A DNA stretch of 63,957 nucleotides, counting the filler, from an uncultured bacterium (lineage in GTDB: Bacteria; CAYJOG01), in the NCBI GenBank assembly GCA_964371695.1. It is 6 parts of 6 records of this genome, joined end to end, with 100 filler letters (N's around TTAATTAATTAA, not from the genome) between each part and the next. Parts side by side here need not be neighbours in the genome. Positions count along the whole stretch, not along the records: positions 55,063 to 63,957 come from CAYJOG010000084.1; 5 more parts are not named here. One strand, given 5' to 3'. Positions 1-63,957 of the stretch are shown piece by piece (the first letter of the stretch is position 1; each line of letters starts with the position of its first letter). Position numbers and translations under genes: made by a program. The notes beneath the pieces were generated by a model. That model saw only the letters and a list, made by a program, of their open reading frames with translations, did not search any database and was not told the origin of the DNA.

Positions 1-144
1 AGAATCGTGGTGGTCAGTTCTCTGGGCGGCGCGCAGGACAAACTGCTGGAGGCCCTCGAAGCCGGGGCGCTGTCGGTTATCAGCAAACCCTATGACGAAG
101 ACAAGGCCGTGGCGTTGTTCAAAAAGCTGCTGGTCATCGCCTGA
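1..144 (+). CDS. CheY-like response regulator, C-terminal fragment (5' partial)
   Basis: Frame 1 reads RIVVVSSLGGAQDKLLEALEAGALSVISKPYDEDKAV..*, matching receiver-domain beta4-alpha4-beta5 with the conserved KP motif. Confidence 0.8.
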   Translation, partial: RIVVVSSLGGAQDKLLEALEAGALSVISKPYDEDKAVALFKKLLVIA

Positions 145-224
145 GTTGGGGCATGCCGCAGAAACGGTTAGGATGGGGGATGTCTTTGGCGTGGTGACAG
201 TGGCCCGCCAGATTTCACCTCACC

Positions 225-2669
225 ATGCTTGATACCGCCGCGAAGGTCCGCAAGTTTCACCTCACCCTGATCTGCGGGGTGCTTTTTCTGCTCCCCCTCA
301 TCTGGACCCCGCTCTCCAAGGAATCCTTCCGCATTCCCAAGGAATCCATTTTTGAGAGTGTGTTGTGGTTCCTCATGTTGGCTTGGTTCATCAATGGCCT
401 TTACACCGGCGCCATCCGCATCCGCCTCACCGCGCCGCTGCTTCTGTTCGGCGGTTTTTTTCTGGTGAACGCCATCACCGTGCCCATGGCCCGCAACCAC
501 GACTATGCCCTGCGCGACCTCTTTCGCCTGGGGGGCGGCGTGGCGCTCTATTTCTACCTCATCAGCCTGATCGAAGAAGAAGCCGAGGTGGACTGGGTGT
601 GCAAGATGCTCATTCACGGGGCGGTGCTCATGGCCCTGCTGGGCATCCTGCAATATCACGGCAACGTCAATGCCGCAGGCGACGCCGTGGGCGGCTGGAA
701 GCTCGTGCCCCCTCCCCTGCGCAGCCTTTATGCCGAAGACCGGCCCTTCAGCACCAGCGGCAATCCCATCGTGCTCTCCGAACACGTCATCCTCATCGCG
801 CCCCTGGTGGTGCATTACCTGCTCAGCGCCCGCAGTTGGGCCCCCAAGGTGTTTTATTTCCTGCTGTTCGTCATTCTGGGCGGCAGCGTGTTCACCAGCG
901 GCACCAAGGCGGCCTGGGCTGGTTTTGCGGCGTCGCTGGCGCTTTATGGGCTGGTTTATCTCGTGCTGAAACGCAAAAACATCCTGCCCTGGTTTCGCAG
1001 CGCCGACCTCAAGATGGGCCTGCTGGGCGGGGCGCTGGTGGGGGCTGTGTTGCTGGCGCGCATGTCGGGCCTGAAGGGCGTGGAGGTTTATCTCTGGCTT
1101 CTCATTGGCGGCTTGGCGGTTTTTGCCGCCCTGGTGGCCACGCCCTGGGGGGGCATCCTCACCAAAAGCGCCGCCATGATCGGCGCGCTGCTGCTGGTGG
1201 TTTTCTTTTATGAAGGCGGCCCCAGCGCCCGCCGGCCAGTGCTGGAGCGCCTGCGCACCACCACCAGCGTGGGCACCATCCGTCTGGCCCCGCCCGATGA
1301 AATTTACCCCGACCTCATGGCCGAGCCGCCACCAGGGGCAGGCAGCAGCGAAAAACTGAAACAGAAGTTTTATCAAAAGTGGGCCGTCTTCATGGCCACC
1401 CCCAGCAACCAGCAGCGGTTCATGCTCTGGCGCATCACACGGCTGGCCGCCCAGGAGGCCCCCCTGTTTGGCGTGGGCCTGGGCAACTTCTGTTATTACT
1501 TCACCATGAAGCAGGGCACGTTTTTTGAAGACCCGGAACACCGCCACATGGTGAGTCTGGTGCAGGGTCTGGCGCGGCAGGCCCACAACGAAATCTTGCA
1601 GATATGGCTCGAAAACGGCCTGGGGGGTCTGGCGCTGATTTCCCTGGCCTTTGGCGGGCTTTTCATTGTGGCGCTGGTGTCGGTGGCGCGCACGGGCAAC
1701 ATGTTGCTGGCCCCCATGGCCTGCGGCCTCATCGCCACAGTGGTAGAGGGTCAGGCACAGTTCTGCATGCACGTCTCCCCCACCACCTATCTTATTTTGG
1801 GCATGGGCGCATTGGTAGACCGCATGACGCTGTTCAACAAACCCCTGCTGCCCGCCTTTTCCCTCAAATTCCCAAAACTGGACGTGTGGGCGCTGGTGCT
1901 GGTCATTCCCTTTTACTTCGCATGGACTGTGCCCAGTTTTTATTTCTGGAAAGCCGAGCTGGGCAGTTATCTCACCCGTCGGGGAGAAACCTCGCTGGAA
2001 GAAGCCACGAAATATGAAGAAGCCCGCATCACCTGGACCAACAAACTCAACGACGCCAACCAGAAAAACGACACCAAAACAGTCGAGGAATCCCAACGCA
2101 ACGTGGAGACCTTTCTCATCAACCGCGAGCAGAAAATGGATGAAGCGGAGCGGTGGAACTTTGTGGGCCTGAGCGTGGAGCCGGAGAACGAAGAGTTGTG
2201 GTTCAACCTGGGGCTGGTGTATCTGCGCCGGGCGTCGTTCTCCACCGACCCCGCCGAAGAAGAAATGCGTTTTGACCTGCACACCAAGGCCCGTGCTGCC
2301 TATTCGCGCACCAACCAGATTCTGGATTACGGCGTGGCGCGTTATAACCAGGCCATTTCCTATTGGGCCACCAACGAACACGAAAAAGCCATCGAGAGCC
2401 TCAAGCGCGCCCACTTTTTTGACCCGTTTTATGGCCGCACCTATCAATTGCTGATTGATTATCTCTTTCGTCTGCACCGGTTTGAAGAAGCCCTGGCCTG
2501 GCTGGAAAAAGCCAAACTGGCCCAGCCCACGCCCGAAGATTTGCAGAACCTGAACAACATGGAGGCCACCCTGCGTCAGGGCATGGCCAGCCCCGAGCGC
2601 GTGCCCTGGCCACCGGGCTACACACCGCCGCAGGCAACAGGCTCACCCAAGGTGCTGAGCCAGCGATAA
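225..2669 (+). CDS. O-antigen ligase (Wzy_C/WaaL-like) membrane protein with C-terminal TPR repeats
   Basis: Many TM segments; R-P-F-ST-GNP, PLFGVGLGNF and AHNEILQIWLENGLGG motifs; TPR-like C-terminus. Confidence 0.8.
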   Translation: MLDTAAKVRKFHLTLICGVLFLLPLIWTPLSKESFRIPKESIFESVLWFLMLAWFINGLYTGAIRIRLTAPLLLFGGFFLVNAITVPMARNHDYALRDLFRLGGGVALYFYLISLIEEEAEVDWVCKMLIHGAVLMALLGILQYHGNVNAAGDAVGGWKLVPPPLRSLYAEDRPFSTSGNPIVLSEHVILIAPLVVHYLLSARSWAPKVFYFLLFVILGGSVFTSGTKAAWAGFAASLALYGLVYLVLKRKNILPWFRSADLKMGLLGGALVGAVLLARMSGLKGVEVYLWLLIGGLAVFAALVATPWGGILTKSAAMIGALLLVVFFYEGGPSARRPVLERLRTTTSVGTIRLAPPDEIYPDLMAEPPPGAGSSEKLKQKFYQKWAVFMATPSNQQRFMLWRITRLAAQEAPLFGVGLGNFCYYFTMKQGTFFEDPEHRHMVSLVQGLARQAHNEILQIWLENGLGGLALISLAFGGLFIVALVSVARTGNMLLAPMACGLIATVVEGQAQFCMHVSPTTYLILGMGALVDRMTLFNKPLLPAFSLKFPKLDVWALVLVIPFYFAWTVPSFYFWKAELGSYLTRRGETSLEEATKYEEARITWTNKLNDANQKNDTKTVEESQRNVETFLINREQKMDEAERWNFVGLSVEPENEELWFNLGLVYLRRASFSTDPAEEEMRFDLHTKARAAYSRTNQILDYGVARYNQAISYWATNEHEKAIESLKRAHFFDPFYGRTYQLLIDYLFRLHRFEEALAWLEKAKLAQPTPEDLQNLNNMEATLRQGMASPERVPWPPGYTPPQATGSPKVLSQR

Positions 2670-3036
2670 CCCGTCGCTGCACAGCACAGGGCAAAATCAG
2701 ACCTGCACAAGTGGTGTGAACCCGCTGGGACATATTCAGAGTTGGCGTAGGCTCGCTGCAAAGCTGGCGACACCCATGGCCAGAGGCCAAGGATGGCCGT
2801 TTCCGCCGCCGGTGAGGCGCGGCAGGGGCCTGGCCAGAACGCTTCTGCCCACAAAAAACCTCGCTCAAAGGAATACTTTTTGGGCTGGGCTGAGCCGTGC
2901 GGCGTCGTTTGCAAGGTTTCACGGAGAAACCGGCGAACCAGAAAATATAAGCAGGGCTGGTTCTTTTTGTCTTGCGGCCAAGTGCTCTTTCTTCTCTACC
3001 TCTACGGTGATTTTGGACTAAAATGCCTCAACATCG

Positions 3037-3109
3037 GGGGCAGTAGCTCAGTTGGTAGAGCGCAGCGTTCGCAATGCTGAGGTCAGGGGTTCGATCCCCC
3101 TCTGCTCCA
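3037..3109 (+). tRNA. tRNA-Ala (anticodon CGC), CCA not encoded
   Basis: GGGGCAG/CTGCTCC acceptor stem with G3:U70, D-arm TAGCTCAGTTGGTAGAGC, anticodon arm CAGCG-TTCGCAA-TGCTG, T-arm GGTTCGATCCC; followed by ACCC rather than ACCA. Confidence 0.95.
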
Positions 3110-3122
3110 CCCCCACTCGCCA

Positions 3123-4039
3123 ATGGCCATTCCCGATTACCAAAGCCTGATGTTGCCCCTGCTGCAATTGGCTGCGGATGGGGGATTGCATACCCGCAAG
3201 GAAGCCGTAGAGGCTCTTTCGACCAGCTTTTCCCTGTCGCAAGAGGAGCGATCCCAGCTTCTTCCCAGTGGAAAGCAAGCGCTCATGACAAGTCGGGTGG
3301 GGTGGGCGGTTTCCTATTTGAAAATGGCTGATTTGCTGATTTACCCAAAGAGGGGTGTTTTTCAAATCACCGCTGAAGGGACAGCCCTCATACAAAAGAA
3401 GGACATAACCCTCAACGTCAAATTTCTGCAAACCTTGCCGGCTTACCAGAATCATGCTGCTTCCACCTGCAAGGAGGCTTTAAACAAAACAGAAATCGGA
3501 ACCACCGAAGAATCGGTGCTGTCCCCCGACGAAACCATTGACCAAGCCTACGGCCAAATCCGCGCCGCGCTGGAGATGGAGTTGCTGGAGAGGATAAAGA
3601 GCTGCTCCAGCGGGTTTTTTGAGGGACTGGTCATCGAACTGCTGCTGGCCATGGGGTATGGCGGCAGTCAGGAAGACGCTGGGGAAATCCGGGGCAAGAG
3701 CCACGATGGTGGCTTGATGGCCTGATCAAAGAAGACCGCCTGGGGCTGGACCGTATTTATGTTCAGGCCAAACGATATGCTGAGAACACTGTCGGGCGAC
3801 CAGCGGTGCAGGGATTTGTAGGGGCGTTGCAGGAGCACGGCGCGCAAAAGGGCGTGTTTTTCACCACCTCCACTTTTACCAAAGAAGCCGCACAATCCGC
3901 CCAGAACAACAAGCTGGTCAAAGTGGTTCTGGTGGATGGCCCCGCGCTGGTGCGCTTGATGGTGGATTTCAACGTGGGCGTTTCCATTTCCCAGACCTAC
4001 CAGATCAAAAAGCTGGACGAAGATTTTTTCCAGGAATAA
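3123..4039 (+). pseudogene. mrr: Mrr-family type IV restriction endonuclease, split by 1-nt deletion near 3713
   Basis: N-terminal MAIPDYQSLMLPLL (Mrr_N wHTH); after SHDGG the shifted frame continues DGLIKEDRLGLDRIYVQAKRY...KLDEDFFQE*. Confidence 0.88.
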
Positions 4040-4677
4040 TCGGTGCCAAGGTATCGCTCGAACACCCGCCGCACCAGCGAGACTTCATCCTGATTGATCA
4101 TCAGCCGCAGGGCCGGGTGGGCCACGTCATAGCCCAGGGGCGGCTTACCCCCACACCACTTCCCCAGGCGTTTGTGGGCTGCGATTTTCTCACGGATGCG
4201 CTCGGCGGTGAGTTCCCGCTCGAACTGGGCGAAGGACAAAAGAATGTTCAGCGTGAGCCTGCCCATGCTGGTGGTGGTGTTGAACTGCTGCGTGACGCTG
4301 ACGAAGGACACCTTGTGCTGGTCAAAAATCTCAACGATTTTGCCGAAGTCGGCGATGGAGCGCGTGAGCCGGTCAATCCGCTGCACCACCACCACGTCCA
4401 CGTCGCCCGCCTGCACGTCCGACAGCAGCCGCTGCATCGCCGGGCGGCCCAGGTCGCCGCCAGAGAACCCGCCGTCGTCGTATTGCCGGGGCAGCAGCAA
4501 CCACCCCGCTTCCCGCTGGCTCACGATATACGCCTCACAGGCGGCGCGCTGGTTATCCAGGGAGTTGTAGTCCTGGTCCAGCCCTTCCTCGGTGGATTTG
4601 CGGGTGTAGAGCGCACAGCGTTTAGGGAGCGTCACCGCAGGCGGGGTGATGGCCACGGGGGTGAGGCGGCGCTTCAC
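3997..4677 (-). pseudogene. Serine recombinase (resolvase domain), C-terminally truncated
   Basis: CALYTRKS catalytic Ser motif, RIDRLTRS, SFAQFERELTAERIR, GGKPPLGYD; homology stops at VRRVFERYL and the tail is antisense of mrr. Confidence 0.8.
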
Positions 4678-5201
4678 GGGGCCGCCACCCTTTCTGTCGG
4701 GATTACTGCGGATTTTTGTTTCGGCACGGCGATTTGCCGCAAACCGAAAAACCGGTAGCCATTCCAGCTCACGCCGGTGATGGCCAGTGCGATGCGGGAA
4801 AGTGACGTGAACTTCTGCCCCCGGTATTCAAAGCCATCCACCAGCACCAGCACTTCGTGCTGCACCCCCGCGTGGTCGCGCAGCAAACGCGTGCCGGGCA
4901 GCAGGCGGGGCCTGCGCTTGGTGGCGGGTTTTTTCTTTCGGTTCCCCGGTGTGGGTTCAGAGTCCAGACCTTCCTCGCGCAGCAGCAGATTCAGGCGGTC
5001 GCGGGTGGCCGGGGGCAGGCCCCCGTGGGCGATTTCCTGCAACCGGCAGGCGAGGCGGCGCTCCAGATAAACGCGGTTGTACCCCGGCGCGGCGCATCCC
5101 AGCAGCAACTCGTAACGGGCCTTCAGTTCCGCCATGGCAAGCCGGGGCAACTCCGCCAGTTGTTGGTCCAGCAGCATGTCATCGGTTGCACCAGATTTCA
5201 C
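4674..5201 (-). CDS. DUF2924 family protein
   Basis: LACRLQEIAHGGL, LLPGTRLLR, SLSRIALAITGVSWNGYRFFGL; 4-nt overlap with recombinase, usual pairing for this family. Confidence 0.85.
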   Translation of the reverse strand: MKSGATDDMLLDQQLAELPRLAMAELKARYELLLGCAAPGYNRVYLERRLACRLQEIAHGGLPPATRDRLNLLLREEGLDSEPTPGNRKKKPATKRRPRLLPGTRLLRDHAGVQHEVLVLVDGFEYRGQKFTSLSRIALAITGVSWNGYRFFGLRQIAVPKQKSAVIPTERVAAP

Positions 5202-5401
5202 GCCTTCACCCCGTTTTCCACCACGTCCACAGCAGGCCTCGGTTCCAGCGCCGTTTCAACCCCATCTGCCGCCCACTCCAACCCGGTTGACTTCTCCAGC
5301 ATCCGCAGCCTGTGCCGCAGGTAGGCGGTGGCCATCAGTGAAGAGATTCCTTCCAGACAGTTACTTCCGGTGGGCGTTGAAGAGGGATTAAAAGGCTTCA
5401 T
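5198..5401 (-). CDS. Small hypothetical protein of the DUF2924/recombinase cassette
   Basis: 67-aa ORF that fits tightly between helicase stop and DUF2924 start (GTGA overlap). Confidence 0.5.
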   Translation of the reverse strand: MKPFNPSSTPTGSNCLEGISSLMATAYLRHRLRMLEKSTGLEWAADGVETALEPRPAVDVVENGVKA

Positions 5402-5403
5402 GG

Positions 5404-7188
5404 CTAATCTCCCTTTGCCATGCGGAGTTCTTTTTCCGGCATCAACAGACTTGCTTCAAAGACCCAGGCATTGAAGGTGCCTTGGCTGGAAAACCCAACC
5501 GGGTATCGTGTTTTTTTTCCTGCCTGCCTGGCTCCGTCACCCATCAAAAGTCCTGCTTCCAACAATTGCCGCCCCACGGCGTGGTTGCTGTAGGAGAATG
5601 GGGTGCCGTGGGTTTTTCGATAGGTTTCCCGGAAAAGCGCCATGGCGGGCCCAGGGATGAGCCGGACAAACTGCCCGCAGGATGAAAGAAACCCCACCAC
5701 AATTTCAGGTCGGGCCTCCGGTGCGGTTCTTCTTGCCTGGAGAATCACGGCCTGACCCGTGAGAATGAGTTCCCGAAGGTGTGTGAGAAAAACTTCTGCA
5801 GGCCGGGTTTCCTGCACCCGCAACGCCATGGCGCACAATAATTTCCCAAGCACCACTTCATGCCGGGACGCCAGTGACTCAGCCTCTCGCTTGGTGAGGC
5901 CCCCCTCCGCACAAACGAATGCCAGAAACTCAGACAGGCTGGTTTGGTTCAGGGCAACAGCCCCACAAAGGCGGGGGGCGTTGTCCACGTCACTCACATT
6001 TTTTTCCAGAAAGTTCAGCCAAAATTTCTTTCTGCGGCGGGCCTGTTCAGAGAGAGCCTTCTCATCTCTTCCCTGCAACCAAGCGATATATGGCCCAGGA
6101 ACCTGACGGTAACTCTCCTGCCACTCCTGACACCGCTCAAACAAGTCCGGATTTCGGCTGCCCTTGAATTCCAACACCAGGGACCGGGCCAACACCGCTG
6201 TTTCATTGGATGGCAGATCCTCGCCAGGGACCAACAGGGCGCAATGCAACGGAAGGCCCGTTTTGACTTTCGCCCCCGGTGTCGCCCGATGTCGCCCTTG
6301 CCCGTCGGCATAGTCCATGAGCACCCGCAGGGCGTTGGTCCAGTGGAGATCACCAATTTTTCCTCGTTTGAAATCATCAATCACCCACAAGTTCCCCCTT
6401 CCCCGCGCCGCTTCCTGGCGGCAATACTCCGGCGTGGACCCCCAATTCGCCAAATCGTCCAATGTTTGGAAATCCCCGTAAAAATTCTGCAACAGGCGGG
6501 CACATTCCGATTTGCCGATTCCCGAAGGCCCAGTGAGAAAAAGAACGTAAGGGCGAAAACTCCTTTTTAACCGGGTTCCAAACAGCAGTGGCCCCACAAA
6601 CACATGAGCCAGCAAGGGCAACATGAATTCTTCATCGTGCAAACAGAGGAGATCCTCGAAAATGTGGCTCAAAATCAGCCGCAACGAATCCCCCTCCACC
6701 GGAGCCAAGTCCAACAATTTCACCTTTGGGTAGTTGCCATCCGCAGACACTTCCACATCCGCCTTGCCAGTGGGAAGGATTTCCCCTTTCCGGATGATCA
6801 GGGAGGGGGACCGAAATTCCCCGGAGGGATGCAGACCAAAAAACGTGCTGACATGCACGGTGGGTCGCCCTGCGGACAGGGCCTGCGCCACCAAACGGAT
6901 GTCCTCGATGCAATTCCGGTAACACACCGCCAGATCACTGGAAGCCGCCGCAATGGCCGCCAGCAGTTCCTGGTTGCTGTACCACTCCCTGGAGTTGATG
7001 AAAAAGTCCCTTTTTCCCTCGGCCCAGATCACCCTTCCCACCAGCCGTTTCCAACTCATTGACTCCCCGTCTTCCCGCGCCTCTCCTTCGTCCAGCACCT
7101 GTTCCTCATCCAGAACAAGATGAAAGTTGGTAAGCCGCCATTGGTGGACATCTACCCCGTCTTTTTTTTCTTCCGCACCGTTTTCCAT
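5404..7188 (-). CDS. P-loop ATPase/helicase-like replication protein (probably the -1 frame continuation of the primase)
   Basis: Walker A GPSGIGKS, Walker B LWVIDD; start uncertain (ATG 7188 or frameshift from primase). Confidence 0.7.
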   Translation of the reverse strand: MENGAEEKKDGVDVHQWRLTNFHLVLDEEQVLDEGEAREDGESMSWKRLVGRVIWAEGKRDFFINSREWYSNQELLAAIAAASSDLAVCYRNCIEDIRLVAQALSAGRPTVHVSTFFGLHPSGEFRSPSLIIRKGEILPTGKADVEVSADGNYPKVKLLDLAPVEGDSLRLILSHIFEDLLCLHDEEFMLPLLAHVFVGPLLFGTRLKRSFRPYVLFLTGPSGIGKSECARLLQNFYGDFQTLDDLANWGSTPEYCRQEAARGRGNLWVIDDFKRGKIGDLHWTNALRVLMDYADGQGRHRATPGAKVKTGLPLHCALLVPGEDLPSNETAVLARSLVLEFKGSRNPDLFERCQEWQESYRQVPGPYIAWLQGRDEKALSEQARRRKKFWLNFLEKNVSDVDNAPRLCGAVALNQTSLSEFLAFVCAEGGLTKREAESLASRHEVVLGKLLCAMALRVQETRPAEVFLTHLRELILTGQAVILQARRTAPEARPEIVVGFLSSCGQFVRLIPGPAMALFRETYRKTHGTPFSYSNHAVGRQLLEAGLLMGDGARQAGKKTRYPVGFSSQGTFNAWVFEASLLMPEKELRMAKGD

Positions 7189-8900
7189 ATCTCTGCACCC
7201 CTGAGGAAATACGCCATGTTCCCCATTTCCAGAATCGGGTCTTCTTCCTGGCTCTCCACAACTTGCGGTGTGTTGGCCTGTTCCCTGAGCGGCGACAGTG
7301 TTTCCTGGTCTGAACACTGGCCAGACCCACGCACGGGTTTTTTTTCTTTCCGGACCTCCTGAAAAATGGCCCTCAGGATATTGACGCCAATGCTCCGGCT
7401 TTTGCAGGCCGCCTTCAGGATGCCTTCGAAGTGCGCCTGCTCCACTGGCGGCAGGTCAAAAATTATTTGGACCAGGGGAAACAGAATCTCTTTGCCTTGG
7501 TCCAGAGAAATCTGACCGGGCAGCATCTCCACCAGCATTTCCACCGGATGCTTGGCCTTTTTCAACAGTTCCAGGAATTCTTCCTTCTCATGGCCATGCA
7601 GAAAATACGAGGCCACGTCCTGCTTGGCGGTTTTTTCAAGCCCATCCAGAACCTGTTCAACTCCAGGCTCCTGGTTCTTTTCCCGCACCACCCCCGGCTT
7701 TAATCCGTACTCCTGGCTCAGTTGGTCCCAGGCCGCCTGTTGTTCGCTTTCCAGCGGCAATTCCAGCACCAGCGCCTTGATCCCGTCCCCTCGCAGGTGC
7801 AACGCAACATCCATGGCATGGCGCTGACCTACATTGGAAAACTCCTGGTCCAGACACAACACCACTTTTTCCATCTCTCTCAGCCGGGATTTAATCCGAG
7901 CCAAATCGGTGAGCTTGAATTTCACCGTGGCTGGCGACAGGGAAGGAATCCCTCTTGCCTCAAGGGCCAAGCAGTCGGCAAATCCCTCCGTGATCACCAG
8001 GGTCTTTACGGAGTTGCTCGCCAGCACCTCTTCGTTGAACAACCACCCGTTGTTCACACAGGGTGCAACCCACGGGGACTTTTCGGGATGATGTACCCAT
8101 AGTTTTTTGAATTGGGGCGGCTCCTGCGTTTTTCGGAAGGTCCACGGCGTGCAGCGCCCTGCCATGTAAATCACCTGATTCCCGCGAAGATATGGGAAGG
8201 TTATCCGGCCAGCCAGGTGAGACTTCAGGGTAGAGGCGCTCCCGCCGCTGTTCCCAGGGGTAAAGGCTCCAGTACCCAGAATTTCTTCCTGAAGGAACCC
8301 TTCCCGGCGAAGTGCAGCCAGAGGCTGGCGATGTTCACAAAAACCCAAACCACACTTCTCCACCACTTCCCGGTCAAATCCATACTGCTTTTTTAACCAC
8401 GTCAGCCCCTCCGGAAAATTGAGCAATTTTTCCTGATACAACTGGCCCAGGCGGGTCAAACACAGCAAAACCCGGTGTTCAAAATGCTGTCGAGCCTCTG
8501 CCGCTTCCTGCTCCTCTCTGGGCAGCCCTTTTCCCCCAAGTGGCGGTAATCCCACATGATGCGCCAGCCAGTCCCTCGCCTCCCGGTGCGAAGCGGACAT
8601 GATTCCTCGTTGCCCTTTTGTGACTTGGCCCGATTGGACAAATTCCACTAGGTGCAATACCCCGCCCCCCTCCTGGCAGCCATGGCAAAACCAAAGCCCC
8701 CGGCCCACGTCCACCTGCAGGCTCTGCTTTGATTTGCTGGCGTGACGGGGGCAATCCACCTTCAGGACATTCCCGGAATCCCCGGTTATCCGGCCCGGCA
8801 ATAATCGTCCCACCATGCTCCTGAAATCCGCCTCTTGAAGCCGCTGGTAGTAATCACTCACACCCATTTGGGTTTTCCCGGTTGAGTTTGAATTGCCCAT
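7152..8900 (-). CDS. DnaG-like DNA primase (CHC2 Zn finger + Toprim)
   Basis: CPRH...WFCHGC zinc finger, GRITFP, ITEGFADCLAL Toprim, LCLDQE; AGGAGG SD before ATG 8900. Confidence 0.8.
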   Translation of the reverse strand: MGNSNSTGKTQMGVSDYYQRLQEADFRSMVGRLLPGRITGDSGNVLKVDCPRHASKSKQSLQVDVGRGLWFCHGCQEGGGVLHLVEFVQSGQVTKGQRGIMSASHREARDWLAHHVGLPPLGGKGLPREEQEAAEARQHFEHRVLLCLTRLGQLYQEKLLNFPEGLTWLKKQYGFDREVVEKCGLGFCEHRQPLAALRREGFLQEEILGTGAFTPGNSGGSASTLKSHLAGRITFPYLRGNQVIYMAGRCTPWTFRKTQEPPQFKKLWVHHPEKSPWVAPCVNNGWLFNEEVLASNSVKTLVITEGFADCLALEARGIPSLSPATVKFKLTDLARIKSRLREMEKVVLCLDQEFSNVGQRHAMDVALHLRGDGIKALVLELPLESEQQAAWDQLSQEYGLKPGVVREKNQEPGVEQVLDGLEKTAKQDVASYFLHGHEKEEFLELLKKAKHPVEMLVEMLPGQISLDQGKEILFPLVQIIFDLPPVEQAHFEGILKAACKSRSIGVNILRAIFQEVRKEKKPVRGSGQCSDQETLSPLREQANTPQVVESQEEDPILEMGNMAYFLRGAEIWKTVRKKKKTG

Positions 8901-8993
8901 AGTCAGAACCTCCTGGGGCATCCCCATAAACATGAGGCCCACACAAATATTCCCGCTGTTTTCCCCCCATCACGAGGACACCTTTGGCAATCA

Positions 8994-9111
8994 AATTGGA
9001 CATTTTAAAAAGGCAAAAACGGGCTTTTTAAGGCCATTTCTCCAATTTGGGGTGTTGAATTGGACATTTGCAACGCCTCCATGTGACATTGAATTCGCAA
9101 AATGTCCAATT
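8994..9111. repeat. 12-bp motif AATTGGACATTT in direct (8994, 9058) and inverted (9100) copies upstream of primase
   Basis: Exact copies read from sequence; partial inverted copy TCCAATTT near 9041. Confidence 0.65.
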
Positions 9112-9186
9112 TGTTCACTCATGCGTGACAAAAAGCTACCCGCGCCCTTTCCGGGTTCCTCCACAAATCAGGGCTGGGGCCTTTGG

Positions 9187-9335
9187 CAGGGTGTTGAGAA
9201 AGTCCCTCCTGGCCTTTCTCAACCTGTTTTGCTCAGGCAAAGCCCTCGCAAACCAACGCTTTTATTGGAGTTTTTCAAACCCCAATAAGCGGAAAATCCA
9301 TCCGTGGATTTAACAGGGCGTTTATCAACACCCTG
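9187..9335 (-). mobile_element. MITE family A copy 1 (TIR CAGGGTGTTGA)
   Basis: Terminal inverted repeats; reverse complement aligns end to end with 33307-33454. Confidence 0.8.
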
Positions 9336-9340
9336 TTAGG

Positions 9341-10606
9341 TCAGGGGCTTGGCCCAGGATAAAAGCGGACCGCTGCTTCGGTCAGCGCGTAACCCGCCTC
9401 TTCGGGGTAACCATACGCTGGAAAAAGCCTGATCACGCCATCCAAATTGGACAAATCAAAGGCCGAAGCCATTTTTTCCCGCAACCGGTGAAGAAGTTTC
9501 CGGGTGCTGGCTTCCGGGTCTTCCAACTCAGCATCGGAATCTTTTTTTCTCAACAGTTCGTCCAGATTTTTTAGTGAAATGGGCTTTGGGGAAACAAAAT
9601 ATCCCCTTGACAACGACTCTTCCCAGGCTTCCAAAAACTTCTTGTAGAGGATCAAAAAAGCCCTCAGCGCTTTTTTGGATCGCCTGGGGATCAGTTCCTG
9701 CCCATTCAGCCAAACCCCTCTTTTCAAAAAGGCCTTTGCCCGATCCTGGAAAGTGGCCACTGGTTGTGTCGAGCCACTTTCTGTCTGTTCCCCTTCGTCC
9801 ACCAGTGGAGGAGCAAGTTCGGCTTGGCCTCCAACAACCTGTGGTGGCGGAAACGGAATAACCTTCCTCTCTTTTTCTTCAATCTTCTGAACCACCTTGT
9901 CTGCAATCCGTTCTTCCGAAAGGTCATTTTTCTGGGGAAAGGCCGCAAGGAGGGATAGCCCACGGGAAAATGGAGGATCAGGTGAATCAAAATTTTCTTT
10001 GAAATCCTGAATAGTTTTCCATATCCCGGATAAAGGAGCATTTTCCTTATCTGGGTTGGCGAAAAGATTGATTGATTGGGGGATTTTTTCATGAAATCGT
10101 TTTGTCTCAGGGGATAAAGACTCCCATTGCGACCTGGACTTTGAGATGGCATTGCCCATCTCATTTTGGGCACAAGACAGTTGAGGGTTCATTCTGCCCA
10201 AAGTTTCTTGAGCCGCAATTCGGGTGCGCTCCAAAAGAGCTAACGAAGGTTTTGTGAGATTTTCCAGTTCAGCATTCCGGGCGGCAAGCTGATCGACCAT
10301 GGTGCTGGGTAGTGCCGATTGACTCCTGAGCCGGTCAATCGCCTTGGCAAATTCATTTTTGTACTCCGGGTGAAACGTCAATATCTGGTTCATGGCGTGG
10401 CTCGCCGCAGAACTCGACCCCAAGGCGAGTTTCAGTGTAAAAAGGCTCAGAAACTTGGGGAAATTTGGGGCCGACGAAGGATCGGTTTGCCCTCCCTCCG
10501 ACTGACGTGCCTCCTCCTCCTGCGCCCATCGGGCCAGTTGGCGCAATTCCTCCAGTTCGCCTTCGGAGAGTGCGTCACCAGTTTTCAGGTTCAAAATCAC
10601 GGGCAT
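9341..10606 (-). CDS. Hypothetical island protein, possible C-terminal winged-helix DNA-binding domain
   Basis: 421-aa ORF in AT-richer DNA; C-terminal STRKLLHRLREK...GYAL resembles OmpR-type wHTH. Confidence 0.55.
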   Translation of the reverse strand: MPVILNLKTGDALSEGELEELRQLARWAQEEEARQSEGGQTDPSSAPNFPKFLSLFTLKLALGSSSAASHAMNQILTFHPEYKNEFAKAIDRLRSQSALPSTMVDQLAARNAELENLTKPSLALLERTRIAAQETLGRMNPQLSCAQNEMGNAISKSRSQWESLSPETKRFHEKIPQSINLFANPDKENAPLSGIWKTIQDFKENFDSPDPPFSRGLSLLAAFPQKNDLSEERIADKVVQKIEEKERKVIPFPPPQVVGGQAELAPPLVDEGEQTESGSTQPVATFQDRAKAFLKRGVWLNGQELIPRRSKKALRAFLILYKKFLEAWEESLSRGYFVSPKPISLKNLDELLRKKDSDAELEDPEASTRKLLHRLREKMASAFDLSNLDGVIRLFPAYGYPEEAGYALTEAAVRFYPGPSP

Positions 10607-10986
10607 TTTCCCCCACTCCTTCAGATCAAAAAGGTCTACAGATGCTCCGATGTTCCATTTGTTCAGCCCAAAAAGCCATAGTAGGCCTTTCCCTGTTGAG
10701 GTGTTTTGTGTAAATTCAGCGCGTCACTGTAAAAACCAACATTTTTTCATTTTCCTATATGTCCATCTTGATTTCAAAGGAACTTCAGGAACAAAAGGAA
10801 CAATTTCAAAAAACAGGCTCGGCTGGTCTTGCGCTGCTTCTTTTCTTCGTCAAATTTGCTTCCATGAGCACAAAACCTGTTCTTCAAATCGAACCCGCCC
10901 CCCTCGCTACCCTCCGCCCCCCGCCCAACAACCCGCGGCGGTTGAGCAACGAACAGGAGAAGCCCCTGAGCGAAACCCTGACGCGG

Positions 10987-11086
10987 NNNNNNNNNNNNNN
11001 NNNNNNNNNNNNNNNNNNNNNNNNNNNNNNTTAATTAATTAANNNNNNNNNNNNNNNNNNNNNNNNNNNNNNNNNNNNNNNNNNNN
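10987..11086. other. Artificial contig linker
   Basis: N44-TTAATTAATTAA-N44, stops in all six frames. Confidence 0.99.
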
Positions 11087-11134
11087 GGCGCCCCCCCCCC
11101 CCCCCCCCCCCCATACATAGACTTTATAAACGCC

Positions 11135-11734
11135 CTACGCCGTGATGGGAATATGCCCCGGCTGTTCCTCCACGCGGCTCAGCCAGTGTTCGATGGCCGG
11201 GAAGGCGCCGAGGTCAAAACCCCCCTCGTGGGCCACGTGGGTGTAGGCGTATAAGGCGATGTCGGCGATGGTGAACGCATCTGCCGCAAAAAAGTCGTTG
11301 CTTGAAAGGTGCCGCGCCATGTCCGCCAGGGCCGCCATGCCCCGGCGGTGTTTGTCTTCTTGCACGTCGGGGGTGAGTTTTTCGGGCATGTGATTGAGCA
11401 GAAAACGCAGCGTGGCGATGTTGGGCTCGTGCAGGTTCTGCTCAAAAAACAGCCATCCCAGCACCTGGGCCTGGGTAAAGGCGTCGTCGGGTAAAAACGG
11501 CGTGCCCTGGGCCAGATAAAAAAGAATGGCGTTGGATTCCGGCAGGCAGCGGCCGTCTTCAAACACCAGCACCGGGGCGCGGCCCAACACGTTTTTTTCA
11601 TAAAACGCCGGTGTGCGGGTTTCGCCCTTCAGGATGTCCACCGGCACCCGCTCACAGGGCAGGTTCAGATGCGACAGCAGCAGACGCACCTTGTAGGAGT
11701 TGCCGGAATAGGGAATGTCGTAGAGGGTGAGCAT
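11135..11734 (-). CDS. Glutathione S-transferase family protein
   Basis: SGNSYKVRLLL, GRAPVL, ESNAILFYLA, FTIADIALYAYTH. Confidence 0.93.
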   Translation of the reverse strand: MLTLYDIPYSGNSYKVRLLLSHLNLPCERVPVDILKGETRTPAFYEKNVLGRAPVLVFEDGRCLPESNAILFYLAQGTPFLPDDAFTQAQVLGWLFFEQNLHEPNIATLRFLLNHMPEKLTPDVQEDKHRRGMAALADMARHLSSNDFFAADAFTIADIALYAYTHVAHEGGFDLGAFPAIEHWLSRVEEQPGHIPITA

Positions 11735-11743
11735 GGTGTTTTG

Positions 11744-12364
11744 TCAGATGAGGCTGAGATTATCTTCCAGGGATTCAAGCCGCCAGAGCGGCATGTTAGT
11801 CAGGAGCGGCATTCCGAGGTCCTGGGACAGAAGGGCTTTGCACCCGGTGAGCAGGGCGGTGGCCAGATGAATGGCGTCGGGCGTTTTCAGATTTTGTCCG
11901 GCCCGCAGTTTGGCCGCTTGCCATAAAACTTCCCTGTGGACCGGAACAAGGGAAAGGTTTTCAAGTTGATTGAAAATCCGGTCATAACGTTCTGTCAGAG
12001 CCTGTTTGAAAAGTGGGTTATGTGAAACATGGCCCACTTTGGACAGGCTCTTGCGGCCAGGGATGGCCGCCGCCGAAAGCCGAAGCTTTGAAAAAGCTGA
12101 GGGTTTCGCCACGCCGAAGGGGCTTTGCCCCTGAAGGCGTTGGGTTTGAAAAGTCCACGATGGACTTTTCAAACAGGTTCTCAGGGAGGGATCGTTCATG
12201 CGCAGTGGTTTTACCAGTGCCTCGCACCAGGAAAGCTCGCTGGTGCATAGCACAAGCCCGCCTTCACAGAGACGCCGTTCAAGCAGCTGAAGCGGGGCAT
12301 GGAATTTCTCCTCTGCTTCCACCAGGGCGACAAAAATATTGGTATCCAGATAAAGGCGATGCAC
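11744..12364 (-). CDS. VapC-like PIN toxin carrying an in-frame 62-codon MITE insertion
   Basis: YLDTNIF, TSELSWCEALVKP, LKTPDAIHLATA, LLSQD; removing the MITE plus one TSD gives a 144-aa PIN protein. Confidence 0.88.
   Translation of the reverse strand: MHRLYLDTNIFVALVEAEEKFHAPLQLLERRLCEGGLVLCTSELSWCEALVKPLRMNDPSLRTCLKSPSWTFQTQRLQGQSPFGVAKPSAFSKLRLSAAAIPGRKSLSKVGHVSHNPLFKQALTERYDRIFNQLENLSLVPVHREVLWQAAKLRAGQNLKTPDAIHLATALLTGCKALLSQDLGMPLLTNMPLWRLESLEDNLSLI
11998..12180 (+). mobile_element. MITE family B copy 1 (183 bp, TIR GA(G/A)CCTGTTTGAAAAGT, TSD TCA)
   Basis: 17-bp TIR with one mismatch; TCA at 11995-11997 and 12181-12183; homologous to 28255 and 55585 copies. Confidence 0.92.
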
Positions 12365-12388
12365 AGGTTGGGCCGGGGAATCAGGTAA

Positions 12389-12631
12389 TCACCGCTCCTC
12401 GTGCTCTTGCCACTCATCCCGAAGTTCGCGAATAAAGGAAGTGGCGTCCTCCACCGATTTGTAGGTTCCCTTGGCGGTTCCCCAAAAAGTCATCAGGGAA
12501 TGTTTCACCGGAGGTGGTTCCTCTAAAAGCACAATGACCTCTGCCACGCAGCCTTCAGGAAGGCCGGTGTGCGGCAGGTCCACCTTCCCCCCCGGTCCCA
12601 GGACCGTTTTCTGACGAACCGCCTGTGTCAC
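12389..12631 (-). CDS. Putative antitoxin of the PIN toxin
   Basis: 80-aa ORF directly upstream of toxin; LPEG.VAEVIVL and FIRELRDEW motifs common in PIN-associated antitoxins. Confidence 0.7.
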   Translation of the reverse strand: MTQAVRQKTVLGPGGKVDLPHTGLPEGCVAEVIVLLEEPPPVKHSLMTFWGTAKGTYKSVEDATSFIRELRDEWQEHEER

Positions 12632-12635
12632 CCTG

Positions 12636-15600
12636 TCAGTTTACCACGCCGGGTTGAATATCGGTTGGCGGGGCTGGGGAAGGCGCCGGGTGGCGCTCTT
12701 TTCTCAGTCTGCCGGTCAGGCGTTTTACAATCCACCAGCGGCCGGGGTGCAGCAGGTCGTCCATCAGGGTATAGACCACGGGCACGATCACCAGGGTGAG
12801 CAGAGTGCTGGTGATGAGGCCGCCGATCACGGCGGTGGCCATGGGGCTGCGGCTTTCTGACCCCGGCCCGTTCCCCAGGGCAATGGGCAACATGCCAAAA
12901 ATCATGGCCAGTGATGTCATGAGAATGGCTCTCAGGCGCTGGGGCCCGGCGCGCAACAGCGCCTCGGTGCGTTCCATTTTGTCGCGGCGGATGAACGTGT
13001 TGGTCAGGTCCACCAGCAAAATGCCGTTTTTGGTCACCAGTCCCATCAGCATGATCACGCCGATCATGGTGAAAATGCTCTGGGTTTTGTTCGCCAGCAC
13101 CAGTGCGCCAAAGGCCCCCACCAGCGACAGCGGCAGGCTCAGCATGATGACCAGGGGCTGGCTGAAGCTCTCAAACTGCGCCGCCAGCACCATGAACACC
13201 ACCACCACCGCCAGCATCAGCGAAAAACCCAGGTAACCAAAGGATTCCTTCATGTTCTCGGCCTGACCTGAAAACCGCGTGGTGATGCCCGGTGGCACCT
13301 GGATGTCCGCGAGAAAACCGTTGATCTCCTTCACGGCGTCGCCCAGGATGAGGCCGCCGGGCTTGAGGTTGGCGTAGACGGTGATTTTGCGGGCGCGGTT
13401 GTAGCGGTCAATCTGCACGGGGCCCAGTTCCTTTTTCACACTAGCCACGTTTTGCAGGTTGATGAGCTGGCCCCGGTTGTTTTTCACGCTGAGCTGTTCG
13501 ATTTCTTCGGGTCGCTGACGAAAGGGTTGCTCCAGCCGCAGGCTCACGTCATAACGCTCGCCCTGGTCCTTGAACTTGGCCACGTCCACGCCGCCCACCA
13601 GGGCCTGCACGGTGCTGGCCACCGCCAGGGGACTCACCCCCAGGTCTGCCGCCGCCAGCCGGTTCACATACACCCCCACCTGGGGTTTTCCCCGCTCATA
13701 ACTGCTGTCAATATCCACGTAATGTCCGGTGGCGCGCATCTTTGCCAGCAGCGCCGACACCACCCGCTCCTGCTCCTTCAGATCGCTGCCCAGCACATCC
13801 ATGGTGATCATGGCGTAACGCGCACCGCTGCCCACGCGGGGTACGGGTTCCACGCTGAACTTGGCCTCCTGAATGTCTGCCAGGTGTTTTCGCACCCACT
13901 GCATGGCTGCCATCTGGCTCATCTGCCGGGCCGATTTCTCTTTCATCTTGATGTAAAACTCGCCTTCGTTCACCCGTTGCAGCGAGTTTGCCCCCACGGT
14001 GGCAAAGGCGTATTGCAGCCAGGGTTCGTGTTCAATGCGGGTGAGCACTTTTTCCATCACTGCGTCAGTGGCGCCCAGGCTGGAGCCAAGGGGGGCGATG
14101 ACCTTGATGTTGAACTCGCTCTGGTCTTCCATGGGAATGAACTCGGCCTTGATGAACTTGGCCACATAACCCGACCCCTGAAAGGCGGCCACGGCCAGCA
14201 GCACCACAGCCCAACGGTGTTTCAGCGACCACCTGAGGGTGCCCCGGTAAAGGCGCTCGATGAAGGTGAAGCCTCCCTCGCTCAGGCGGTACAGGGTGGT
14301 CTCCTTGGGTTTTCGCTGAAAGCGAGAAGAGAGCATCGGGTCCAGCGTGAAGGAGACAAACATGGAGATGAGCACCGCAAAGGTCACGGTGAGGCCGAAC
14401 TGGTAGAAGAACCGGCCCACGATGCCGCCCATGAAGGCCACGGGCACAAACACCGCCACCACACTCATGGTGGTGGCGAACACCGCCAGGGCGATCTCCT
14501 TGGTGGCGAACTGCGCTGCGGCGCGGGGGGCCATGCCGTGTTCGATGTGGCGCATGATGTTTTCCTGCACCACGATGGCGTCGTCTATCAGCAGGCCGAT
14601 GGCCAGCGAAAGCGCCAGCAGCGTCATCATGTTCTGGGTAAAACCCATGGCGCTCATGAGGATAAACGTGCCGATGACCGAGGTGGGCAGCACCGTGGCG
14701 CAAATGAGCGTGCTGCGCACGTTGCGCAAAAACAGGAACACCAGCAGCACCGCCAGCAGGCCGCCAAAAACCAGGTGAAACCGCACCTCTGCCACCGAGT
14801 GTTCGATGAAGGTGGATTGGTCCATGGCCACCACCAGACTCACACCCAGGGGGGCCAAGTCCTTTTTCAGTTTTTCGATTTCCTGCTTCAGGCCGTGGGC
14901 CACCGCCACGGCGTTGGTGCCGCTCTGGCGGCGAATGAGCAGCGACAGCGCCCGTTCGCCATTGAGCCGGGCAATGGTGCGCTCCTCTTCAAGGCCGTCT
15001 TGCACCCGGCCCACGTCCCGCAGATACACCGGCGCGCCGCCGTGATAGGCCAGCAGCAGGTTCAGGAACTGATCGGGATGAGTGAACTCGGCCTTGGTCT
15101 TGACGATGAACTCGCTGGGGCCGGTTTGAACCCGTCCGCCGGGAATCTCCACGTGCTCGGTCCTCAACGCCTGGGACACGTCGGTGACGGAGAGGCCATA
15201 ACCCCGCAGGCGGTCGCGGTCCAGATAAATCCAGATGTTGCGCTCGCGGCCGCCCACCAGCCGCACCTGTCCCACGTCCTTCACACGCTCCAGGCGCTGT
15301 TTGATCTGCTTGTCCGCCAGATTGGTGAGTTTGCCCAGGGGCATTTGGGCCGACACCCCCAGGGCCATGATGGGTGCGGCGTCCACGTCCATCTTCTGCA
15401 CCACGGGTTCTTCCAGGTCGGTGGGCAGTTGCGCCCTCACGGCAGCCAGCTTGGCTTGCACCTCGTCAAAGGCAATGTCCACCTCTTTGTCCAGCTCAAA
15501 CTGCACCGCAATCTGCGAGACACCCTCGCTGCTGGTGCTGGTGACGGACTTGATGCCGCTTAAAGTGGAGACCTCCTGCTCAATGGGATCGCTCACGGCG

Positions 15601-15782
15601 GTCTCCATGGTTTCGGGGTCCGCGCCCGGCAGCACCGAGGTGATGGAGATCATGGGGAACTCCACCTTGGGGAAAAGGTCTATGCCGATGCGGCCATAGG
15701 AAATCCACCCGAACACGAGAATGGCAAGGACGGTGATGGTGGTGAGCACCGGGCGTTTGATGGCGATTTCAGAAAGAAACAT
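12636..15782 (-). CDS. RND efflux permease (AcrB/AcrD/AcrF family)
   Basis: 1048 aa; IKRP start, GLLIDDAIVV, GLVTKNGILLVD, RLRAILMTS. Confidence 0.96.
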   Translation of the reverse strand: MFLSEIAIKRPVLTTITVLAILVFGWISYGRIGIDLFPKVEFPMISITSVLPGADPETMETAVSDPIEQEVSTLSGIKSVTSTSSEGVSQIAVQFELDKEVDIAFDEVQAKLAAVRAQLPTDLEEPVVQKMDVDAAPIMALGVSAQMPLGKLTNLADKQIKQRLERVKDVGQVRLVGGRERNIWIYLDRDRLRGYGLSVTDVSQALRTEHVEIPGGRVQTGPSEFIVKTKAEFTHPDQFLNLLLAYHGGAPVYLRDVGRVQDGLEEERTIARLNGERALSLLIRRQSGTNAVAVAHGLKQEIEKLKKDLAPLGVSLVVAMDQSTFIEHSVAEVRFHLVFGGLLAVLLVFLFLRNVRSTLICATVLPTSVIGTFILMSAMGFTQNMMTLLALSLAIGLLIDDAIVVQENIMRHIEHGMAPRAAAQFATKEIALAVFATTMSVVAVFVPVAFMGGIVGRFFYQFGLTVTFAVLISMFVSFTLDPMLSSRFQRKPKETTLYRLSEGGFTFIERLYRGTLRWSLKHRWAVVLLAVAAFQGSGYVAKFIKAEFIPMEDQSEFNIKVIAPLGSSLGATDAVMEKVLTRIEHEPWLQYAFATVGANSLQRVNEGEFYIKMKEKSARQMSQMAAMQWVRKHLADIQEAKFSVEPVPRVGSGARYAMITMDVLGSDLKEQERVVSALLAKMRATGHYVDIDSSYERGKPQVGVYVNRLAAADLGVSPLAVASTVQALVGGVDVAKFKDQGERYDVSLRLEQPFRQRPEEIEQLSVKNNRGQLINLQNVASVKKELGPVQIDRYNRARKITVYANLKPGGLILGDAVKEINGFLADIQVPPGITTRFSGQAENMKESFGYLGFSLMLAVVVVFMVLAAQFESFSQPLVIMLSLPLSLVGAFGALVLANKTQSIFTMIGVIMLMGLVTKNGILLVDLTNTFIRRDKMERTEALLRAGPQRLRAILMTSLAMIFGMLPIALGNGPGSESRSPMATAVIGGLITSTLLTLVIVPVVYTLMDDLLHPGRWWIVKRLTGRLRKERHPAPSPAPPTDIQPGVVN

Positions 15783-15803
15783 GGAGGGGCCTTTCTTGTC
15801 GGG

Positions 15804-17189
15804 CTATTGCCCGGCCTCGGGAATGAACACCACGTCGCCTTCGTTCAGGCCGCTCACAATCTCCACCCGCTGCCCCGCTGTCATGCCGGTGCGCACGTCG
15901 CGGGGTGTTGTTTCGTCGCCTGTTTTCAGCATCACGCGCCAGCCTGCCTGATGCGCCACCAGGGCGGTCTGGGGGGCCCACAACACGGCGCGGCGCTCCT
16001 TGAGTCTGATCTCAACCTGCGCCAGCAGGCCCGGCTTCAGGCGCAGGTTGTTGTTGGCCACGCTGGCCCGGCACTTGAAAGACCGTGTGGCTTCGTCGGC
16101 GGTGGGAATGATGAGGTTGATGCGCGCCCGGCCGTTGCTGCCCGGCAGGTTTTCCACCTGATAGGTGAGCGGCGTGCCCTGATGAATTTGTCCCAGGTAA
16201 CCCTGAGGAAGGGGAAACTCCAGGTCGAGGTGGCGGATGTCCTGCAACTCCACCAGCGGATTGCCGGGGCCGGTGGCGGCGTTGTCGCCGGGGTCCATGT
16301 AGCGTTTGGTGATCATGCCGCCATAGGGGGCGGTGATGCGGGTGAGGGAGAGTTTTTCCTGGGCCAGGGCCACGGCGGCCTGGGCCTGTTTGAGCGCGGT
16401 GGCGGCTTCGCGCTCGCGAGCCTGGGCCTCGGCCACGCGGCTCTGTGCTTCATCCACGCGGCTCTGTGCTTCATCTACGCGGCTTTGGGTTTCCTTGACA
16501 CGGGCGTCGGCGACGGCCACGGCGGCCTGGGCTTTTTGATGGGCGAACATGGCGTCGTCATATCGGCTGCGGGGAATCGAGGGAAACTGGCCCTGGGGTT
16601 TTTCCCACAGGTTTTTCATGCGCTCCAGATTCAGCGCCGCCTCGGCCTGGGCGGTCTTGAACTGCTCGCGGCTGGCCTCGGCGTTGGCCACGCCATCGCG
16701 TGCGCTGGCCACGCCCCGGTTTGCGCTGACCACGCCTTTTTGCGCCGAGGCGATGGCCTCGTGGGCGCTTTCGATGCGCGCCCTGGCGGCCATCACATCG
16801 GCCTGACGCTGCGAGACTTCGATGCGCAACAGGGAATCATCGATCTGCGCCAGCAACTGGCCGGGACGCACCACGTCGCCTTCGCTTACCAGCACCGACG
16901 CCACCCGGCCCATCACCTGCGCGCCAATCTGCGAGGTCTGTTTGGGATAAAACGTGCCCACGGCGGGCAGGGTCTCGGTGAGGTCGCCGCGACGGATGGT
17001 GTGCCAGTTGCCCCGGTCGGCCTCAACCGTTTGGGCCACGGGGGGGGCTTTTGGCGCGGTGGCTGCGGCGGGTTTTTCCTCTGGCGGCGGCGCGGCCTTG
17101 CGGCAGCCGCCAGCAATAACAATCACCGAAAGGGTTGAGAGGGCGAGCAAAAGGCGGGTGGGGTGCATCATGAAATTTCCTTCCTTCAT
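15804..17189 (-). CDS. RND efflux periplasmic adaptor (MFP) with extended coiled coil
   Basis: Lipobox AGGC, GRVASVLVSEGDVV, TRITAPYGG; true start may be ATG 17170. Confidence 0.92.
   Translation of the reverse strand: MKEGNFMMHPTRLLLALSTLSVIVIAGGCRKAAPPPEEKPAAATAPKAPPVAQTVEADRGNWHTIRRGDLTETLPAVGTFYPKQTSQIGAQVMGRVASVLVSEGDVVRPGQLLAQIDDSLLRIEVSQRQADVMAARARIESAHEAIASAQKGVVSANRGVASARDGVANAEASREQFKTAQAEAALNLERMKNLWEKPQGQFPSIPRSRYDDAMFAHQKAQAAVAVADARVKETQSRVDEAQSRVDEAQSRVAEAQAREREAATALKQAQAAVALAQEKLSLTRITAPYGGMITKRYMDPGDNAATGPGNPLVELQDIRHLDLEFPLPQGYLGQIHQGTPLTYQVENLPGSNGRARINLIIPTADEATRSFKCRASVANNNLRLKPGLLAQVEIRLKERRAVLWAPQTALVAHQAGWRVMLKTGDETTPRDVRTGMTAGQRVEIVSGLNEGDVVFIPEAGQ
16433..16503 (-). 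repeat. 21-nt tandem repeat (~3 units) encoding heptad EAQSRVD in the MFP hairpin
   Basis: CACGCGGCTCTGTGCTTCATC repeated; protein ETQSRVDEAQSRVDEAQSRV. Confidence 0.8.
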
Positions 17190-18532
17190 CAGGGCGTTTG
17201 GCCAAGGGCGCGGCGCAATTGGGCAAGCCCCCGGTGATAGTCATAAAGCGCGCCGTGCTGTTGCTGGCGGGCGCGCTCAAGGCGTTCTTCTTCGCTCAGC
17301 ACGTCGGCGCTGCTCACCAGCCCCTGGGCGTACTGGTCGCGGATCACCCGCAGGCTTTCGGCGGCGGCGGCCACGGCTTTTTCGGCCACGGGCAGGCGGT
17401 CCAGCGCTTCGTGTGTGTTGAGGTAGGCCCGCTGCACTTCCAGCAGCACCAGATTCTGGAACTGCTTTTGCTGGCTGCCCAGGTCTTCGGTCTGGCGGCG
17501 GCGCACGCGCTGGCGGGTTTTGGTGAGGCCGCTGTCGAACATGGGCCATTGCACCACCAGCGCGCCCAAAAGCCAGGTGTGATTGGCCTGGGTGTTGTCG
17601 CCGCTGTAATTGAACTCGGTGATGGCGCCGATTTTGGGTTGTTGATCGGCCACGCCTGCGCGCAGGGCGGCCTGGGCTGCCTGCTGCTGGCTCAGCATGG
17701 ATTTCAGTTCGGGTCTGCCGCCCAGGGCTTTTTTGAAAAGTTTCTCCAGGTCGTCTAGTTGCTGGCCGGGGGCGGAAACATCGGCCACCACCGTGGGGCG
17801 GGTGGGGGGCAGGCCCATGGCGCGGTTGAGCGACGCCCGCGCCAGATCAATGTTGTTGCTCACGCGGATGCGCTCCTGCTGGCGCTCCGCAAGGCGTACC
17901 TCCACGGCCAGCACGTCGTTTTTGGCCACCAACCCCTGTTCAAAAAAGTCCTGCGAAATGCGCCGTTGTTCTTCAATCACCCGGATGGCTTCGCCCACCA
18001 CTGTCAGTTGCCGCCCGGCCTCGAGCAGGTCCAGATAGTTCTGTGTGACTTCAAAAGCGAGGTCCAGGCGGATTTTGGCCTGTGTGAACAGGCTGGCCTG
18101 TTCCAGGTGTTTGGCCTGATCAATGCGGTTGGGTGTGCCGTCAAAATCGTGCAGGGGCACCGCGAGCGTCACCTTGCCCGAAGGCACGGTCTTATCACCA
18201 AACCCTCGGGTGACGCCGCCAAAATTGCTGGAAAACTGGTTGTTGCGGTGAGAGTAGCTGGCGTCGAACCGGACAGAAGGAGCCACGGCGCTTTTGATCT
18301 GCCGCACCTGATCGGCGGCGTTTTGTGTGTCGTGGCCCGCGCTCAGCAGTTCCACGCGCTGCCTCAGCGCCAGACGGATGCAGTCGTTGAGCGAAAGCGC
18401 GTTGGCTTTTTCCTCGGCGTGTTTTAGCGCTTCCGGCGCGAGGGCAGGGGGGTTCTCGGCATGGCCCTGCAGCGGCAGCGCCGCAGCGAAAACCAGCGGA
18501 GAAAAAAGCAGCAGTCGAAACCGGGGGGTCAT
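17189..18532 (-). CDS. TolC-family outer membrane efflux protein
   Basis: Signal peptide, two OEP repeats (FEQGLVAKNDVL, YAQGLVSSADVL). Confidence 0.92.
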   Translation of the reverse strand: MTPRFRLLLFSPLVFAAALPLQGHAENPPALAPEALKHAEEKANALSLNDCIRLALRQRVELLSAGHDTQNAADQVRQIKSAVAPSVRFDASYSHRNNQFSSNFGGVTRGFGDKTVPSGKVTLAVPLHDFDGTPNRIDQAKHLEQASLFTQAKIRLDLAFEVTQNYLDLLEAGRQLTVVGEAIRVIEEQRRISQDFFEQGLVAKNDVLAVEVRLAERQQERIRVSNNIDLARASLNRAMGLPPTRPTVVADVSAPGQQLDDLEKLFKKALGGRPELKSMLSQQQAAQAALRAGVADQQPKIGAITEFNYSGDNTQANHTWLLGALVVQWPMFDSGLTKTRQRVRRRQTEDLGSQQKQFQNLVLLEVQRAYLNTHEALDRLPVAEKAVAAAAESLRVIRDQYAQGLVSSADVLSEEERLERARQQQHGALYDYHRGLAQLRRALGQTP

Positions 18533-19032
18533 GATGGGCAGGCTCCTTGTTTGAACGGCGGCAGCACGGGCGGGTTTTCCACCTGAGCCATCAGGTTGAG
18601 GTTCAGCTTGTCCAGCAGGCTGGCCAGTTGGGTGACTTCCTTGGCGGAAAGCCCTTCCAGGGCCAGTTGGTTGACGGCGAGGATGGTTTGATACAACCCC
18701 GGAAAACGGGCCGCGCCGCTGCGTGTGAGATGCACCAGAAACGCCCGGCGGTCTCCGGGAAAAGCCTCGCGTTTCACCAGCCCCTGCTGCTCCAGATTAT
18801 CCAGCGCACGGGCCACGGTGGCGGGTTCCAGAGAGAGGTGTTCGCCCAGTTGCCGTTGGTTCATGGGGCCGTGGGCGCTGAGGATGCAGATGGTTTTGCC
18901 CTGGGTGATGGAAAGGTTTTCCGGCAGGCGTTCTTCAAGCGCCTTTTGCACGAGCTTGTAAAAAAGGATGGTTTTACCGATGGGCAACTGGGAGAACTCC
19001 TCTGCTGCGTCCTGGGCCGTTTTGGGTTTCAT
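18529..19032 (-). CDS. MarR family transcriptional regulator
   Basis: MNQRQLGEHLSLEPATVARALDNLEQQGLVKR...DRR...LT..G. Confidence 0.93.
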   Translation of the reverse strand: MKPKTAQDAAEEFSQLPIGKTILFYKLVQKALEERLPENLSITQGKTICILSAHGPMNQRQLGEHLSLEPATVARALDNLEQQGLVKREAFPGDRRAFLVHLTRSGAARFPGLYQTILAVNQLALEGLSAKEVTQLASLLDKLNLNLMAQVENPPVLPPFKQGACPS

Positions 19033-19038
19033 GGCTGA

Positions 19039-19084
19039 ATCTTACATCTGCAACTGTTCGCTGCAAAATAATTGCGTGTTCAAT
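19039..19084 (-). promoter_or_regulatory. Putative leaderless promoter and MarR operator-like sites
   Basis: TAAGAT 6 nt before ATG; ATTG-N6-CAAT inverted repeat at 19071-19084 and similar degenerate sites toward the start. Confidence 0.4.
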
Positions 19085-19262
19085 AAAAACGGATGACCGC
19101 CTCTTTTGACAAGCTGGCCTTGACGCGGGCGGGAAATAAAGCCGGGGCGAACGGCTGGAAAGGCCATTCGCCCCTTGTGTTAAAATGACGGCCTCATGTT
19201 TTTGGCCCTTTTTGTGAACCCTTCAAAACCCTGGCCGGGAGCGGTGACACCGGAGGCCCGCC

Positions 19263-20888
19263 TTGGCTGAACTGCCCATGAAGGTGGACTGGCGGGCGCC
19301 CTCGCCCCAAAAGTGCATCCGCACGGTGGTGGAGCGCACGTTCATGCACGTGTTGCAGAAATACGCCACCGATGAATCCCGCGAAGAGTTGCTGGCCGAC
19401 ACGTTTTTCCACACACAAAAACGCCTGGACGCCGACCCCAAACACACCAGCGACGCAGAAAGGGCCTTGTGGACCGGCCTGCGCAAGCGGTATCTGCGCA
19501 AAGACAACCCTGTGTCCATCCTGCGGGACATCATCCGTTTTTATGTGGAAGAAATTCAGGGGCACTTCAACCCCATGGTGTTCGCCTTCAGCACCAGCAT
19601 TTTGCCGGCGGGCATGAACCTGGCCTTTCACGCCTGGCCGCCCAAGCGGCTTTTCAGCAATCTGGTGGCCCCCGGCGGCGGCATAGAAGACACCATCAAG
19701 ATCACCGGCGACGTGGACCGCGTGCTCAAGCTGGCCAAAACCGCCACGCCCATCGCCTTGCCCACTCACCTGAGCAACTTTGACAGCCCGGTGATTGGCT
19801 GGGCGCTGCACCACATGGGTTTCGCTCCTTTTTGTTATGGCGCGGGGCTGAACCTGTTCACCAACCCCATGATCAGTTTTTTCATGAACAGCCTGGGGGC
19901 TTACAAGGTAGACCGGCGCAAAAAAGAGGAGCTTTACAAGGAAACCCTCAAGGAATACAGCACTTTTCTGCTGGAGCTGGGGTGCCCGTCGCTGTTTTTC
20001 CCTGGCGGCACCCGCAGCCGCAGCGGAGCGATTGAGTCCAGACTGAAGCTGGGGTTGCTGGGCACGGGACTCAGGGCCTACATCATCAACCTGCTCAAGG
20101 GCCAGCCGAAGAAATATTTTGTGGTGCCCATCGCCATGAGTTATCACACGGTGCTGGAGAGCGAAACCCTCATCGACGACTTTCTCAAGGACACCGGCAA
20201 AAATCGCTACATCATCACCGACGACGAGTTCAGCAAGCCCTCGGCCGTGGCGCAGTTCGTGGCCAATTCCATGGGTTATGACAGCCGCCTTTATCTGCAC
20301 GTGTGCGAGCCGCTGGACCTGTTCGGCAACCGGGTGGATGAAGATGGCAACAGCGTGGACCCCAACGGCAATTTTGTGGACACCGAAAAATACGTCACCG
20401 AGGGCGACGGGCAAATCCGCGAGATTCCCCAGCGCGACGCGCAATACACCGTAGAGCTTGGCGACGCGGTGGTGGACGCCTATCGCCGCAACACCCCCAT
20501 TCTCAGCACCCACGTGGTGGGTTTCACCATGTTCAAGCTGTTGCGCGAACGACACCCGCACCTGGACATCTACCGGTTTTTGCGCATGGAAGAATACGAA
20601 ACCCGCATTGAAAAACCCGTGTTCATGCAGGCCTTGGAAGGCCACCTGAACACACTGCGGGACATGGCCAGCCGCGGCCTGTGCCGCCTGGCCCCCATGA
20701 CCGCCACCAGCCCGCCAGAGGATCTGCTCAAGGCGGGCATTGACCACCTCAGCGCTTATCCGGTGGGCAGCCGCACGATTTATGAAGAAGACTTTGGCCT
20801 CTACGCCAAAAACCTGTCCCTGGTGTATTACTACAGCAACCGGGTGCGGGGCCATCTCACCGGACATTTCGAGGTGTCGCCCAAATGA
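19263..20888 (+). CDS. Glycerol-3-phosphate acyltransferase (PlsB/GPAT-like)
   Basis: HLSNFD (HX4D), GAGLNL, FFPGGTRSRSG; GGAGG before TTG; overlaps gpsA start. Confidence 0.85.
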   Translation: MAELPMKVDWRAPSPQKCIRTVVERTFMHVLQKYATDESREELLADTFFHTQKRLDADPKHTSDAERALWTGLRKRYLRKDNPVSILRDIIRFYVEEIQGHFNPMVFAFSTSILPAGMNLAFHAWPPKRLFSNLVAPGGGIEDTIKITGDVDRVLKLAKTATPIALPTHLSNFDSPVIGWALHHMGFAPFCYGAGLNLFTNPMISFFMNSLGAYKVDRRKKEELYKETLKEYSTFLLELGCPSLFFPGGTRSRSGAIESRLKLGLLGTGLRAYIINLLKGQPKKYFVVPIAMSYHTVLESETLIDDFLKDTGKNRYIITDDEFSKPSAVAQFVANSMGYDSRLYLHVCEPLDLFGNRVDEDGNSVDPNGNFVDTEKYVTEGDGQIREIPQRDAQYTVELGDAVVDAYRRNTPILSTHVVGFTMFKLLRERHPHLDIYRFLRMEEYETRIEKPVFMQALEGHLNTLRDMASRGLCRLAPMTATSPPEDLLKAGIDHLSAYPVGSRTIYEEDFGLYAKNLSLVYYYSNRVRGHLTGHFEVSPK

Positions 20889-21928
20889 GTGGCGCAGAAA
20901 AACACGCCAAAGCGGCCAGCGTGGCGGTGATCGGCATGGGCAACTGGGGCACCACGGTGGCCGAGATCGTGGCCCGCACCGGTCAGGACGTGGCGGTGTA
21001 CGCCCGCGAGTCGGCCCAGGTGGAGGAACTCAACCGCGAACACCGCAACAGCAGATACACGGGCGAGGTGATTTTGAGCGATCGCCTGTTTGGCACCCAC
21101 CACATGGAAACCGCTGTGCAGGGCAAGCGCCTGCTGTTGTTGTGTGTGCCCTGTCAGGCGGCCCGCGATGCCCTGCGCCAGATGGCCCCGGTGGTGGATG
21201 GCTCGCAGGTGATTGTTCACTGCGCCAAGGGCATCGAGCTGGGCACCCACAAACGGGTGAGCGAAATCATCCGCGAAGAAACCATGCTGCGGAAAATCGG
21301 TGTGCTGAGCGGGCCGAATATTGCGCCGGAAATTCTGGGGGGCGCGCCCGCCGCCAGCGTGGTGGCCAGCCGTTATGAAGTGGTGGTGGGCGAGGCCCAG
21401 CGGGCCTTCAAGGGTGATCAGTTCATGCTTTTTTCTTCCACCGACGTGGTGGGACTGGAGCTGTGCGGCGCACTCAAAAACATTCTGGCCATCGCCGCAG
21501 GCATGGTGTCGGAAATGGGTTTTGGCGTGAATACCTTTGCTTTTCTCATCACGCGGGGGCTGGCAGAGATTCAGCGTCTGGGTCTGGTGCTGGGGGCGGA
21601 GCGGGACACGTTTCAGGGCCTTGCGGGCATGGGCGATGTGCTGGCCACCTGCTCCAGCCCCCTCAGCCGCAACCATCAGGTGGGCAAGCGACTGGCACGG
21701 GGCGAAAAACTGGAGGACATTGTGGCCAGCCTGGGCATGGTGGCCGAAGGCGTGAAAACCACCCGCGCCGCCTATGAACTGTCCAACATCCACCGCGTGG
21801 AAATGCCCATCACCCACGCCATTCACCACATCATCGAAGGCCAGTGGACCATCCAGGACGCCGTGAAAAACCTCATGCGCCGTCAGCCGCTGAACGAAAA
21901 ACTGGTGAGCAAAAACATGGGTGGATGA
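20885..21928 (+). CDS. gpsA: NAD(P)H-dependent glycerol-3-phosphate dehydrogenase
   Basis: IGMGNWGT, KGIE, LSGPN, GALKN, GLAGMGD..TCSS..SRN, AEGVKT. Confidence 0.95.
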   Translation: MSGAEKHAKAASVAVIGMGNWGTTVAEIVARTGQDVAVYARESAQVEELNREHRNSRYTGEVILSDRLFGTHHMETAVQGKRLLLLCVPCQAARDALRQMAPVVDGSQVIVHCAKGIELGTHKRVSEIIREETMLRKIGVLSGPNIAPEILGGAPAASVVASRYEVVVGEAQRAFKGDQFMLFSSTDVVGLELCGALKNILAIAAGMVSEMGFGVNTFAFLITRGLAEIQRLGLVLGAERDTFQGLAGMGDVLATCSSPLSRNHQVGKRLARGEKLEDIVASLGMVAEGVKTTRAAYELSNIHRVEMPITHAIHHIIEGQWTIQDAVKNLMRRQPLNEKLVSKNMGG

Positions 21929-22036
21929 CCGGGGCAGTCTGGCGGTTGAGCGCCAGTAAGTGCGCTTTTATAAAGTTAGCTCTTGGGGGGCTTTGCCCCC
22001 CAAACCCCCCACCGAGGGGTGAGGCGGGGTATTGCC

Positions 22037-22136
22037 NNNNNNNNNNNNNNNNNNNNNNNNNNNNNNNNNNNNNNNNNNNNTTAATTAATTAANNNNNNNN
22101 NNNNNNNNNNNNNNNNNNNNNNNNNNNNNNNNNNNN
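22037..22136. other. Artificial contig linker
   Basis: N44-TTAATTAATTAA-N44. Confidence 0.99.
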
Positions 22137-22215
22137 GGGGGCTACCTCAAAAAACCCTTGATGGTCTGCGGCTTGTCTGGCCACCAACCCACGACATCCT
22201 TTTATACTGCCCTTC

Positions 22216-23049
22216 ATGACACAGCCCGGCCCCACCGCTCCTTTCACCACGTTTCAAATTGAGCGCCAACAGGACGTGGCCCTGGTGCGGATGGTGAGCC
22301 AGAACGGCCTGAACCTGATGGGACCGGCTTTTTGGCGGGAACTGCCCCAGGTGTTTGAGGAACTTTCCGCCGACGACACCGTGAGGGCCGTGGTGCTGGC
22401 CTCTGGGGGCAAACATTTCACGGCGGGCCTGGACCTGGCCAGCATGATGCCAGAGCTTCAGTCTCCCAAAAAAGGCCGCATTCCCGCCCAGCAGCATTTG
22501 CTCAAGGTCATTCACCGCCTGCAGGCAGCCATTTCTTCGCTGGAAGCCTGCCCGCACCCGGTGATTGCGGCGGTGCATGGCCAGTGCATCGGCGGGGGGG
22601 TGGACCTGATTACGGCGGCGGATATCCGCCTGTGCAGCGCCGAGGCAAAGTTTTCGGTGCGAGAGGCCAAGGTGGCCATTGTGGCGGACCTGGGCACGCT
22701 TCAGCGCCTGCCTCGCATTGTGGGGGAGGGCCACGCCCGCGAACTGGTTTTTACGGCGGCGGACATTTCCGCCGAACGCGCCGGGCGCATCGGCCTGGTG
22801 AGTCATGTTTATGACACCCCGGAGGTTTTGGTGGAAAAGGCCATGGAAATGGCCCGCACCATCTCGGCCAACAGTCCCCTGGCCGTGCGGGGCTGCAAAA
22901 CCATCCTGAATTACTCCCGCGACCACGCCGTGGCCGAGGGGCTGGAACACGTGGCCCTGTTCAACGCCAACTTTGTGATGAGCGACGACCTCATGGAGGC
23001 CATGAGCGCCTTCATGCAGAAACGCCCCCCGGTATATAAAGGGACATGA
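22216..23049 (+). CDS. Crotonase/enoyl-CoA hydratase family (dienoyl-CoA isomerase-like)
   Basis: HFTAGLDL, PVIAAVHGQCIGGGVDL, ADLGTLQRLP. Confidence 0.92.
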   Translation: MTQPGPTAPFTTFQIERQQDVALVRMVSQNGLNLMGPAFWRELPQVFEELSADDTVRAVVLASGGKHFTAGLDLASMMPELQSPKKGRIPAQQHLLKVIHRLQAAISSLEACPHPVIAAVHGQCIGGGVDLITAADIRLCSAEAKFSVREAKVAIVADLGTLQRLPRIVGEGHARELVFTAADISAERAGRIGLVSHVYDTPEVLVEKAMEMARTISANSPLAVRGCKTILNYSRDHAVAEGLEHVALFNANFVMSDDLMEAMSAFMQKRPPVYKGT

Positions 23050-23828
23050 TGCGCCGGTTTGTTTTGATATTTGGGCTTTTGGGGGGAGTGGTGCTGATGC
23101 GTCCTGGGCTGGCCATGCCCACGGCGGGTCAGTGCCTGAACACCTGCATGGGGCTTCTGGGCCAGGAGTTTGTGGGGTGCATGTCGGCCTGTCAGGACCA
23201 CGACGCCGCCGGGGGCAACGCCGCTGCCCTTGGGGGCGTGGCCGTCTGGCCCAAGCCGCCGGAGGCCGCCGCCCTGTGTCCGCCCGACCAGCCGAACTGC
23301 CCCCTCGTGGCCGCCCATGTATATGAAGGCGGAAAGGACATCGCCAGCCTGTGCGCCGCCAACCCTTTTGCCAGCGGATGTAATGAACACGACTACACCC
23401 CCCGCCATTATCCCGTGGCCTGCAAAAACGACTTCAGCCGGTTTCTCAGCGGCTCGGCCCGTGTGGTGAGCGAAGGCGCACTGAAAACAGCGTCCCCCGT
23501 GGTGGGCCAGCGGGTGTTGTGGGTGGAAAGCGCTGGTTTGGTGCTGCATGGCCAGTTGGCCGAGGAACGGGCGCGGGACCTGGAAAGCCTGTCGTGGCTT
23601 TATGAACACGGCCAGTTTCTGGTGAAATCCGGCAAGGTGTTTGACCAGAGTCAGGCGGACGCGGCGGACGTGGCCACCACACCTTTGCCCGAAACGTATG
23701 ACTACGCCCCCCATGTGTCCTGTTTTTGTCCGGCGGACTGCCGTTTGTCGGATCACGCCAGGGAGTATTGCCCCAGCGGGTTTTTCAGCCCCGCCACGGG
23801 CCAGTGCTGCCCTGGCCATTGCCGGTGA
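23046..23828 (+). CDS. Cys-rich secreted hypothetical protein
   Basis: Signal peptide; 16 Cys clustered in N- and C-terminal parts; overlaps crotonase stop. Confidence 0.7.
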   Translation: MMRRFVLIFGLLGGVVLMRPGLAMPTAGQCLNTCMGLLGQEFVGCMSACQDHDAAGGNAAALGGVAVWPKPPEAAALCPPDQPNCPLVAAHVYEGGKDIASLCAANPFASGCNEHDYTPRHYPVACKNDFSRFLSGSARVVSEGALKTASPVVGQRVLWVESAGLVLHGQLAEERARDLESLSWLYEHGQFLVKSGKVFDQSQADAADVATTPLPETYDYAPHVSCFCPADCRLSDHAREYCPSGFFSPATGQCCPGHCR

Positions 23829-23916
23829 CCCAATCCCAAAGCAGACCTCCATGACCGCAAGAGGGGGTTTGACGCGATCTTTTATCACTTTTTGAACGGG
23901 CCCATATACTTTTCAC

Positions 23917-24777
23917 GTGGCCCAGGGCAGGGATTGGGAAGGTCTGGTGAATGTGTTCTGGCGCGTGTCCGAAGCGCCCCAGGGCGCTCAGGCCCTGGCC
24001 GGACTGGCTGGCGAAGCGCCCAACAGGCGGCTGGTGGTGCGGGCCTTGGTGGGGCAAAAGGCTGACCTGGCCCTGGTGGCCGGTGTGGCCCGTCAACTGG
24101 GGCGTCAGGGGCAGGTTTTTCTCACCAGTGGTTCACTGGCTGCGCCAGACGGCCTGGACCTGACCCGCCTGGGCCGCAGCACGGCGGGTTATGAACTGCC
24201 CCTGGTGGGCAGTCTGCCCGCCATGCACGATCAACTGAGTGGCCAGCGGGGCGGTTTTGTGCTGCGCCTGAACCGCGCCCTGGGTTGGTGGCAGGCGGGG
24301 CTGAAGCGGCGCATTCGGTTTACGGTGCTCAAAAGCAACTTTCGCCACCTGCCCGAACTCACCCATCTGGTGCGCCGGATTGACGTGCGGGATCTGCTGG
24401 TGGAATTCCCTCTGCCCGAAGGCCCGCTGCTCAAGGCCCCCAGCGCCAGTCTGGCCCGTTATCCGCTGGCCGCCCCCTGGCTGGGGCTGCTGCTGAAATC
24501 CGCCAAGGCCGCAAGCCTGAAGGTGACGGTGAGTGGTCTCCCCCCCTGTGTGTTGGAAGACGCCGACCTGGCCCACTGGTTGCCCCGCCTGTCTGCGCCA
24601 CTGCTGGCCCAGGTGGAACTGAACGCCGGTGGACTTTCGCCGGTGAACCTGGGCCATGACCGTGTGGCCCGGTGCCAGAATTGCCCACACATGGCCAGTT
24701 GCCCCGGCGTGGCGGCCAACTATCTCCGAATTTTTGGCGAGGAGGAATGGCAGCCCGTTAGCAGCGTGGCGGTCTGA
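23917..24777 (+). CDS. Degenerate radical-SAM-like protein lacking CxxxCxxC
   Basis: HDQL, TVLKSNFRHLPEL, GLPPCVL and C-terminal CQNC..ASCPG..YL.IFG.EE..P parallel the two downstream rSAM proteins. Confidence 0.6.
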   Translation: MAQGRDWEGLVNVFWRVSEAPQGAQALAGLAGEAPNRRLVVRALVGQKADLALVAGVARQLGRQGQVFLTSGSLAAPDGLDLTRLGRSTAGYELPLVGSLPAMHDQLSGQRGGFVLRLNRALGWWQAGLKRRIRFTVLKSNFRHLPELTHLVRRIDVRDLLVEFPLPEGPLLKAPSASLARYPLAAPWLGLLLKSAKAASLKVTVSGLPPCVLEDADLAHWLPRLSAPLLAQVELNAGGLSPVNLGHDRVARCQNCPHMASCPGVAANYLRIFGEEEWQPVSSVAV

Positions 24778-24781
24778 ACCC

Positions 24782-26419
24782 ATGGCCAGCACACTCACTC
24801 TTCAGGAGCAAGTCAAAGAAGCGGCGGTGCATGACCACCGCCACTGGGTGCGCATCGCCGCTGGTTGCAACAACCGCTGCACGTTCTGCCTGGACTCGGA
24901 CATGCAGGATGGCCGGGTGGTGCCCCACGAAGACATCCTGCGGGAGATACACCGGGGCCGCGACGAACTGCACGCCACGCGGCTGATTCTTTCGGGGGGC
25001 GAGGCCAGCATCAATGCGCGGTTTCCCGAATACATCCGCCTGGGCAAGGAACTGGGTTATCGCAAGGTGCAGACCGTGACGAACGGGCGGATGTACAGTT
25101 ATCCCAAGTTCTGCGAAAAGGTGCTGAGCGCGGGGCTGGATGAAGTGACTTTTTCGCTGCACGGCCACACCCCCGAACTTCACGACACCCTGGTGGGCAT
25201 CAAGGGCGCGTTTGTGCAGCTCATCAAGGGCATGACCAACCTCATGGGCCGCTGCATCGTGAACGTGGACGTGGTGCTCAACAAGCAGAACTACAAACAC
25301 GTCCATGACATCGTGGAGCTGTGCATGAGGCTGGGGGTGCATGAATTTGACCTGCTGCACATCACCCCCTTTGGCCGGGCTTATCCGGCCAACAAGGATT
25401 TTTTGATGTACAACGTAGACGCCGCGCTGCCCTATCTGCGCAAGGTGTTTGCCCTGGCCGAGCAGGGCAAGATATTTGTGTGGACGAACCGTTTTCCCGT
25501 GCGGCATCTGGAAGGTTTCGAGCGGCTGATACAAGACCCGCACAAGCTGTTCGACGAAATCAACGGCAGGCGGTTCATGTTTCAGGACTACCTTGAAAAC
25601 AACCAGCTCATGCCCTGCCACGGCGAACGCTGCCAATACTGTTTTCTCGACAAATACTGCCAGAACCTGATCCGCGAAAAAAACCGCCTGGATGAAAAAC
25701 AGGACGTGCATCTTTGCCTGGACGCCGCCCAGGCCACGGCCCAGCTTGACCGTGTGGCGGTCTTTTCTCCGGCGGTGGTGTTGTGGCGCGCACAGACCGC
25801 CGCTGAACTGCTGGCGGTGAACACGCCGCCTGAGTGGCAGGACACGCCGGTGTGGGTGTCGCTGCGTCAGGGCCGGGGTCTGCTGAACGCACTGGCCCAG
25901 CAACCCCGGTGGCGGGTGGCGCGGGTGAAGGTGTTTGACGAAGAGGGCCTGAGCGAGGCGCTCACCCTGCCGGACGTGGTGGTGGAAATCGCGCTGAACC
26001 GGGAGTTGCAGGCGCACCTGCTTGAAAACGCAGAGGCCCTCGCGCCCCACGGCAGTCGGCTTGAAATTTCGCTGGAAAGTTTTGAGTCCCTGGGCGAAAC
26101 CGATGAACAGGGGGCGGACGCCGAGGCTTTTTACGCCGCTGCGCCAGACTGGCTGCGGGCCGTGCCCAGCGCGTTGCCTGCGTGTTTTTCCGGTGCGCCA
26201 ACACCCATGGCGGAAAAGGTCAACAAGGTGGACGCGGCGCTGGTGAAGCCGGACGGTACGATGGACATTGACGCCGTGACGCTGGATTTCATCCTGGAGG
26301 GATACCGCGCCAGAAGCCTGCGTTGCGAGAAGTGCGTTCACGCAGAGAACTGCGAAGGTTTGCAGATTCAATATCTGAGGCGGCACGGGTTCAAACAGTT
26401 GCGGCCTGTGATGGCCTGA
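24782..26419 (+). CDS. Radical SAM protein with two Cys-rich auxiliary (SPASM-like) motifs
   Basis: CNNRCTFC, LSGGEA, TNGR, SLHG; CHGERCQYCFLDKYC; CEKCVHAENCEG. Confidence 0.9.
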   Translation: MASTLTLQEQVKEAAVHDHRHWVRIAAGCNNRCTFCLDSDMQDGRVVPHEDILREIHRGRDELHATRLILSGGEASINARFPEYIRLGKELGYRKVQTVTNGRMYSYPKFCEKVLSAGLDEVTFSLHGHTPELHDTLVGIKGAFVQLIKGMTNLMGRCIVNVDVVLNKQNYKHVHDIVELCMRLGVHEFDLLHITPFGRAYPANKDFLMYNVDAALPYLRKVFALAEQGKIFVWTNRFPVRHLEGFERLIQDPHKLFDEINGRRFMFQDYLENNQLMPCHGERCQYCFLDKYCQNLIREKNRLDEKQDVHLCLDAAQATAQLDRVAVFSPAVVLWRAQTAAELLAVNTPPEWQDTPVWVSLRQGRGLLNALAQQPRWRVARVKVFDEEGLSEALTLPDVVVEIALNRELQAHLLENAEALAPHGSRLEISLESFESLGETDEQGADAEAFYAAAPDWLRAVPSALPACFSGAPTPMAEKVNKVDAALVKPDGTMDIDAVTLDFILEGYRARSLRCEKCVHAENCEGLQIQYLRRHGFKQLRPVMA

Positions 26420-28254
26420 TGTTCTTGCCCTGGTTCAGGAATCACCGCAAGTTCCTGATTAAAACGGGGTACTCCTGCAACAACTATTGCACTTTTTGCC
26501 ACACCGAAGATTTCCGGCCCATGGTGGATGACGACACCCGCGCCGTGCTCAAAAAACTGCTGCTGGCCAAACAGGCGGGCGCGGAGATGATCGTTTTCAC
26601 CGGCGGCGAACCCACCCTGCGGCAGGATCTTTTTCAGCTCACCGCCGCCGTGAAAAAAACCGGCCTGCCCCTGGGGCTGGTGACCAACGGCCGCCTGTTG
26701 AGTGTGCCCGACGCCTTTGCCCGCCTGCTGGATCACGGCCTGCGTTACACGTTCATTTCGCTGCACGGGGCCACCAGCGCCACCCACAACCGGCTGGTGG
26801 TGGTGAATGCCTATGCCCAGACCCTGGGGGGCATCCGCGCCGTGTCGGCCCACAACCGGGCGCAGACGGACCCGGCGCAAAAAATCGACCTCACGGTGAA
26901 CTGTGTGGTGACGCAGCAGAATCACCACGAACTGAAAGCCATGGTGGATTTGCTGGCCCCCCTGGGGCCGCTCACGTTCAAGCTGAGTTATGTGGAACCT
27001 AAAGGCGGGGGGCTGCACGCCCACGACAAACTGGCCTTGCCCGCGCCGGTGGCGGCAGAGGCCATGCGCGCCGCGTTGCAGCACGCCGCACAGACCGCGC
27101 CGGGCTTGGTGCGGGTGGGGGTGGATGGCCTCACGCCCTGTCTGTTTGAAGGTTTTGAATGGGTGCGGGATGACCTGTTCACCCATGGATTTGTGGCCAT
27201 GTCCGAGACGTTTGAAGAAAAGTTTTTTCCGGTGGACAGTGGCAAACGTCACTGGCTGCCCCCCTGCGAAAACTGCGGTGAAAAGCCCCACTGCCCCGGT
27301 GTGTTTGCAGACGCGGACCCAGCGCTTTTTCCGGTCGCGCCCCTGCCCGCGCCCAGGGCCAACGGGGCCAATTATTTTTTGAACGGTGTGGTGGCGGCGC
27401 GTAAAAAGGGCGATTGCCCGCTGGGGCTTGCGGCCAGGCCCTTTGGCGGCGGCGCTGAAATCGCCGTGATGGAAGATCAGAAAATTCGCCGGGCTGTTAC
27501 CGACACGGCAGATTTTTCGCCGGAGCAGTTGTGGAAGATGGTGCAGGGGGGGCAGGTCTATGGCTGCGCCGAGGCCCGTTTCACGGGTCTGGATTTTGAA
27601 AAACAGTTGCAGCGTCTGGTGCTGTCACCCACCTGTGGGGACTGTGCGCACCAGCCTGTGTGCAGCGGCTGCTGGGCGCCCGGCAGCGAAAATGTTTTTA
27701 CGGTGGCTGAAGAAAAACTGTCCCGCTTGCTGGGAGAAATATCTGGCGACGTGCTGGAAGTGGGGGCAGGGGAGCACCCCCACGGCGAGCTTGTTCTCTC
27801 GCTGCTGCAAAACGGCCGGGTGACCCGTTACACCGCCATCGAGCCAGCCGGTGAAAAACCATCCTGGGCCGACGATCAGAACATCCAGTGGTTGAACATG
27901 CCGGTGGAGGCCTATGTCGCAGACGAAAAATTTGACACCGTGGTGGCCCTGCGCTGCCTGAATCATTTACGGCGTCCCCAGGCCATGTTGGGACGTTTGA
28001 TGGACTATCTGAAACCCGGCGGCCTGCTGCTTGTGGCCGAGAACAATGACTTCATCACCGTGCGGTCAGGTCGCCAGCGCAAACAGCAGCCCAGGCTGGC
28101 GCAAGACGGCGCACGGCACGAGCATTATCACAACCTGTCGTCTGAAAATGTGTTGTCGTGGCTCGCCGTCGGGGGGGCGCAGGTGGTGGTGCATCAGCCG
28201 GTGACCCATGACGGTGCGAACCAGTGGGTGGTGGGTGTGCGCACCAGGGTCTGA
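26419..28254 (+). CDS. Radical SAM protein fused to class I SAM methyltransferase domain
   Basis: CNNYCTFC, FTGGEPT, TNGR; CENC..KPHCPG and CGDC..QPVCSG; DVLEVGAG and LKPGGLLLV; TGATG coupling to previous gene. Confidence 0.88.
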   Translation: MFLPWFRNHRKFLIKTGYSCNNYCTFCHTEDFRPMVDDDTRAVLKKLLLAKQAGAEMIVFTGGEPTLRQDLFQLTAAVKKTGLPLGLVTNGRLLSVPDAFARLLDHGLRYTFISLHGATSATHNRLVVVNAYAQTLGGIRAVSAHNRAQTDPAQKIDLTVNCVVTQQNHHELKAMVDLLAPLGPLTFKLSYVEPKGGGLHAHDKLALPAPVAAEAMRAALQHAAQTAPGLVRVGVDGLTPCLFEGFEWVRDDLFTHGFVAMSETFEEKFFPVDSGKRHWLPPCENCGEKPHCPGVFADADPALFPVAPLPAPRANGANYFLNGVVAARKKGDCPLGLAARPFGGGAEIAVMEDQKIRRAVTDTADFSPEQLWKMVQGGQVYGCAEARFTGLDFEKQLQRLVLSPTCGDCAHQPVCSGCWAPGSENVFTVAEEKLSRLLGEISGDVLEVGAGEHPHGELVLSLLQNGRVTRYTAIEPAGEKPSWADDQNIQWLNMPVEAYVADEKFDTVVALRCLNHLRRPQAMLGRLMDYLKPGGLLLVAENNDFITVRSGRQRKQQPRLAQDGARHEHYHNLSSENVLSWLAVGGAQVVVHQPVTHDGANQWVVGVRTRV

Positions 28255-28437
28255 GAGCCTGTTTTAAATGGGGGCTATGTAAAACATGGCCCACTTTGAA
28301 CAGGCTCTTGCAGCCAAGGATGGCTGCACCCGAAAACCGGAGCTTTGAAAAAGCACAGGTTTTCGCCACGCCAAGGGGGCTTTGCCCCCGAAGGCGTTGG
28401 GTTTTAAAAGTCCACGATGGACTTTTAAAACAGGTTT
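28255..28437 (+). mobile_element. MITE family B copy 2 (183 bp, TSD TGA = stop codon of rSAM gene)
   Basis: Colinear with 11998-12180; TGA at 28252-28254 and 28438-28440. Confidence 0.92.
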
Positions 28438-28535
28438 TGAAAGTTTGTTACCATGACATAAGTCACAATGCTTTTTTCAAGTCCGCCGGGGGGCTTTGGG
28501 TTCAAGGGCAGCCCGGCAGAAAGGTCCGCTCCGTC

Positions 28536-30005
28536 ATGGGCGTTTCCCAAAAGGCCGGAATAAGGCAGGTTTCACGGAGCTGTTTTTCACGGCTTGGGCT
28601 GATGTTGCTGCTGGTGGCGGGTGGCCTCTGGTCTCTGCCTGTCGCCGCCAGCGAAACCCTCTGCATTCTTTCCGAGGCCGCCACGTTCTCCGGTTGTCCC
28701 GATGTCCCGGCCACCCTCTCTGTGGCGCCCGACACACCCTTTGTTGTGCGGGTGGTGTATGACCCCAAAGGGGGGAAGAATATGTCGGGGGTCACGGTGG
28801 AGTTTACCTATCCCGCCAATGTGGGCCAGCCCGTTTGTGACAGCGAAGGCTCCAGTCTGCCCGCCTTTAGCAACGTTGACTTAGACGCCGGACAACGCAA
28901 GGTGACCGGCGTCTATTTCAGTTTTTCGTCCACGACACAGGGCGTGGCGAAATTTGCAAAGTGCAGTTTTCCGGGCGGGGCCGACGGTGTGGCCGGCACG
29001 TTCGACTGGCTGGTGGAAGGAGCGGGGGGATCCACCGCAGCCCTGGATGGGAACGGTGACCCGATTGGGACTCTGGTGGCCACAGTCACCAACCTTCAGA
29101 TACAAAAACCAGCCTGCACGCAGCCCGCCGTGGGCACGCTTTTGGCGTCGCCGCTGGACATGGACGGCGTGGCCGCCTGCCAGTTGACCTGGACGCCCCC
29201 GCCGGGCGCGGGACAGGGCGACACCTGCGCCTTGACCGAAAATCCTTTCGCGCTTTCCATGAACAGCGCTGCGGTGGCAGGCAGTCCGTTTTCGGCCTCG
29301 GTCACCACCGTGGTGGTGAGCAGCGGCGTGGTGTTTGATCTCACCCACAGTTTTTCGCTGGTGGCCAGCACGTCCAGTGGCGCGCTTTTGCCGGTGACCG
29401 CCACCTGCACCCCCACGCCGGGTGGCGGCGGTGAAGAATTCAGCCAGTCGGTGGACCTGTGCAACGGTGCGCCGCTGTGCGCCACCCTTTCCATGAGCCT
29501 GGATGGCGCGCTGTCACCCAGCACGCAACTGGCGCTGGGGTTTGACGTGGTGCGGGTCGACAGCGGTGTTTCGTGCCTTAAGCCATCATCGGGCCGTCAG
29601 GCGGCGGCCATGCTCAACTGGCAGGTGCGCCTGGCCGTGAACCTTGACGACACCGCCTGCCCCCCCGCTAGCACAGTGGTGAACGTGGTGGTGAAAAACA
29701 TCCCCGATGGTTCGGGCATCGCCCACGTCAAAAATGTCGGCACGTTCGCCTGCCTTAAAAACAAGACACTGGCCGACCTGAGTGGCGGCGGCGCAGTGGA
29801 ATGTCTCCTCGTCAGTCAGGCGCGGGGGGGCGATGCCAACCGGGATGAAGTGGTGGATCTGAAGGACCTGGGGGTTTTGAAGCAGACGTTCGGAACTTCC
29901 GAGGGCGGTCAGGGATTTTCTCCCCAGTCGGACTTTAACGATGACAAAAAGATTGACATCAAGGACTTGGGGATATTGAAAAAGTATTTCAATATGGCTT
30001 TTTAG
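28536..30005 (+). CDS. Secreted protein with cohesin-like N-domain and C-terminal dockerin
   Basis: Signal peptide ..LPVAA; duplicated GDANRDEVVDLKDL / SDFNDDKKIDIKDL Ca-binding loops; the 28224 extension is MITE-derived. Confidence 0.75.
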   Translation: MGVSQKAGIRQVSRSCFSRLGLMLLLVAGGLWSLPVAASETLCILSEAATFSGCPDVPATLSVAPDTPFVVRVVYDPKGGKNMSGVTVEFTYPANVGQPVCDSEGSSLPAFSNVDLDAGQRKVTGVYFSFSSTTQGVAKFAKCSFPGGADGVAGTFDWLVEGAGGSTAALDGNGDPIGTLVATVTNLQIQKPACTQPAVGTLLASPLDMDGVAACQLTWTPPPGAGQGDTCALTENPFALSMNSAAVAGSPFSASVTTVVVSSGVVFDLTHSFSLVASTSSGALLPVTATCTPTPGGGGEEFSQSVDLCNGAPLCATLSMSLDGALSPSTQLALGFDVVRVDSGVSCLKPSSGRQAAAMLNWQVRLAVNLDDTACPPASTVVNVVVKNIPDGSGIAHVKNVGTFACLKNKTLADLSGGGAVECLLVSQARGGDANRDEVVDLKDLGVLKQTFGTSEGGQGFSPQSDFNDDKKIDIKDLGILKKYFNMAF

Positions 30006-30021
30006 CAGGGTGCTGGCGGTT

Positions 30022-31518
30022 TCACTTCACCTCGGTCAGGTTCACCCGCAGGATGGTGTCGTTTTTGGGGCGGGGGCTGCCGGTGGCCACGTCAAAGAGT
30101 GGATCCGCCCACACCACTTCTGCCGCCAGACGCAGGCTACGCCCCACCCGGCGGCCCAAGCCCGCGCTCAGCTCCTGCAAAAATGCGTCTTCCAGACTGC
30201 GGTTGTAGGTGTAGGACCAAGCCGCCTGCACGGTGTTTTTCTTTCCCCAGGGGGTGCGGTAATCCAGACGGGCGTTGAGGGTGTCGTCGCCATTTTTCAG
30301 CCCCCAGCTTGAGATGCCCTGGGCGCTCAGGCCCCGGCCGGGGCGGCCCAGCAACTGGCGTTGCGCCCCCAGCGAGGCGGCGAGCGGGTCGGGGTTGTTG
30401 CTGCCGCCCTGCTGGTCGCTGTGGGTGAGGGTGCCATAAAAAATCCAGTGGGGGCTGTGCAGCCGCGTGATGTTCAGCCCTGCCACCAGGGCAGCGCCTT
30501 CGTTTTCGCTCTGGTTATAACGCTCCAGCACCAGGGCGCTGCCCAGGGTTTTTTCGCCAAAGGTGCGGCCCACGGCCACCAGGGCATAGAGAAAATCATC
30601 GGGGTTGTCGCCGCCGCTGTGGGCTTCACCCGCCACCTGCTTCAAAAAAAAGTCTTGGCGCTTGGGCGCCGTGGTGGCCAAAGGTTTTTTGAACGGATCG
30701 GCGAAAGGGTCTTCGCCTTCGGTTTCATCAGCGGCTTCTTTGGATGGGGTGTTGCGAAATTCCTGAGAGCCGGTGAAAAGCCCGCCGGGTGGTTGTTCCT
30801 CACGGCCGGGGGCCAGGGACAACATTTTTTTCGGGCTTGGTGTGTTGGGTGGGACATCTGGCCGGACGATGTTTTCAGTTTCTTCTTCTACCACCACTGG
30901 CCGGTTGATTTTGTCCAGCAAAGCCAAGGCCCGCCGGGCCTGATCGGGCTTCTCCAGCATGGCGTAGACATCGGCCAGCAGCGCCAGGGCGGCGGGAATG
31001 GTCTTGCCTGTTTCGTCGGCCCGGATGGCAGTCTTCAGCCACAGGGCGCTGTCTTTCCAGCGGCCTGCGTCAAATTCGTGTGTGGCTTTTTCCAGCGCCT
31101 GGGGAGCCGAAATGTTTTGCCGAAGTTGGGTTTCATCCCTGGCCGGTGCGGCGCGGGCCACAAGCGGCGCGGGGGTGTCCAGGCCCTCTGGCGCGCCGGG
31201 GCTGCCGGGGGGCTGAAGGGGCAGGGGGCCGTCCACCGCCCACTGTCCGGGGCCAATGACGCCCTTGAAGGTTTCTTCACTCACGGCCCCCAGGCTGGCG
31301 GCCTCGTGTACCTCGGTGAGGGTGATCCAGCCCAGTGTGCGGCTGCCGTCGTGCACCACCAGTTTTTCGCCGGTGCCCAGCCCCCGGTTTTTTCCGGCGT
31401 TGAGCAGCACCTGACCCGATGGGCTGCGGTCGAGGATTTTCACCGTGAGGGCCTGGGCCATGGGCGTAAAACCAAGGGCCAGCAGGCCCGTGATGGTGGT
31501 GATAAACCGGTGCTTCAT
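30022..31518 (-). CDS. Secreted/outer-membrane hypothetical protein (TPR + probable beta-barrel)
   Basis: Signal peptide AQA; LNAGKNRGL.. beta domain; TPR pair; alternating-strand C-terminus. Confidence 0.65.
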   Translation of the reverse strand: MKHRFITTITGLLALGFTPMAQALTVKILDRSPSGQVLLNAGKNRGLGTGEKLVVHDGSRTLGWITLTEVHEAASLGAVSEETFKGVIGPGQWAVDGPLPLQPPGSPGAPEGLDTPAPLVARAAPARDETQLRQNISAPQALEKATHEFDAGRWKDSALWLKTAIRADETGKTIPAALALLADVYAMLEKPDQARRALALLDKINRPVVVEEETENIVRPDVPPNTPSPKKMLSLAPGREEQPPGGLFTGSQEFRNTPSKEAADETEGEDPFADPFKKPLATTAPKRQDFFLKQVAGEAHSGGDNPDDFLYALVAVGRTFGEKTLGSALVLERYNQSENEGAALVAGLNITRLHSPHWIFYGTLTHSDQQGGSNNPDPLAASLGAQRQLLGRPGRGLSAQGISSWGLKNGDDTLNARLDYRTPWGKKNTVQAAWSYTYNRSLEDAFLQELSAGLGRRVGRSLRLAAEVVWADPLFDVATGSPRPKNDTILRVNLTEVK

Positions 31519-32909
31519 GGTCGGCTCACCGCCGTTGCGGTTTGGGCGCTTTGCCCAAGGCCGGAAATCACCCGCAGGCCCAGTTCCGCCGTGATGCCGT
31601 CCGTGGCGCTTTTGAGGGGTCTGAACTGGGACACCACTTCCAGGCCAATCACCTTGCTCCCCAGCTTCACGCAGAACTTCTGCCCCAGGCTGTCCACGGC
31701 GGTTTCCGCCAGAAAATTCGCCGAAGCGCAGTCCGCTGCGCCAGACAGGGGGGCGATGCCCACGTACAGCGGGCTTAAGCCATGCACGCTCAGCAGCGTG
31801 CGGTTGCCGGCCTCACTCAGGGCCACGGCAAAATTGTCTGGCAGGTCTGTCAGGTCAAAGCCCAGCGCCAGAAACTGCTCTGGCGCAAGAGGCGCGCCGG
31901 GGCGGATGAAAAAGTGCGCGCCGTCGGGGTCCAGTTCCCGCACCGCCACCGCCACAAAAGTTTGCAGCGGTGATGTGATGACGGCGCTTTTGGAGGACAC
32001 GGCGATGACGTAATAACCGGGGTCAGCATAGAAATGGAACAGCCGTTGGCCGGAGGTCGCCTGCTGGGCGCTGCCGTCGCCCCAGTCCACGTTCAGCAGT
32101 TCGCCCCCCGCCGCGCTGCCGCCAAACGCCAGCAGGTCCACCGCCTGACCCAGACTGAGCAGCGTGCGGAACACCCCCACGCCCGGCGGCAGGGGTTTGC
32201 TGCCTGCATTCACCGAGGCGCTCACCAGCACGGTGCTGCCTGCGGTGATGGTGTACCCCCCCGCCTGGGCCGGGCAGGCCAGAAAACCCGTCTGGGCCAG
32301 TGTGAGGCCGCAGGCCAGGCCGCCGGTGCTGATGGTGAGAATCCCCGCTGTGGCCGTGGGGTTTTCCAGGCTGATGAGTTCGCCCTGTTCAAAGCTCAGT
32401 GTGGCGGGTGTGACCTGAGCGTTTTTCAGGCCAAAACCCAGCTTCACGGGCACGTCCACGGTTTTGCCCAAGTTCACGGCGAAATAAACGGTGCGCTGGG
32501 CGTAAACCTCGGTGAGGCCGGGCGGGGTGCTGTCGGGGTTGAGGCGGCCCGCCTGCACCTCGGCCATCCACACGCCGGGCCGGATGTCCAGCACCTCCAC
32601 CACCTGGGCCTCTGGCTTGGCGGGCCAGGCTTTTTCCAGCACGGGTGTCTCTGGGCTGCCCAGCACCGGCCCCCAGTTTTCCACCAGTGTGAGACGCACG
32701 AGAAAACCCGTGGTCTGCGGCGGAACCTTGGTCGCCAGCCGCGCCGCTGGAACCCCTGGCAGTTGCAGTGTGAGCCGCCCGCTGGGGCTGGCTGTGTTTT
32801 TGTCGCCGGGGTTGAACACGACGCCCGCCCCGCTGCCGCCGCCCCCGCAGCCAATCAGTGTGAGGCACACAAACCAGAGCAGGGCGACAGTTTTCTGAAG
32901 GCGTTTCAT
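31515..32909 (-). CDS. Lipoprotein with PKD domain
   Basis: Lipobox LIGC-GGGG; VDWGDGS...HFYADPGYYVI. Confidence 0.75.
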   Translation of the reverse strand: MKRLQKTVALLWFVCLTLIGCGGGGSGAGVVFNPGDKNTASPSGRLTLQLPGVPAARLATKVPPQTTGFLVRLTLVENWGPVLGSPETPVLEKAWPAKPEAQVVEVLDIRPGVWMAEVQAGRLNPDSTPPGLTEVYAQRTVYFAVNLGKTVDVPVKLGFGLKNAQVTPATLSFEQGELISLENPTATAGILTISTGGLACGLTLAQTGFLACPAQAGGYTITAGSTVLVSASVNAGSKPLPPGVGVFRTLLSLGQAVDLLAFGGSAAGGELLNVDWGDGSAQQATSGQRLFHFYADPGYYVIAVSSKSAVITSPLQTFVAVAVRELDPDGAHFFIRPGAPLAPEQFLALGFDLTDLPDNFAVALSEAGNRTLLSVHGLSPLYVGIAPLSGAADCASANFLAETAVDSLGQKFCVKLGSKVIGLEVVSQFRPLKSATDGITAELGLRVISGLGQSAQTATAVSRP

Positions 32910-33060
32910 GGTTTCAGTCGTGATAACGATTTTTTATTGTATCCCCGCCCCATGAAGCGCAAAAACCAGACTGTTACACTTCCTCGCATGATTTTCAGGC
33001 CCCACGCCACCAGAGATTTACGGCTTTCTTGTTGTTCAGGCGGGGACGCTGTCCCCGCAC

Positions 33061-33160
33061 NNNNNNNNNNNNNNNNNNNNNNNNNNNNNNNNNNNNNNNN
33101 NNNNTTAATTAATTAANNNNNNNNNNNNNNNNNNNNNNNNNNNNNNNNNNNNNNNNNNNN
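33061..33160. other. Artificial contig linker
   Basis: N44-TTAATTAATTAA-N44. Confidence 0.99.
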
Positions 33161-33187
33161 AGAACTGGTTTTTGTTTTTTGTCCTTA

Positions 33188-33214
33188 CTGGATTCCCGCT
33201 TTCGCGGGAATGAC
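33188..33214 (-). repeat. dRS3-like palindromic repeat GTCATTCCCGCGAAAGCGGGAATCCAG
   Basis: ATTCCC-N8-GGGAAT core; one of six copies in window. Confidence 0.85.
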
Positions 33215-33306
33215 GCCATCCCACCCCCGGTCTCCAGGCGGTGTGCGCTCCACCAATTCCGAAAATGCTCTAAAAGGCGGGCGGGACGCCCGCCCCGCTT
33301 CATTAG

Positions 33307-33454
33307 CAGGGTGTTGATAAACACCCTGAAAAATCCATGGATGGATTTTACCGCTTGCAGGGGTCAAAAAACCCCTGCAAAAGCGCCGTTTTGCGATGGC
33401 TTGCCTGAGCAAAACGGGTTGATAAAGTCCAGGACGGACTTTATCAATACCCTG
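33307..33454 (+). mobile_element. MITE family A copy 2
   Basis: TIR CAGGGTGTTGATAAA / TTTATCAATACCCTG; homologous to 9187-9335. Confidence 0.8.
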
Positions 33455-33470
33455 TCAGGAAAGAAAGGTT

Positions 33471-34754
33471 TCACGGCGTGGTGTAAACCGCCGCGAAGCC
33501 CCCCATGGGGGTGCGCATGTTGGTGGTCTGCCCCTGATAAAGCCGCGCCGCCACCAGCAGGGTTTCGCCCGCATAGGCATAACAGCGGAAGTCCATTTTC
33601 ATGGGGCTGCCCGCTGCGGTGTGGCGCTCGCCGGGCAGCGCCAGACGCTGGGCCACATAGCCCCCCGCCAGCAGTTCCTCAAACACACGCCGCGTGAGTT
33701 TGTCTCCGCGATAAGCCGCCCGGCTGCCATAACCGGCGTTGGGTTTGAAGAAAAACTCCCGCCGGTGCCGCCAGAAAAAATCGGCCTCATCCACCCTCAC
33801 CACCAGCGTTTGCGGTGTGGCGCGGGACAGCAGCGCGGCGTCTTCGGGCCGCGCCCCCATCGCCAGCAGGGCGGCTTCATCACACAGCACCGTCAGGTTG
33901 CGTTTGTCGGCGAGCAGGGCGTGGGCGCGGGGGTGGGGCGTGAGCACCACGGCGTCATTTTCACAGGCGGCCTTCAGCGCCCCGTGACGGGGTTCCTCCA
34001 GATAAAAATCGGTGAGGCGGTTGTATACCAGGTCAATGGCCGTGTCCCCCGCCCACAGGCGGCCCTGCTCAAACCGCAGGCTGGCGGCGTCGGCCACCAC
34101 GGTGTTGAGGCCGTGCCGCTGCAACAACCCCTGAGCGGCGAGAAACTCAGGATAAAGAAACTGCCCCGCCGGGTTGTCGTCCACCACCGCCATCACACCC
34201 AGCTCGCCGGTGCGCCCCGCCAGCGACCATTCCAGGCGGAACATTTCCGCGAAGATTTCTTCAATCGCGGGCACACCCCGGGGGCAGGGCAAATAGGGGC
34301 TGACCTCTTCGCAGCAACTGCCCTGCAACTGCAACAGGTGCAGGTTCAAAAATCCGCCCCCCGCGTTGGTGTTGATTTCGATGAGCTGGGGCCCCTGGGG
34401 GGTGAGGTGAAAATCGAAGCCAAAAAACACCCCCTTGTTGCCGGGCTGGAGCCGGGCGATGGCGGGGGCGTGGGCCAGGGCCTGCGCCTGCCACGGGGCC
34501 AGGGCCGACACCCGCTCGGCGGCCCGCACCACCTGGGCCATGGCCTCGGCTGCGGTTTTGGACAGGAAAACGGGCGTGGGTGAAAACAGGTGGGGGTGTT
34601 CACGGAACAGTGTGCTGGCCAGACCCTCGGCCCCGGCCTGGGCCTGGATGTTTTCCCGCAGACGGTCCAGGTCCACCGCCATGCAGCGGCAGGATTCGTT
34701 CAGCGTCTGCGCCAGACCGGCGGACAGATCAGGTGTGGTGGGTTGGGCCGCCAT
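33471..34754 (-). CDS. ATP-grasp-like ligase (glutathione-synthetase/circularly permuted type)
   Basis: FGFDFH, LIEINTN, DLVYNR, FFKPNAGYGSR, DFRCYAY. Confidence 0.7.
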   Translation of the reverse strand: MAAQPTTPDLSAGLAQTLNESCRCMAVDLDRLRENIQAQAGAEGLASTLFREHPHLFSPTPVFLSKTAAEAMAQVVRAAERVSALAPWQAQALAHAPAIARLQPGNKGVFFGFDFHLTPQGPQLIEINTNAGGGFLNLHLLQLQGSCCEEVSPYLPCPRGVPAIEEIFAEMFRLEWSLAGRTGELGVMAVVDDNPAGQFLYPEFLAAQGLLQRHGLNTVVADAASLRFEQGRLWAGDTAIDLVYNRLTDFYLEEPRHGALKAACENDAVVLTPHPRAHALLADKRNLTVLCDEAALLAMGARPEDAALLSRATPQTLVVRVDEADFFWRHRREFFFKPNAGYGSRAAYRGDKLTRRVFEELLAGGYVAQRLALPGERHTAAGSPMKMDFRCYAYAGETLLVAARLYQGQTTNMRTPMGGFAAVYTTP

Positions 34755-34794
34755 AAAAACACTATCGGTGATGAAACACGCGGCGACAACCGGG

Positions 34795-35070
34795 CTAGAT
34801 CAAATTCACATTTGACGTAGACAAAGGGTGGGGCCAGTCCTTGCCCTCTCCCTCAGGGAGAGGGCAGACCGTGACCGAACGCAAGTGCGGTCACGGGCGG
34901 GTGAGGGGGAAAATAAAACACTCGACAAAACAAGAGATTTTGACAAGCCAGCCGTTCCCCCTCACCCGCCTCCGGTTTCGCTTCGCTCAACCTTCGGCTG
35001 CCCTCTCCCTCAGGGAGAGGGCAAGAAAAAAGCCCTCATTTTGTCTACATCTACTCTGAAAATGCTCTAG
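34795..35070. mobile_element. CTAG-bounded MITE enclosing a pair of CCCTCTCCC...GGGAGAGGG REP-like hairpins
   Basis: Imperfect TIR CTAGA..TTCA...GTAGACAAA; identical hairpins at 34843-34865 and 35000-35022. Confidence 0.65.
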
Positions 35071-35092
35071 GCAGGCAGGGTAAAAACCCCTG

Positions 35093-36349
35093 CTACTGCA
35101 ACGGCGGCAACGCAGGGGGCGCGGGGGCCGAGGGGCTGGCGGCGGTTGTCGCGGCGGCGGCCTTGGGGCGGGGGCGGTCCTTGGCCCCTTTTTTGCGCAG
35201 GAAGAAAGCGATTTTGTCGCGGTTGAGCGAAATGGCGCGCATGAGGGGCGTGAAGCCGTCGCCGTCTTCTTCTTCCAGCTTCACGCCTTTCTGCACCAGT
35301 TTTTCCACCAGTTCCAGGTTGCCGTTTTCCACCGCCAGAGACAACGTGCTGCCCATGGGCAACACCTTCACGTTCACGTCTGCGCCGTTGTCAATGAGCA
35401 GGGTGGCGATTTCTTCCTGGTCCAGGTTGTCTTCGGCAAACAGCAGCGACACAAACAGCGGCGTGCGGCCAGCGGCGTCTTTGTCGTTCAGGTTGCGGCC
35501 CTCTTTGATGAGGGTCTTCACCACGTCCACCTTTGCTTTTTTGATGGCTTCAATAAAAAGCTGAAAGTCGGTTTTGGGTTTTTCTTTTGTCGCCGTGGGG
35601 GGGGGCGGCGGCGGGGCGTTGGCGATGCTGGCTGCGGCAGAGGGGGGCGGTGGCGGCGCGCCGTTGCCGGGCGGCGGGGGTGGTTGGCTGGCCACGGGCG
35701 CGGGTGCGCTGGGGGAGGCTGCCTTGGCCGCCGGGGCCGGTTTGGGCGCGGGTGGTGGCGGCATGGGGGCTGAGGCGGAGGCCGAAGCCGAAGGAGTCAG
35801 TGCCACCGAGCCGCTTGCGCCGGGCATGCCGGGCACACCGGCGTTGCCCAGGGCCTCTTTGGCGGCGTCCACTCCCTGCTGGGTTTTGTCCTGAAGAAAA
35901 TTTCGCAGCAGGCGTTTGCCCGTGGGCAAGCCCACCAGAATCAGCAGCAGCACCCCCACCACAGCCAATTGGCCCAGATTGGCGGGTTTTTTGCCGCCTT
36001 CCTGGCCGGGGGCGGGGGCCGCTTTGGGGCCTTTTTTGCCAAAGGGCAGCGACAGGCCAAAGGGGCCTTTGGGTTTTTCGGCGTCAGCCGCCGGTGCGGA
36101 TGCCGGAGCCGGGGCTTTCGGCGGCGGCGCTTTGGCGGATTTGGGTTTGGGTTTCAGAAACGAAAAGAAGGGCTTTTTTTCGCCGGGTGCAGACGCAGGT
36201 TTTTCCTGGGCGGGGGCCTTGGCCGGTGCGCCTGCTTCCTTCTTTTTGAGCAACGAAAAACCACCCCCCTTGGCCTTGGGGGCTTTTTCAGGTTTGGGGG
36301 CCTTGGGGGCCGGGGCCACCCCTTCCTTTTTCTTTCCTTTGCCAAGCAC
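35093..36349 (-). CDS. Ankyrin-repeat membrane protein with Pro/Ala/Lys-rich linkers
   Basis: GRTPL, GADVN, GFTPLM ankyrin motifs; single TM; low complexity. Confidence 0.75.
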   Translation of the reverse strand: MLGKGKKKEGVAPAPKAPKPEKAPKAKGGGFSLLKKKEAGAPAKAPAQEKPASAPGEKKPFFSFLKPKPKSAKAPPPKAPAPASAPAADAEKPKGPFGLSLPFGKKGPKAAPAPGQEGGKKPANLGQLAVVGVLLLILVGLPTGKRLLRNFLQDKTQQGVDAAKEALGNAGVPGMPGASGSVALTPSASASASAPMPPPPAPKPAPAAKAASPSAPAPVASQPPPPPGNGAPPPPPSAAASIANAPPPPPPTATKEKPKTDFQLFIEAIKKAKVDVVKTLIKEGRNLNDKDAAGRTPLFVSLLFAEDNLDQEEIATLLIDNGADVNVKVLPMGSTLSLAVENGNLELVEKLVQKGVKLEEEDGDGFTPLMRAISLNRDKIAFFLRKKGAKDRPRPKAAAATTAASPSAPAPPALPPLQ

Positions 36350-36487
36350 GGATGGTCAGTTTAGCAAAGCCTGAAGCTGGCGGCGAAGCATGGAGAATGT
36401 TCAGACAAACAATGATTCATGTTTCCTTTCGGTGTCCGATCAAAATGGGGCTTTCCTGCCATGGCCAATTGAACATAATGTTTCCCC

Positions 36488-39199
<2,712 letters not shown>

Positions 39200-39271
39200 G
39201 GAGCCATCCGTTATTAAATGGGTGGCGCGACGGGGCTTGGCAAACACCCCAAAAAGGGCTGACAAGGTGGC

Positions 39272-39677
39272 GTCATTCCCGCGAAAGCGGGAATCCAGTT
39301 GAGCCAAAAGCACCGCACCTTCTTTTTTATTCTTTGGTGGCGCAGGCATCTTGCCTGCGTTCAAATAAAAGGCAGGCGGGACGCCTTCCCAAACACTTGT
39401 TTTGAACCGGATGAATCAGTAGGGCCAAAAGAAAAAGGGCCGAATGTGTCCTCTCCCCAGAGGCTTGTCATTACCTACAAATATGGCCACCCCCGGCGTC
39501 ATTCCCGCGAAAGCGGGAATCCAGTTGAAGAAAAACCACCACACCTTCTTTTTTACTTTTTGGTGGCGCAGGCAAGATGCCTGCGTTCATACATAAGGCA
39601 GGCGGGACGCCTGCCCCACTCAAAAAAGAGGTTTGTTGTTTATATTTCTACTGGATTCTCGCTTTCGCGGGATTGAC
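39272..39677. repeat. Mosaic repeat cluster: dRS3-like copies (39272, 39498, 39651) interleaved with GGCGCAGGCA..TGCCTGCG and GGCGGGACGCC hairpins
   Basis: Two ~120-bp duplicated units visible; lies between convergent genes. Confidence 0.8.
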
Positions 39678-39733
39678 GCCAACGGGTGGGCCATGACAAG
39701 CCAGCACGAGGGCGGGCAAACGGCGATTTTTCT

Positions 39734-41158
39734 TTACCCCCTCCGCATCACCACCAGTTTTTCGTGTGTCATGTCCCGCACCGCCGGGCCAATGCCGCCC
39801 ACACCCAGACCCGACGGGCCTTTGCCGCCAAAGGGCATCCAGTCCACGCGGAAGGTGGTGCTTTGATTCACCATCACCGCCGTGGCGCTCAAGCGCTCGG
39901 CGGCCAGCAGGGCGGCGTTCATGTTCTGCGTGAACACAGCCGCCTGAAAACACCAATCCACGCTGTTGGCCACAGCGATGCCTTCTTCCATGCTTTCCAC
40001 CGCCTGCACACACACCACGGGGCCGAACACCTCCTGCGTCATCACACGGCTTTGGGGAGGCGGATTGAACAGCACCGTGGGGGCATAACACTGGCCCGGC
40101 CGGGGCTGGCCACCTGTTAGCAGTTCCGCCCCACCCGCGACAGCCTCGGTGACCCACTCGTGTACCCGCGTCACTTCACTCGCACGAATCAGCGGCCCCA
40201 CCTGTGTGGCGTCCTGCCGGGGGTCGCCCACCACCAGCGCGGCGGCCCCGGCGGCCAAATCCTGCACCAGTTGCCGCGCCACCGCCCGGTGGGCGAACAC
40301 CCGCTGCACACTCACACACACCTGACCCGCGTGATAAAAACCACCCTTCAGCAGCAGCGGCAGGGCCAGGGCCAGATCGGCGTCGTCATTCACCACCACC
40401 GGCGCCGCACCGCCGTGCTCCAACACGCACCGCACACCGGGGGCCAGCCCCGCCCGCAGCCGCCAGCCCACGTGCGCCGCGCCAATGAAACTCAGATAGG
40501 CGATGCGCCCGCTGGCCGCCAGGGCCGCCGCCACGGTGTTGTCACAGGGCACGGCCTGCACGTGGCCCGGCTCAAAACCCGCCTCATGAGCCAGCGCCAC
40601 AAAACGCAATGCACTCAGCGGCGTGGCGGGCGAGGGTTTGAGCAGCACCGGGCAGCCCGCCGCCAGGGCCGGGCCAGCCTGATGCACCAGCAGATTGAAG
40701 GGATGGTTGAAGGCGCTGAAAGCCGCCACCACACCCACCGGCTCCCGTTGGGTAAACGCCACATGTCCCAGGGCCGCCGCGCTGCCCTCCATGGGAATCT
40801 GCTGACCACACAGTCGCGTGGCTTCCTCGGCGCACAGCTTCAGGCCGCCTGCGGCGCGGGTCATTTCGATACGCGCATCGGTGAGGGGCTTGCCTCCTTC
40901 GCGGGCGATCAAGAGCGCCAGTTCCTCGTGGTGTTCCGCCGTCAGACGGGCGAATTTCTCCAGCCGGGCAGCCCGCTCAAAAGCAGGCAGGGCCGGGGCG
41001 CGCAGGGTGGCGTGGGCGAGGTCCAGAGCGGCCTGCATGTCGCTCTCGTTCAGCGTGGCCACCGTCGCCAGGGGCTGGCCGGTGAACACCTCCTGCACAA
41101 CCAGGGGCGCTCCCCCGGCACGGGGCGGACCAGGAGGTTGTTGAAGGGAGGTTGTCAT
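39734..41158 (-). CDS. Aldehyde dehydrogenase family protein
   Basis: AFNHP, LKPS, LEHGG, AGQVCVS, EVFGP, PFGG.K.SG.G. Confidence 0.93.
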   Translation of the reverse strand: MTTSLQQPPGPPRAGGAPLVVQEVFTGQPLATVATLNESDMQAALDLAHATLRAPALPAFERAARLEKFARLTAEHHEELALLIAREGGKPLTDARIEMTRAAGGLKLCAEEATRLCGQQIPMEGSAAALGHVAFTQREPVGVVAAFSAFNHPFNLLVHQAGPALAAGCPVLLKPSPATPLSALRFVALAHEAGFEPGHVQAVPCDNTVAAALAASGRIAYLSFIGAAHVGWRLRAGLAPGVRCVLEHGGAAPVVVNDDADLALALPLLLKGGFYHAGQVCVSVQRVFAHRAVARQLVQDLAAGAAALVVGDPRQDATQVGPLIRASEVTRVHEWVTEAVAGGAELLTGGQPRPGQCYAPTVLFNPPPQSRVMTQEVFGPVVCVQAVESMEEGIAVANSVDWCFQAAVFTQNMNAALLAAERLSATAVMVNQSTTFRVDWMPFGGKGPSGLGVGGIGPAVRDMTHEKLVVMRRG

Positions 41159-41271
41159 GGGGAGGGTGATTTTATCAGAGCCTGTTTTGAATCAGCGGGC
41201 TTAAAATGCCCGACATGTCCATTGCTGTTAGGCTTATGAAGAAAGCAGAGGAATCAGAGGGGTTTTTTAAC

Positions 41272-41410
41272 GTAGCCCCGGCGTCTCGCCGGGAGCGACG
41301 GCCGCGCCACAGGCGCGCACCTTTTTGTATTTTTTCATTATTCCCGTGAAAAACATTTGTTTTGTGCCGCCTGCGGCGGTTTTTATTCTCCCGGCGAGAC
41401 GCCGGGGCTA
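41272..41410. repeat. Inverted pair of GTAG-type REP-like hairpins
   Basis: GTAGCCCCGGCGTCTCGCCGG ... CCGGCGAGACGCCGGGGCTAC. Confidence 0.7.
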
Positions 41411-41428
41411 CCGAAAAACCTGACAGCA

Positions 41429-42346
41429 ATGCCCCCCATGCCCACACTGCCTGTTCCCAAACCCGGCCAGCCGCCGCCCGTGGCGCTGGTGACAGGGGCC
41501 AGCGGTCAGGTGGGGGGGCATCTGGCCCGTCTGCTTTTGCAAAAGGGGTGGGAGGTGCTGGCCCCCGGCCCGGACGCGCTGGACCTGAACCAGCCGGACG
41601 CCCTCACCGGCTGGCTGGCCGGGCGGCGGTTTGACCTCACCTGTCATGCCGCTGCTTATACCCAGGTGGACCTGGCCGAGGCGCACCCAGAGGACGCCCG
41701 CCGCGTCAACGTGCTGGCCACGCAAATTCTGTCAGACCACACCCAGAGCACCGGCGGCCTGCTGCTCACCTTTGGCACCGATTATGTCTTCACCGACTGG
41801 CCCCATCCGGGCCAGGCCATTCCCGAAACCGCCACGCCCAGTCCGCGGGGTGTTTACGCCAGCACCAAACGGGAGGCCGAACTGGCGGCACTGAGCCATG
41901 CCAACACGCTGGTGGTGCGCACCAGCGGCGTGTATGACCCGGCGGGGGTGAACTTTGTGGCGGCGATTCTCAGCCGTCTGGTCAAAGAGGGCAGCGCCCA
42001 GGTGGTGAACGACCAGTTCACCGTGCCCACGCCCGCCGGGCCGCTGGCGGCGTGGTCGCTGGCGGCGCTGGAAAAAGGCGCGCGGGGGCTGCTGCATCTC
42101 GTGCCCTCTGGCGCGCCCTGCTGGTTTGACGTGGCCAGCGTGACCAGTGAGGTGTTTGCCCGCCGCACGGGCAGGGCGGTGACGGTAAGCCCCACCACCA
42201 CGGCGGCTTTTGTGCGCCCCGCGCCCCGGCCTGCGTGGTCGGTGCTGGACAACACGCTGGCTCGCGAGAAATGGGGGCTGGACCTGCCGGGCTGGCGCGC
42301 ACTGCTGGTGGACGCTCTGAAGGACTGGCCGCTGCCGGGGGGATAA
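41429..42346 (+). CDS. rfbD: dTDP-4-dehydrorhamnose reductase
   Basis: VTGASGQVG, AAYTQVDLAE, TDYVF, YASTK, VNDQF..PT, APRP..SVLD. Confidence 0.88.
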   Translation: MPPMPTLPVPKPGQPPPVALVTGASGQVGGHLARLLLQKGWEVLAPGPDALDLNQPDALTGWLAGRRFDLTCHAAAYTQVDLAEAHPEDARRVNVLATQILSDHTQSTGGLLLTFGTDYVFTDWPHPGQAIPETATPSPRGVYASTKREAELAALSHANTLVVRTSGVYDPAGVNFVAAILSRLVKEGSAQVVNDQFTVPTPAGPLAAWSLAALEKGARGLLHLVPSGAPCWFDVASVTSEVFARRTGRAVTVSPTTTAAFVRPAPRPAWSVLDNTLAREKWGLDLPGWRALLVDALKDWPLPGG

Positions 42347-42362
42347 AAAACATCGCCCTTTT

Positions 42363-42548
42363 ACCCTCTCCCCTTTACGGGGAGAGGGTGGTTTGGGATG
42401 GGGCGTAGCCCCGGCCCAAACCGGGTGAGGGGTTTAAAATGGACAAAATCTCAGTGGTTTTTTGTCTTTTTCCTGAACCCCTCACCCGGATGCTGGCCAG
42501 AAAGAGCTTGGCCAGCATCCACCCTCTCCCCGTAAAGGGGAGAGGGTA
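42363..42548. repeat. Inverted pair of CCCTCTCCC-type REP-like hairpins
   Basis: ACCCTCTCCCCTTTACGGGGAGAGGGT and ACCCTCTCCCCGTAAAGGGGAGAGGGT. Confidence 0.8.
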
Positions 42549-42658
42549 AGGATGGCGGCGATTCGTTGCACAAGCAGGTATCCATGCACAGCGACTTATG
42601 TCGTCATATATAACAGCGATGGACACCGCGCCTACTCCACATATTTATTGAATCCGCC

Positions 42659-44056
42659 TCACGGCGTTTCGCCCTGCCAGCTTCGGTGGATGGACAGGTG
42701 TGGGCCGTCCCAGGAAAGCGACAGGTAGTGGTCCAGTTGGGGGGCCACGTCGGGCAGGTGGCTGATGAGGAAGATCTGCTGGAAGTTGGGCTGCATGGTG
42801 CGCAAAAGCGCCATGAACAGCGCCCGGCGGTCGGTGTCAAAAGCCGAGAGTGGTTCGTCCAGAAACAGGAACGGTCTGCCGGGGCCACCATCGCCAATGC
42901 CGGTGCTGCGCGCCAGTGCCAGCCGGAGCGCGATGAACATCTGGTCTGCCGTGCCGCCGCTCAGGTGGCTGATGTCCACCAGTCCGCCCCGCTCGGGGCT
43001 GAACACCGACAGGTCAAAGTCTTCGTCCAGCTCCACCTCGTGATAACGCCCCGCCGTGAGCTTGCCCAGGATGTGGCTGAAATAGGCCCGTATCTGCGGC
43101 ACGATACGCCGCCGGGCGCGGTCCACCGTAATGGCCAGACACTCGCGCAGCGTCACCATTTCCTCGCGGCGGCGGTCCAGCAGTTTCAGGCGCTGCACAA
43201 TGCGTTTTTCTTCCTGCTGGTGGTTTTTCAGTCGCCGCAGGGTTTCCTCCATCTGTTCCTTCATGCCCATCAGCCGGGCTTCTTCTATGAAGGTGGCGGC
43301 GTGGGCATCCTTGTGGCGCTGCAATTCTTTCAGCAGGGCGTCAAAGGCGGTTTCGGAAAGGTCTTCTTCAGCCTGGGCGGTGGTTTTTTTGCGATAGGCC
43401 GCTTCGGTGAGTTGGCCGATTTCCTGTATCAGCGAGGTCTTGTCGCGCTCCAGCGGCACCTGGGCCGCCAGCAGGTGGCGTTGTTCTTCGCGCTCGGTGC
43501 GGGCGGCCTCGCGGGCGGTCTCGGCGGCGGTGTGTTTTTCTTCCAGTTCCGCCAGTTTCTGACGCACGTCTTCGGCCTGTTCCAGGGGCAGGCGGAACCC
43601 CGTCACTTCCTTTTCCAGGCCGTCCACCACCATGCGGGCCTCGGCGATGAGGGTGACCAGTTGTTCGTATTGCCGCATCAGCGCCGGCTTGCCCAGTGTG
43701 CTTTTTTTAAGCTCGCCGATTTCGCGGTGAATCTCGTCCCGCCCCTGCAGGGCCTGACGATAGGCCGCCTCAAAACCCCCCTCCAGAAAAGGCGCAAGCG
43801 GCGCGGTGGCGGGCAAAAATATGCCCACGGGGGCGATTTCTTTCAGGAATCCACGCAAGAGGTCCAGCAGTTCGTCGGTGAGGCTGTCGCGGAACTCCGC
43901 CAGCGAGGCGGCGCTCTCTTTGGCCTGGGCCAGGGTGGCGATGGGCAGGTCGTCCCAAAAGGCCAGCAGGCGGCGCAGATAGGCCAGATTTTCTTCGGCT
44001 TTGGCCGCCTCGGTGCGGGCCTGCACCGCTTCACCGCCGCGGCGATCGACCCGGCC
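42659..44056 (-). CDS. SbcC/Rad50-like SMC ATPase, C-terminal part (5' partial)
   Basis: Coiled coil, LSGG signature, FLFLDEP..FD, LISH; frame open to contig edge. Confidence 0.85.
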   Translation of the reverse strand, partial: GRVDRRGGEAVQARTEAAKAEENLAYLRRLLAFWDDLPIATLAQAKESAASLAEFRDSLTDELLDLLRGFLKEIAPVGIFLPATAPLAPFLEGGFEAAYRQALQGRDEIHREIGELKKSTLGKPALMRQYEQLVTLIAEARMVVDGLEKEVTGFRLPLEQAEDVRQKLAELEEKHTAAETAREAARTEREEQRHLLAAQVPLERDKTSLIQEIGQLTEAAYRKKTTAQAEEDLSETAFDALLKELQRHKDAHAATFIEEARLMGMKEQMEETLRRLKNHQQEEKRIVQRLKLLDRRREEMVTLRECLAITVDRARRRIVPQIRAYFSHILGKLTAGRYHEVELDEDFDLSVFSPERGGLVDISHLSGGTADQMFIALRLALARSTGIGDGGPGRPFLFLDEPLSAFDTDRRALFMALLRTMQPNFQQIFLISHLPDVAPQLDHYLSLSWDGPHLSIHRSWQGETP

Positions 44057-44057
44057 G

Positions 44058-44157
44058 NNNNNNNNNNNNNNNNNNNNNNNNNNNNNNNNNNNNNNNNNNN
44101 NTTAATTAATTAANNNNNNNNNNNNNNNNNNNNNNNNNNNNNNNNNNNNNNNNNNNN
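44058..44157. other. Artificial contig linker
   Basis: N44-TTAATTAATTAA-N44. Confidence 0.99.
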
Positions 44158-44353
44158 CGGCAGCATATTGATGCTGCCGGGCGCGCCCAGCGGCACGACG
44201 GAGTAGGGCGGGCCAGCTATCGCCTTTGCTCGGCCAGATGCCCCAATGGGCATCTGGAAATATTCCTCGCAAACTCTCACCCGCCTGAGCGCGAAGCGCG
44301 AAACAGCCGGGGCAAAACATGAGCAAAAACCTTATTTGGTTATTTTTTACATC

Positions 44354-44565
44354 GCCCTCACCCGGCGCTACGCGCCACCCTCTCCCATGCAAAGCACGGG
44401 AGAGGGAACTATTTCGACGTGCATAAATTTCTTCAAAATGAACTAATGAACCCCTCACCCCAACCCTCTCCCTCAAGGGGAGAGGGGGTCGAGGGCGTTC
44501 TATTGTTTGATCAACGGGCACGACAAGGCGGAAAACTGTGCATAAACTTATGCAAAATGAACTAA
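44354..44565. repeat. Cluster of CCCTCTCCC REP-like hairpins and two GTGCATAAA...AAAATGAACTA MITE ends
   Basis: Same ends as element at 54199-54298. Confidence 0.65.
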
Positions 44566-44676
44566 ACGGTGGGCGCAGCCCACCCCCGCCACGGAGCAGC
44601 CACAGGCTGCGACCGCCGCGAAGCGGCCAGCGCTCTTCATTGAATCAAAAACATCGCCTGCCCCCTTGGCGGCGCG

Positions 44677-45579
44677 TCACGCGCCCTTCTTTTGCGCCGC
44701 CATAAAAGCAATCCACTGCTCCATCCACGGGGCGAGTGGCTCCATGTGGCGGTATTGCAGCATCTGCCGGGCCACCAAGTGCAGGCGTTCTTCAAAACCC
44801 GGCACACCCTGGGGCGGCGAAAGGGGTGTCTTGAACGGTGGCGCATCGGCCCGCTGATATTCGCAGGACACGCTGATGCGTGGCTCGCCCCCCCGGTGAC
44901 TGGCCCGGCTGGACCAATGCAGCAGCGCCTGGTTCCACACCATCACCGCGCCGGGCTGGGCGGGCAGGGCGCGCACGTCGGGCAGGGGCACGTTGGGCAG
45001 TTTTTCCCGCTCGGTGTTGTAGTGGGGGTCGCGGTGTTTGGGTAAAAGATACATACAGCCGTTCAGCGGCGTGGCGGGTGTAAGCGGCAGCCACAGGGTG
45101 AGGCACAGCGGCTCGCCCTGTGACCCCAGGGCGTGGCGGCCCTTGTCGCGGTGGGGTGACCAGCCCGCTTCTTCATGGGCTGGGTCCACCCGCCAGGCCC
45201 AGATGTCGGGCAGGCGCAACAGCGGCGCGCCCAGAGCGGCCTCCAGCACGCTTACCACGCGGGTAATCAGCGCCCAATAGTCGTCGTAAAGAAAAGAGAA
45301 CACCGGGCAGAAACCGGCCCGGTGCAGGGTTTCGATGCCCGCCGCCAAACGGACGAAATCCACCCCCCACGGGGCGGTGGCATGCTCAAAATAACCCTCG
45401 GTCTCCAACAGGTCTGCAAGGTTCTTTGCCTCAACAGCCGAAACCGGCAGGGGCGCAAAAGGGGCCTCGGCAGATTCTGCGGCAATTTCAAACCCCGGCA
45501 GCAGCGACAACCAGTGTTCACGCGTCAGCCAGCGCGCTGGTTCAAAAACGGGTGTGTGTGCGGCGGGGACTGAGCGCAT
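44677..45579 (-). CDS. PhyH-like 2OG-Fe(II) dioxygenase
   Basis: PHRD (HxD), LWLPL..ATP.NGCM, LLHWS. Confidence 0.85.
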   Translation of the reverse strand: MRSVPAAHTPVFEPARWLTREHWLSLLPGFEIAAESAEAPFAPLPVSAVEAKNLADLLETEGYFEHATAPWGVDFVRLAAGIETLHRAGFCPVFSFLYDDYWALITRVVSVLEAALGAPLLRLPDIWAWRVDPAHEEAGWSPHRDKGRHALGSQGEPLCLTLWLPLTPATPLNGCMYLLPKHRDPHYNTEREKLPNVPLPDVRALPAQPGAVMVWNQALLHWSSRASHRGGEPRISVSCEYQRADAPPFKTPLSPPQGVPGFEERLHLVARQMLQYRHMEPLAPWMEQWIAFMAAQKKGA

Positions 45580-45592
45580 CGCAGCGGCAAAC

Positions 45593-47557
45593 TCACCGTC
45601 CGATTTTTTCGCGGTGGCTGGGCAGCGAAGTGGGCGTGACGCCCGGCGTCAGGTCTTTCACCACCCTGGGGGTGATCTCGATGAGGATTTCCTGCTTGAT
45701 GAAATCCTTGCTTTCGTTCTGGAACAGCTTGCCCACCAGGGGCAGTTTGCTCAGCACGGGTACGCGGTTGGTGGTCTCCTGCTGCACCTGACGCATGAGG
45801 CCGCCGATGAGCACCTTTTCGCCGCTTTTCACGTGAACCACCGTGTTGGCCTCGCGCACGCTGATGACGGGGGCCGACACATTCACCGAGCCGTCGCTGT
45901 TAAAAATCTGCGAATCACCTTTTTTGTCGGTGAGCACAGGGTTCACGGCCAGCACCACGTTGCCCTTGCTGTCCACCCGGGGCACGACATAAAGGCTCAT
46001 GCCGATCAGCCGGTAATCCACGCGGCTGGTGAAATCGTTGCTGGTGTATTTGGTGGGGTCACGCCGCACGATGGGTTCTTCGTCGCCCACGCGAATCACG
46101 GCGGGCTGGCCGTCCAGCGTGGCCAGGGTGGGGCGGTTGAGGATGCGCGCTTTGCCCTTTTCAATCAGCATGCGCATGATGGCGCGGAAGTCCTGCTTCA
46201 GGTTGTTGCCCCGGTCATAAAAAATGGACAGGCCGCCGCCGCCGGTGGCCAGTTGTTCAAAAAACGTGTTGAGCGCGCCGCTCTGGGCGTCCATGCCTTT
46301 CTGGTTCACGCCGGTGACCGGGTTGGTGCGGTTCTGGCCAATGCCAAACTCCGACAGATCGGTGTTGGTGAGTTCATACACGGTGACTTCCAGCACCACC
46401 TGATGGGGCGCGAGGTCTACCTTTTTGATGAACGAATCCACCCCCCGGTTGGCGGCGGGTGTGCCATAACTCACGATGGCTCCCTTGCGGCCCGCGTCCA
46501 CCAGGTCGCGGCGAAACCGGATTTCCTGCAACCCCTCCTGATTGTTGAGCACCGTGTTGTCGTTCACGGGGCCACGGGCGTCAAAGGCTTCCACGTTCAG
46601 CGGGGCGGGCTTGAGCGGCGTGCGGCGAATCATGTTCACCAGTTCCACCGGGTCTACGTAGTTCACAGGAAAATACGCCACCTGCTCGCCCCCCGCCGGG
46701 CCTTCACCTTTGTCCTGCATGGCCCGCTCTGGCGAGGTCACCACCGTCACGCGGCCCTTTTTGAGGCTGTCCAGTCCCTGGCTGGCGAGAATCGAGTCCA
46801 GCGCCTCGCGGGCGGGCACGCCCGTCATGTGTACGGTCACGCCCTTGGGGTCAGTGGCCAGGGCTTCTTTGTCCAGCACCAGATTCAGACCGCTTTGTTT
46901 GGCGAGGTCCTCCAGCACTTTGTCCAGAGGGGCGCTGTCGTGGTGCAGGGTGACACCGCCAGCCTGGGGCTGCTGGCCATTGCGGGCGGGCTGGCCGCCA
47001 AAACTGCGCTCCAGCGTGCCGCCCGGCTGAAGCCAGTTGGGGGCCGGTGTGGCTTCTTGCGGGCGGCTGGTGTCTTCGATGAGTTCGATGACGTCCAGAT
47101 TGGTAAGGTCCCGCTTGGGGCCGGGGCCGTGGGGCGCAAAGGGCACGGGCACGAACTCGCGGTTCTTGAGCGTGAAGGTGATGGCCCCGCCCTCTTCGGC
47201 GGCCACGAGGTCCACTGGTTTTTTGAGGTAGATGATGACCTGGAACAGTTCTCCCAGGCCCTCCCAGTGATAAGGCTCGATTTTGTGAATGAGGTGGGTG
47301 CGGATGTTTTTGAGGTCTTCCAGCACACGTTCCCGCGCCTGACAGCCCTCGAACAGGATGACCCGCTTGTAGGGGTCTTCCACCGGCTCCACGCGGGGAT
47401 AAGCCAGGGGTTTCATGGACAGCGTGATCACGTCCTGCACCTGACTGGTGTAGATCTCGGCCTTGTTTACCGTGCAGGCGCTGGCCGCAGCGGCCCACAG
47501 GGGCAGGCACAGCACCGCCATGGCCACAAGGCGCAAAAACCCACGGGGTTTAGTCAC
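45593..47557 (-). CDS. Secretin (PilQ/GspD-like)
   Basis: QVVLEV, P.LATLDGQPA.I.VG, REANTVV.V.SGE.VLIGGL, VPVLSKLPLVG.LF, ITPRVV. Confidence 0.9.
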   Translation of the reverse strand: MTKPRGFLRLVAMAVLCLPLWAAAASACTVNKAEIYTSQVQDVITLSMKPLAYPRVEPVEDPYKRVILFEGCQARERVLEDLKNIRTHLIHKIEPYHWEGLGELFQVIIYLKKPVDLVAAEEGGAITFTLKNREFVPVPFAPHGPGPKRDLTNLDVIELIEDTSRPQEATPAPNWLQPGGTLERSFGGQPARNGQQPQAGGVTLHHDSAPLDKVLEDLAKQSGLNLVLDKEALATDPKGVTVHMTGVPAREALDSILASQGLDSLKKGRVTVVTSPERAMQDKGEGPAGGEQVAYFPVNYVDPVELVNMIRRTPLKPAPLNVEAFDARGPVNDNTVLNNQEGLQEIRFRRDLVDAGRKGAIVSYGTPAANRGVDSFIKKVDLAPHQVVLEVTVYELTNTDLSEFGIGQNRTNPVTGVNQKGMDAQSGALNTFFEQLATGGGGLSIFYDRGNNLKQDFRAIMRMLIEKGKARILNRPTLATLDGQPAVIRVGDEEPIVRRDPTKYTSNDFTSRVDYRLIGMSLYVVPRVDSKGNVVLAVNPVLTDKKGDSQIFNSDGSVNVSAPVISVREANTVVHVKSGEKVLIGGLMRQVQQETTNRVPVLSKLPLVGKLFQNESKDFIKQEILIEITPRVVKDLTPGVTPTSLPSHREKIGR

Positions 47558-47698
47558 CGGGGGAGTATAGCGCAGGGGAAGCGGTGAAAAGGAGCAGCCC
47601 GGCAGGTGGCCCGGCGGGATGGATTTTTCGGGCGGTGCGGTGGGAATGATGGAGCCTTTTTCTTTTCCAACCTCCGGCCTCCAATCTCCGGCTTCCCC

Positions 47699-50368
47699 CT
47701 ATTTCTTCACCAGTCGGGCACGCTCCTGTTGCAGGCTGGCGGCGCTGTGTTTATTTTTGAGCAGTGAGTCCATGGTGCGGGGCGCGGGGCCACTGACGGG
47801 GACCGGGGCGGTGGCCATGGCCGCTGCGCGCCGGGCGGTTTCGGCCACCGCCTGCTGCACGGCCCGGCTTTGCAGGTTAAACCGCCTGAGCGCCACGTCG
47901 AAAATCCACAGCAGCCCCGCCGCCACCAGCAGCCAGGGCCACAGGGGGATTTCCTCTGGCCGGGCGGTGGCGATGCCCTCCCACAGGTTTTCCGGCCCGG
48001 TGAGTTCGCGGCCGCCGGTGATGGCCATGACCTGCGCCAGACGGTGGGCATATTCCGCTCCGCTGCCCACATAGGCCCCCGCCAGCGCCGAAAAACTCCG
48101 CGCCCCCACGCGCCCCAGATACACCCCCCGCGACGCCTCCGCCAAGCGCCCCCGGTACTCCCCCGCCGACACCCGGTGCAGGGTGAGGTTGCGGGGTTTG
48201 CCGGAGGGGTCCAGCAGGCGCAGGTCCACTTCCGATTCCAGGGGCGCGTGGCCATCGGGCGTGCGCAGTTTTGCCTCTACCCGCAGGCCCCCCACGCCAT
48301 CGGGGCTGAAGGCGAGCCTGGCGGCCCCCAAGCCCCCTTCCCCCGCCGCCCAGCGCAAAAGCTGGGCAAAAAACGGCCCAAAGCCCGGCCACTGCACCCA
48401 GTCTGCCGCCCAGCGTCCGCCGCTGTCGCTGGTAAACGCCACGGCCCGGCCCGTGCCGTGCCGCCACAGGCTCAGCAGGGGGTCTTTTTTGTGTGTGATG
48501 AGCACGTGCTGGGCGGTGGCTTTTGGGCTTGTGCCGGTATAACCCTCAAGCGGGGGGAAACTCTCAAAACCCGACAGCGCCTCGTGATCCATGGCCCAGC
48601 GCGGTGTGAACCGCTCCTGCACCAGATAGGCGCGGTAGGCCAGCGTGGTCTCCCGCGTAAACAACTGGGGCAGGTTGGCGGCGCTGGTGGGGAAGTAGAC
48701 CCGCCCCTCGCCCAGGCGGGCCAGGTCCTCCAGAAAAGGCCGGTCGGCGTCCTGGCCAATGCCCACGGCAGAGAGGGTGATTTTTTGGGCGGCGAACTGG
48801 CCCAGGAGTGATTCAAAATCTGCCGGGTTGGTCATGCCGTCTGAGAGCACCACCACGTGTTTGTACATGGCCTTGGTGGCCGAGAGCGCCTGCAAAGCCA
48901 GTTGCAGACCGGGGTACATGTCGGTGCCGCCGCCGGGCTGCATGGTGCGCACCAGGGCCTGGGCCTGGGGACGGTTTTTGAGAGGACCGGCGGGCAGCAC
49001 CCACTTGGCGGCGCTGTCAAAACCCACCACCCCCACCGTGTCACCGGGCAGCACCACCTCCAGCGCCAGTGTCACCGCCTCGCGGGCCAGGGCCAGTTTC
49101 TCCAGTCCAGACACGTCAAAGTCGGCCATGGAGCCGGACTTGTCCACCACAAACACCAGGGCCAGCGAAGGCACGCGGCGGCGGCTCATCAGCCGCATGC
49201 TCACGGGCAGGGCCTGGGCGATGGGGGTGCCGTGATAACCGCCGGGGCCAAAACTGTCGCGCCCGCCGAGCATCACCAGTCCCCGCCCCAGGCCATGCAC
49301 CATTTCCTTCATCAGGCGCATCTGCCCCTGCGCCAGAGACTGGGCGGGCAGGTTGTCCAGCACCACCGCGCCATATTGCAGCAGGTCCTCGGCCCGGCCC
49401 GGCGCGGCGCCGGTGAGGGTGCTCACCGTCATCCCCTGCTGCGCCAGGGCGCGGGAGAGCGGCCCACCCGCTTCTCCCTGGGCCAGCAACACCCGCTGGG
49501 GGCCTTCCACATAGGTGAACGCCCCCTGCCGGTTGTTTTCGCGCCGGGTGTCCTGTGGGTGGTCATAAACCGCTTCGTAGGTGTGCAGGCCGCTGTCGCC
49601 CGCCAGTCGGTCCAGCACCACCTCGGTCTGGCCGGGTTTGAGTTTGAGACGCTGGCCGGCGATGGGCTGGCCGTCTTCATAAAACCGCACCACGCCCGTT
49701 TCCTCGCGCTCTGCGTCCAGCACCGCGCTCAGTCGCAAAGGCTCGCCTTTTTTGCGGCGGGCGGGGGCGTTCAGCGCCACCACCGCCACGTCCGGTTCCC
49801 GCGCCGGAGCCAGGGGCAGCGTACTCACCTCAATGCCCGCAGCGGCCAGGCTTTCTGCCGCCGCCAGAGCGTCACCCTGTGTGGGCAGGCCGTCGCTCAA
49901 GAGCACCACCCGGCGGCGACCCGTGGGGGGCAGATACGCCATGGCGGCGCGCAGTGCCGATTCGATGTCCGTCTCGCTGCCGTCCACCGCCGCGCCGCCT
50001 TCCAGTTTGGGCGTGGCCGAGGGCAGGGCCATCACCACGGGCCGCGCTCCAAAAGCCAGCACCCCCAGGCGGCGACGCGCACCGGCGGTGGAAAGGGCGG
50101 CGTTCACAAATTCCTCGCGCCGGGCGGCCTCGGTGGGGTCCACGCTGTGGGAGTGATCCACCACCAGCAGCACGGTGCTGGTGCGGATGTTTTTCTTCCA
50201 CACCAAGCCACCCGCCGCCAGGGCCAGACACGACACCACCAGCAGACGCAGCACCACCATGGCCGCCGCGCCGCTGGCAGAAAAATATCGCCGTGAAAAA
50301 ATCACCAGCGGCGACAGCGCCAGGGGCACGAGCAGCAGCAACAGATAACGGGGGTCATCGAGTGTCAT
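47699..50368 (-). CDS. Double vWA-domain membrane protein with GATase1-like domain
   Basis: MIDAS motifs DHSHS and DKSGS, LLSDG twice, GLVMLGG..SFG.GGY. Confidence 0.85.
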   Translation of the reverse strand: MTLDDPRYLLLLLVPLALSPLVIFSRRYFSASGAAAMVVLRLLVVSCLALAAGGLVWKKNIRTSTVLLVVDHSHSVDPTEAARREEFVNAALSTAGARRRLGVLAFGARPVVMALPSATPKLEGGAAVDGSETDIESALRAAMAYLPPTGRRRVVLLSDGLPTQGDALAAAESLAAAGIEVSTLPLAPAREPDVAVVALNAPARRKKGEPLRLSAVLDAEREETGVVRFYEDGQPIAGQRLKLKPGQTEVVLDRLAGDSGLHTYEAVYDHPQDTRRENNRQGAFTYVEGPQRVLLAQGEAGGPLSRALAQQGMTVSTLTGAAPGRAEDLLQYGAVVLDNLPAQSLAQGQMRLMKEMVHGLGRGLVMLGGRDSFGPGGYHGTPIAQALPVSMRLMSRRRVPSLALVFVVDKSGSMADFDVSGLEKLALAREAVTLALEVVLPGDTVGVVGFDSAAKWVLPAGPLKNRPQAQALVRTMQPGGGTDMYPGLQLALQALSATKAMYKHVVVLSDGMTNPADFESLLGQFAAQKITLSAVGIGQDADRPFLEDLARLGEGRVYFPTSAANLPQLFTRETTLAYRAYLVQERFTPRWAMDHEALSGFESFPPLEGYTGTSPKATAQHVLITHKKDPLLSLWRHGTGRAVAFTSDSGGRWAADWVQWPGFGPFFAQLLRWAAGEGGLGAARLAFSPDGVGGLRVEAKLRTPDGHAPLESEVDLRLLDPSGKPRNLTLHRVSAGEYRGRLAEASRGVYLGRVGARSFSALAGAYVGSGAEYAHRLAQVMAITGGRELTGPENLWEGIATARPEEIPLWPWLLVAAGLLWIFDVALRRFNLQSRAVQQAVAETARRAAAMATAPVPVSGPAPRTMDSLLKNKHSAASLQQERARLVKK

Positions 50369-50400
50369 GTGTTTTTTTCAATTTTCCCTTTGCCCACAAG

Positions 50401-50810
50401 CCGCCGTCATTCCCGCGAAAGCGGGAATCCAGTCAGACATAGGCAAAAACCAGTTCTGGTGGGGCAGACATCTTGTCTGCCTGAAAAAGGGGAACAAAAA
50501 CATTTTTCTTTTAAGGTGGGCGGGTACGCCCGCCTTATTGATGAAAATGGCAGACGAGACATGAATAGCTGCTGACTTTTGATAAGAAACCAAGGTTTTA
50601 CGCACCTTACAGGAGTAGGCGCGGTGTCCCCACCGCGCACAAATCATAAGGGAAGCAAATGTTTTGGCCTTTAACGGCGGTGAGGACACCGCCGCTACTC
50701 CGGGAAAGTTAGCAGCTATGGGCAAGATGCCTGCCCCACCAAAGAAAATAAGAAAAAGGTCGGATGTCTTGGTTTCAACTGGATTCCCGCTTTCGCGGGA
50801 ATGACGGCGG
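50401..50810. repeat. Composite element bounded by inverted dRS3-like repeats with nested GTAG/GTGG REP-like hairpins
   Basis: 33-bp TIR CCGCCGTCATTCCCGCGAAAGCGGGAATCCAGT; inner GTAGGCGCGGTGTCC..CCGCGC pair. Confidence 0.8.
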
Positions 50811-50869
50811 GGAACAATGGGGCCTTCTTCTTTTTCCGACATCCAGTCCCCATCTTCCAACTTCCATTT

Positions 50870-53200
50870 TCATGGCACGGCGGTGGTGATTTTCACCACG
50901 TTGCTGTCGCCGGGTTGTTTGAGCAGCCAGTCGTCGGGGTCCAGCACCAGTTCGCTGGCCTGAAAAGAAACCGGAAAGGAAAATCCCGTGTTTTCACCCT
51001 TCAGGGCCAGACTGCGCCGCACCTGCTGGGCTTTGTATCGCAGGAGCAGAGAAACTTTCTGGTGATAGGCCGGGCCGGGTTGCACCAGTGCGCCGCTCAG
51101 CCTGCCCCCCGCCAGACTCAGGCCCTGGGCCTCCAGCCGCAGATAACCCGTGCGTTTCAGCCACTGGTCCAGAAACGGAGACTGGTTGCGCCCCGTGGTT
51201 TTGTTGAGCGAGGTGCGCAGCGACGCCAGCGTGACCGAACGGGCGCTGTGTGTGATGGCGTACTCCCTCATGGCGCGCTCGAACAGGGGGGGTGAAAGCT
51301 CGTGCCGCAGCATGTGCAGCACCCACGCGCCTTTTTGATACACCACCCCCAGATAACTGGGGTTCTCAAAAGAGTTCTCCAGAATCGGCACGTCGCCATA
51401 GCGCAGCAGGTCGTGAAAATAACGCGTGGCCATGAGCGCCAGCCGCCGCCGGGCCACGTCCTGGCCCTGTTCGTGTTCCTGAAAAAGCACGTCGGCGTAG
51501 CTGGCGAAGCCCTCCCACAACCAGGGGGGGGTGTCTTTGAGCAGACTCAGCGACACCTGATTGCCCCACCACTGGTGCGCCAGTTCGTGGGCCAGCACGC
51601 CGGTGCCTTTGGCGCGCACCGCCTCGCGGCCCCCCAGCATCACCAGGGTGGCCTCGGCGTATCCCTTGAACACGGGGCTGTTGATCTGACAGACCTTGAC
51701 CACGGGGTAACGGGACGGACCATAAAGACCGGCGTAAAACTTCATGGCCCGCTCAGTCATGCGCAGCAGACCCGGCGCGGCGGCGGCGTCTTTGGCCGAG
51801 AGATAGGTGGTGTAAGGCCCCCGGCGCGCAACACTGAACTGGCCATAACACAGGCTGTTGTGGCCGTGTTTCACGGGCATGACCCAGCGGGCGCGATAAC
51901 GGCCCCGGCGGGTTTCTTCACGCACCAGCCGCCCGGCGGCCACCGCCTTGAGGGGGGCGGGAAAATCCACGTCGGTCACCATGTCCATGAGGCCGTCGTA
52001 ATCCAGCGTGGGCATCCACATGTCCGTGGCGGTGAGGTAACCCTCTTTGGGCGACACCAGCCCCAGACCCCCCACCGGCACACCCCGCAGTCGGGCCACC
52101 TTGCCCATGGGGCCATCGGGTGGGCGCAGCGAGAGCCGCCCCTGCCACGAGAGCGTGAGTGTGTCGCCTTTTTTCAGCGGCCCCCGCAGGGGAATGGACA
52201 GCATCTGCCCCTCTGCCTTGGGTTTCATTTCCTTGCCATCCAGCATCAGGCGAACCAGACGAAAACGGTCGTTGTACAAAAACTCCAGCGACTCCTTGAT
52301 GGGGCCGGTCACCGCCACACCCAGCGAGCCGGACACCGCCAGGGACATCTTCCCCAGGCGCACCCTTGTGTGGACCCAGGTGATTTTTTTGGGTTGTTTG
52401 AGGATTTTACGCAGGGCCGCGTCGGCGCTCTGCTGCATCACCACGGTCATCTGGCGCGACTCGTTGCCGCCCCCCCCGCCCTGATACTCCTTCAACTCCC
52501 GCGCCCGGTCTCCCGCCTCGCGTCCCAGTTCGGTGTCTGGGCTTTTTTCGGCCAGTTTTTCAAAAGCCTTGCGGGCTTCTTCTTCGCGGTCCAGGCGCGT
52601 GGCATAAATCTCGCCCAGGCGGAACAGGGCTTCGTCGGCCCGTTTGTGGCTGGGCAGGTCGTCCACCAGTTGCTGATAGGCGTCCGCCGCGTCGTCGAAC
52701 TCCCCCAGCGCGTCGTTGAGCTGGCCCATGCGGAACCACAACTCCCCCAGGGGTTCGTCTTTGGGCAGCGGGGGCCGGGCCAGGCGCAGGGCAATGCGCT
52801 TGAGCGCCTTCATGGGCTGCTTTTTGAACTTCCACAACAGGTCGGCTTCTTCGGCCAGCAGCACGTCCGAGAGTGGGTCTTTGCCGTGACGCGAGCGGAA
52901 GTCTTCCAGTCGGCTCAGCAGTTCCTTTTTGTCGCCCAGCCCCCGGCGGGCGATATCGAGCGCCAGCAGCCGGACCTCTTTTTGCTGGGCGTCGGTGGCG
53001 GTTTTGTCAAAATCCTTCAAAAACCTGTCCACTTCTTTCAGCGCCGCCTTCAGCGCGGGTTTGTCTTTTTTGAGAAACGCCTGGCCCGTTTGCTGCTTCA
53101 GCCGCGCCAAGCGCTGGGGGGGCTGGTTCCACCACCATCCGCCCCCCGCCACTGCTCCCAGCAGCACCACCAGCAACAACCAGGGCAAGAGACGTTTCAT
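50870..53200 (-). CDS. TPR-containing M1-family metallopeptidase
   Basis: N-terminal anchor, TPRs, HELAHQWWG-x-WLWEGFASY, VYQKGAWVLHMLR. Confidence 0.85.
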   Translation of the reverse strand: MKRLLPWLLLVVLLGAVAGGGWWWNQPPQRLARLKQQTGQAFLKKDKPALKAALKEVDRFLKDFDKTATDAQQKEVRLLALDIARRGLGDKKELLSRLEDFRSRHGKDPLSDVLLAEEADLLWKFKKQPMKALKRIALRLARPPLPKDEPLGELWFRMGQLNDALGEFDDAADAYQQLVDDLPSHKRADEALFRLGEIYATRLDREEEARKAFEKLAEKSPDTELGREAGDRARELKEYQGGGGGNESRQMTVVMQQSADAALRKILKQPKKITWVHTRVRLGKMSLAVSGSLGVAVTGPIKESLEFLYNDRFRLVRLMLDGKEMKPKAEGQMLSIPLRGPLKKGDTLTLSWQGRLSLRPPDGPMGKVARLRGVPVGGLGLVSPKEGYLTATDMWMPTLDYDGLMDMVTDVDFPAPLKAVAAGRLVREETRRGRYRARWVMPVKHGHNSLCYGQFSVARRGPYTTYLSAKDAAAAPGLLRMTERAMKFYAGLYGPSRYPVVKVCQINSPVFKGYAEATLVMLGGREAVRAKGTGVLAHELAHQWWGNQVSLSLLKDTPPWLWEGFASYADVLFQEHEQGQDVARRRLALMATRYFHDLLRYGDVPILENSFENPSYLGVVYQKGAWVLHMLRHELSPPLFERAMREYAITHSARSVTLASLRTSLNKTTGRNQSPFLDQWLKRTGYLRLEAQGLSLAGGRLSGALVQPGPAYHQKVSLLLRYKAQQVRRSLALKGENTGFSFPVSFQASELVLDPDDWLLKQPGDSNVVKITTAVP

Positions 53201-53221
53201 GGGCAGGTCAGTTTACCAACA

Positions 53222-53264
53222 GAACTCATCTCAAAAATCCCTCCATGGATATGTGAGATGGTTC
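53222..53264. repeat. Minimal MITE family C hairpin between divergent genes
   Basis: GAACTCATCTCAAAAATCC..GGATATGTGAGATGGTTC; same left end as 55443. Confidence 0.55.
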
Positions 53265-53277
53265 TAAACTGACCGGC

Positions 53278-54087
53278 ATGTCAGAACGGTATACCTTGAA
53301 GGGCGACGGCGTGGCGCTGATCACCGGCGCCAGCAGCGGCCTGGGGGTGGAGTTCGCCCAGTGCCTCTGCCGCCGGGGTTATGACCTGATGCTGGTGGCG
53401 CGACGAGAAGAGCGCCTGCAAAGCCTGGCCCGTCACCTGCACGCCGCCCATGGCAAAAAAGTGTGGGTGTGCCCGGCAGACCTTGCCCAGACCGGCGCGG
53501 CGCAAAAGGTGGCGGACTTCACCCAGGCGCACAAGCTGGACATCGCGCTGTTGGTGAACAACGCCGGTTCTGGTGATGAAAAAAGTTTTGTGGAGCAGCC
53601 CCTGGCCCGCCAGCGGGAGATGCTTCACCTGAACACGCTGACGCTCACCCAGCTTTGCCGCCATTATCTGCCCCACCTGCAAGAGCGGGGCGGCGGGGGC
53701 ATCATCAACGTGTCCAGCGTGGCGGCGTTTTTTCCGCTGCCGGGACACGCGGTGTACGCCGCCAGCAAGGCTTACGTCAACAGTTTCAGTCAGGCCCTTG
53801 CCGCCGAGGCCGCGCCCAATGGCGTGATGGTGCTGGCCTTTTGCCCCGGCCCCACCGACACCGAGTTTTCGGAAGTGGCGGGGGTGAACGCCGCCAGCCA
53901 CGGCGCGGCGGGGTTTTTCATGATGAATGCGCGCCAGACCGTGCATCTTTGCCTGGCGGCTTTTGACCGGGGTGAGCACCTGGCGGTGGCGGGCACAACC
54001 AACGAACTGTTTCGCCTGGCCCGGCGTGTTTTGCCCGACGCCCTGCTGGGGCGCGTGGCCCACCTGCTGATGAACGCGGCGGGGTGA
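53278..54087 (+). CDS. SDR family oxidoreductase
   Basis: TGASSGLG, NNAG, NVSS, YAASK. Confidence 0.93.
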   Translation: MSERYTLKGDGVALITGASSGLGVEFAQCLCRRGYDLMLVARREERLQSLARHLHAAHGKKVWVCPADLAQTGAAQKVADFTQAHKLDIALLVNNAGSGDEKSFVEQPLARQREMLHLNTLTLTQLCRHYLPHLQERGGGGIINVSSVAAFFPLPGHAVYAASKAYVNSFSQALAAEAAPNGVMVLAFCPGPTDTEFSEVAGVNAASHGAAGFFMMNARQTVHLCLAAFDRGEHLAVAGTTNELFRLARRVLPDALLGRVAHLLMNAAG

Positions 54088-54125
54088 GCCGGGCACGGAT
54101 CTCAAGGGATTCATCCGCTTTTTTC

Positions 54126-54298
54126 AGGAGTAGGCGCGGTGTCCTCACCGCGCTTCAAAAATGACGGCGATGAGGACATCGCCGCTACTCCTGTGTAATA
54201 GTTCATTTTTCTGAAGTTTGTATATGCCGGAATTGTTCCCGCTCCCCATAGGGGAGAGGGAACGGTGTTGGAGTGCATAAATTTATGAAAATGAACTA
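54126..54298. repeat. GTAG REP-like pair followed by MITE with TIR TAGTTCATTTT (54199-54298)
   Basis: AGGAGTAGGCGCGGTGTCCTCACCGCGC matches 50611; TIRs visible. Confidence 0.7.
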
Positions 54299-54318
54299 TG
54301 GACACCTTCGTCCATACC

Positions 54319-54962
54319 TCACCCAAAAACCCACCGCCGTGCCAAGCCCGCCTCTGTGCGGTCAAAGATGCCCTTGGCCAGCACGGGAATCGCGAAGGTC
54401 CAGTAAATCAGCAGCCACGCGGGCATGCCCAGCAGCACCGGGTCGTCGTACACATACAGGCCGCTGCCTATCAGCGAGGCTTCAAACAAAATGCCCAGCA
54501 CCGTGGTCACGGCCATCAGCCTCAGCTCGGCGGCGGTGGGGGGCAGGGCCAGAAAACGGGCCGACAGCACCAGGGCATAACCAATGGTGGGCAGTGGCTC
54601 CTGACGCACGGTGTGATAGATGACCCAGCGCAGCGCCGCCACTGTGGCGGCGTCCAGCGCCAGGCGTTTGTCCAGCCGCCAGGGCCGCCTGCCCAGGGGG
54701 CGGCCCCTGAAAAACTCCCAGATGAAACAGGTGCCTGAAACCCGTGAACACGTGGCCCCAGAACAGGAACATCCAGGGCGGCAGGGGAATGTCGAACTGT
54801 TCCTTGAGGAAATGATCGGGCGTGTAGCGGTAGACCTCTTTGATCATCGAGATCATGTCGTTGCCGCCGACCGCCACCACGCCCAGCAAAAAAAACACCC
54901 AGTCGTGTTTCAGCCCCAAAACCACAAACCGGGCCCCCCCAAAGGCGCACACCAGCGCCCTC
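54319..54962 (-). pseudogene. Membrane protein (DUF2878-like), 5' partial, frameshifted near 54695
   Basis: ..HLGVFQGPP continues in a shifted frame as GRRPWRLDKRLALDAATVAALRW..GMPAWLLIYW; shift lies in C/G runs. Confidence 0.55.
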
Positions 54963-55062
54963 NNNNNNNNNNNNNNNNNNNNNNNNNNNNNNNNNNNNNN
55001 NNNNNNTTAATTAATTAANNNNNNNNNNNNNNNNNNNNNNNNNNNNNNNNNNNNNNNNNNNN
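54963..55062. other. Artificial contig linker
   Basis: N44-TTAATTAATTAA-N44. Confidence 0.99.
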
Positions 55063-55389
55063 GTGGCGTCCATGCTGGGGCTGATCATGCAGCGCAAGAG
55101 CGGCGGTGTGCGTTATTTCGTGGATGGGTATTACCTGGGCCTGACGCCGGGGGACAAGGAGCTTTGGTATCAGAGCATTCTGGACCCCTCTCAGGAGGGT
55201 GTGGTTTTCCTGCGTCACGCGCCGGTGGTGAAGGATGGCCGCCTGCTGGTGGCCCTGGGTGACATCGCGCCCTATCTGGGGTTGAAACTGTCCTATGACA
55301 AATCCCGGCGGCACCTGGCCATCACGGTGGATCAGGTGATTTCCACCTTTAGTCCGGGGCCACGTTTTCAGGGTGTATTCGGTTATTGA
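55063..55389 (+). CDS. Copper-amine-oxidase N-terminal (stalk)-like domain protein, 5' partial
   Basis: APVVKDGRLLVAL.DIA..LG.KLSYD...LAIT. Confidence 0.55.
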   Translation: MASMLGLIMQRKSGGVRYFVDGYYLGLTPGDKELWYQSILDPSQEGVVFLRHAPVVKDGRLLVALGDIAPYLGLKLSYDKSRRHLAITVDQVISTFSPGPRFQGVFGY

Positions 55390-55442
55390 AGTTGCTGGCT
55401 CTGCGCCTCATGCCGCCTGTTAACATGACCGCATGAATCCTG

Positions 55443-55784
55443 GAACTTATCTCAAAAATCCATCCGTGGATTTTTTCGGACGCCGGTTCCGGGGCTTTGC
55501 CCCGGCCCCAAGCGCGAAAATCTGTGGGTTTTCAACCCTACGATTTTCGGTGCAGGCCATCCTGGCCTGCCAGCAGCCATCTCAGAGCCTTTTTATAAAG
55601 TCCGTCCTGGACTTTATAAACGCACCGCCAGCGGGGGCAAAGCCCCCTCGGCGGGCAAAAACCTCAGTGTTTTCAACACTTCGGCTTTTGGAGCGGGCCA
55701 TCCATGGCCCGCAAGAGCCTGTTTCTGTTTCACCATGTTTCACATGGCGCAATTTGGAAACAGGCTCTCAAGGGTATTTTTGAG

Positions 55785-55792
<8 letters not shown>
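55443..55792 (-). mobile_element. MITE family C containing nested family B copy
   Basis: Ends GAACTTATCTCAAAAAT / ATTTTTGAGATGGCTGC; its terminal hairpin GCAGCCATCTCA..TGAGATGGCTGC is split by the inner element. Confidence 0.65.
55585..55767 (-). mobile_element. MITE family B copy 3 (183 bp, TSD TCA), inverted
   Basis: GAGCCT..AGGCTC ends; TCA at 55582-55584 and 55768-55770. Confidence 0.88.
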
Positions 55793-56846
<1,054 letters not shown>

Positions 56847-56849
56847 CCC

Positions 56850-57872
56850 ATGCGGCCCTTTCTCACAACCACCCGGATGGTGCTCATTCTGCTGATGATC
56901 CCGGCGTTTCTGTTGCTGGGCGCGCTGGGATTCATGGTGGTGGAAGGCTGGAGTTTTTCGGACAGCCTTTACATGTCGCTGATCACCCTCAGCACACTGG
57001 GGTTTTCAGAGGTGCATCCACTCTCGCCCGCTGGCCGGGGCGTGGTGGCGGTGGTGGTGCTGCTGAGTTTGGCGGCCATGCCGATTATCACCGCCATGGT
57101 CACCACCTGGTTTTTTGAAAACACCTTTGTGTCACTGTTCAAGGAGCGTCGCATGAAACGGCAACTGGACCACCTGGAAAAACACGTCATCATCTGCGGC
57201 CTGGGGCGCATGGGGCTGGAACTGGCCCAGCGGCTTGAAACCGCCGGAAAAACCTTTGTGGCCATTGAGCAGGACGGCAACATTCTGGAAGACGTGCGTC
57301 AGCATCACCCCCACTGGCTGGTGCTGCACGGCGACGCCACCAGCATGGAGTTGCTCAAGGACGCCCGTGTTGAAAAAGCCGAAACCCTGGTGGCTGCGCT
57401 TTCCAGCGACGCGGACAACCTCTATCTGCTGCTCAACGCCAAAGAGGTGGCCCCGCAGGCCCATCTCATCGCCCGTGCGGAATCCTCTACCGGTGCGCGG
57501 CGGTTGAGCCAACTGGGGGTCAACCACATCGTCACGCCGGTGGAAATCGGCGCACGGCGCATCAGCAATCTCATCCTTTCACCCCATCTGGTGGAGTTCA
57601 TGGACAACATCGCCAGCACCCACGGCCAGTCGGTGCAGATATACACCTATCAGGTGACAGAGGGCGACCGCCTGTGCGGCAAAGCCCTCCACGCGCTGGA
57701 AATTCCGCACCGTTCGCAGATGCTGGTGGTGAGCATCGAGTCCACCGAAGGCGCCATGCGTTTTGGCCCGCAGGCCGACACCGTGCTCAAAAACGGCGAC
57801 CGGCTTTTTCTCACCGGCCCTTCAGAGAACCTGCCGCTGTTTGAGTCGCTGGCACGGGGAGAAGGCGACTGA
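56850..57872 (+). CDS. Two-TM potassium channel with RCK/TrkA domains
   Basis: ITLSTLGFSEV pore, IICGLGRMG, GDAT, TrkA-C. Confidence 0.9.
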   Translation: MRPFLTTTRMVLILLMIPAFLLLGALGFMVVEGWSFSDSLYMSLITLSTLGFSEVHPLSPAGRGVVAVVVLLSLAAMPIITAMVTTWFFENTFVSLFKERRMKRQLDHLEKHVIICGLGRMGLELAQRLETAGKTFVAIEQDGNILEDVRQHHPHWLVLHGDATSMELLKDARVEKAETLVAALSSDADNLYLLLNAKEVAPQAHLIARAESSTGARRLSQLGVNHIVTPVEIGARRISNLILSPHLVEFMDNIASTHGQSVQIYTYQVTEGDRLCGKALHALEIPHRSQMLVVSIESTEGAMRFGPQADTVLKNGDRLFLTGPSENLPLFESLARGEGD

Positions 57873-57873
57873 C

Positions 57874-58533
57874 GTGACGCTGCTCGACGCTTTGGGGGAT
57901 TTTTCGCGCGTGGCCCTGTCGCTGGTGGCCATTGTGAATCCTTTGGGGGCGGTGCCTTTTTTCATCACGCTCACGCGGGACAAAACGGCGGCGGACCAGT
58001 TGCGTCTGGCGCGGGTGGCGGGTCAGTCGGTGTTGCTGATTCTGGTGTTCGCCGCGCTTATCGGAGAAGGTGTGCTGGACTTTTTTCACGTGAGCCTGCC
58101 CGCCTTTAGGGTGGGCGGGGGCGTGTTGCTCATGCTCATGGCCATTGACATGATGCACGCCCGGCAAAGCGGCGCGGTGCAGACGCCCGAAGAAATACAG
58201 GAAGCCAAAAATTACAGCGAAGTGGCGGTGGTGCCGCTGAGCATTCCGCTGCTTTCCGGGCCGGGGGCCATCAGCGCGGCGATTCTTTACAGCCACGAGG
58301 CGCGGGTGGCGGCTCAAGGTGAGGTGGCGCTGCGCCTGGGGCTTTTGCTGGGGGCCGCCGCCGTCACGGCGCTCATCACCTGGGTGAGCCTGCGCCTCGC
58401 GGTGCCCATTGGCAAACGTCTGGGGCAGAGCGGCATCAACATTGTGGCGCGCCTGATGGGCCTGCTGCTGGCGGCCATTGCGGTGGAGTTTGTCACCGCC
58501 GGTCTGCTCAAATTGTTTCCGGGTTTGGGGTAG
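57874..58533 (+). CDS. MarC family membrane protein
   Basis: IVNPLGAVPFF, VPLSIPLLSGPGAI, RLMGLLLAAIAV. Confidence 0.92.
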   Translation: MTLLDALGDFSRVALSLVAIVNPLGAVPFFITLTRDKTAADQLRLARVAGQSVLLILVFAALIGEGVLDFFHVSLPAFRVGGGVLLMLMAIDMMHARQSGAVQTPEEIQEAKNYSEVAVVPLSIPLLSGPGAISAAILYSHEARVAAQGEVALRLGLLLGAAAVTALITWVSLRLAVPIGKRLGQSGINIVARLMGLLLAAIAVEFVTAGLLKLFPGLG

Positions 58534-58555
58534 TTTTTGCCATTGACGCAGTGCC

Positions 58556-59311
58556 TTATTTCAACAGGCCATAACGCCGGGCCAGCTTTTTTTGCAGGGG
58601 GGAATACACGGCGGCCTCCAGGGCGATGCCCACCACCAGAATCAGCACAATGACCGACAACACGCGGGACATGTCGTTGAGGTCGCGGCCCATCTGCAAC
58701 TCATTGCCCAAACCCGGTGTGCTGAACAGCAGCTCCGCCGCCATCAGGGAGCGCCACGCCAGACTCCACGCCTGACGGTAACCACTCACAATGCCCACCA
58801 GCGCTGCGGGCAGCAGCACGTCGGTGGCCATGTGCAGGCCCCGCGCCCCCAGGTTGTGGCCCGCCCTGAGCAGTAGGGGCGGCACCTGACGGATGGCGTC
58901 GGCCACGCCCAGCGTGGCGGCCCCCAGCGCGCCCATGAACACCACAAACAGAATGGCCGTGTCGCCAAAACCAAACCACAACAACGACAGCGGCAGCCAG
59001 CAGATGCTGGGCATGGACCCCATGCCCGTCACCAGCACGCCAAAGGTGTTTTCAATCACCGGCAGGCGGGCGATGCCCACCCCCAGCGCGGTGCCCACCA
59101 CAAGCGCAATGCCGTAACCCGCCAGCAGGCGCTTGAGGCTCAGCAGCACCGCCAGGGGATAGGACCCCTCCATGAAACCGTCCCGAAAGGTGAGCGAGAT
59201 GTCCCTGAGGGGCGGAAACAGATAGGGGGGCAGGCTGCCAAAGCGGGCCACGGCCTCCCACACCAGGGCCAGCAGCAGAAAAAACACAGCGGCCTGAGCG
59301 GCTTTTTTCAT
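58556..59311 (-). CDS. ABC permease (SsuC/TauC/NitT family)
   Basis: YLFPP, SLKRL..GY, PSICWLP, AWRSLMAAEL. Confidence 0.92.
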   Translation of the reverse strand: MKKAAQAAVFFLLLALVWEAVARFGSLPPYLFPPLRDISLTFRDGFMEGSYPLAVLLSLKRLLAGYGIALVVGTALGVGIARLPVIENTFGVLVTGMGSMPSICWLPLSLLWFGFGDTAILFVVFMGALGAATLGVADAIRQVPPLLLRAGHNLGARGLHMATDVLLPAALVGIVSGYRQAWSLAWRSLMAAELLFSTPGLGNELQMGRDLNDMSRVLSVIVLILVVGIALEAAVYSPLQKKLARRYGLLK

Positions 59312-60393
59312 CAGGGGCCTCCTGCGGCGCGCACCGCCTGGGCCGGAAAGGCGCGGGGCGTGTTGGCGGCCCTGGTGAGTTCGGGCAGCACCTGATGGGT
59401 CCAGTGGTCGCTTTCGTCGGTGCCGTTGGGGCGTGGGGCGTTGCGGCCCAGGTCAAACGAAGCCTGCAAGCCGCCGCCGGGGCGCATCACGAGAATCCTG
59501 TCGGCCAGCCACACCGCCTCGCGCACGTCGTGGGTGATGAACACCACGGCTTTTTCGGTCTGGCGGGTGAGGTTCAGCAGGTCGTCATAAAGCGCCTGTT
59601 TGGTGAGGGCATCCAGGGCGGCAAAAGGCTCATCCATCAGCAGCAGTTCCGGATCCAACACCAGGGCGCGGGCCAGGGCCACCCGCTGGCGCATGCCGCC
59701 GGAAAGATGATGAATGGGGTGATTCTCAAAGCCCGACAGCCCCACGCGGCCCAGGAAGTCCTGGGCCAGCTCCAGCCGCGCCCGTTTGCTGATAGGGTGA
59801 TAACGCAGGCCAAAGGCCACGTTGTCGATGGCCGAGAGCCAGGGGAAAAGCCCCAGTTCCTGAAACAGCATGACGGTGTGGGGCAGGGGGCCGCCGCCGG
59901 GACCACAGAGGGTGCCCGCGTCGGGTTTTTCAAAACCGGCGATGAGGTTGAGCAGGGTGCTTTTGCCGCAGCCGCTTGGCCCCAGCAGCACCAGAAACTC
60001 ACCCTTTTTCAGGTCCAGGGAAAAATCGTTGAGCGCCGTGTGGGTGGCGCCGCCAAAAACAAAATGTTTGCTCAGGTTTTGCAGCCGCAATACGGGTGTT
60101 TCCGGGTCGTCGGCCTTCACGCGCCTGAGCACCAGTTTCCATTCCTCTTTGGGATGCTGAACATGAGACTGAAGCTCCACCGTCAGGCCGTGCCGCTCGG
60201 CGAAAAAAGGCACGGTTTCTTCCACCACCGGCAGGTGATCGGTGAGCACCACCATCACGCCGCCTTCTTGCATGGCCTCGGTGGCTTTTTTCACCCGCAC
60301 CAGACTGGTGGGGCACACCTCGCCGCGAATGTCCAGAATCTGGGCGTTGGGGTCAAAGGGCGTGGGGGCGGCAGACTTGTAAAAAGGCTTCAT
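59311..60393 (-). CDS. ABC ATPase (SsuB/TauB-like) with N-terminal TusA-like sulfur-carrier domain
   Basis: LDIRGEVCPTSLVRVKK...VLTD TusA-like segment, then GPSGCGKS, LSGGMRQR, LLMDEPF in one frame. Confidence 0.9.
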   Translation of the reverse strand: MKPFYKSAAPTPFDPNAQILDIRGEVCPTSLVRVKKATEAMQEGGVMVVLTDHLPVVEETVPFFAERHGLTVELQSHVQHPKEEWKLVLRRVKADDPETPVLRLQNLSKHFVFGGATHTALNDFSLDLKKGEFLVLLGPSGCGKSTLLNLIAGFEKPDAGTLCGPGGGPLPHTVMLFQELGLFPWLSAIDNVAFGLRYHPISKRARLELAQDFLGRVGLSGFENHPIHHLSGGMRQRVALARALVLDPELLLMDEPFAALDALTKQALYDDLLNLTRQTEKAVVFITHDVREAVWLADRILVMRPGGGLQASFDLGRNAPRPNGTDESDHWTHQVLPELTRAANTPRAFPAQAVRAAGGP

Positions 60394-61442
60394 GGCGTTT
60401 TCCTTTTCTGACCGGTGATGTTTTTTTGTGTTTTTTGTGTCACGGCGTTCAGCCAGCGCAGATCAAAGATGCCTTTCAGGGGATAAGGATGTCGGCCCAG
60501 AAACCCCAGCGCTGCAGCATCAGCAGCGTTTCTTGTCACGGCGGCGGCCATGGGTTGAAAGGTGAAAGAGAGCCTTTTCCATGCGCTGTTGAATATCTCG
60601 GCAGAGAGTGGTTTTCCGGTGTCCAGGGCCAGTTGCCGGTTGGTGCGTTGTTGGGCCGCCTGGGGGTGGGTTTTGATCCAGCGGATGGTGCGGACATGGG
60701 TGCTCACCAGCGTCCGGGTGCTGCGGGGGCGGCGGCGGATGAACTCCTGCGTGGCCACCAGAAGCGTGGTGGGATACACCCCGCCGGACCAGTGGGCGGA
60801 TTCCTCAAACAGCACCTTGCCCCCGGCCTGTTGCGTGAGGCGGCTCACCCAGGGTTCCACCACCCAGGCGCCGTCCAGATATTTTGTGCCGAAGGCGGCC
60901 ATCATGTCGGGGCCTTCCAGCGTGCGCACCATCAGGTTGGGCAGGTAGCCCTGTTTTTTGAGCCACAGGCGCAGGGCCACGTCCTGTGTGTTGCCGGTTT
61001 GCACGCTGGCGAAACGTTTGTTTTTCAAATCCTCTTTTCGGGCGCGGGCCAAGTGGGGTTGCACCACCATGGCCGCGCCGCCGGCGCAGGCCCCGGCCAG
61101 AATATGGATGGCCTTGCCCCGGCTGCGGACCCAGGCATTGATGGCGGGGCTGGGGCCCACATAGGCCACGTCCACGGCGCGGGCAAACAGGGCCTCCACA
61201 ATGGCCGGGCCGCCGCTGAAGACTTTCCATTCCACCGGGACATTGCCCAGGGCTTTTTCAAAAGCCCGTTGCTGCTGGGCCACCAGGGCGGGGGCGTGGG
61301 TGAGCGTGGCCAGACGGGCGATGCGGATGGGGGCTGGTTTGGCCTGGGCCGCAGCGGGCCGGGGCAGGAAAAGCGCCGCGAAAATCAGCCACACCGGCAG
61401 GTGGCGGCTGAAAAAGTAAATATCGGATTTGGTCGGTTTCAT
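60390..61442 (-). CDS. ABC substrate-binding protein (SsuA/aliphatic sulfonate-like)
   Basis: LTHAPAL, AYVGPSPAIN, GNTQDVALR, VEPW, YPTT. Confidence 0.9.
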   Translation of the reverse strand: MKPTKSDIYFFSRHLPVWLIFAALFLPRPAAAQAKPAPIRIARLATLTHAPALVAQQQRAFEKALGNVPVEWKVFSGGPAIVEALFARAVDVAYVGPSPAINAWVRSRGKAIHILAGACAGGAAMVVQPHLARARKEDLKNKRFASVQTGNTQDVALRLWLKKQGYLPNLMVRTLEGPDMMAAFGTKYLDGAWVVEPWVSRLTQQAGGKVLFEESAHWSGGVYPTTLLVATQEFIRRRPRSTRTLVSTHVRTIRWIKTHPQAAQQRTNRQLALDTGKPLSAEIFNSAWKRLSFTFQPMAAAVTRNAADAAALGFLGRHPYPLKGIFDLRWLNAVTQKTQKNITGQKRKTP

Positions 61443-61455
61443 TTTTTTGCAATGG

Positions 61456-61541
61456 AAAAACGCACCAAAAGGCTCCCCTCTGGCGGCTCCCCTGACTCTT
61501 GTTGGCGCTGGTGCGTATCAGCGCGCAACCACCGGGAAGCC
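61456..61541 (-). promoter_or_regulatory. Putative attenuator with mutually exclusive pairings
   Basis: ACGCACCA(61516-61509) pairs with TGGTGCGT+TTTT(61467-61456); GGCTTCCC-GGTGGTT(61541-61527) pairs with AGCCGCC..GGGGAGCC(61488-61471). Confidence 0.55.
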
Positions 61542-61586
61542 CCGTTGGGCGCAACAGGCGTTGCAACAACAGGTCACCGGCATCAT
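61518..61586 (-). CDS. Polycysteine leader peptide MMPVTCCCNACCAQRGFPVVAR
   Basis: 22-aa ORF with 5 Cys codons in 7, ending 75 nt upstream of the sulfur ABC operon. Confidence 0.7.
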   Translation of the reverse strand: MMPVTCCCNACCAQRGFPVVAR

Positions 61587-61592
61587 GGGGGC

Positions 61593-61622
61593 ATTGTGAG
61601 TGCCGCTGGCGGGGATTGTCAA
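61593..61622 (-). promoter_or_regulatory. Sigma70-like promoter TTGACA-N18-CACAAT placing +1 at the leader ATG
   Basis: Consensus -35 at 61622-61617; -10 at 61598-61593; 6 nt to ATG 61586; no SD. Confidence 0.6.
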
Positions 61623-61624
61623 GT

Positions 61625-61891
61625 TAGAGCATTTTCGGAAATGGTAGAGCAAAAGGGGGGGGGGTCGCCTCACCCCTTTTTTGGGGGGGGGCGGAAGGAT
61701 TTGGCGTCTGGGGCCAAATTTTACGGGTGTGGGGTTGACACAAGAAACAAAAGCCTTATTCGGTTTTTTTGCTTTTGAATAAACCCCTCACCCGGCCTTC
61801 GGCCTCCCTCTCCCCATTAAAGGGGAGAGGGGGGGGGCATGGTCTTTGGCTGCACCAAGAGGAGTACTCCATCAATTCCGAAAATGCTCTA
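61625..61891. mobile_element. MITE with TIR TAGAGCATTTTCGGAA containing a CCCTCTCCC hairpin
   Basis: 16-bp perfect TIR; same right end also at ~33255-33271. Confidence 0.75.
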
Positions 61892-61914
61892 ACAGGGTGT
61901 TTATCAACACCCTG

Positions 61915-63957
61915 CTAACGGGGCATCGGTCGATTTTCCGGCAGGTCTTCGGGATAAACCGCGCCGGTTTCTTTTTTCGTGGTGTTCAGGATTTTTTCCA
62001 GCCAGGTCTCTTTGGGGGCAAACCGCTGGGCGGCGTCTACATAAGCCACACCCCCGGCAAAGTTTTTTTCACTCAGGGCATTCTTGAACTGGTAAACCAT
62101 GCGGTAATTGATGTAGGCCCGGTGACTCTGCGCCGCCATGCGTCGCCATTTTTTCCGCTCAAGCCGGGAGGGGGCGTTTTGGGATAACCATTGGGCCGAT
62201 TCATAGGCCTGGGCGGTGAGAAGGTTTTCCTCGGTAGAGCGCTGGGCCAGTTCCAGGGCTTTCTTTTTCATGCCCAGGGCGGTCAGGGTGTTCAGCCATT
62301 CCGTGTCGGCAAAATCGGCGGTGGTGCGGGCGATTTTTCGGGCGGTGTTGCGGTGGCCCAGGGCAAAGTGCGACAAGACGGTTTCATACTGGTAAATGTC
62401 TTTGTAGGCAGGGAGTTTGCCCAGTTCTTTGAGGGCTTTCAGGCTCTGTCGTGGCCTGCCCGTGATGCGATACCACCGCGACACAAACGCATTGCCTTCG
62501 CCACGGGTCTGGCGCGAGAGCATTTGCATTTCTTTGTCCATGCGCGGTCTCAGGCCGGGGTGGTTGAACTGCGGCAGGTAATAGGAGCCTTCGTTCAGGC
62601 AGGGGCAGAACAGTTCGTAACCCGGCAGGTCTGGGGCTTTGGCCTTGGGCACGGCCACAAAATTGTGGATGTCGAAATACACCACCTTGAAGGGGCCATC
62701 TGCCGGGAAAAAGGAATAATGCATGGCCCGTGGGCTGGTCACCGGCATGACCACCAGTTTCACGCCATATTTTTTGATCAGCCTGCGGAAATGAGCCGGG
62801 TCTTTGGTGACATCAAAATAATCCTGATAAAACTTGTCGCTGAAAGCGAAACGCCCATCCATGAAGGTTTTGAGCCTAGGGTAATAACGAAAGATGAACC
62901 AGCCGCCGTGGCCGTATTCGTTATAGAGCCTGCCGTGGAGTTTGTGCTTGTCTACAAAGGCCATGGCCTGCACGGGGTAGTGTTGTTTTTCGTTGAGCGC
63001 GAGATTCCACGTGGCGGGTTTGACCTGCCAAACCGCCACCGCCGCCAGCACCAGGGCCGCCAGCCGGGGCAACAGGGCCAGACGGCTGGGCAAAAGCGCC
63101 TCGCCCTGAAAAGCAGAAAGCGACAGCAGCGAAATGGGCATGCTCAGCACCGCCAACAGCCACAAAAAACGCACGTGCTGGTGACCCATATAAAGCACCA
63201 CGCCCAGCACGGCGGCGTCTGAAAGCAGGCCCAACACCGATCGCAGGGTGTGCCACCATGCCTCTGTGGCGGGCAGGGTTTGGCTGAACCGCCGCCCGGC
63301 CTGGGCGGTGTTGAGCGCCGAAATGCCCAGCGCCACCACCGAGCACACCAGAAACCCCGCCACGGTGGGAGAGACTTCCAGCAGAGTGGCGGATCTGAAC
63401 TCCATCACAAACTGCAACACCACCGATTTTTTGTGGGCCAGCAGGAAGGTGAAAATTTTAGGCCCCCAGGGATTGATGCACGAAGCCACGATCAGCCCCA
63501 GCACACCGGCGGATCTTTTCAGCAGGTTCGAGAACGGCTCGCCCGACAGGCTCCAGTGGCGGAAAACCCACCAGCCCGACAGCAGGATGCCCACAAAAAA
63601 ATAACCGTGCAGGTTGACCCACAGGATCTGCAACAGCCACAGGGGCAGCCAGTCTTTCGCGGTCAGGGGATTTTTGATGAGCAATCGGGCAGCGAAAAGC
63701 GCCACCAGCAACTGGCTGAAAAGCTCTGGTCGTTCACCAAAGCGGTATCGCAAAAAGGCCACCAGCACCAGCAAAAACACCAGCGCCGCAGCAGGCTCGC
63801 GCAACTTGTTCACCGCCACGCGGAACCAGAGCGCAAACGCCCCCACCACCAGCACCGCCCGCAGCAGATAAATGCCCCAGATGTCCAGGGTGCGGTAGAG
63901 GAGGTAAAAAGTGACCTGCGACAGCCACTCGAATACAAACCAGGGGTGGTTTGGCTC
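61915..63957 (-). CDS. Multi-TM membrane protein (GT-C-like glycosyltransferase candidate), 5' partial
   Basis: W..EWL, ERPELFS, LWVNLHG, INPWG, TFMDGR motifs; frame open to window end. Confidence 0.7.
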   Translation of the reverse strand, partial: EPNHPWFVFEWLSQVTFYLLYRTLDIWGIYLLRAVLVVGAFALWFRVAVNKLREPAAALVFLLVLVAFLRYRFGERPELFSQLLVALFAARLLIKNPLTAKDWLPLWLLQILWVNLHGYFFVGILLSGWWVFRHWSLSGEPFSNLLKRSAGVLGLIVASCINPWGPKIFTFLLAHKKSVVLQFVMEFRSATLLEVSPTVAGFLVCSVVALGISALNTAQAGRRFSQTLPATEAWWHTLRSVLGLLSDAAVLGVVLYMGHQHVRFLWLLAVLSMPISLLSLSAFQGEALLPSRLALLPRLAALVLAAVAVWQVKPATWNLALNEKQHYPVQAMAFVDKHKLHGRLYNEYGHGGWFIFRYYPRLKTFMDGRFAFSDKFYQDYFDVTKDPAHFRRLIKKYGVKLVVMPVTSPRAMHYSFFPADGPFKVVYFDIHNFVAVPKAKAPDLPGYELFCPCLNEGSYYLPQFNHPGLRPRMDKEMQMLSRQTRGEGNAFVSRWYRITGRPRQSLKALKELGKLPAYKDIYQYETVLSHFALGHRNTARKIARTTADFADTEWLNTLTALGMKKKALELAQRSTEENLLTAQAYESAQWLSQNAPSRLERKKWRRMAAQSHRAYINYRMVYQFKNALSEKNFAGGVAYVDAAQRFAPKETWLEKILNTTKKETGAVYPEDLPENRPMPR

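Follow-up and report, generated by a model that had tools for sequence, protein, structure and literature searches.

A TusA-like sulfur-carrier domain fused to the ATPase of an ABC importer in uncultured bacteria, with a possible role in handling imported sulfur

We describe a three-gene operon from an uncultured bacterium in which the ATPase subunit of an ABC importer carries a TusA-like domain at its N-terminus. The window, that is, the whole 63,957-nt stretch of DNA that was analysed, comes from genome assembly GCA_964371695.1, and the operon lies on the minus strand of its part from CAYJOG010000084.1. The first gene (60390..61442) encodes a 350-aa periplasmic substrate-binding protein of the SsuA/TauA/NrtA-like kind (Pfam NMT1_2, E 1.7e-30). 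The second (59311..60393) encodes the fusion of a TusA domain and an ABC ATPase in a 360-aa ORF that is open throughout, and the third (58556..59311) a 251-aa ABC permease (Pfam BPD_transp_1, E 5.9e-18). Stop and start codons overlap on both sides of the fusion gene: the TGA of the binding-protein gene overlaps the ATG of the ATPase gene upstream (ATGA), and the permease ATG downstream shares 1 nt with the ATPase stop codon (TGATG).

The operon is preceded, on the same strand, by a leader region. A sigma-70-like promoter (61593..61622), composed of TTGACA, an 18-nt spacer and CACAAT with 10/12 matches, is the only promoter-like site between 58300 and 62000, for which shuffled sequences average 0.6. 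A 22-codon ORF, MMPVTCCCNACCAQRGFPVVAR, follows at 61518..61586, 76 nt upstream of the binding-protein gene, and contains five Cys codons arranged as CCC and then CC, as anticipated by a preliminary description of this DNA that had mentioned a poly-cysteine leader. Just before the binding-protein start lies a terminator-like hairpin with a U run (61453..61485; 10-pair stem with five G-C pairs, tail CGTTTTTCCA). Such ORFs are rare: of the 14,764 ATG mini-ORFs of 12-40 aa across the 3.4-Mb genome, only 5 contain five cysteines within eight residues. The one other that was inspected, a candidate second leader on contig C58, proved to be the beginning of a long gene read out of frame. A relative in sequencing run X5 spans the leader at about 91% identity. 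Rfam yielded no riboswitch or leader family at the locus, and the RNA fold of the leader region was not significantly more stable than that of shuffles (z -1.63).

The arrangement of poly-Cys ORF, promoter-like site and terminator-like hairpin matches, by analogy, a published type of cysteine-responsive attenuator, the polycysteine leaderless short ORFs of mycobacteria (bioRxiv 10.1101/834739). In both cases a short ORF with consecutive Cys codons heads an operon tied to cysteine, putatively so in the window. The likeness may extend to a leaderless start, since the -10 hexamer lies only 6 nt (61592-61587) ahead of the leader ATG at 61586, a spacing from which we infer that the transcript is possibly leaderless. 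The two differ in that the mycobacterial mechanism sequesters a ribosome-binding site, whereas the present leader carries a terminator-like hairpin and U run, and in that the host belongs to another lineage (bioRxiv 10.1101/834739).

Judged by its motifs, the C-terminal part of the fusion protein is an intact NitT/TauT-type ABC ATPase. The ABC_tran nucleotide-binding domain spans residues 121-258 (59620..60033; PF00005, E 4.6e-31), with Walker A, Q-loop, LSGG signature, Walker B and H-loop all present. These motifs are invariant among 44 aligned fused proteins (Walker A G138-T146, Q178, signature S231-Q236, Walker B D254-E255 and H288). The N-terminal part contains the TusA domain at residues 19-90 (60124..60339; PF01206, E 1.7e-12), which scores 47.4 bits in the whole protein and 51.1 bits when the first 105 aa are searched by themselves, against a Pfam gathering cut-off of 28.6. 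No stop codon interrupts the frame between the two domains. The preliminary description had read a TusA-like domain in frame ahead of an intact ATPase, with the motif LDIRGEVCPTS followed by VLTD. Both readings hold: the motif places a cysteine at residue 27 (codon 60313..60315), the predicted sulfur-carrying residue, and VLTD lies at residues 48-52.

Structural comparison bears out this assignment. The AF2 model of the domain (pLDDT 80.6) has the order beta-alpha-beta-alpha-beta-beta, with strands at 18-21, 46-51, 70-78 and 84-91 and helices at 29-39 and 54-67. The top Foldseek matches are YeeD in 8j4c/8k1r, the SirA-like protein 3hz7 and TusA 3lvk. The best of them is the YeeD part of the YeeE-YeeD structures 8j4c/8k1r (rmsd 2.2 A over 76 columns), and TMt values are 0.78 to SirA-like 3hz7 and 0.80 to TusA. 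When a profile of the fused N-termini was compared with solved structures, TM0983 ranked first (2e-11) and the S. thermophila YeeE-YeeD fusion second (5.5e-9), with E. coli TusA at 2.8e-7; in the profile alignment, Cys27 falls on the CPxP cysteine of TM0983 and YeeD. The HMM, the profile and the predicted fold thus agree that the N-terminus is a true TusA-family domain, a point that the preliminary description had put forward for checking by the TusA HMM and fold.

A fusion found in a fragmented MAG (672 contigs), in a window that concatenates several contigs, could in principle reflect an assembly error, a missing stop codon or an incorrectly chosen start. The probability that it does so is, in our estimate, close to negligible, and the preliminary concern about assembly is answered by independent data. 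The junction at 60080-60120 is bridged by contigs of four sequencing runs from two studies: three runs of one study do so with no differences, and one run of the second study contains a relative about 90% identical with no indel listed there. The window protein has two counterparts in the databases with 100% identity, one of them recorded on nine contigs, the longest of 105 kb. Furthermore, 43 other fused proteins align with it end to end, and its start and stop codons overlap the adjacent genes.

Together with the window protein, these make up 44 aligned fused proteins from three clades, which bears on the distribution of the PF01206+PF00005 architecture that the preliminary description had called for. 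Clade A comprises three clusters of fused proteins, both domains are present in 33 of the 34 clade-B matches, and the third clade, a Nitrospirota cluster, has 29 members. By their labels, the lineages belong to Nitrospirota, Thermodesulfobacteriota and Ca. Dadabacteria, in addition to the window's own (sediment, groundwater). A MAG of an uncultured deltaproteobacterium shows the same order of binding protein, fused ATPase and permease as the window, and a single origin of the fusion was not rejected (AU test, p 0.626). The fusion is real, old and maintained, with conservation across several lineages of uncultured bacteria. A single copy may be split, by one TAG (G404 C13); another candidate for a split form, matched from query residue 31 (G030), turned out to be a plain 280-aa ATPase adjoining cysK. 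A scan of genome contigs with the whole protein kept 80 loci, and none of the seven with the longest N-terminal overhang, which were inspected, was fused; the loci served as a source of TusA-less homologues. A metagenome scan with the clade-A N-terminal alignment recovered stand-alone TusA proteins only, the best at 44% identity, and no near clade-A relative, and the ESM Atlas returned plain ABC ATPase clusters only. Among the literature matches listed, with subscription journals outside the coverage, no publication on a TusA-ABC ATPase fusion was found, and the architecture is apparently undescribed.

Conservation within the domain centres on the putative active site. Cys27-Pro28, at the start of helix 1, is invariant in 44/44 fused proteins, and so are Asp21, Asp52, Glu59 and Trp85, though the clades are only 36-41% identical. 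This pattern points to selection on a reactive site, beyond the fold alone. The preliminary description was correct that the motif departs from the canonical CPxP: the full motif is absent from the window protein (CPTS) and from clade A (CPTS/CPAS), yet the more distant fused clades retain CPHP or CPYP (clade B). The departure is less telling than it seems, because the nearest stand-alone TusA relatives mostly have CPYT or CPFT; they share LDIRGEVCP with the fusion and often lack the second proline too.

The transporter itself resembles the SsuABC/TauABC systems of the NitT/TauT family, with which it shares three components, the tauABC gene order and a binding protein nearest to TauA and SsuA; induction under sulfur limitation, as in those systems, is also plausible for this operon. 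It differs from them in that SsuB and TauB have no TusA domain, and in that its ATPase falls below the equivalog cut-offs. TauB is the best NCBIfam match of the ATPase (208.1 bits, cut-off 357), SsuB scores 162.9 bits (cut-off 395), and the binding protein comes just short of SsuA_fam (161.3 bits, cut-off 163.5), its best solved relative being TauA 6ssy (E 1.7e-13). The ATPase fold is nearest to the short NrtD/CmpD-type chains of NrtBCD/CmpBCD (Foldseek TMt 0.79-0.86). NCBIfam matches to SaoA, SaoP and SaoX, names reported for a selenoprotein-linked ABC system, were far under the cut-offs and were set aside. SsuD-type (PF00296) and TauD-type (PF02668) desulfonating oxygenases had no match in the genome, which is 83% complete, and this argues against the classical aerobic sulfonate route.

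A tie of the transporter to sulfur, proposed in the preliminary description, emerges from the neighbourhoods of homologues without a TusA domain. Those with binding proteins 36-41% identical adjoin cysK (457 bits, above cut-off) and PAPS reductase genes, and further neighbours encode a ThiS-NIL protein, CysC, a CysN-like GTPase and a SorA-like sulfite dehydrogenase. An Rrf2 regulator is found at three of the seven TusA-less loci examined, and an Rrf2-like N-terminus was recognised by eye at L082. These gene neighbourhoods tie the transporter family to sulfur assimilation. In the window, the fusion operon has no sulfur acceptor gene beside it. In the one clade-B genome examined, the binding protein passes SsuA_fam (190.4 bits), and the genes nearby encode an NMO/FabK-like flavoenzyme and an anion porin, with no recognisable sulfur enzymes.

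The closest functional parallel is offered by YeeE/YeeD (TsuA/TsuB). Thiosulfate uptake by YeeE requires YeeD, whose conserved Cys acts as the catalytic residue in breaking down thiosulfate, and the two also occur in nature as one polypeptide (PMC11073785; PDB 8j4c, 8k1r). As read here, the window system would share with it a TusA-family protein that depends on one essential Cys, works on the cytoplasmic face of an importer of sulfur anions and can be joined to that importer. The partner differs, being here an ATP-driven, binding-protein-dependent ABC importer unrelated to the YeeE channel, and so does the site of fusion, which is the ATPase N-terminus in the window and the membrane protein for YeeD; the motif in the window is CPTS. 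The analogy drawn in the preliminary description is apt: YeeD is the best structural and the second profile match, but the domain fails the YeeD/TsuB model NF041048 (21.4 bits, cut-off 147.5), and YeeE (PF04143) was not found in the 83% complete genome. The domain also fails the TusA equivalog model (20.6 bits, cut-off 78).

On this basis we propose, tentatively and at slightly less than an even chance, that the operon encodes a sulfur-compound importer induced by cysteine starvation, in which the TusA cysteine would act on the cargo, by capture or processing, in the way that YeeD does for YeeE. The fusion suggests that the cell starts to handle the sulfur at the transporter. Weighing against this reading are the scores under the YeeD/TsuB and TusA equivalog models, the missing second proline in clade A, the TusA-less homologues of the transporter, the clade-B neighbourhood, the cysteine-less TusA-fold domains on PstB-type ATPases described below and the lack of an adjoining sulfur acceptor gene. 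The three-gene NitT/TauT-family importer would bring in a sulfur source for cysteine synthesis, and the poly-cysteine leader ORF would presumably switch it on at cysteine scarcity. With the TusA domain held on a short linker at the ATPase N-terminus, Cys27 would most likely be the first group in the cytoplasm to accept or process the imported sulfur. It may attack the cargo as it leaves the permease and keep the sulfur bound, as a persulfide or a thiosulfonate adduct, until passing it into assimilation. The cargo could be thiosulfate or another anion with sulfane or oxidised sulfur, thiosulfate being one candidate only. A more specific version, in which Cys27 forms a covalent persulfide or thiosulfonate intermediate just as the sulfur anion leaves the permease, such that uptake and the first assimilation step become one event and the ABC importer captures its cargo chemically in a group-translocation-like manner, seems unlikely to us. 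Complex prediction of the permease and ATPase core (101-360) with the TusA domain (1-100), run without controls, gave a score of 0.13 against a mark of 0.32, which counts neither for nor against this arrangement.

The main rival to cargo capture is that the TusA domain is a regulatory sensor, which reads the sulfane-sulfur or redox state through persulfidation or oxidation of Cys27 and throttles ATP hydrolysis while leaving the cargo untouched. We regard this as somewhat unlikely. Extra domains on importer ATPases are usually regulatory, as in MetN, ModC, MalK and NrtC, and the fusion shares with these proteins an accessory domain on an ABC importer ATPase. The C2 domain of MetN, the TOBE-type domains of ModC, MalK and CysA and the NrtA-like domain of NrtC are C-terminal ligand-binding domains of other folds, whereas the domain described here is N-terminal and has a sulfur-carrier fold; a trans-inhibition device would thus sit at the opposite end from the known ones. 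NrtC-type proteins of 560-590 aa do occur among the homologues, and among 401 sampled genomes two (G312 and G007) have PstB-type ATPases with a C-terminal TusA-fold domain that lacks the cysteine, indicating that the fold can play a non-catalytic role on ABC ATPases. The transporter has many close homologues that evidently function with no TusA domain, and the AF2 model of the full-length protein (pTM 0.79) is compatible with a fixed domain arrangement. On the other hand, the invariance of the Cys-Pro site and the acidic residues fits catalysis at least equally well, and the closest relatives of the domain are YeeD and carrier-type proteins encoded in sulfur-relay gene clusters.

These carrier-type relatives lend themselves to another explanation, which we consider quite improbable: the domain may be an ordinary sulfur-relay TusA, feeding for example a ThiF/MoeZ-type enzyme, DsrE or cysteine synthase, that was joined to the ATPase for joint synthesis in sulfur starvation or for membrane recruitment of a partner, and that performs no chemistry on the cargo at the transporter. 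Stand-alone TusA/SirA-like carriers, such as E. coli TusA with IscS or TusA in clusters with DsrE and ThiF/MoeZ, share the fold, the Cys-Pro site and the Pfam family with the fused domain, but they are free proteins of about 80 aa, whereas the fused domain is covalently tied to the transporter motor. The nearest stand-alone relatives (33-44% identical) adjoin genes for ThiF, JAB, DsrE, PALP, ATP sulfurylase and PAPS reductase, with ThiF adjacent in 7 of the 12 loci examined (eight counting L177, judged by eye), and the genome carries a DsrE-like gene and just one other TusA. However, a short-linker fusion has been kept in three clades, which suggests that nearness to the transporter matters; a carrier acting freely would be expected to split off, and the possible split copy noted above is the only one seen.

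On the usual view, ABC importers release their cargo as it is and metabolism starts afterwards. Were uptake and the first assimilation step indeed one event, as in the more specific version above, the cytoplasm would at no time contain free reactive sulfur, and ATP hydrolysis could be under feedback from the state of the cysteine. A single cysteine in a movable three-gene operon would also offer a testable handle on the safe uptake of reactive sulfur species. The databases give fused proteins generic names ('ABC transporter ATP-binding protein' or 'CmpD'), and some dozens of such entries are flagged by our findings for re-annotation. More broadly, a carrier domain with an invariant cysteine in the motor subunit would carry the YeeE-YeeD principle, in which uptake depends on a partner of the TusA type, over to the largest class of primary importers.

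The ORF at 59311-60393 (-) runs uninterrupted for 360 aa, and Pfam places a TusA domain (PF01206) at residues 19-90 (47.4 bits against a cut-off of 28.6, E 1.7e-12) and ABC_tran (PF00005) at residues 121-258 (E 4.6e-31), all in one continuous frame, which bears out the preliminary description of an N-terminal TusA-like domain on an intact ABC ATPase. The ATPase falls below every NCBIfam equivalog cut-off; its best match there is TauB (208 bits against 357), with many other importer ATPases scoring near. The fused gene stands second in a row of three, preceded by the gene of a 350-aa binding protein (60390-61442 (-); Pfam NMT1_2; NCBIfam SsuA_fam, 161.3 bits against a cut-off of 163.5), whose closest solved relative is TauA (6ssy, E 1.7e-13), and followed by that of a 251-aa permease (58556-59311 (-); Pfam BPD_transp_1). 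Since the binding-protein TGA overlaps the ATPase ATG (ATGA) and the ATPase TGA shares one A with the permease ATG (TGATG), the three genes form one translationally coupled operon. It lies on contig C84 (8,895 bp; window 55063-63957) of the source genome, G000, a MAG of 672 contigs, 3.4 Mb, 61% G+C and 83% completeness. The window is a set of contigs of this single MAG and not one chromosome stretch, so genes flanking a spacer (10987-11086, 22037-22136, 33061-33160, 44058-44157 and 54963-55062; each joint a pair of 44-N spacers with 12 bases between) are not genomic neighbours.

The fusion is real. Logan contigs from four sequencing runs were placed on 58556-61650, and the domain junction (60080-60120) is spanned without a single difference by pieces from X1 (59808-60178), X2 (59319-60340) and X3 (60067-60272), three runs of one study that possibly include the source sample. 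A piece from X5, a run of a second study labelled groundwater, also crosses it (60062-60220; 20 differences, gapless), and no indel was listed between 59525 and 60531. The window protein has exact (100%) matches in two database entries, P0121 and P0122, the former being recorded on 9 contigs, the longest of 105 kb. With the junction bridged in two studies without an indel, a misassembly or lost stop codon, the artefacts that had been considered at the outset, is scarcely credible.

Profile and structure comparisons agree on the nature of the N-terminus, whose first 105 aa by themselves reach 51.1 bits with the Pfam TusA model. A profile from eight fused N-termini, searched against all PDB sequences, matched TM0983 best (1jdq, 2.2e-11), then the S. 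thermophila YeeE-YeeD fusion (8k1r, 5.5e-9; 8j4c, 7.1e-9) and, third, YhhP/TusA (1dcj, 2.5e-7; 3lvj, 2.8e-7). AF2 models of the whole protein (pLDDT 83.4, pTM 0.79) and of the domain alone, built with 40 stand-alone relatives (pLDDT 80.6), both contain strand 18-21, helix 29-39, strand 46-51, helix 54-67 and two more strands to residue 91, with Cys27-Pro28 immediately ahead of the first helix. Foldseek ranks YeeD of 8j4c/8k1r first for the domain model (E 3.4e-5, rmsd 2.2 A over 76 columns, 28% identity), with SirA-like 3hz7 and then E. coli TusA from the IscS-TusA complex (TMt 0.80) at lower ranks. For the ATPase core, the NrtBCD and CmpBCD transporters supply the closest folds in their short NrtD/CmpD-type chains (TMt 0.79-0.86).

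The motif around Cys27, LDIRGEVCPTS, does depart from canonical CPxP as previously described, but it is not the peculiarity it seemed. The closest stand-alone relatives, from a metagenome scan biased by its search patterns LDIRGEVC and TDHLPVVE, are 76-109 aa long and 33-44% identical over their full length (56% in some shorter segments); since these mostly carry CPYT or CPFT, the absent second proline is a trait of this TusA branch and no defect. Their loci are sulfur-relay settings: by Pfam, a ThiF/MoeZ-type gene adjoins the TusA gene in 7 of 12, others having DsrE, JAB, PALP enzymes, ATP sulfurylase or a PAPS-reductase fusion, and translations of the best genome match, G077, place TusA with a DsrE-like ORF on one side and a ThiF-like one on the other, a JAB-like ORF being near. 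Eight loci (L097, L098, L103, L114, L145, L150, L170 and L177) have the look of sulfur-carrier-protein (thiocarboxylate) assimilation clusters: in them a stand-alone TusA carrying LDIRGEVCP(Y/F)T lies next to a ThiF/MoeZ-type gene, often accompanied by JAB, DsrE, PALP, ATP sulfurylase or a DUF169-PAPS reductase fusion. We also observed assimilatory-type sulfite/nitrite reductases (NIR_SIR) of about 800 aa with a C-terminal, Cys-retaining TusA domain (69.9 bits) in G257 (L193:3087-5495 (-)) and G097 (L192:333-3452 (+)), the latter with a PAPS-reductase-like sequence directly past a stop codon.

The TusA-ATPase architecture is rare. Searching for the PF01206+PF00005 combination, as had been proposed, recovered it in 7 among the best 120 of 8,000 scored homologues, with identities to the window protein of 96% (P0001), 71% (P0002), 64% (P0003) and 41-44% (P0014-P0017). 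Residues 1-125 as query gave three matches among 195 candidates, all fused, and the P0014 N-terminus gave 34 among 82, of which 33 have both domains. Among 1.84 billion representatives, phmmer with the 105-aa domain found 36 matches at E <= 1e-3: one fused clade-A representative (P0003, from the group of the window protein), 34 proteins of 72-233 aa and one of 742 aa. In a sample of 401 genomes spread over bacterial families, related to G000 at the 'same domain' level only and hence lacking close kin, the fused-N-terminus profile matched in 86 (E <= 1e-7). Only the G000 match is an N-terminal fusion to an ABC ATPase, judging by the translation of seven matches (the six with open frames of at least 290 aa plus the top scorer, G077, with 262 aa, frames of about 200 aa being left out). 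Fused proteins are already in public databases under generic names only ('NitT/TauT family transport system ATP-binding protein', 'ATP-binding cassette domain-containing protein', 'Bicarbonate transport ATP-binding protein CmpD'), labelled Nitrospirota/Nitrospiria, Thermodesulfobacteriota, Ca. Dadabacteria and 'bacterium HR37'. Among the papers listed by literature searches, whose reach excluded subscription journals and InterPro architecture tables, none deals with a fusion of TusA to an ABC ATPase.

Across 44 aligned fused proteins, Asp21, Cys27, Pro28, Leu31, Asp52, Glu59 and Trp85 of the TusA part and all ATPase motifs are invariant, the carrier motif being CPTS or CPAS in clade A and CPHP or CPYP in the other fused clades. 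A quick maximum-likelihood tree of ATPase cores (72 rows: 4 clade A, 13 of the P0014-type clade B, 52 TusA-less proteins taken as every second of 103 hits, and 3 NrtC-like outgroup proteins cut to 290 aa) put the fused proteins in three well-supported groups with poorly supported deep branches between them. Constraining all 17 fused rows together gave a tree 7.3 log-likelihood units above the quick free one (p-AU 0.626), so the test does not reject one ancient origin of the fusion, which may be the better interpretation.

The transporter belongs to a sulfur family, with several cargo candidates. Loci retrieved through the ATPase hold a binding-protein homologue in 58 cases and a permease homologue in 68; among the best 45 listed of each, non-self binding proteins are 36-41% and permeases 38-47% identical to those of the window, mostly in the same order. 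An Rrf2-family regulator lies directly upstream in three of seven annotated loci: L028, L029 (also with CbiX and MsrA) and L037 (also with a SorA-like sulfite dehydrogenase, 313 bits, under the cut-off). L041 holds PAPS reductase, cysK (457.6 bits, cut-off 351), a ThrC-like PALP enzyme and a ThiS-NIL protein, and L066, a Streptomyces locus, APS kinase and a CysN-like GTPase; the neighbours in L068 have no sulfur connection, and in L056 no neighbour was scanned. Translations of an eighth locus, L082, revealed an Rrf2-like N-terminus and a cysK-like gene upstream.

G000 itself holds NIR_SIR reductases, one PAPS-reductase domain, one DsrE, a cysK/M-like gene (320.6 bits, cut-off 344) and, as its sole other TusA, a stand-alone protein (C155:656-856 (-); 62 bits, CPIN motif) whose role is not apparent from its neighbours. 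A luciferase-like (SsuD-type) oxygenase, TauD and YeeE were not found in this 83% complete genome, and the lack of a recognised desulfonating oxygenase argues mildly against the classical aerobic sulfonate route, which leaves thiosulfate, sulfite, some other sulfur anion or a sulfonate route that needs no oxygen as candidates. A PLP enzyme of the D-cysteine desulfhydrase / cysteate sulfo-lyase (CuyA) / XcbE family at 55704-56846 (+), best matched by CuyA (130 bits against a cut-off of 450) and under all equivalog cut-offs, lies 1.7 kb from the operon on the opposite strand; we discounted it as a member of the system because two unrelated genes, for a TrkA-type K+ channel and for MarC, intervene.

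Clade B may be less simply tied to sulfur. G404, an uncultured deltaproteobacterium MAG reached through L017, has three clade-B copies 60-71% identical to P0014 (L194 on C2, L195 on C14, L196 on C13), each with the order NMO/FabK-like flavoenzyme, binding protein, TusA-ATPase, permease, the last three as in the window. The binding protein scores above the SsuA_fam cut-off (190.4 bits), and the NMO (PF03060)/FabK-like FMN enzyme directly ahead of it in all three copies (L194:5587-6681 (+), L195:4065-5153 (-); TIGR03151, 194 bits, cut-off 453) may be a functional partner. On the long contig (L194), the permease has an anion porin (Porin_O_P) behind it. The operon neighbours include no recognisable sulfur enzymes, which counts against a simple sulfur story for this clade. 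The C13 copy has a TAG between its TusA and ATPase parts (85-aa and 248-aa ORFs) and the C14 copy a binding-protein gene divided into two ORFs; the three copies resemble strain or assembly duplicates and may reflect strain variants, decay or assembly errors.

Upstream of the operon, between 61442 and 61915, the Cys-rich leader ORF of the preliminary description is indeed present (MMPVTCCCNACCAQRGFPVVAR, 61586-61518 (-)). It starts 6 nt past the -10 hexamer of a promoter-like site (61622-61593 (-); 10/12 matches, the sole such site in 3.7 kb), and a terminator-like hairpin with a U run (61485-61453 (-)) stands immediately ahead of the binding-protein start. Five Cys within eight residues occur in only 5 of the 14,764 ATG mini-ORFs of 12-40 aa in the whole G000 genome; the sole other one inspected, on C58, was rejected as a second leader because it is the start of a long gene read in the wrong frame. 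The locus has no Rfam match, and the leader RNA fold is not significantly stable. The leader resembles the mycobacterial polycysteine leaderless short ORFs, which were demonstrated to act as cysteine-responsive attenuators (bioRxiv 10.1101/834739), and from this likeness we infer that cysteine scarcity would switch the operon on. The leader region is directly preceded by the gene of a large membrane protein (61915-63957 (-)), which reaches 680 aa or more, runs past the contig end and has no Pfam match at E <= 0.001.

The best-supported reading, which we hold tentatively, is a sulfur-source importer whose ATPase would carry its own TusA-type cysteine to the transporter's cytoplasmic face, where Cys27 would take sulfur from the imported cargo and pass it on. 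The model is YeeE-YeeD, with its TusA-type partner at an uptake system: it is reported that YeeD is essential for YeeE-dependent thiosulfate uptake, that its conserved Cys is the catalytic residue of thiosulfate decomposition and occurs in several modified forms, and that the two are a single polypeptide in some Corynebacterium species (PMC11073785). The main rival, that the TusA domain is a thiol-based sensor gating the motor by the cell's sulfur state, seems to us rather unlikely. Its best support is a separate TusA-like domain placed C-terminally on PstB-type ATPases in two sampled genomes, G312 (L188:2894-3910 (-); TIGR00972 347.5 against 343.2, TusA 55.1 bits) and G007 (L189:3003-4067 (+); 343.1 against 343.2, TusA 42.9 bits); there Gly replaces the carrier Cys (KGTVGPDN), which makes this an independent, Cys-less case of TusA fused with an ABC ATPase. 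Fusion for plain co-expression or as an adaptor is improbable. Regulatory domains known on importer ATPases are attached at the C-terminus, and ABC exporters have their membrane domain connected to the N-terminus of the ATPase domain, so that an N-terminal appendage would be expected near the membrane side and its placement here may matter.

Read as a sulfur-source importer, the system can be classed as combining a NitT/TauT importer with a TusA-type uptake partner, as in YeeE-YeeD, and a poly-Cys leader, as in mycobacteria. Covalent cargo capture, if shown, would sharply raise the significance of the fusion.

Follow-up and report, generated by a model that had tools for sequence, protein, structure and literature searches.

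Why should a reading frame of 22 codons, five of them for cysteine, stand directly before the genes of a putative sulfur-compound importer? The question is raised by a locus in an uncultured bacterium (GCA_964371695.1), for which a first-pass annotation had proposed that ribosomes stalling at the cysteine codons relieve a block before a sulfur-uptake operon. The window, that is, the whole stretch of 63,957 nucleotides analysed here, is a chain of contigs, and the locus sits on one of them, 8895 nt long, at window positions 55063-63957. We propose, with a probability of roughly 0.6, that the leader attenuates transcription of a three-gene ABC importer in response to cysteine, by way of a leader peptide. 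The core of the earlier proposal is supported in silico by a predicted antiterminator of significant complementarity (p about 0.003-0.005), a switch at the cysteine triplet when a ribosome is mimicked by masking, the score of the terminator-like hairpin, and an ORF free of listed differences in related contigs.

The operon and its genomic setting

The genes downstream of the leader form an SsuABC-like operon, as had been annotated, and a repeat element lies on the other side of the leader:

58556..59311, minus strand: ABC permease (SsuC/TauC/SaoP-like), the last gene of the operon
59311..60393, minus strand: ABC ATPase (TauB/SsuB-like) carrying a TusA sulfur-carrier domain at its N-terminus; start and binding-protein stop overlap by 4 nt
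60390..61442, minus strand: SsuA-like periplasmic substrate-binding protein (NMT1_2; TIGR01728 SsuA_fam 161.3 bits, against a cut-off of 163.5)
61623..61893, no strand assigned: repeat element with inverted 18-nt ends (61640-61623 and 61876-61893), between the upstream gene and the promoter-like site

Since the gene beyond the permease is convergent, the operon consists of three genes. The ATPase is closest to taurine/sulfonate types, and its residues 19-90 match TusA at 47 bits. The MKP start of the binding protein agrees with that of an 81%-identical relative (P0002) encoded on a 2033-nt contig, and no Shine-Dalgarno sequence precedes the binding-protein gene. In E. coli, sulfur or cysteine limitation induces operons of the SsuABC/Tau kind.

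At 83% completeness, the genome is spread over 672 contigs; it is the sole member of its phylum among the approximately 200,000 species genomes compared. That its bearer is a diderm, as had been suggested, is a reasonable conclusion given a BamA-like match and four secretin matches over the cut-off. The 18-nt end of the repeat element occurs in 51 copies (with at most two mismatches) on 46 contigs, 28 of these copies lying within 300 nt of a contig end. The repeat is outside the proposed switch, but it bears on where transcription starts.

The leader ORF and its start

Five features make up the start region and the candidate leader peptide:

61617..61622, minus strand: -35-like hexamer TTGACA, directly adjoining the repeat-element end at 61623
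61593..61598, minus strand: -10-like hexamer CACAAT, 6 nt 5' of the ATG; spacing of the leaderless class, with C rather than T as first base
61518..61586, minus strand: candidate cysteine-sensing leader peptide, 22-codon ORF plus stop
61563..61571, minus strand: Cys codons 6-8 (TGT TGT TGC); with a ribosome held here, the antiterminator is predicted to be free
61551..61556, minus strand: Cys codons 11-12 (TGT TGC); with a stall here, the terminator is predicted to be intact

The ORF, MMPVTCCCNACCAQRGFPVVAR, is read on the minus strand from 61586 to 61518 (TGA at 61520-61518), and cysteine accounts for codons 6-8 and 11-12, five of the 22. Upstream, TTGACA (61622-61617) is followed by an 18-nt spacer, CACAAT (61598-61593), the six nucleotides GCCCCC and the ATG at 61586; on inspection, there is no GGAG-like or Shine-Dalgarno motif 5' of this ATG. 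All of these elements had been pointed out before, and all are present in the sequence. A consensus scan of 61000-62200 on both strands returned this TTGACA-18-CACAAT as the only promoter-like site, one found against 0.4 expected from shuffles. The ORF ends 76 nt before the first operon gene and places runs of two or more Cys codons ahead of an operon.

Would such an ORF be translated from a leaderless mRNA? Of the 1145 long ORFs of this genome, 114 have a TANNNT that ends exactly 6 nt before their ATG or GTG, where the background per offset is 7.6. Members of this class have a C-rich spacer, with C at -1 in 72% of cases, and the leader ORF shares the class spacing, the C-rich spacer and the C at -1. 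However, its hexamer, CACAAT, starts with C, and CANNNT at the 6-nt spacing is unenriched (18 observed against a background of 17.95). A TTGACA-like -35 (at least 4 of 6 matches) is weakly enriched in the leaderless class, at 23.6% versus 16.8%, and -35 boxes are weak genome-wide. Of the earlier claim of a leaderless start, then, the geometry of hexamer, 6-nt gap and ATG fits the genome's own class, while the identity of the hexamer and the -35 box lend it little. Because geometry, spacer and C at -1 are shared but the hexamer begins with a base for which no enrichment is seen, leaderless initiation is plausible, and we consider it somewhat doubtful that the ORF is translated from an mRNA starting at A61586. 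Farther upstream there are two TANNNT boxes, one within the repeat end (61646-61641) and one that straddles its boundary (61626-61621); transcripts from them would have leaders of about 48 and 28 nt, respectively.

Is the cysteine-rich frame more than a chance reading?

The simplest alternative is that the leader is an ordinary 5' untranslated region, or carries a hairpin that is constitutive or otherwise regulated, and that the cysteine frame is an untranslated by-product of CTG/TTG-rich sequence. Frames of this kind are indeed common. Windows with at least five Cys in eight residues number 144 in the 6.85 million six-frame residues of the whole genome, and most of them are out-of-frame readings of Leu-rich coding sequence. 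One look-alike, MTPVICCCC on contig C58, proved to lie out of frame inside a real gene that begins with a Leu-rich signal/membrane segment; a Cys-rich match on contig C658 is likewise out of frame, inside a gene with a Leu-rich signal/membrane start. The lack of enrichment of the CANNNT variant of the -10 hexamer also fits a chance origin.

Other counts speak against it. According to a codon-usage score trained on the genome's 1145 long ORFs, only 18 of the 144 windows lie in sequence of low coding potential, and among these 18 the leader ORF is the sole short ORF that starts with ATG; it ties for the lowest score. Cysteine makes up 0.93% of codons in the long ORFs, versus 5 of 22 in the leader ORF, and TGT is 28% of the Cys codons in the former, versus 3 of 5 in the latter. 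The position of the frame, before a sulfur importer, is a further point against coincidence.

Predicted terminator, antiterminator and ribosome position

Between the leader ORF and the binding-protein gene, and reaching back into the ORF, are the elements of the putative switch:

61463..61485, minus strand: hairpin resembling a terminator, with 10 bp, GAG loop and -11.8 kcal/mol; the pair C61486:G61461 would lengthen it past a bulged C
61456..61460, minus strand: U5 run 3' of the hairpin, 13 nt short of the binding-protein start codon
61527..61552, minus strand: predicted antiterminator 5' arm, within the 3' half of the leader ORF
61460..61488, minus strand: predicted antiterminator 3' arm, spanning the entire terminator hairpin

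The hairpin at 61485-61463, followed by CGTTTTT, was flagged as terminator-like by a consensus scan and starts about 30 nt past the ORF stop. When the RNA is folded from 61586, the pairing 61485-61476:61472-61463 has a probability of approximately 1.0, whether the RNA is free or a ribosome occupies the stop codon. Its hairpin-plus-U score is -14.3 kcal/mol; among 1145 in-gene control windows, 3.1% score -12 or lower and 0.8% score -15 or lower, so that the hairpin outscores about 97-99% of the controls. Hairpin-plus-U terminators are modestly enriched after genes in this genome (10.2% versus 5.7% at -10 or lower).

Two crossing pairings had been described in the first-pass annotation, the 3' end of the ORF (61541-61527) with 61488-61471, and 61516-61509 with 61467-61460 plus the U run. 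Both exist, and the first is now seen to be part of a longer helix, 61552-61527 with 61488-61460. The second, a stem with a large loop, is a perfect 8-bp complement, but it has a probability of 0.00 in every folded ensemble. As the terminator stem it is disfavoured, and the compact hairpin at 61485-61463, with its 3-nt loop and the U5 run, takes its place.

The longer helix is the minimum-energy fold when the 5' part of the RNA is masked as it would be by a ribosome at Cys7/Cys8, and it consumes the whole hairpin. The strongest duplex that the upstream 94 nt can form with the terminator region has an energy of -38.2 kcal/mol, against a mean of -26.9 (sd 3.2) for shuffles, and it is matched by 0.003 of 1000 dinucleotide shuffles and by 0.005 of about 2000 random genomic segments. 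A complementarity of this order (p about 0.004) argues against a chance frame.

To mimic a moving ribosome, the RNA was masked from the 5' end in 3-nt steps, giving 30 front positions. The terminator probability falls to 0.00 exclusively at fronts 61556 and 61553, which correspond, with a 12-nt lead, to Cys7 and Cys8 in the A site. At front 61559 (Cys6) it is 0.43, and the terminated and read-through folds are nearly equal there (-47.7 versus -47.6). At most other fronts it is 0.92-0.98, with a second partial dip at fronts 61520-61511 and a value of 0.98 at 61508, where the ribosome is at the stop codon. Stalls at Cys11/12 keep the terminator. Constrained folding, which had been put forward as a check, thus comes out in favour of the proposal: in silico, the terminator is lost just when the A site is on Cys7 or Cys8, and the coincidence of the terminator-abolishing position with the Cys triplet would be hard to expect of a by-product frame.

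Not all of the folding results discriminate as well. The region of the Cys codons pairs with the antiterminator arm in the minimum-energy fold, yet this pairing has p 0.35 relative to random genomic 34-mers. Synonymous recoding of the ORF retains most of the antiterminator complementarity (p 0.42), which makes this control uninformative. Segments repeated in the leader (CCUGUUG twice, GGGGAGCC twice) provide extra alternative pairings. The overall fold of the leader has a z-score of just -2.26, a point in favour of a chance frame.

A proposed mechanism

On these predictions, the switch would work as follows. With ample Cys-tRNA, the ribosome would reach the stop codon and cover the 5' arm of the antiterminator; with that arm covered, the hairpin would form, and RNA polymerase would terminate ahead of the binding-protein gene. 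Under a shortage of Cys-tRNA, the ribosome would wait with Cys7 or Cys8 in its A site and its front edge near 61556-61553. There, it would cover the second CCUGUUG repeat (61558-61552), which would otherwise pair with part of the antiterminator arm, and would leave nearly all of 61552-61527 free to pair with 61488-61460 as it emerges. That pairing would block the terminator, and the operon would be transcribed.

An alternative way of coupling the same stall to the operon is translational. In the manner of Ms5788A, the start site of the binding-protein gene would be hidden in a structure until a stalled ribosome opens it. This is the only polycysteine-sORF mechanism dissected experimentally, as far as the available text of the mycobacterial study goes (10.1101/834739), and since the binding-protein gene lacks a Shine-Dalgarno sequence, its initiation may be sensitive to structure. 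However, in all predicted states the 13 A-rich nucleotides leading up to the ATG at 61442 are unpaired or weakly paired, and the structure that is predicted to switch is a hairpin followed by a U run. We therefore regard translational attenuation as very improbable here and transcription attenuation as the preferred form of the cysteine-responsive leader.

Variation in related contigs

Of the sequencing runs listed as containing this stretch, none is of RNA. Public run contigs were aligned to 61100-61950 for a close comparison. Two runs, X1 and X2, match the locus almost exactly and probably represent the same population as the source. Two other contigs are more informative. One, 278 nt long and from run X5, aligns to 61501-61624 with eight differences, four of them listed (61517 and 61590-61592) and four unlisted near the ends of the aligned pieces; the match stops at the boundary of the repeat element. 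The other, 151 nt long and from run X6, aligns to 61452-61587 and shows 11 differences and one gap; four changes are listed, three substitutions and the gap, at 61489, 61499-61500 and 61517. Both contigs are short and of low depth, and the change at 61517 is common to both, which suggests that X5 and X6 may be one lineage.

No listed X6 difference falls between 61518 and about 61574, the stretch that holds all five Cys codons. With X5, the block free of listed differences extends over 61518-61589 and coincides with the ORF, ending within 1 nt past the stop and 3 nt before the start. The listed differences in the two related contigs thus flank the ORF and none lies within it, contrary to what a meaningless frame would lead one to expect. 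Differences near the ends of aligned pieces are not listed, so that eight X6 differences are unseen and X6 cannot be judged over ORF codons 1-4 and the 3' end of the terminator; these eight may be in those codons, or in the terminator 3' arm and U run.

The changes listed for X6 downstream of the ORF are neutral to the predicted structure. Three of the four are at unpaired positions, and at the fourth, a U-G pair of the helix 61540-61534:61492-61486 becomes U-A. With all four applied, the predicted terminator is kept in the free and stop states, and in the stall states an alternative that disrupts the terminator is kept too, with different pairings.

The same block can be read without any translation. 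The stretch 61518-61589 could be a leader RNA that binds a ligand or protein, or an operator of a sulfur regulator, that controls the terminator, with the ORF incidental. It is free of listed differences at synonymous sites as well, which fits constraint at the nucleotide level, and an Rrf2-family regulator gene precedes related transporters in Terriglobia (loci L070 and L087), from which it follows that protein regulators of this type of operon exist. Against this reading, a search of the leader with Rfam gave no family match (best E at least 0.4, far under the gathering scores); the limits of the difference-free block coincide with those of the ORF; and five Cys codons before a sulfur operon are the signature of published cysteine leader peptides. 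We consider a translation-independent element improbable.

The conservation of the ORF might also reflect a functional product, that is, a small Cys-rich peptide that binds metal or sulfur, or a modified-peptide precursor, co-transcribed with the transporter. The ORF carries no listed differences in the related contigs, as a functional peptide would require, and five Cys in seven residues could bind metal. On the other hand, a protein search with the 51-aa open frame that covers the leader ORF returned no candidate, no modification or export genes are nearby, and a terminator placed between ORF and operon suits a sensor rather than a co-expressed product. Such a peptide is in our view scarcely credible, and a sensor peptide remains the preferred interpretation.

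Distant relatives and the rest of the genome

If the leader senses cysteine, similar ORFs might be expected before homologous genes, and their absence had been named as evidence against the proposal. Close relatives were sought by protein, and none was found in genome contigs or metagenome contigs; a degenerate DNA pattern for the peptide TCCCNACCAQ gave 0 matches in metagenome contigs; and a DNA search within the phylum met only the genome itself, with no second copy of the leader. An alignment-based search yielded 80 loci from many phyla whose binding proteins are 35-43% identical, and in 0 of these 80 is there an M-started Cys-rich sORF upstream. This absence fits a chance frame, but at 35-43% identity the loci are too distant to refute the proposal. 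A search of 20 of the 80 loci with Rfam found one tRNA and nothing else.

Under a looser rule, any sORF of at most 45 aa with CC, 7 of 77 loci have a frame on the plus strand and 1 of 77 on the minus strand. Two of the seven, at L034 and L076, were inspected and are out of frame in the end of the upstream permease gene. The Cys frames at L070 and L087 are out of frame within the upstream Rrf2-family gene; its Rrf2 domain is confirmed by Pfam for L070 only (108 bits), and L087 is assigned by its similarity to L070.

Within this genome, no second Cys sORF was found among 245 short ORFs behind TANNNT-6 nt-RTG sites. CC occurs in 5 of the 245, none of them before a sulfur gene recognisable by eye, family searches aside. 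Nor did the regions ahead of the cysK-like gene on contig C285 and of a second SsuA-family gene on contig C281 yield a Cys sORF; cysS is truncated by the end of its contig, and no convincing cysE was found. Because no second Cys sORF turned up, there is no support at the level of a regulon, as one would also expect of a chance frame. Taking the points on both sides together, we judge it quite unlikely that the frame is an untranslated by-product, and the cysteine-responsive attenuator is still the reading that we favour.

Comparison with known systems

The principle proposed here is already textbook, and the gain is one of breadth, not of kind. The classical leader-peptide transcription attenuators are those of the E. 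coli trp, his, leu and thr amino-acid operons. As in these, the leader ORF is rich in codons for the amino acid presumed to be sensed, the antiterminator overlaps the terminator, and the stall position would decide between them; in silico, the terminator likewise lies between the leader ORF and the first gene, with the antiterminator's 5' arm in the last part of the ORF. Unlike in these systems, it is cysteine that would be sensed, and the target is an importer and not a biosynthetic operon. Furthermore, the pairing of the regulatory codons (segments 1:2) is not above chance here (p 0.35), and the repeated segments add alternative pairings.

Closer in the amino acid sensed are the leaderless polycysteine sORFs of mycobacteria (Ms5788A, Rv2334A and others; the "Cys ribulon"), which the available text of Canestrari et al. 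describes as Cys-responsive attenuators (10.1101/834739). Like those, the present ORF is a short unannotated first cistron with consecutive Cys codons before sulfur or cysteine genes; the proposed sensing is ribosome pausing at scarce Cys-tRNA, and the start codon may be the 5' end of the transcript. There is no sequence relationship, however, and the host is of a different, diderm lineage. At the one mycobacterial locus that was dissected, the next gene's ribosome-binding site is masked, the mechanism at other loci being left open in the portion of that paper available; here, the predicted switch is a terminator hairpin with a U run, and the start region before 61442 is not sequestered. The mycobacterial regulon, as described there, comprises multiple loci, in contrast to a single locus here.

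Among diderms, the part of Brewer et al. (RNA Biol 2021, PMC8632094) that is available describes the uORFC-8-2 motif upstream of cysS in Rhodobacterales. It resembles the present leader in being a predicted ribosome-mediated attenuator with tandem Cys codons in a uORF and a terminal U run that would fit an intrinsic terminator. It differs in its target (cysS versus a transporter), in its number of Cys codons (two versus five) and in lineage, again by that account. Candidate Cys leader peptides have also been reported before cys/cbs operons of Mycobacterium, Propionibacterium and Bifidobacterium (Seliverstov et al., BMC Microbiol 2005, PMC1262725, in its available sections). These too are short ORFs with runs of Cys codons before sulfur-metabolism genes. 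According to the same sections, the actinobacterial cys/cbs leaders have no obvious terminator hairpin, and their authors suggested Rho-dependent termination, whereas a hairpin and U run are present here.

How far would the present locus extend this picture? It is tempting to propose an independently evolved and truly leaderless cysteine sensor that acts by transcription termination, not by masking of a ribosome-binding site, in a diderm alone in its phylum, and that controls a TusA-fused importer; this full combination we regard as rather unlikely. If the attenuator is real, an uncultured lineage without close relatives would regulate the uptake of sulfur compounds through the ribosome and not through a protein of the CysB or Rrf2 type. 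The reach of a mechanism that has been tested in mycobacteria alone, with predictions in a few other groups, would then include a distant diderm phylum and, as a target, a transporter. A link between a TusA-fused ABC importer and cysteine supply would, in addition, help in guessing the cargo of the importer.

A minor observation concerns the lineage as a whole. The genome-wide TANNNT-6 nt-ATG/GTG signal shows leaderless mRNAs to be, by all appearances, common in it, and this would matter for the annotation of its genes and short ORFs.

Start sites and probable leaderless genes

Among the 1145 long ORFs of the genome-wide set, 114 have a TANNNT motif ending exactly 6 nt upstream of the ATG or GTG start codon, against a background of 7.6, and the spacer between motif and start codon in this class is C-rich. 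In a smaller first pass of 764 ORFs, 64% of the start codons had a C at position -1. Shine-Dalgarno-like motifs, most frequent at -12 to -8, are found in a minority of genes only. Judged from sequence, the strong TANNNT-6 nt-ATG/GTG class probably represents leaderless genes.

Repeats in and upstream of the leader

The leader, the RNA that precedes the importer operon, contains two pairs of direct repeats:
61573-61567 and 61558-61552, direct repeat CCUGUUG, two copies
61492-61485 and 61478-61471, direct repeat GGGGAGCC, two copies

Both copies of CCUGUUG are able to pair with one partner segment, CAACGGG, and both copies of GGGGAGCC with another, GGCUUCCC. Since each pair of repeats shares a common partner, the leader has decoy pairings, which may or may not play a part in the proposed switch.

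Upstream of the leader lie the following features:
61623-61893, repeat element of about 270 bp, with inverted 18-nt ends (TTCCGAAAATGCTCTAAC and variants)
61915-63855, minus strand, 646-aa ORF

Searches of the 646-aa ORF against Pfam and NCBIfam profiles gave zero matches. The ends of the repeat element, counted at up to 2 mismatches, occur in 51 copies genome-wide, spread over 46 contigs; because 28 of these copies lie 300 nt or less from the end of a contig, the element has probably broken the genome assembly. Four metagenome runs cover its inner part, 61767-61824, to depths of 200-1300. In many copies, an outward-facing TACCAT stands 6 nt upstream of an A close to the element end, and this hexamer resembles the -10 boxes of the same genome. 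Given this arrangement, the element could serve as an outward promoter.

The transporter and its surroundings

Two genes of the operon and its vicinity are considered here:
59311-60393, minus strand, ABC ATPase with an N-terminal TusA sulfur-carrier domain, CPTS motif
55704-56846, plus strand, PLP enzyme of the D-cysteine desulfhydrase / cysteate sulfo-lyase (CuyA) / ACC deaminase family

The CPTS motif of the TusA domain is at the usual Cys position. Only 2 of the 80 homologous loci have a TusA-like stretch fused to or adjoining the ATPase, namely those of a Dadabacteria MAG (L018) and a Deltaproteobacteria MAG (L022). The PLP enzyme sits 1.7 kb past the operon on the opposite strand, and its top match is CuyA, at 130 bits, far under the cut-off of 450; the enzyme may take part in breaking down sulfonates or cysteine.

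In two Terriglobia loci, L070 and L087, a conserved gene lies directly 5′ of the homologous binding-protein gene. The L070 copy (L070:2403-2933) belongs to the Rrf2 family (Pfam, 108 bits), and the L087 gene is assigned by its similarity to that copy. An Rrf2-type gene in this position suggests that the Terriglobia members of the transporter family are under protein-based control.
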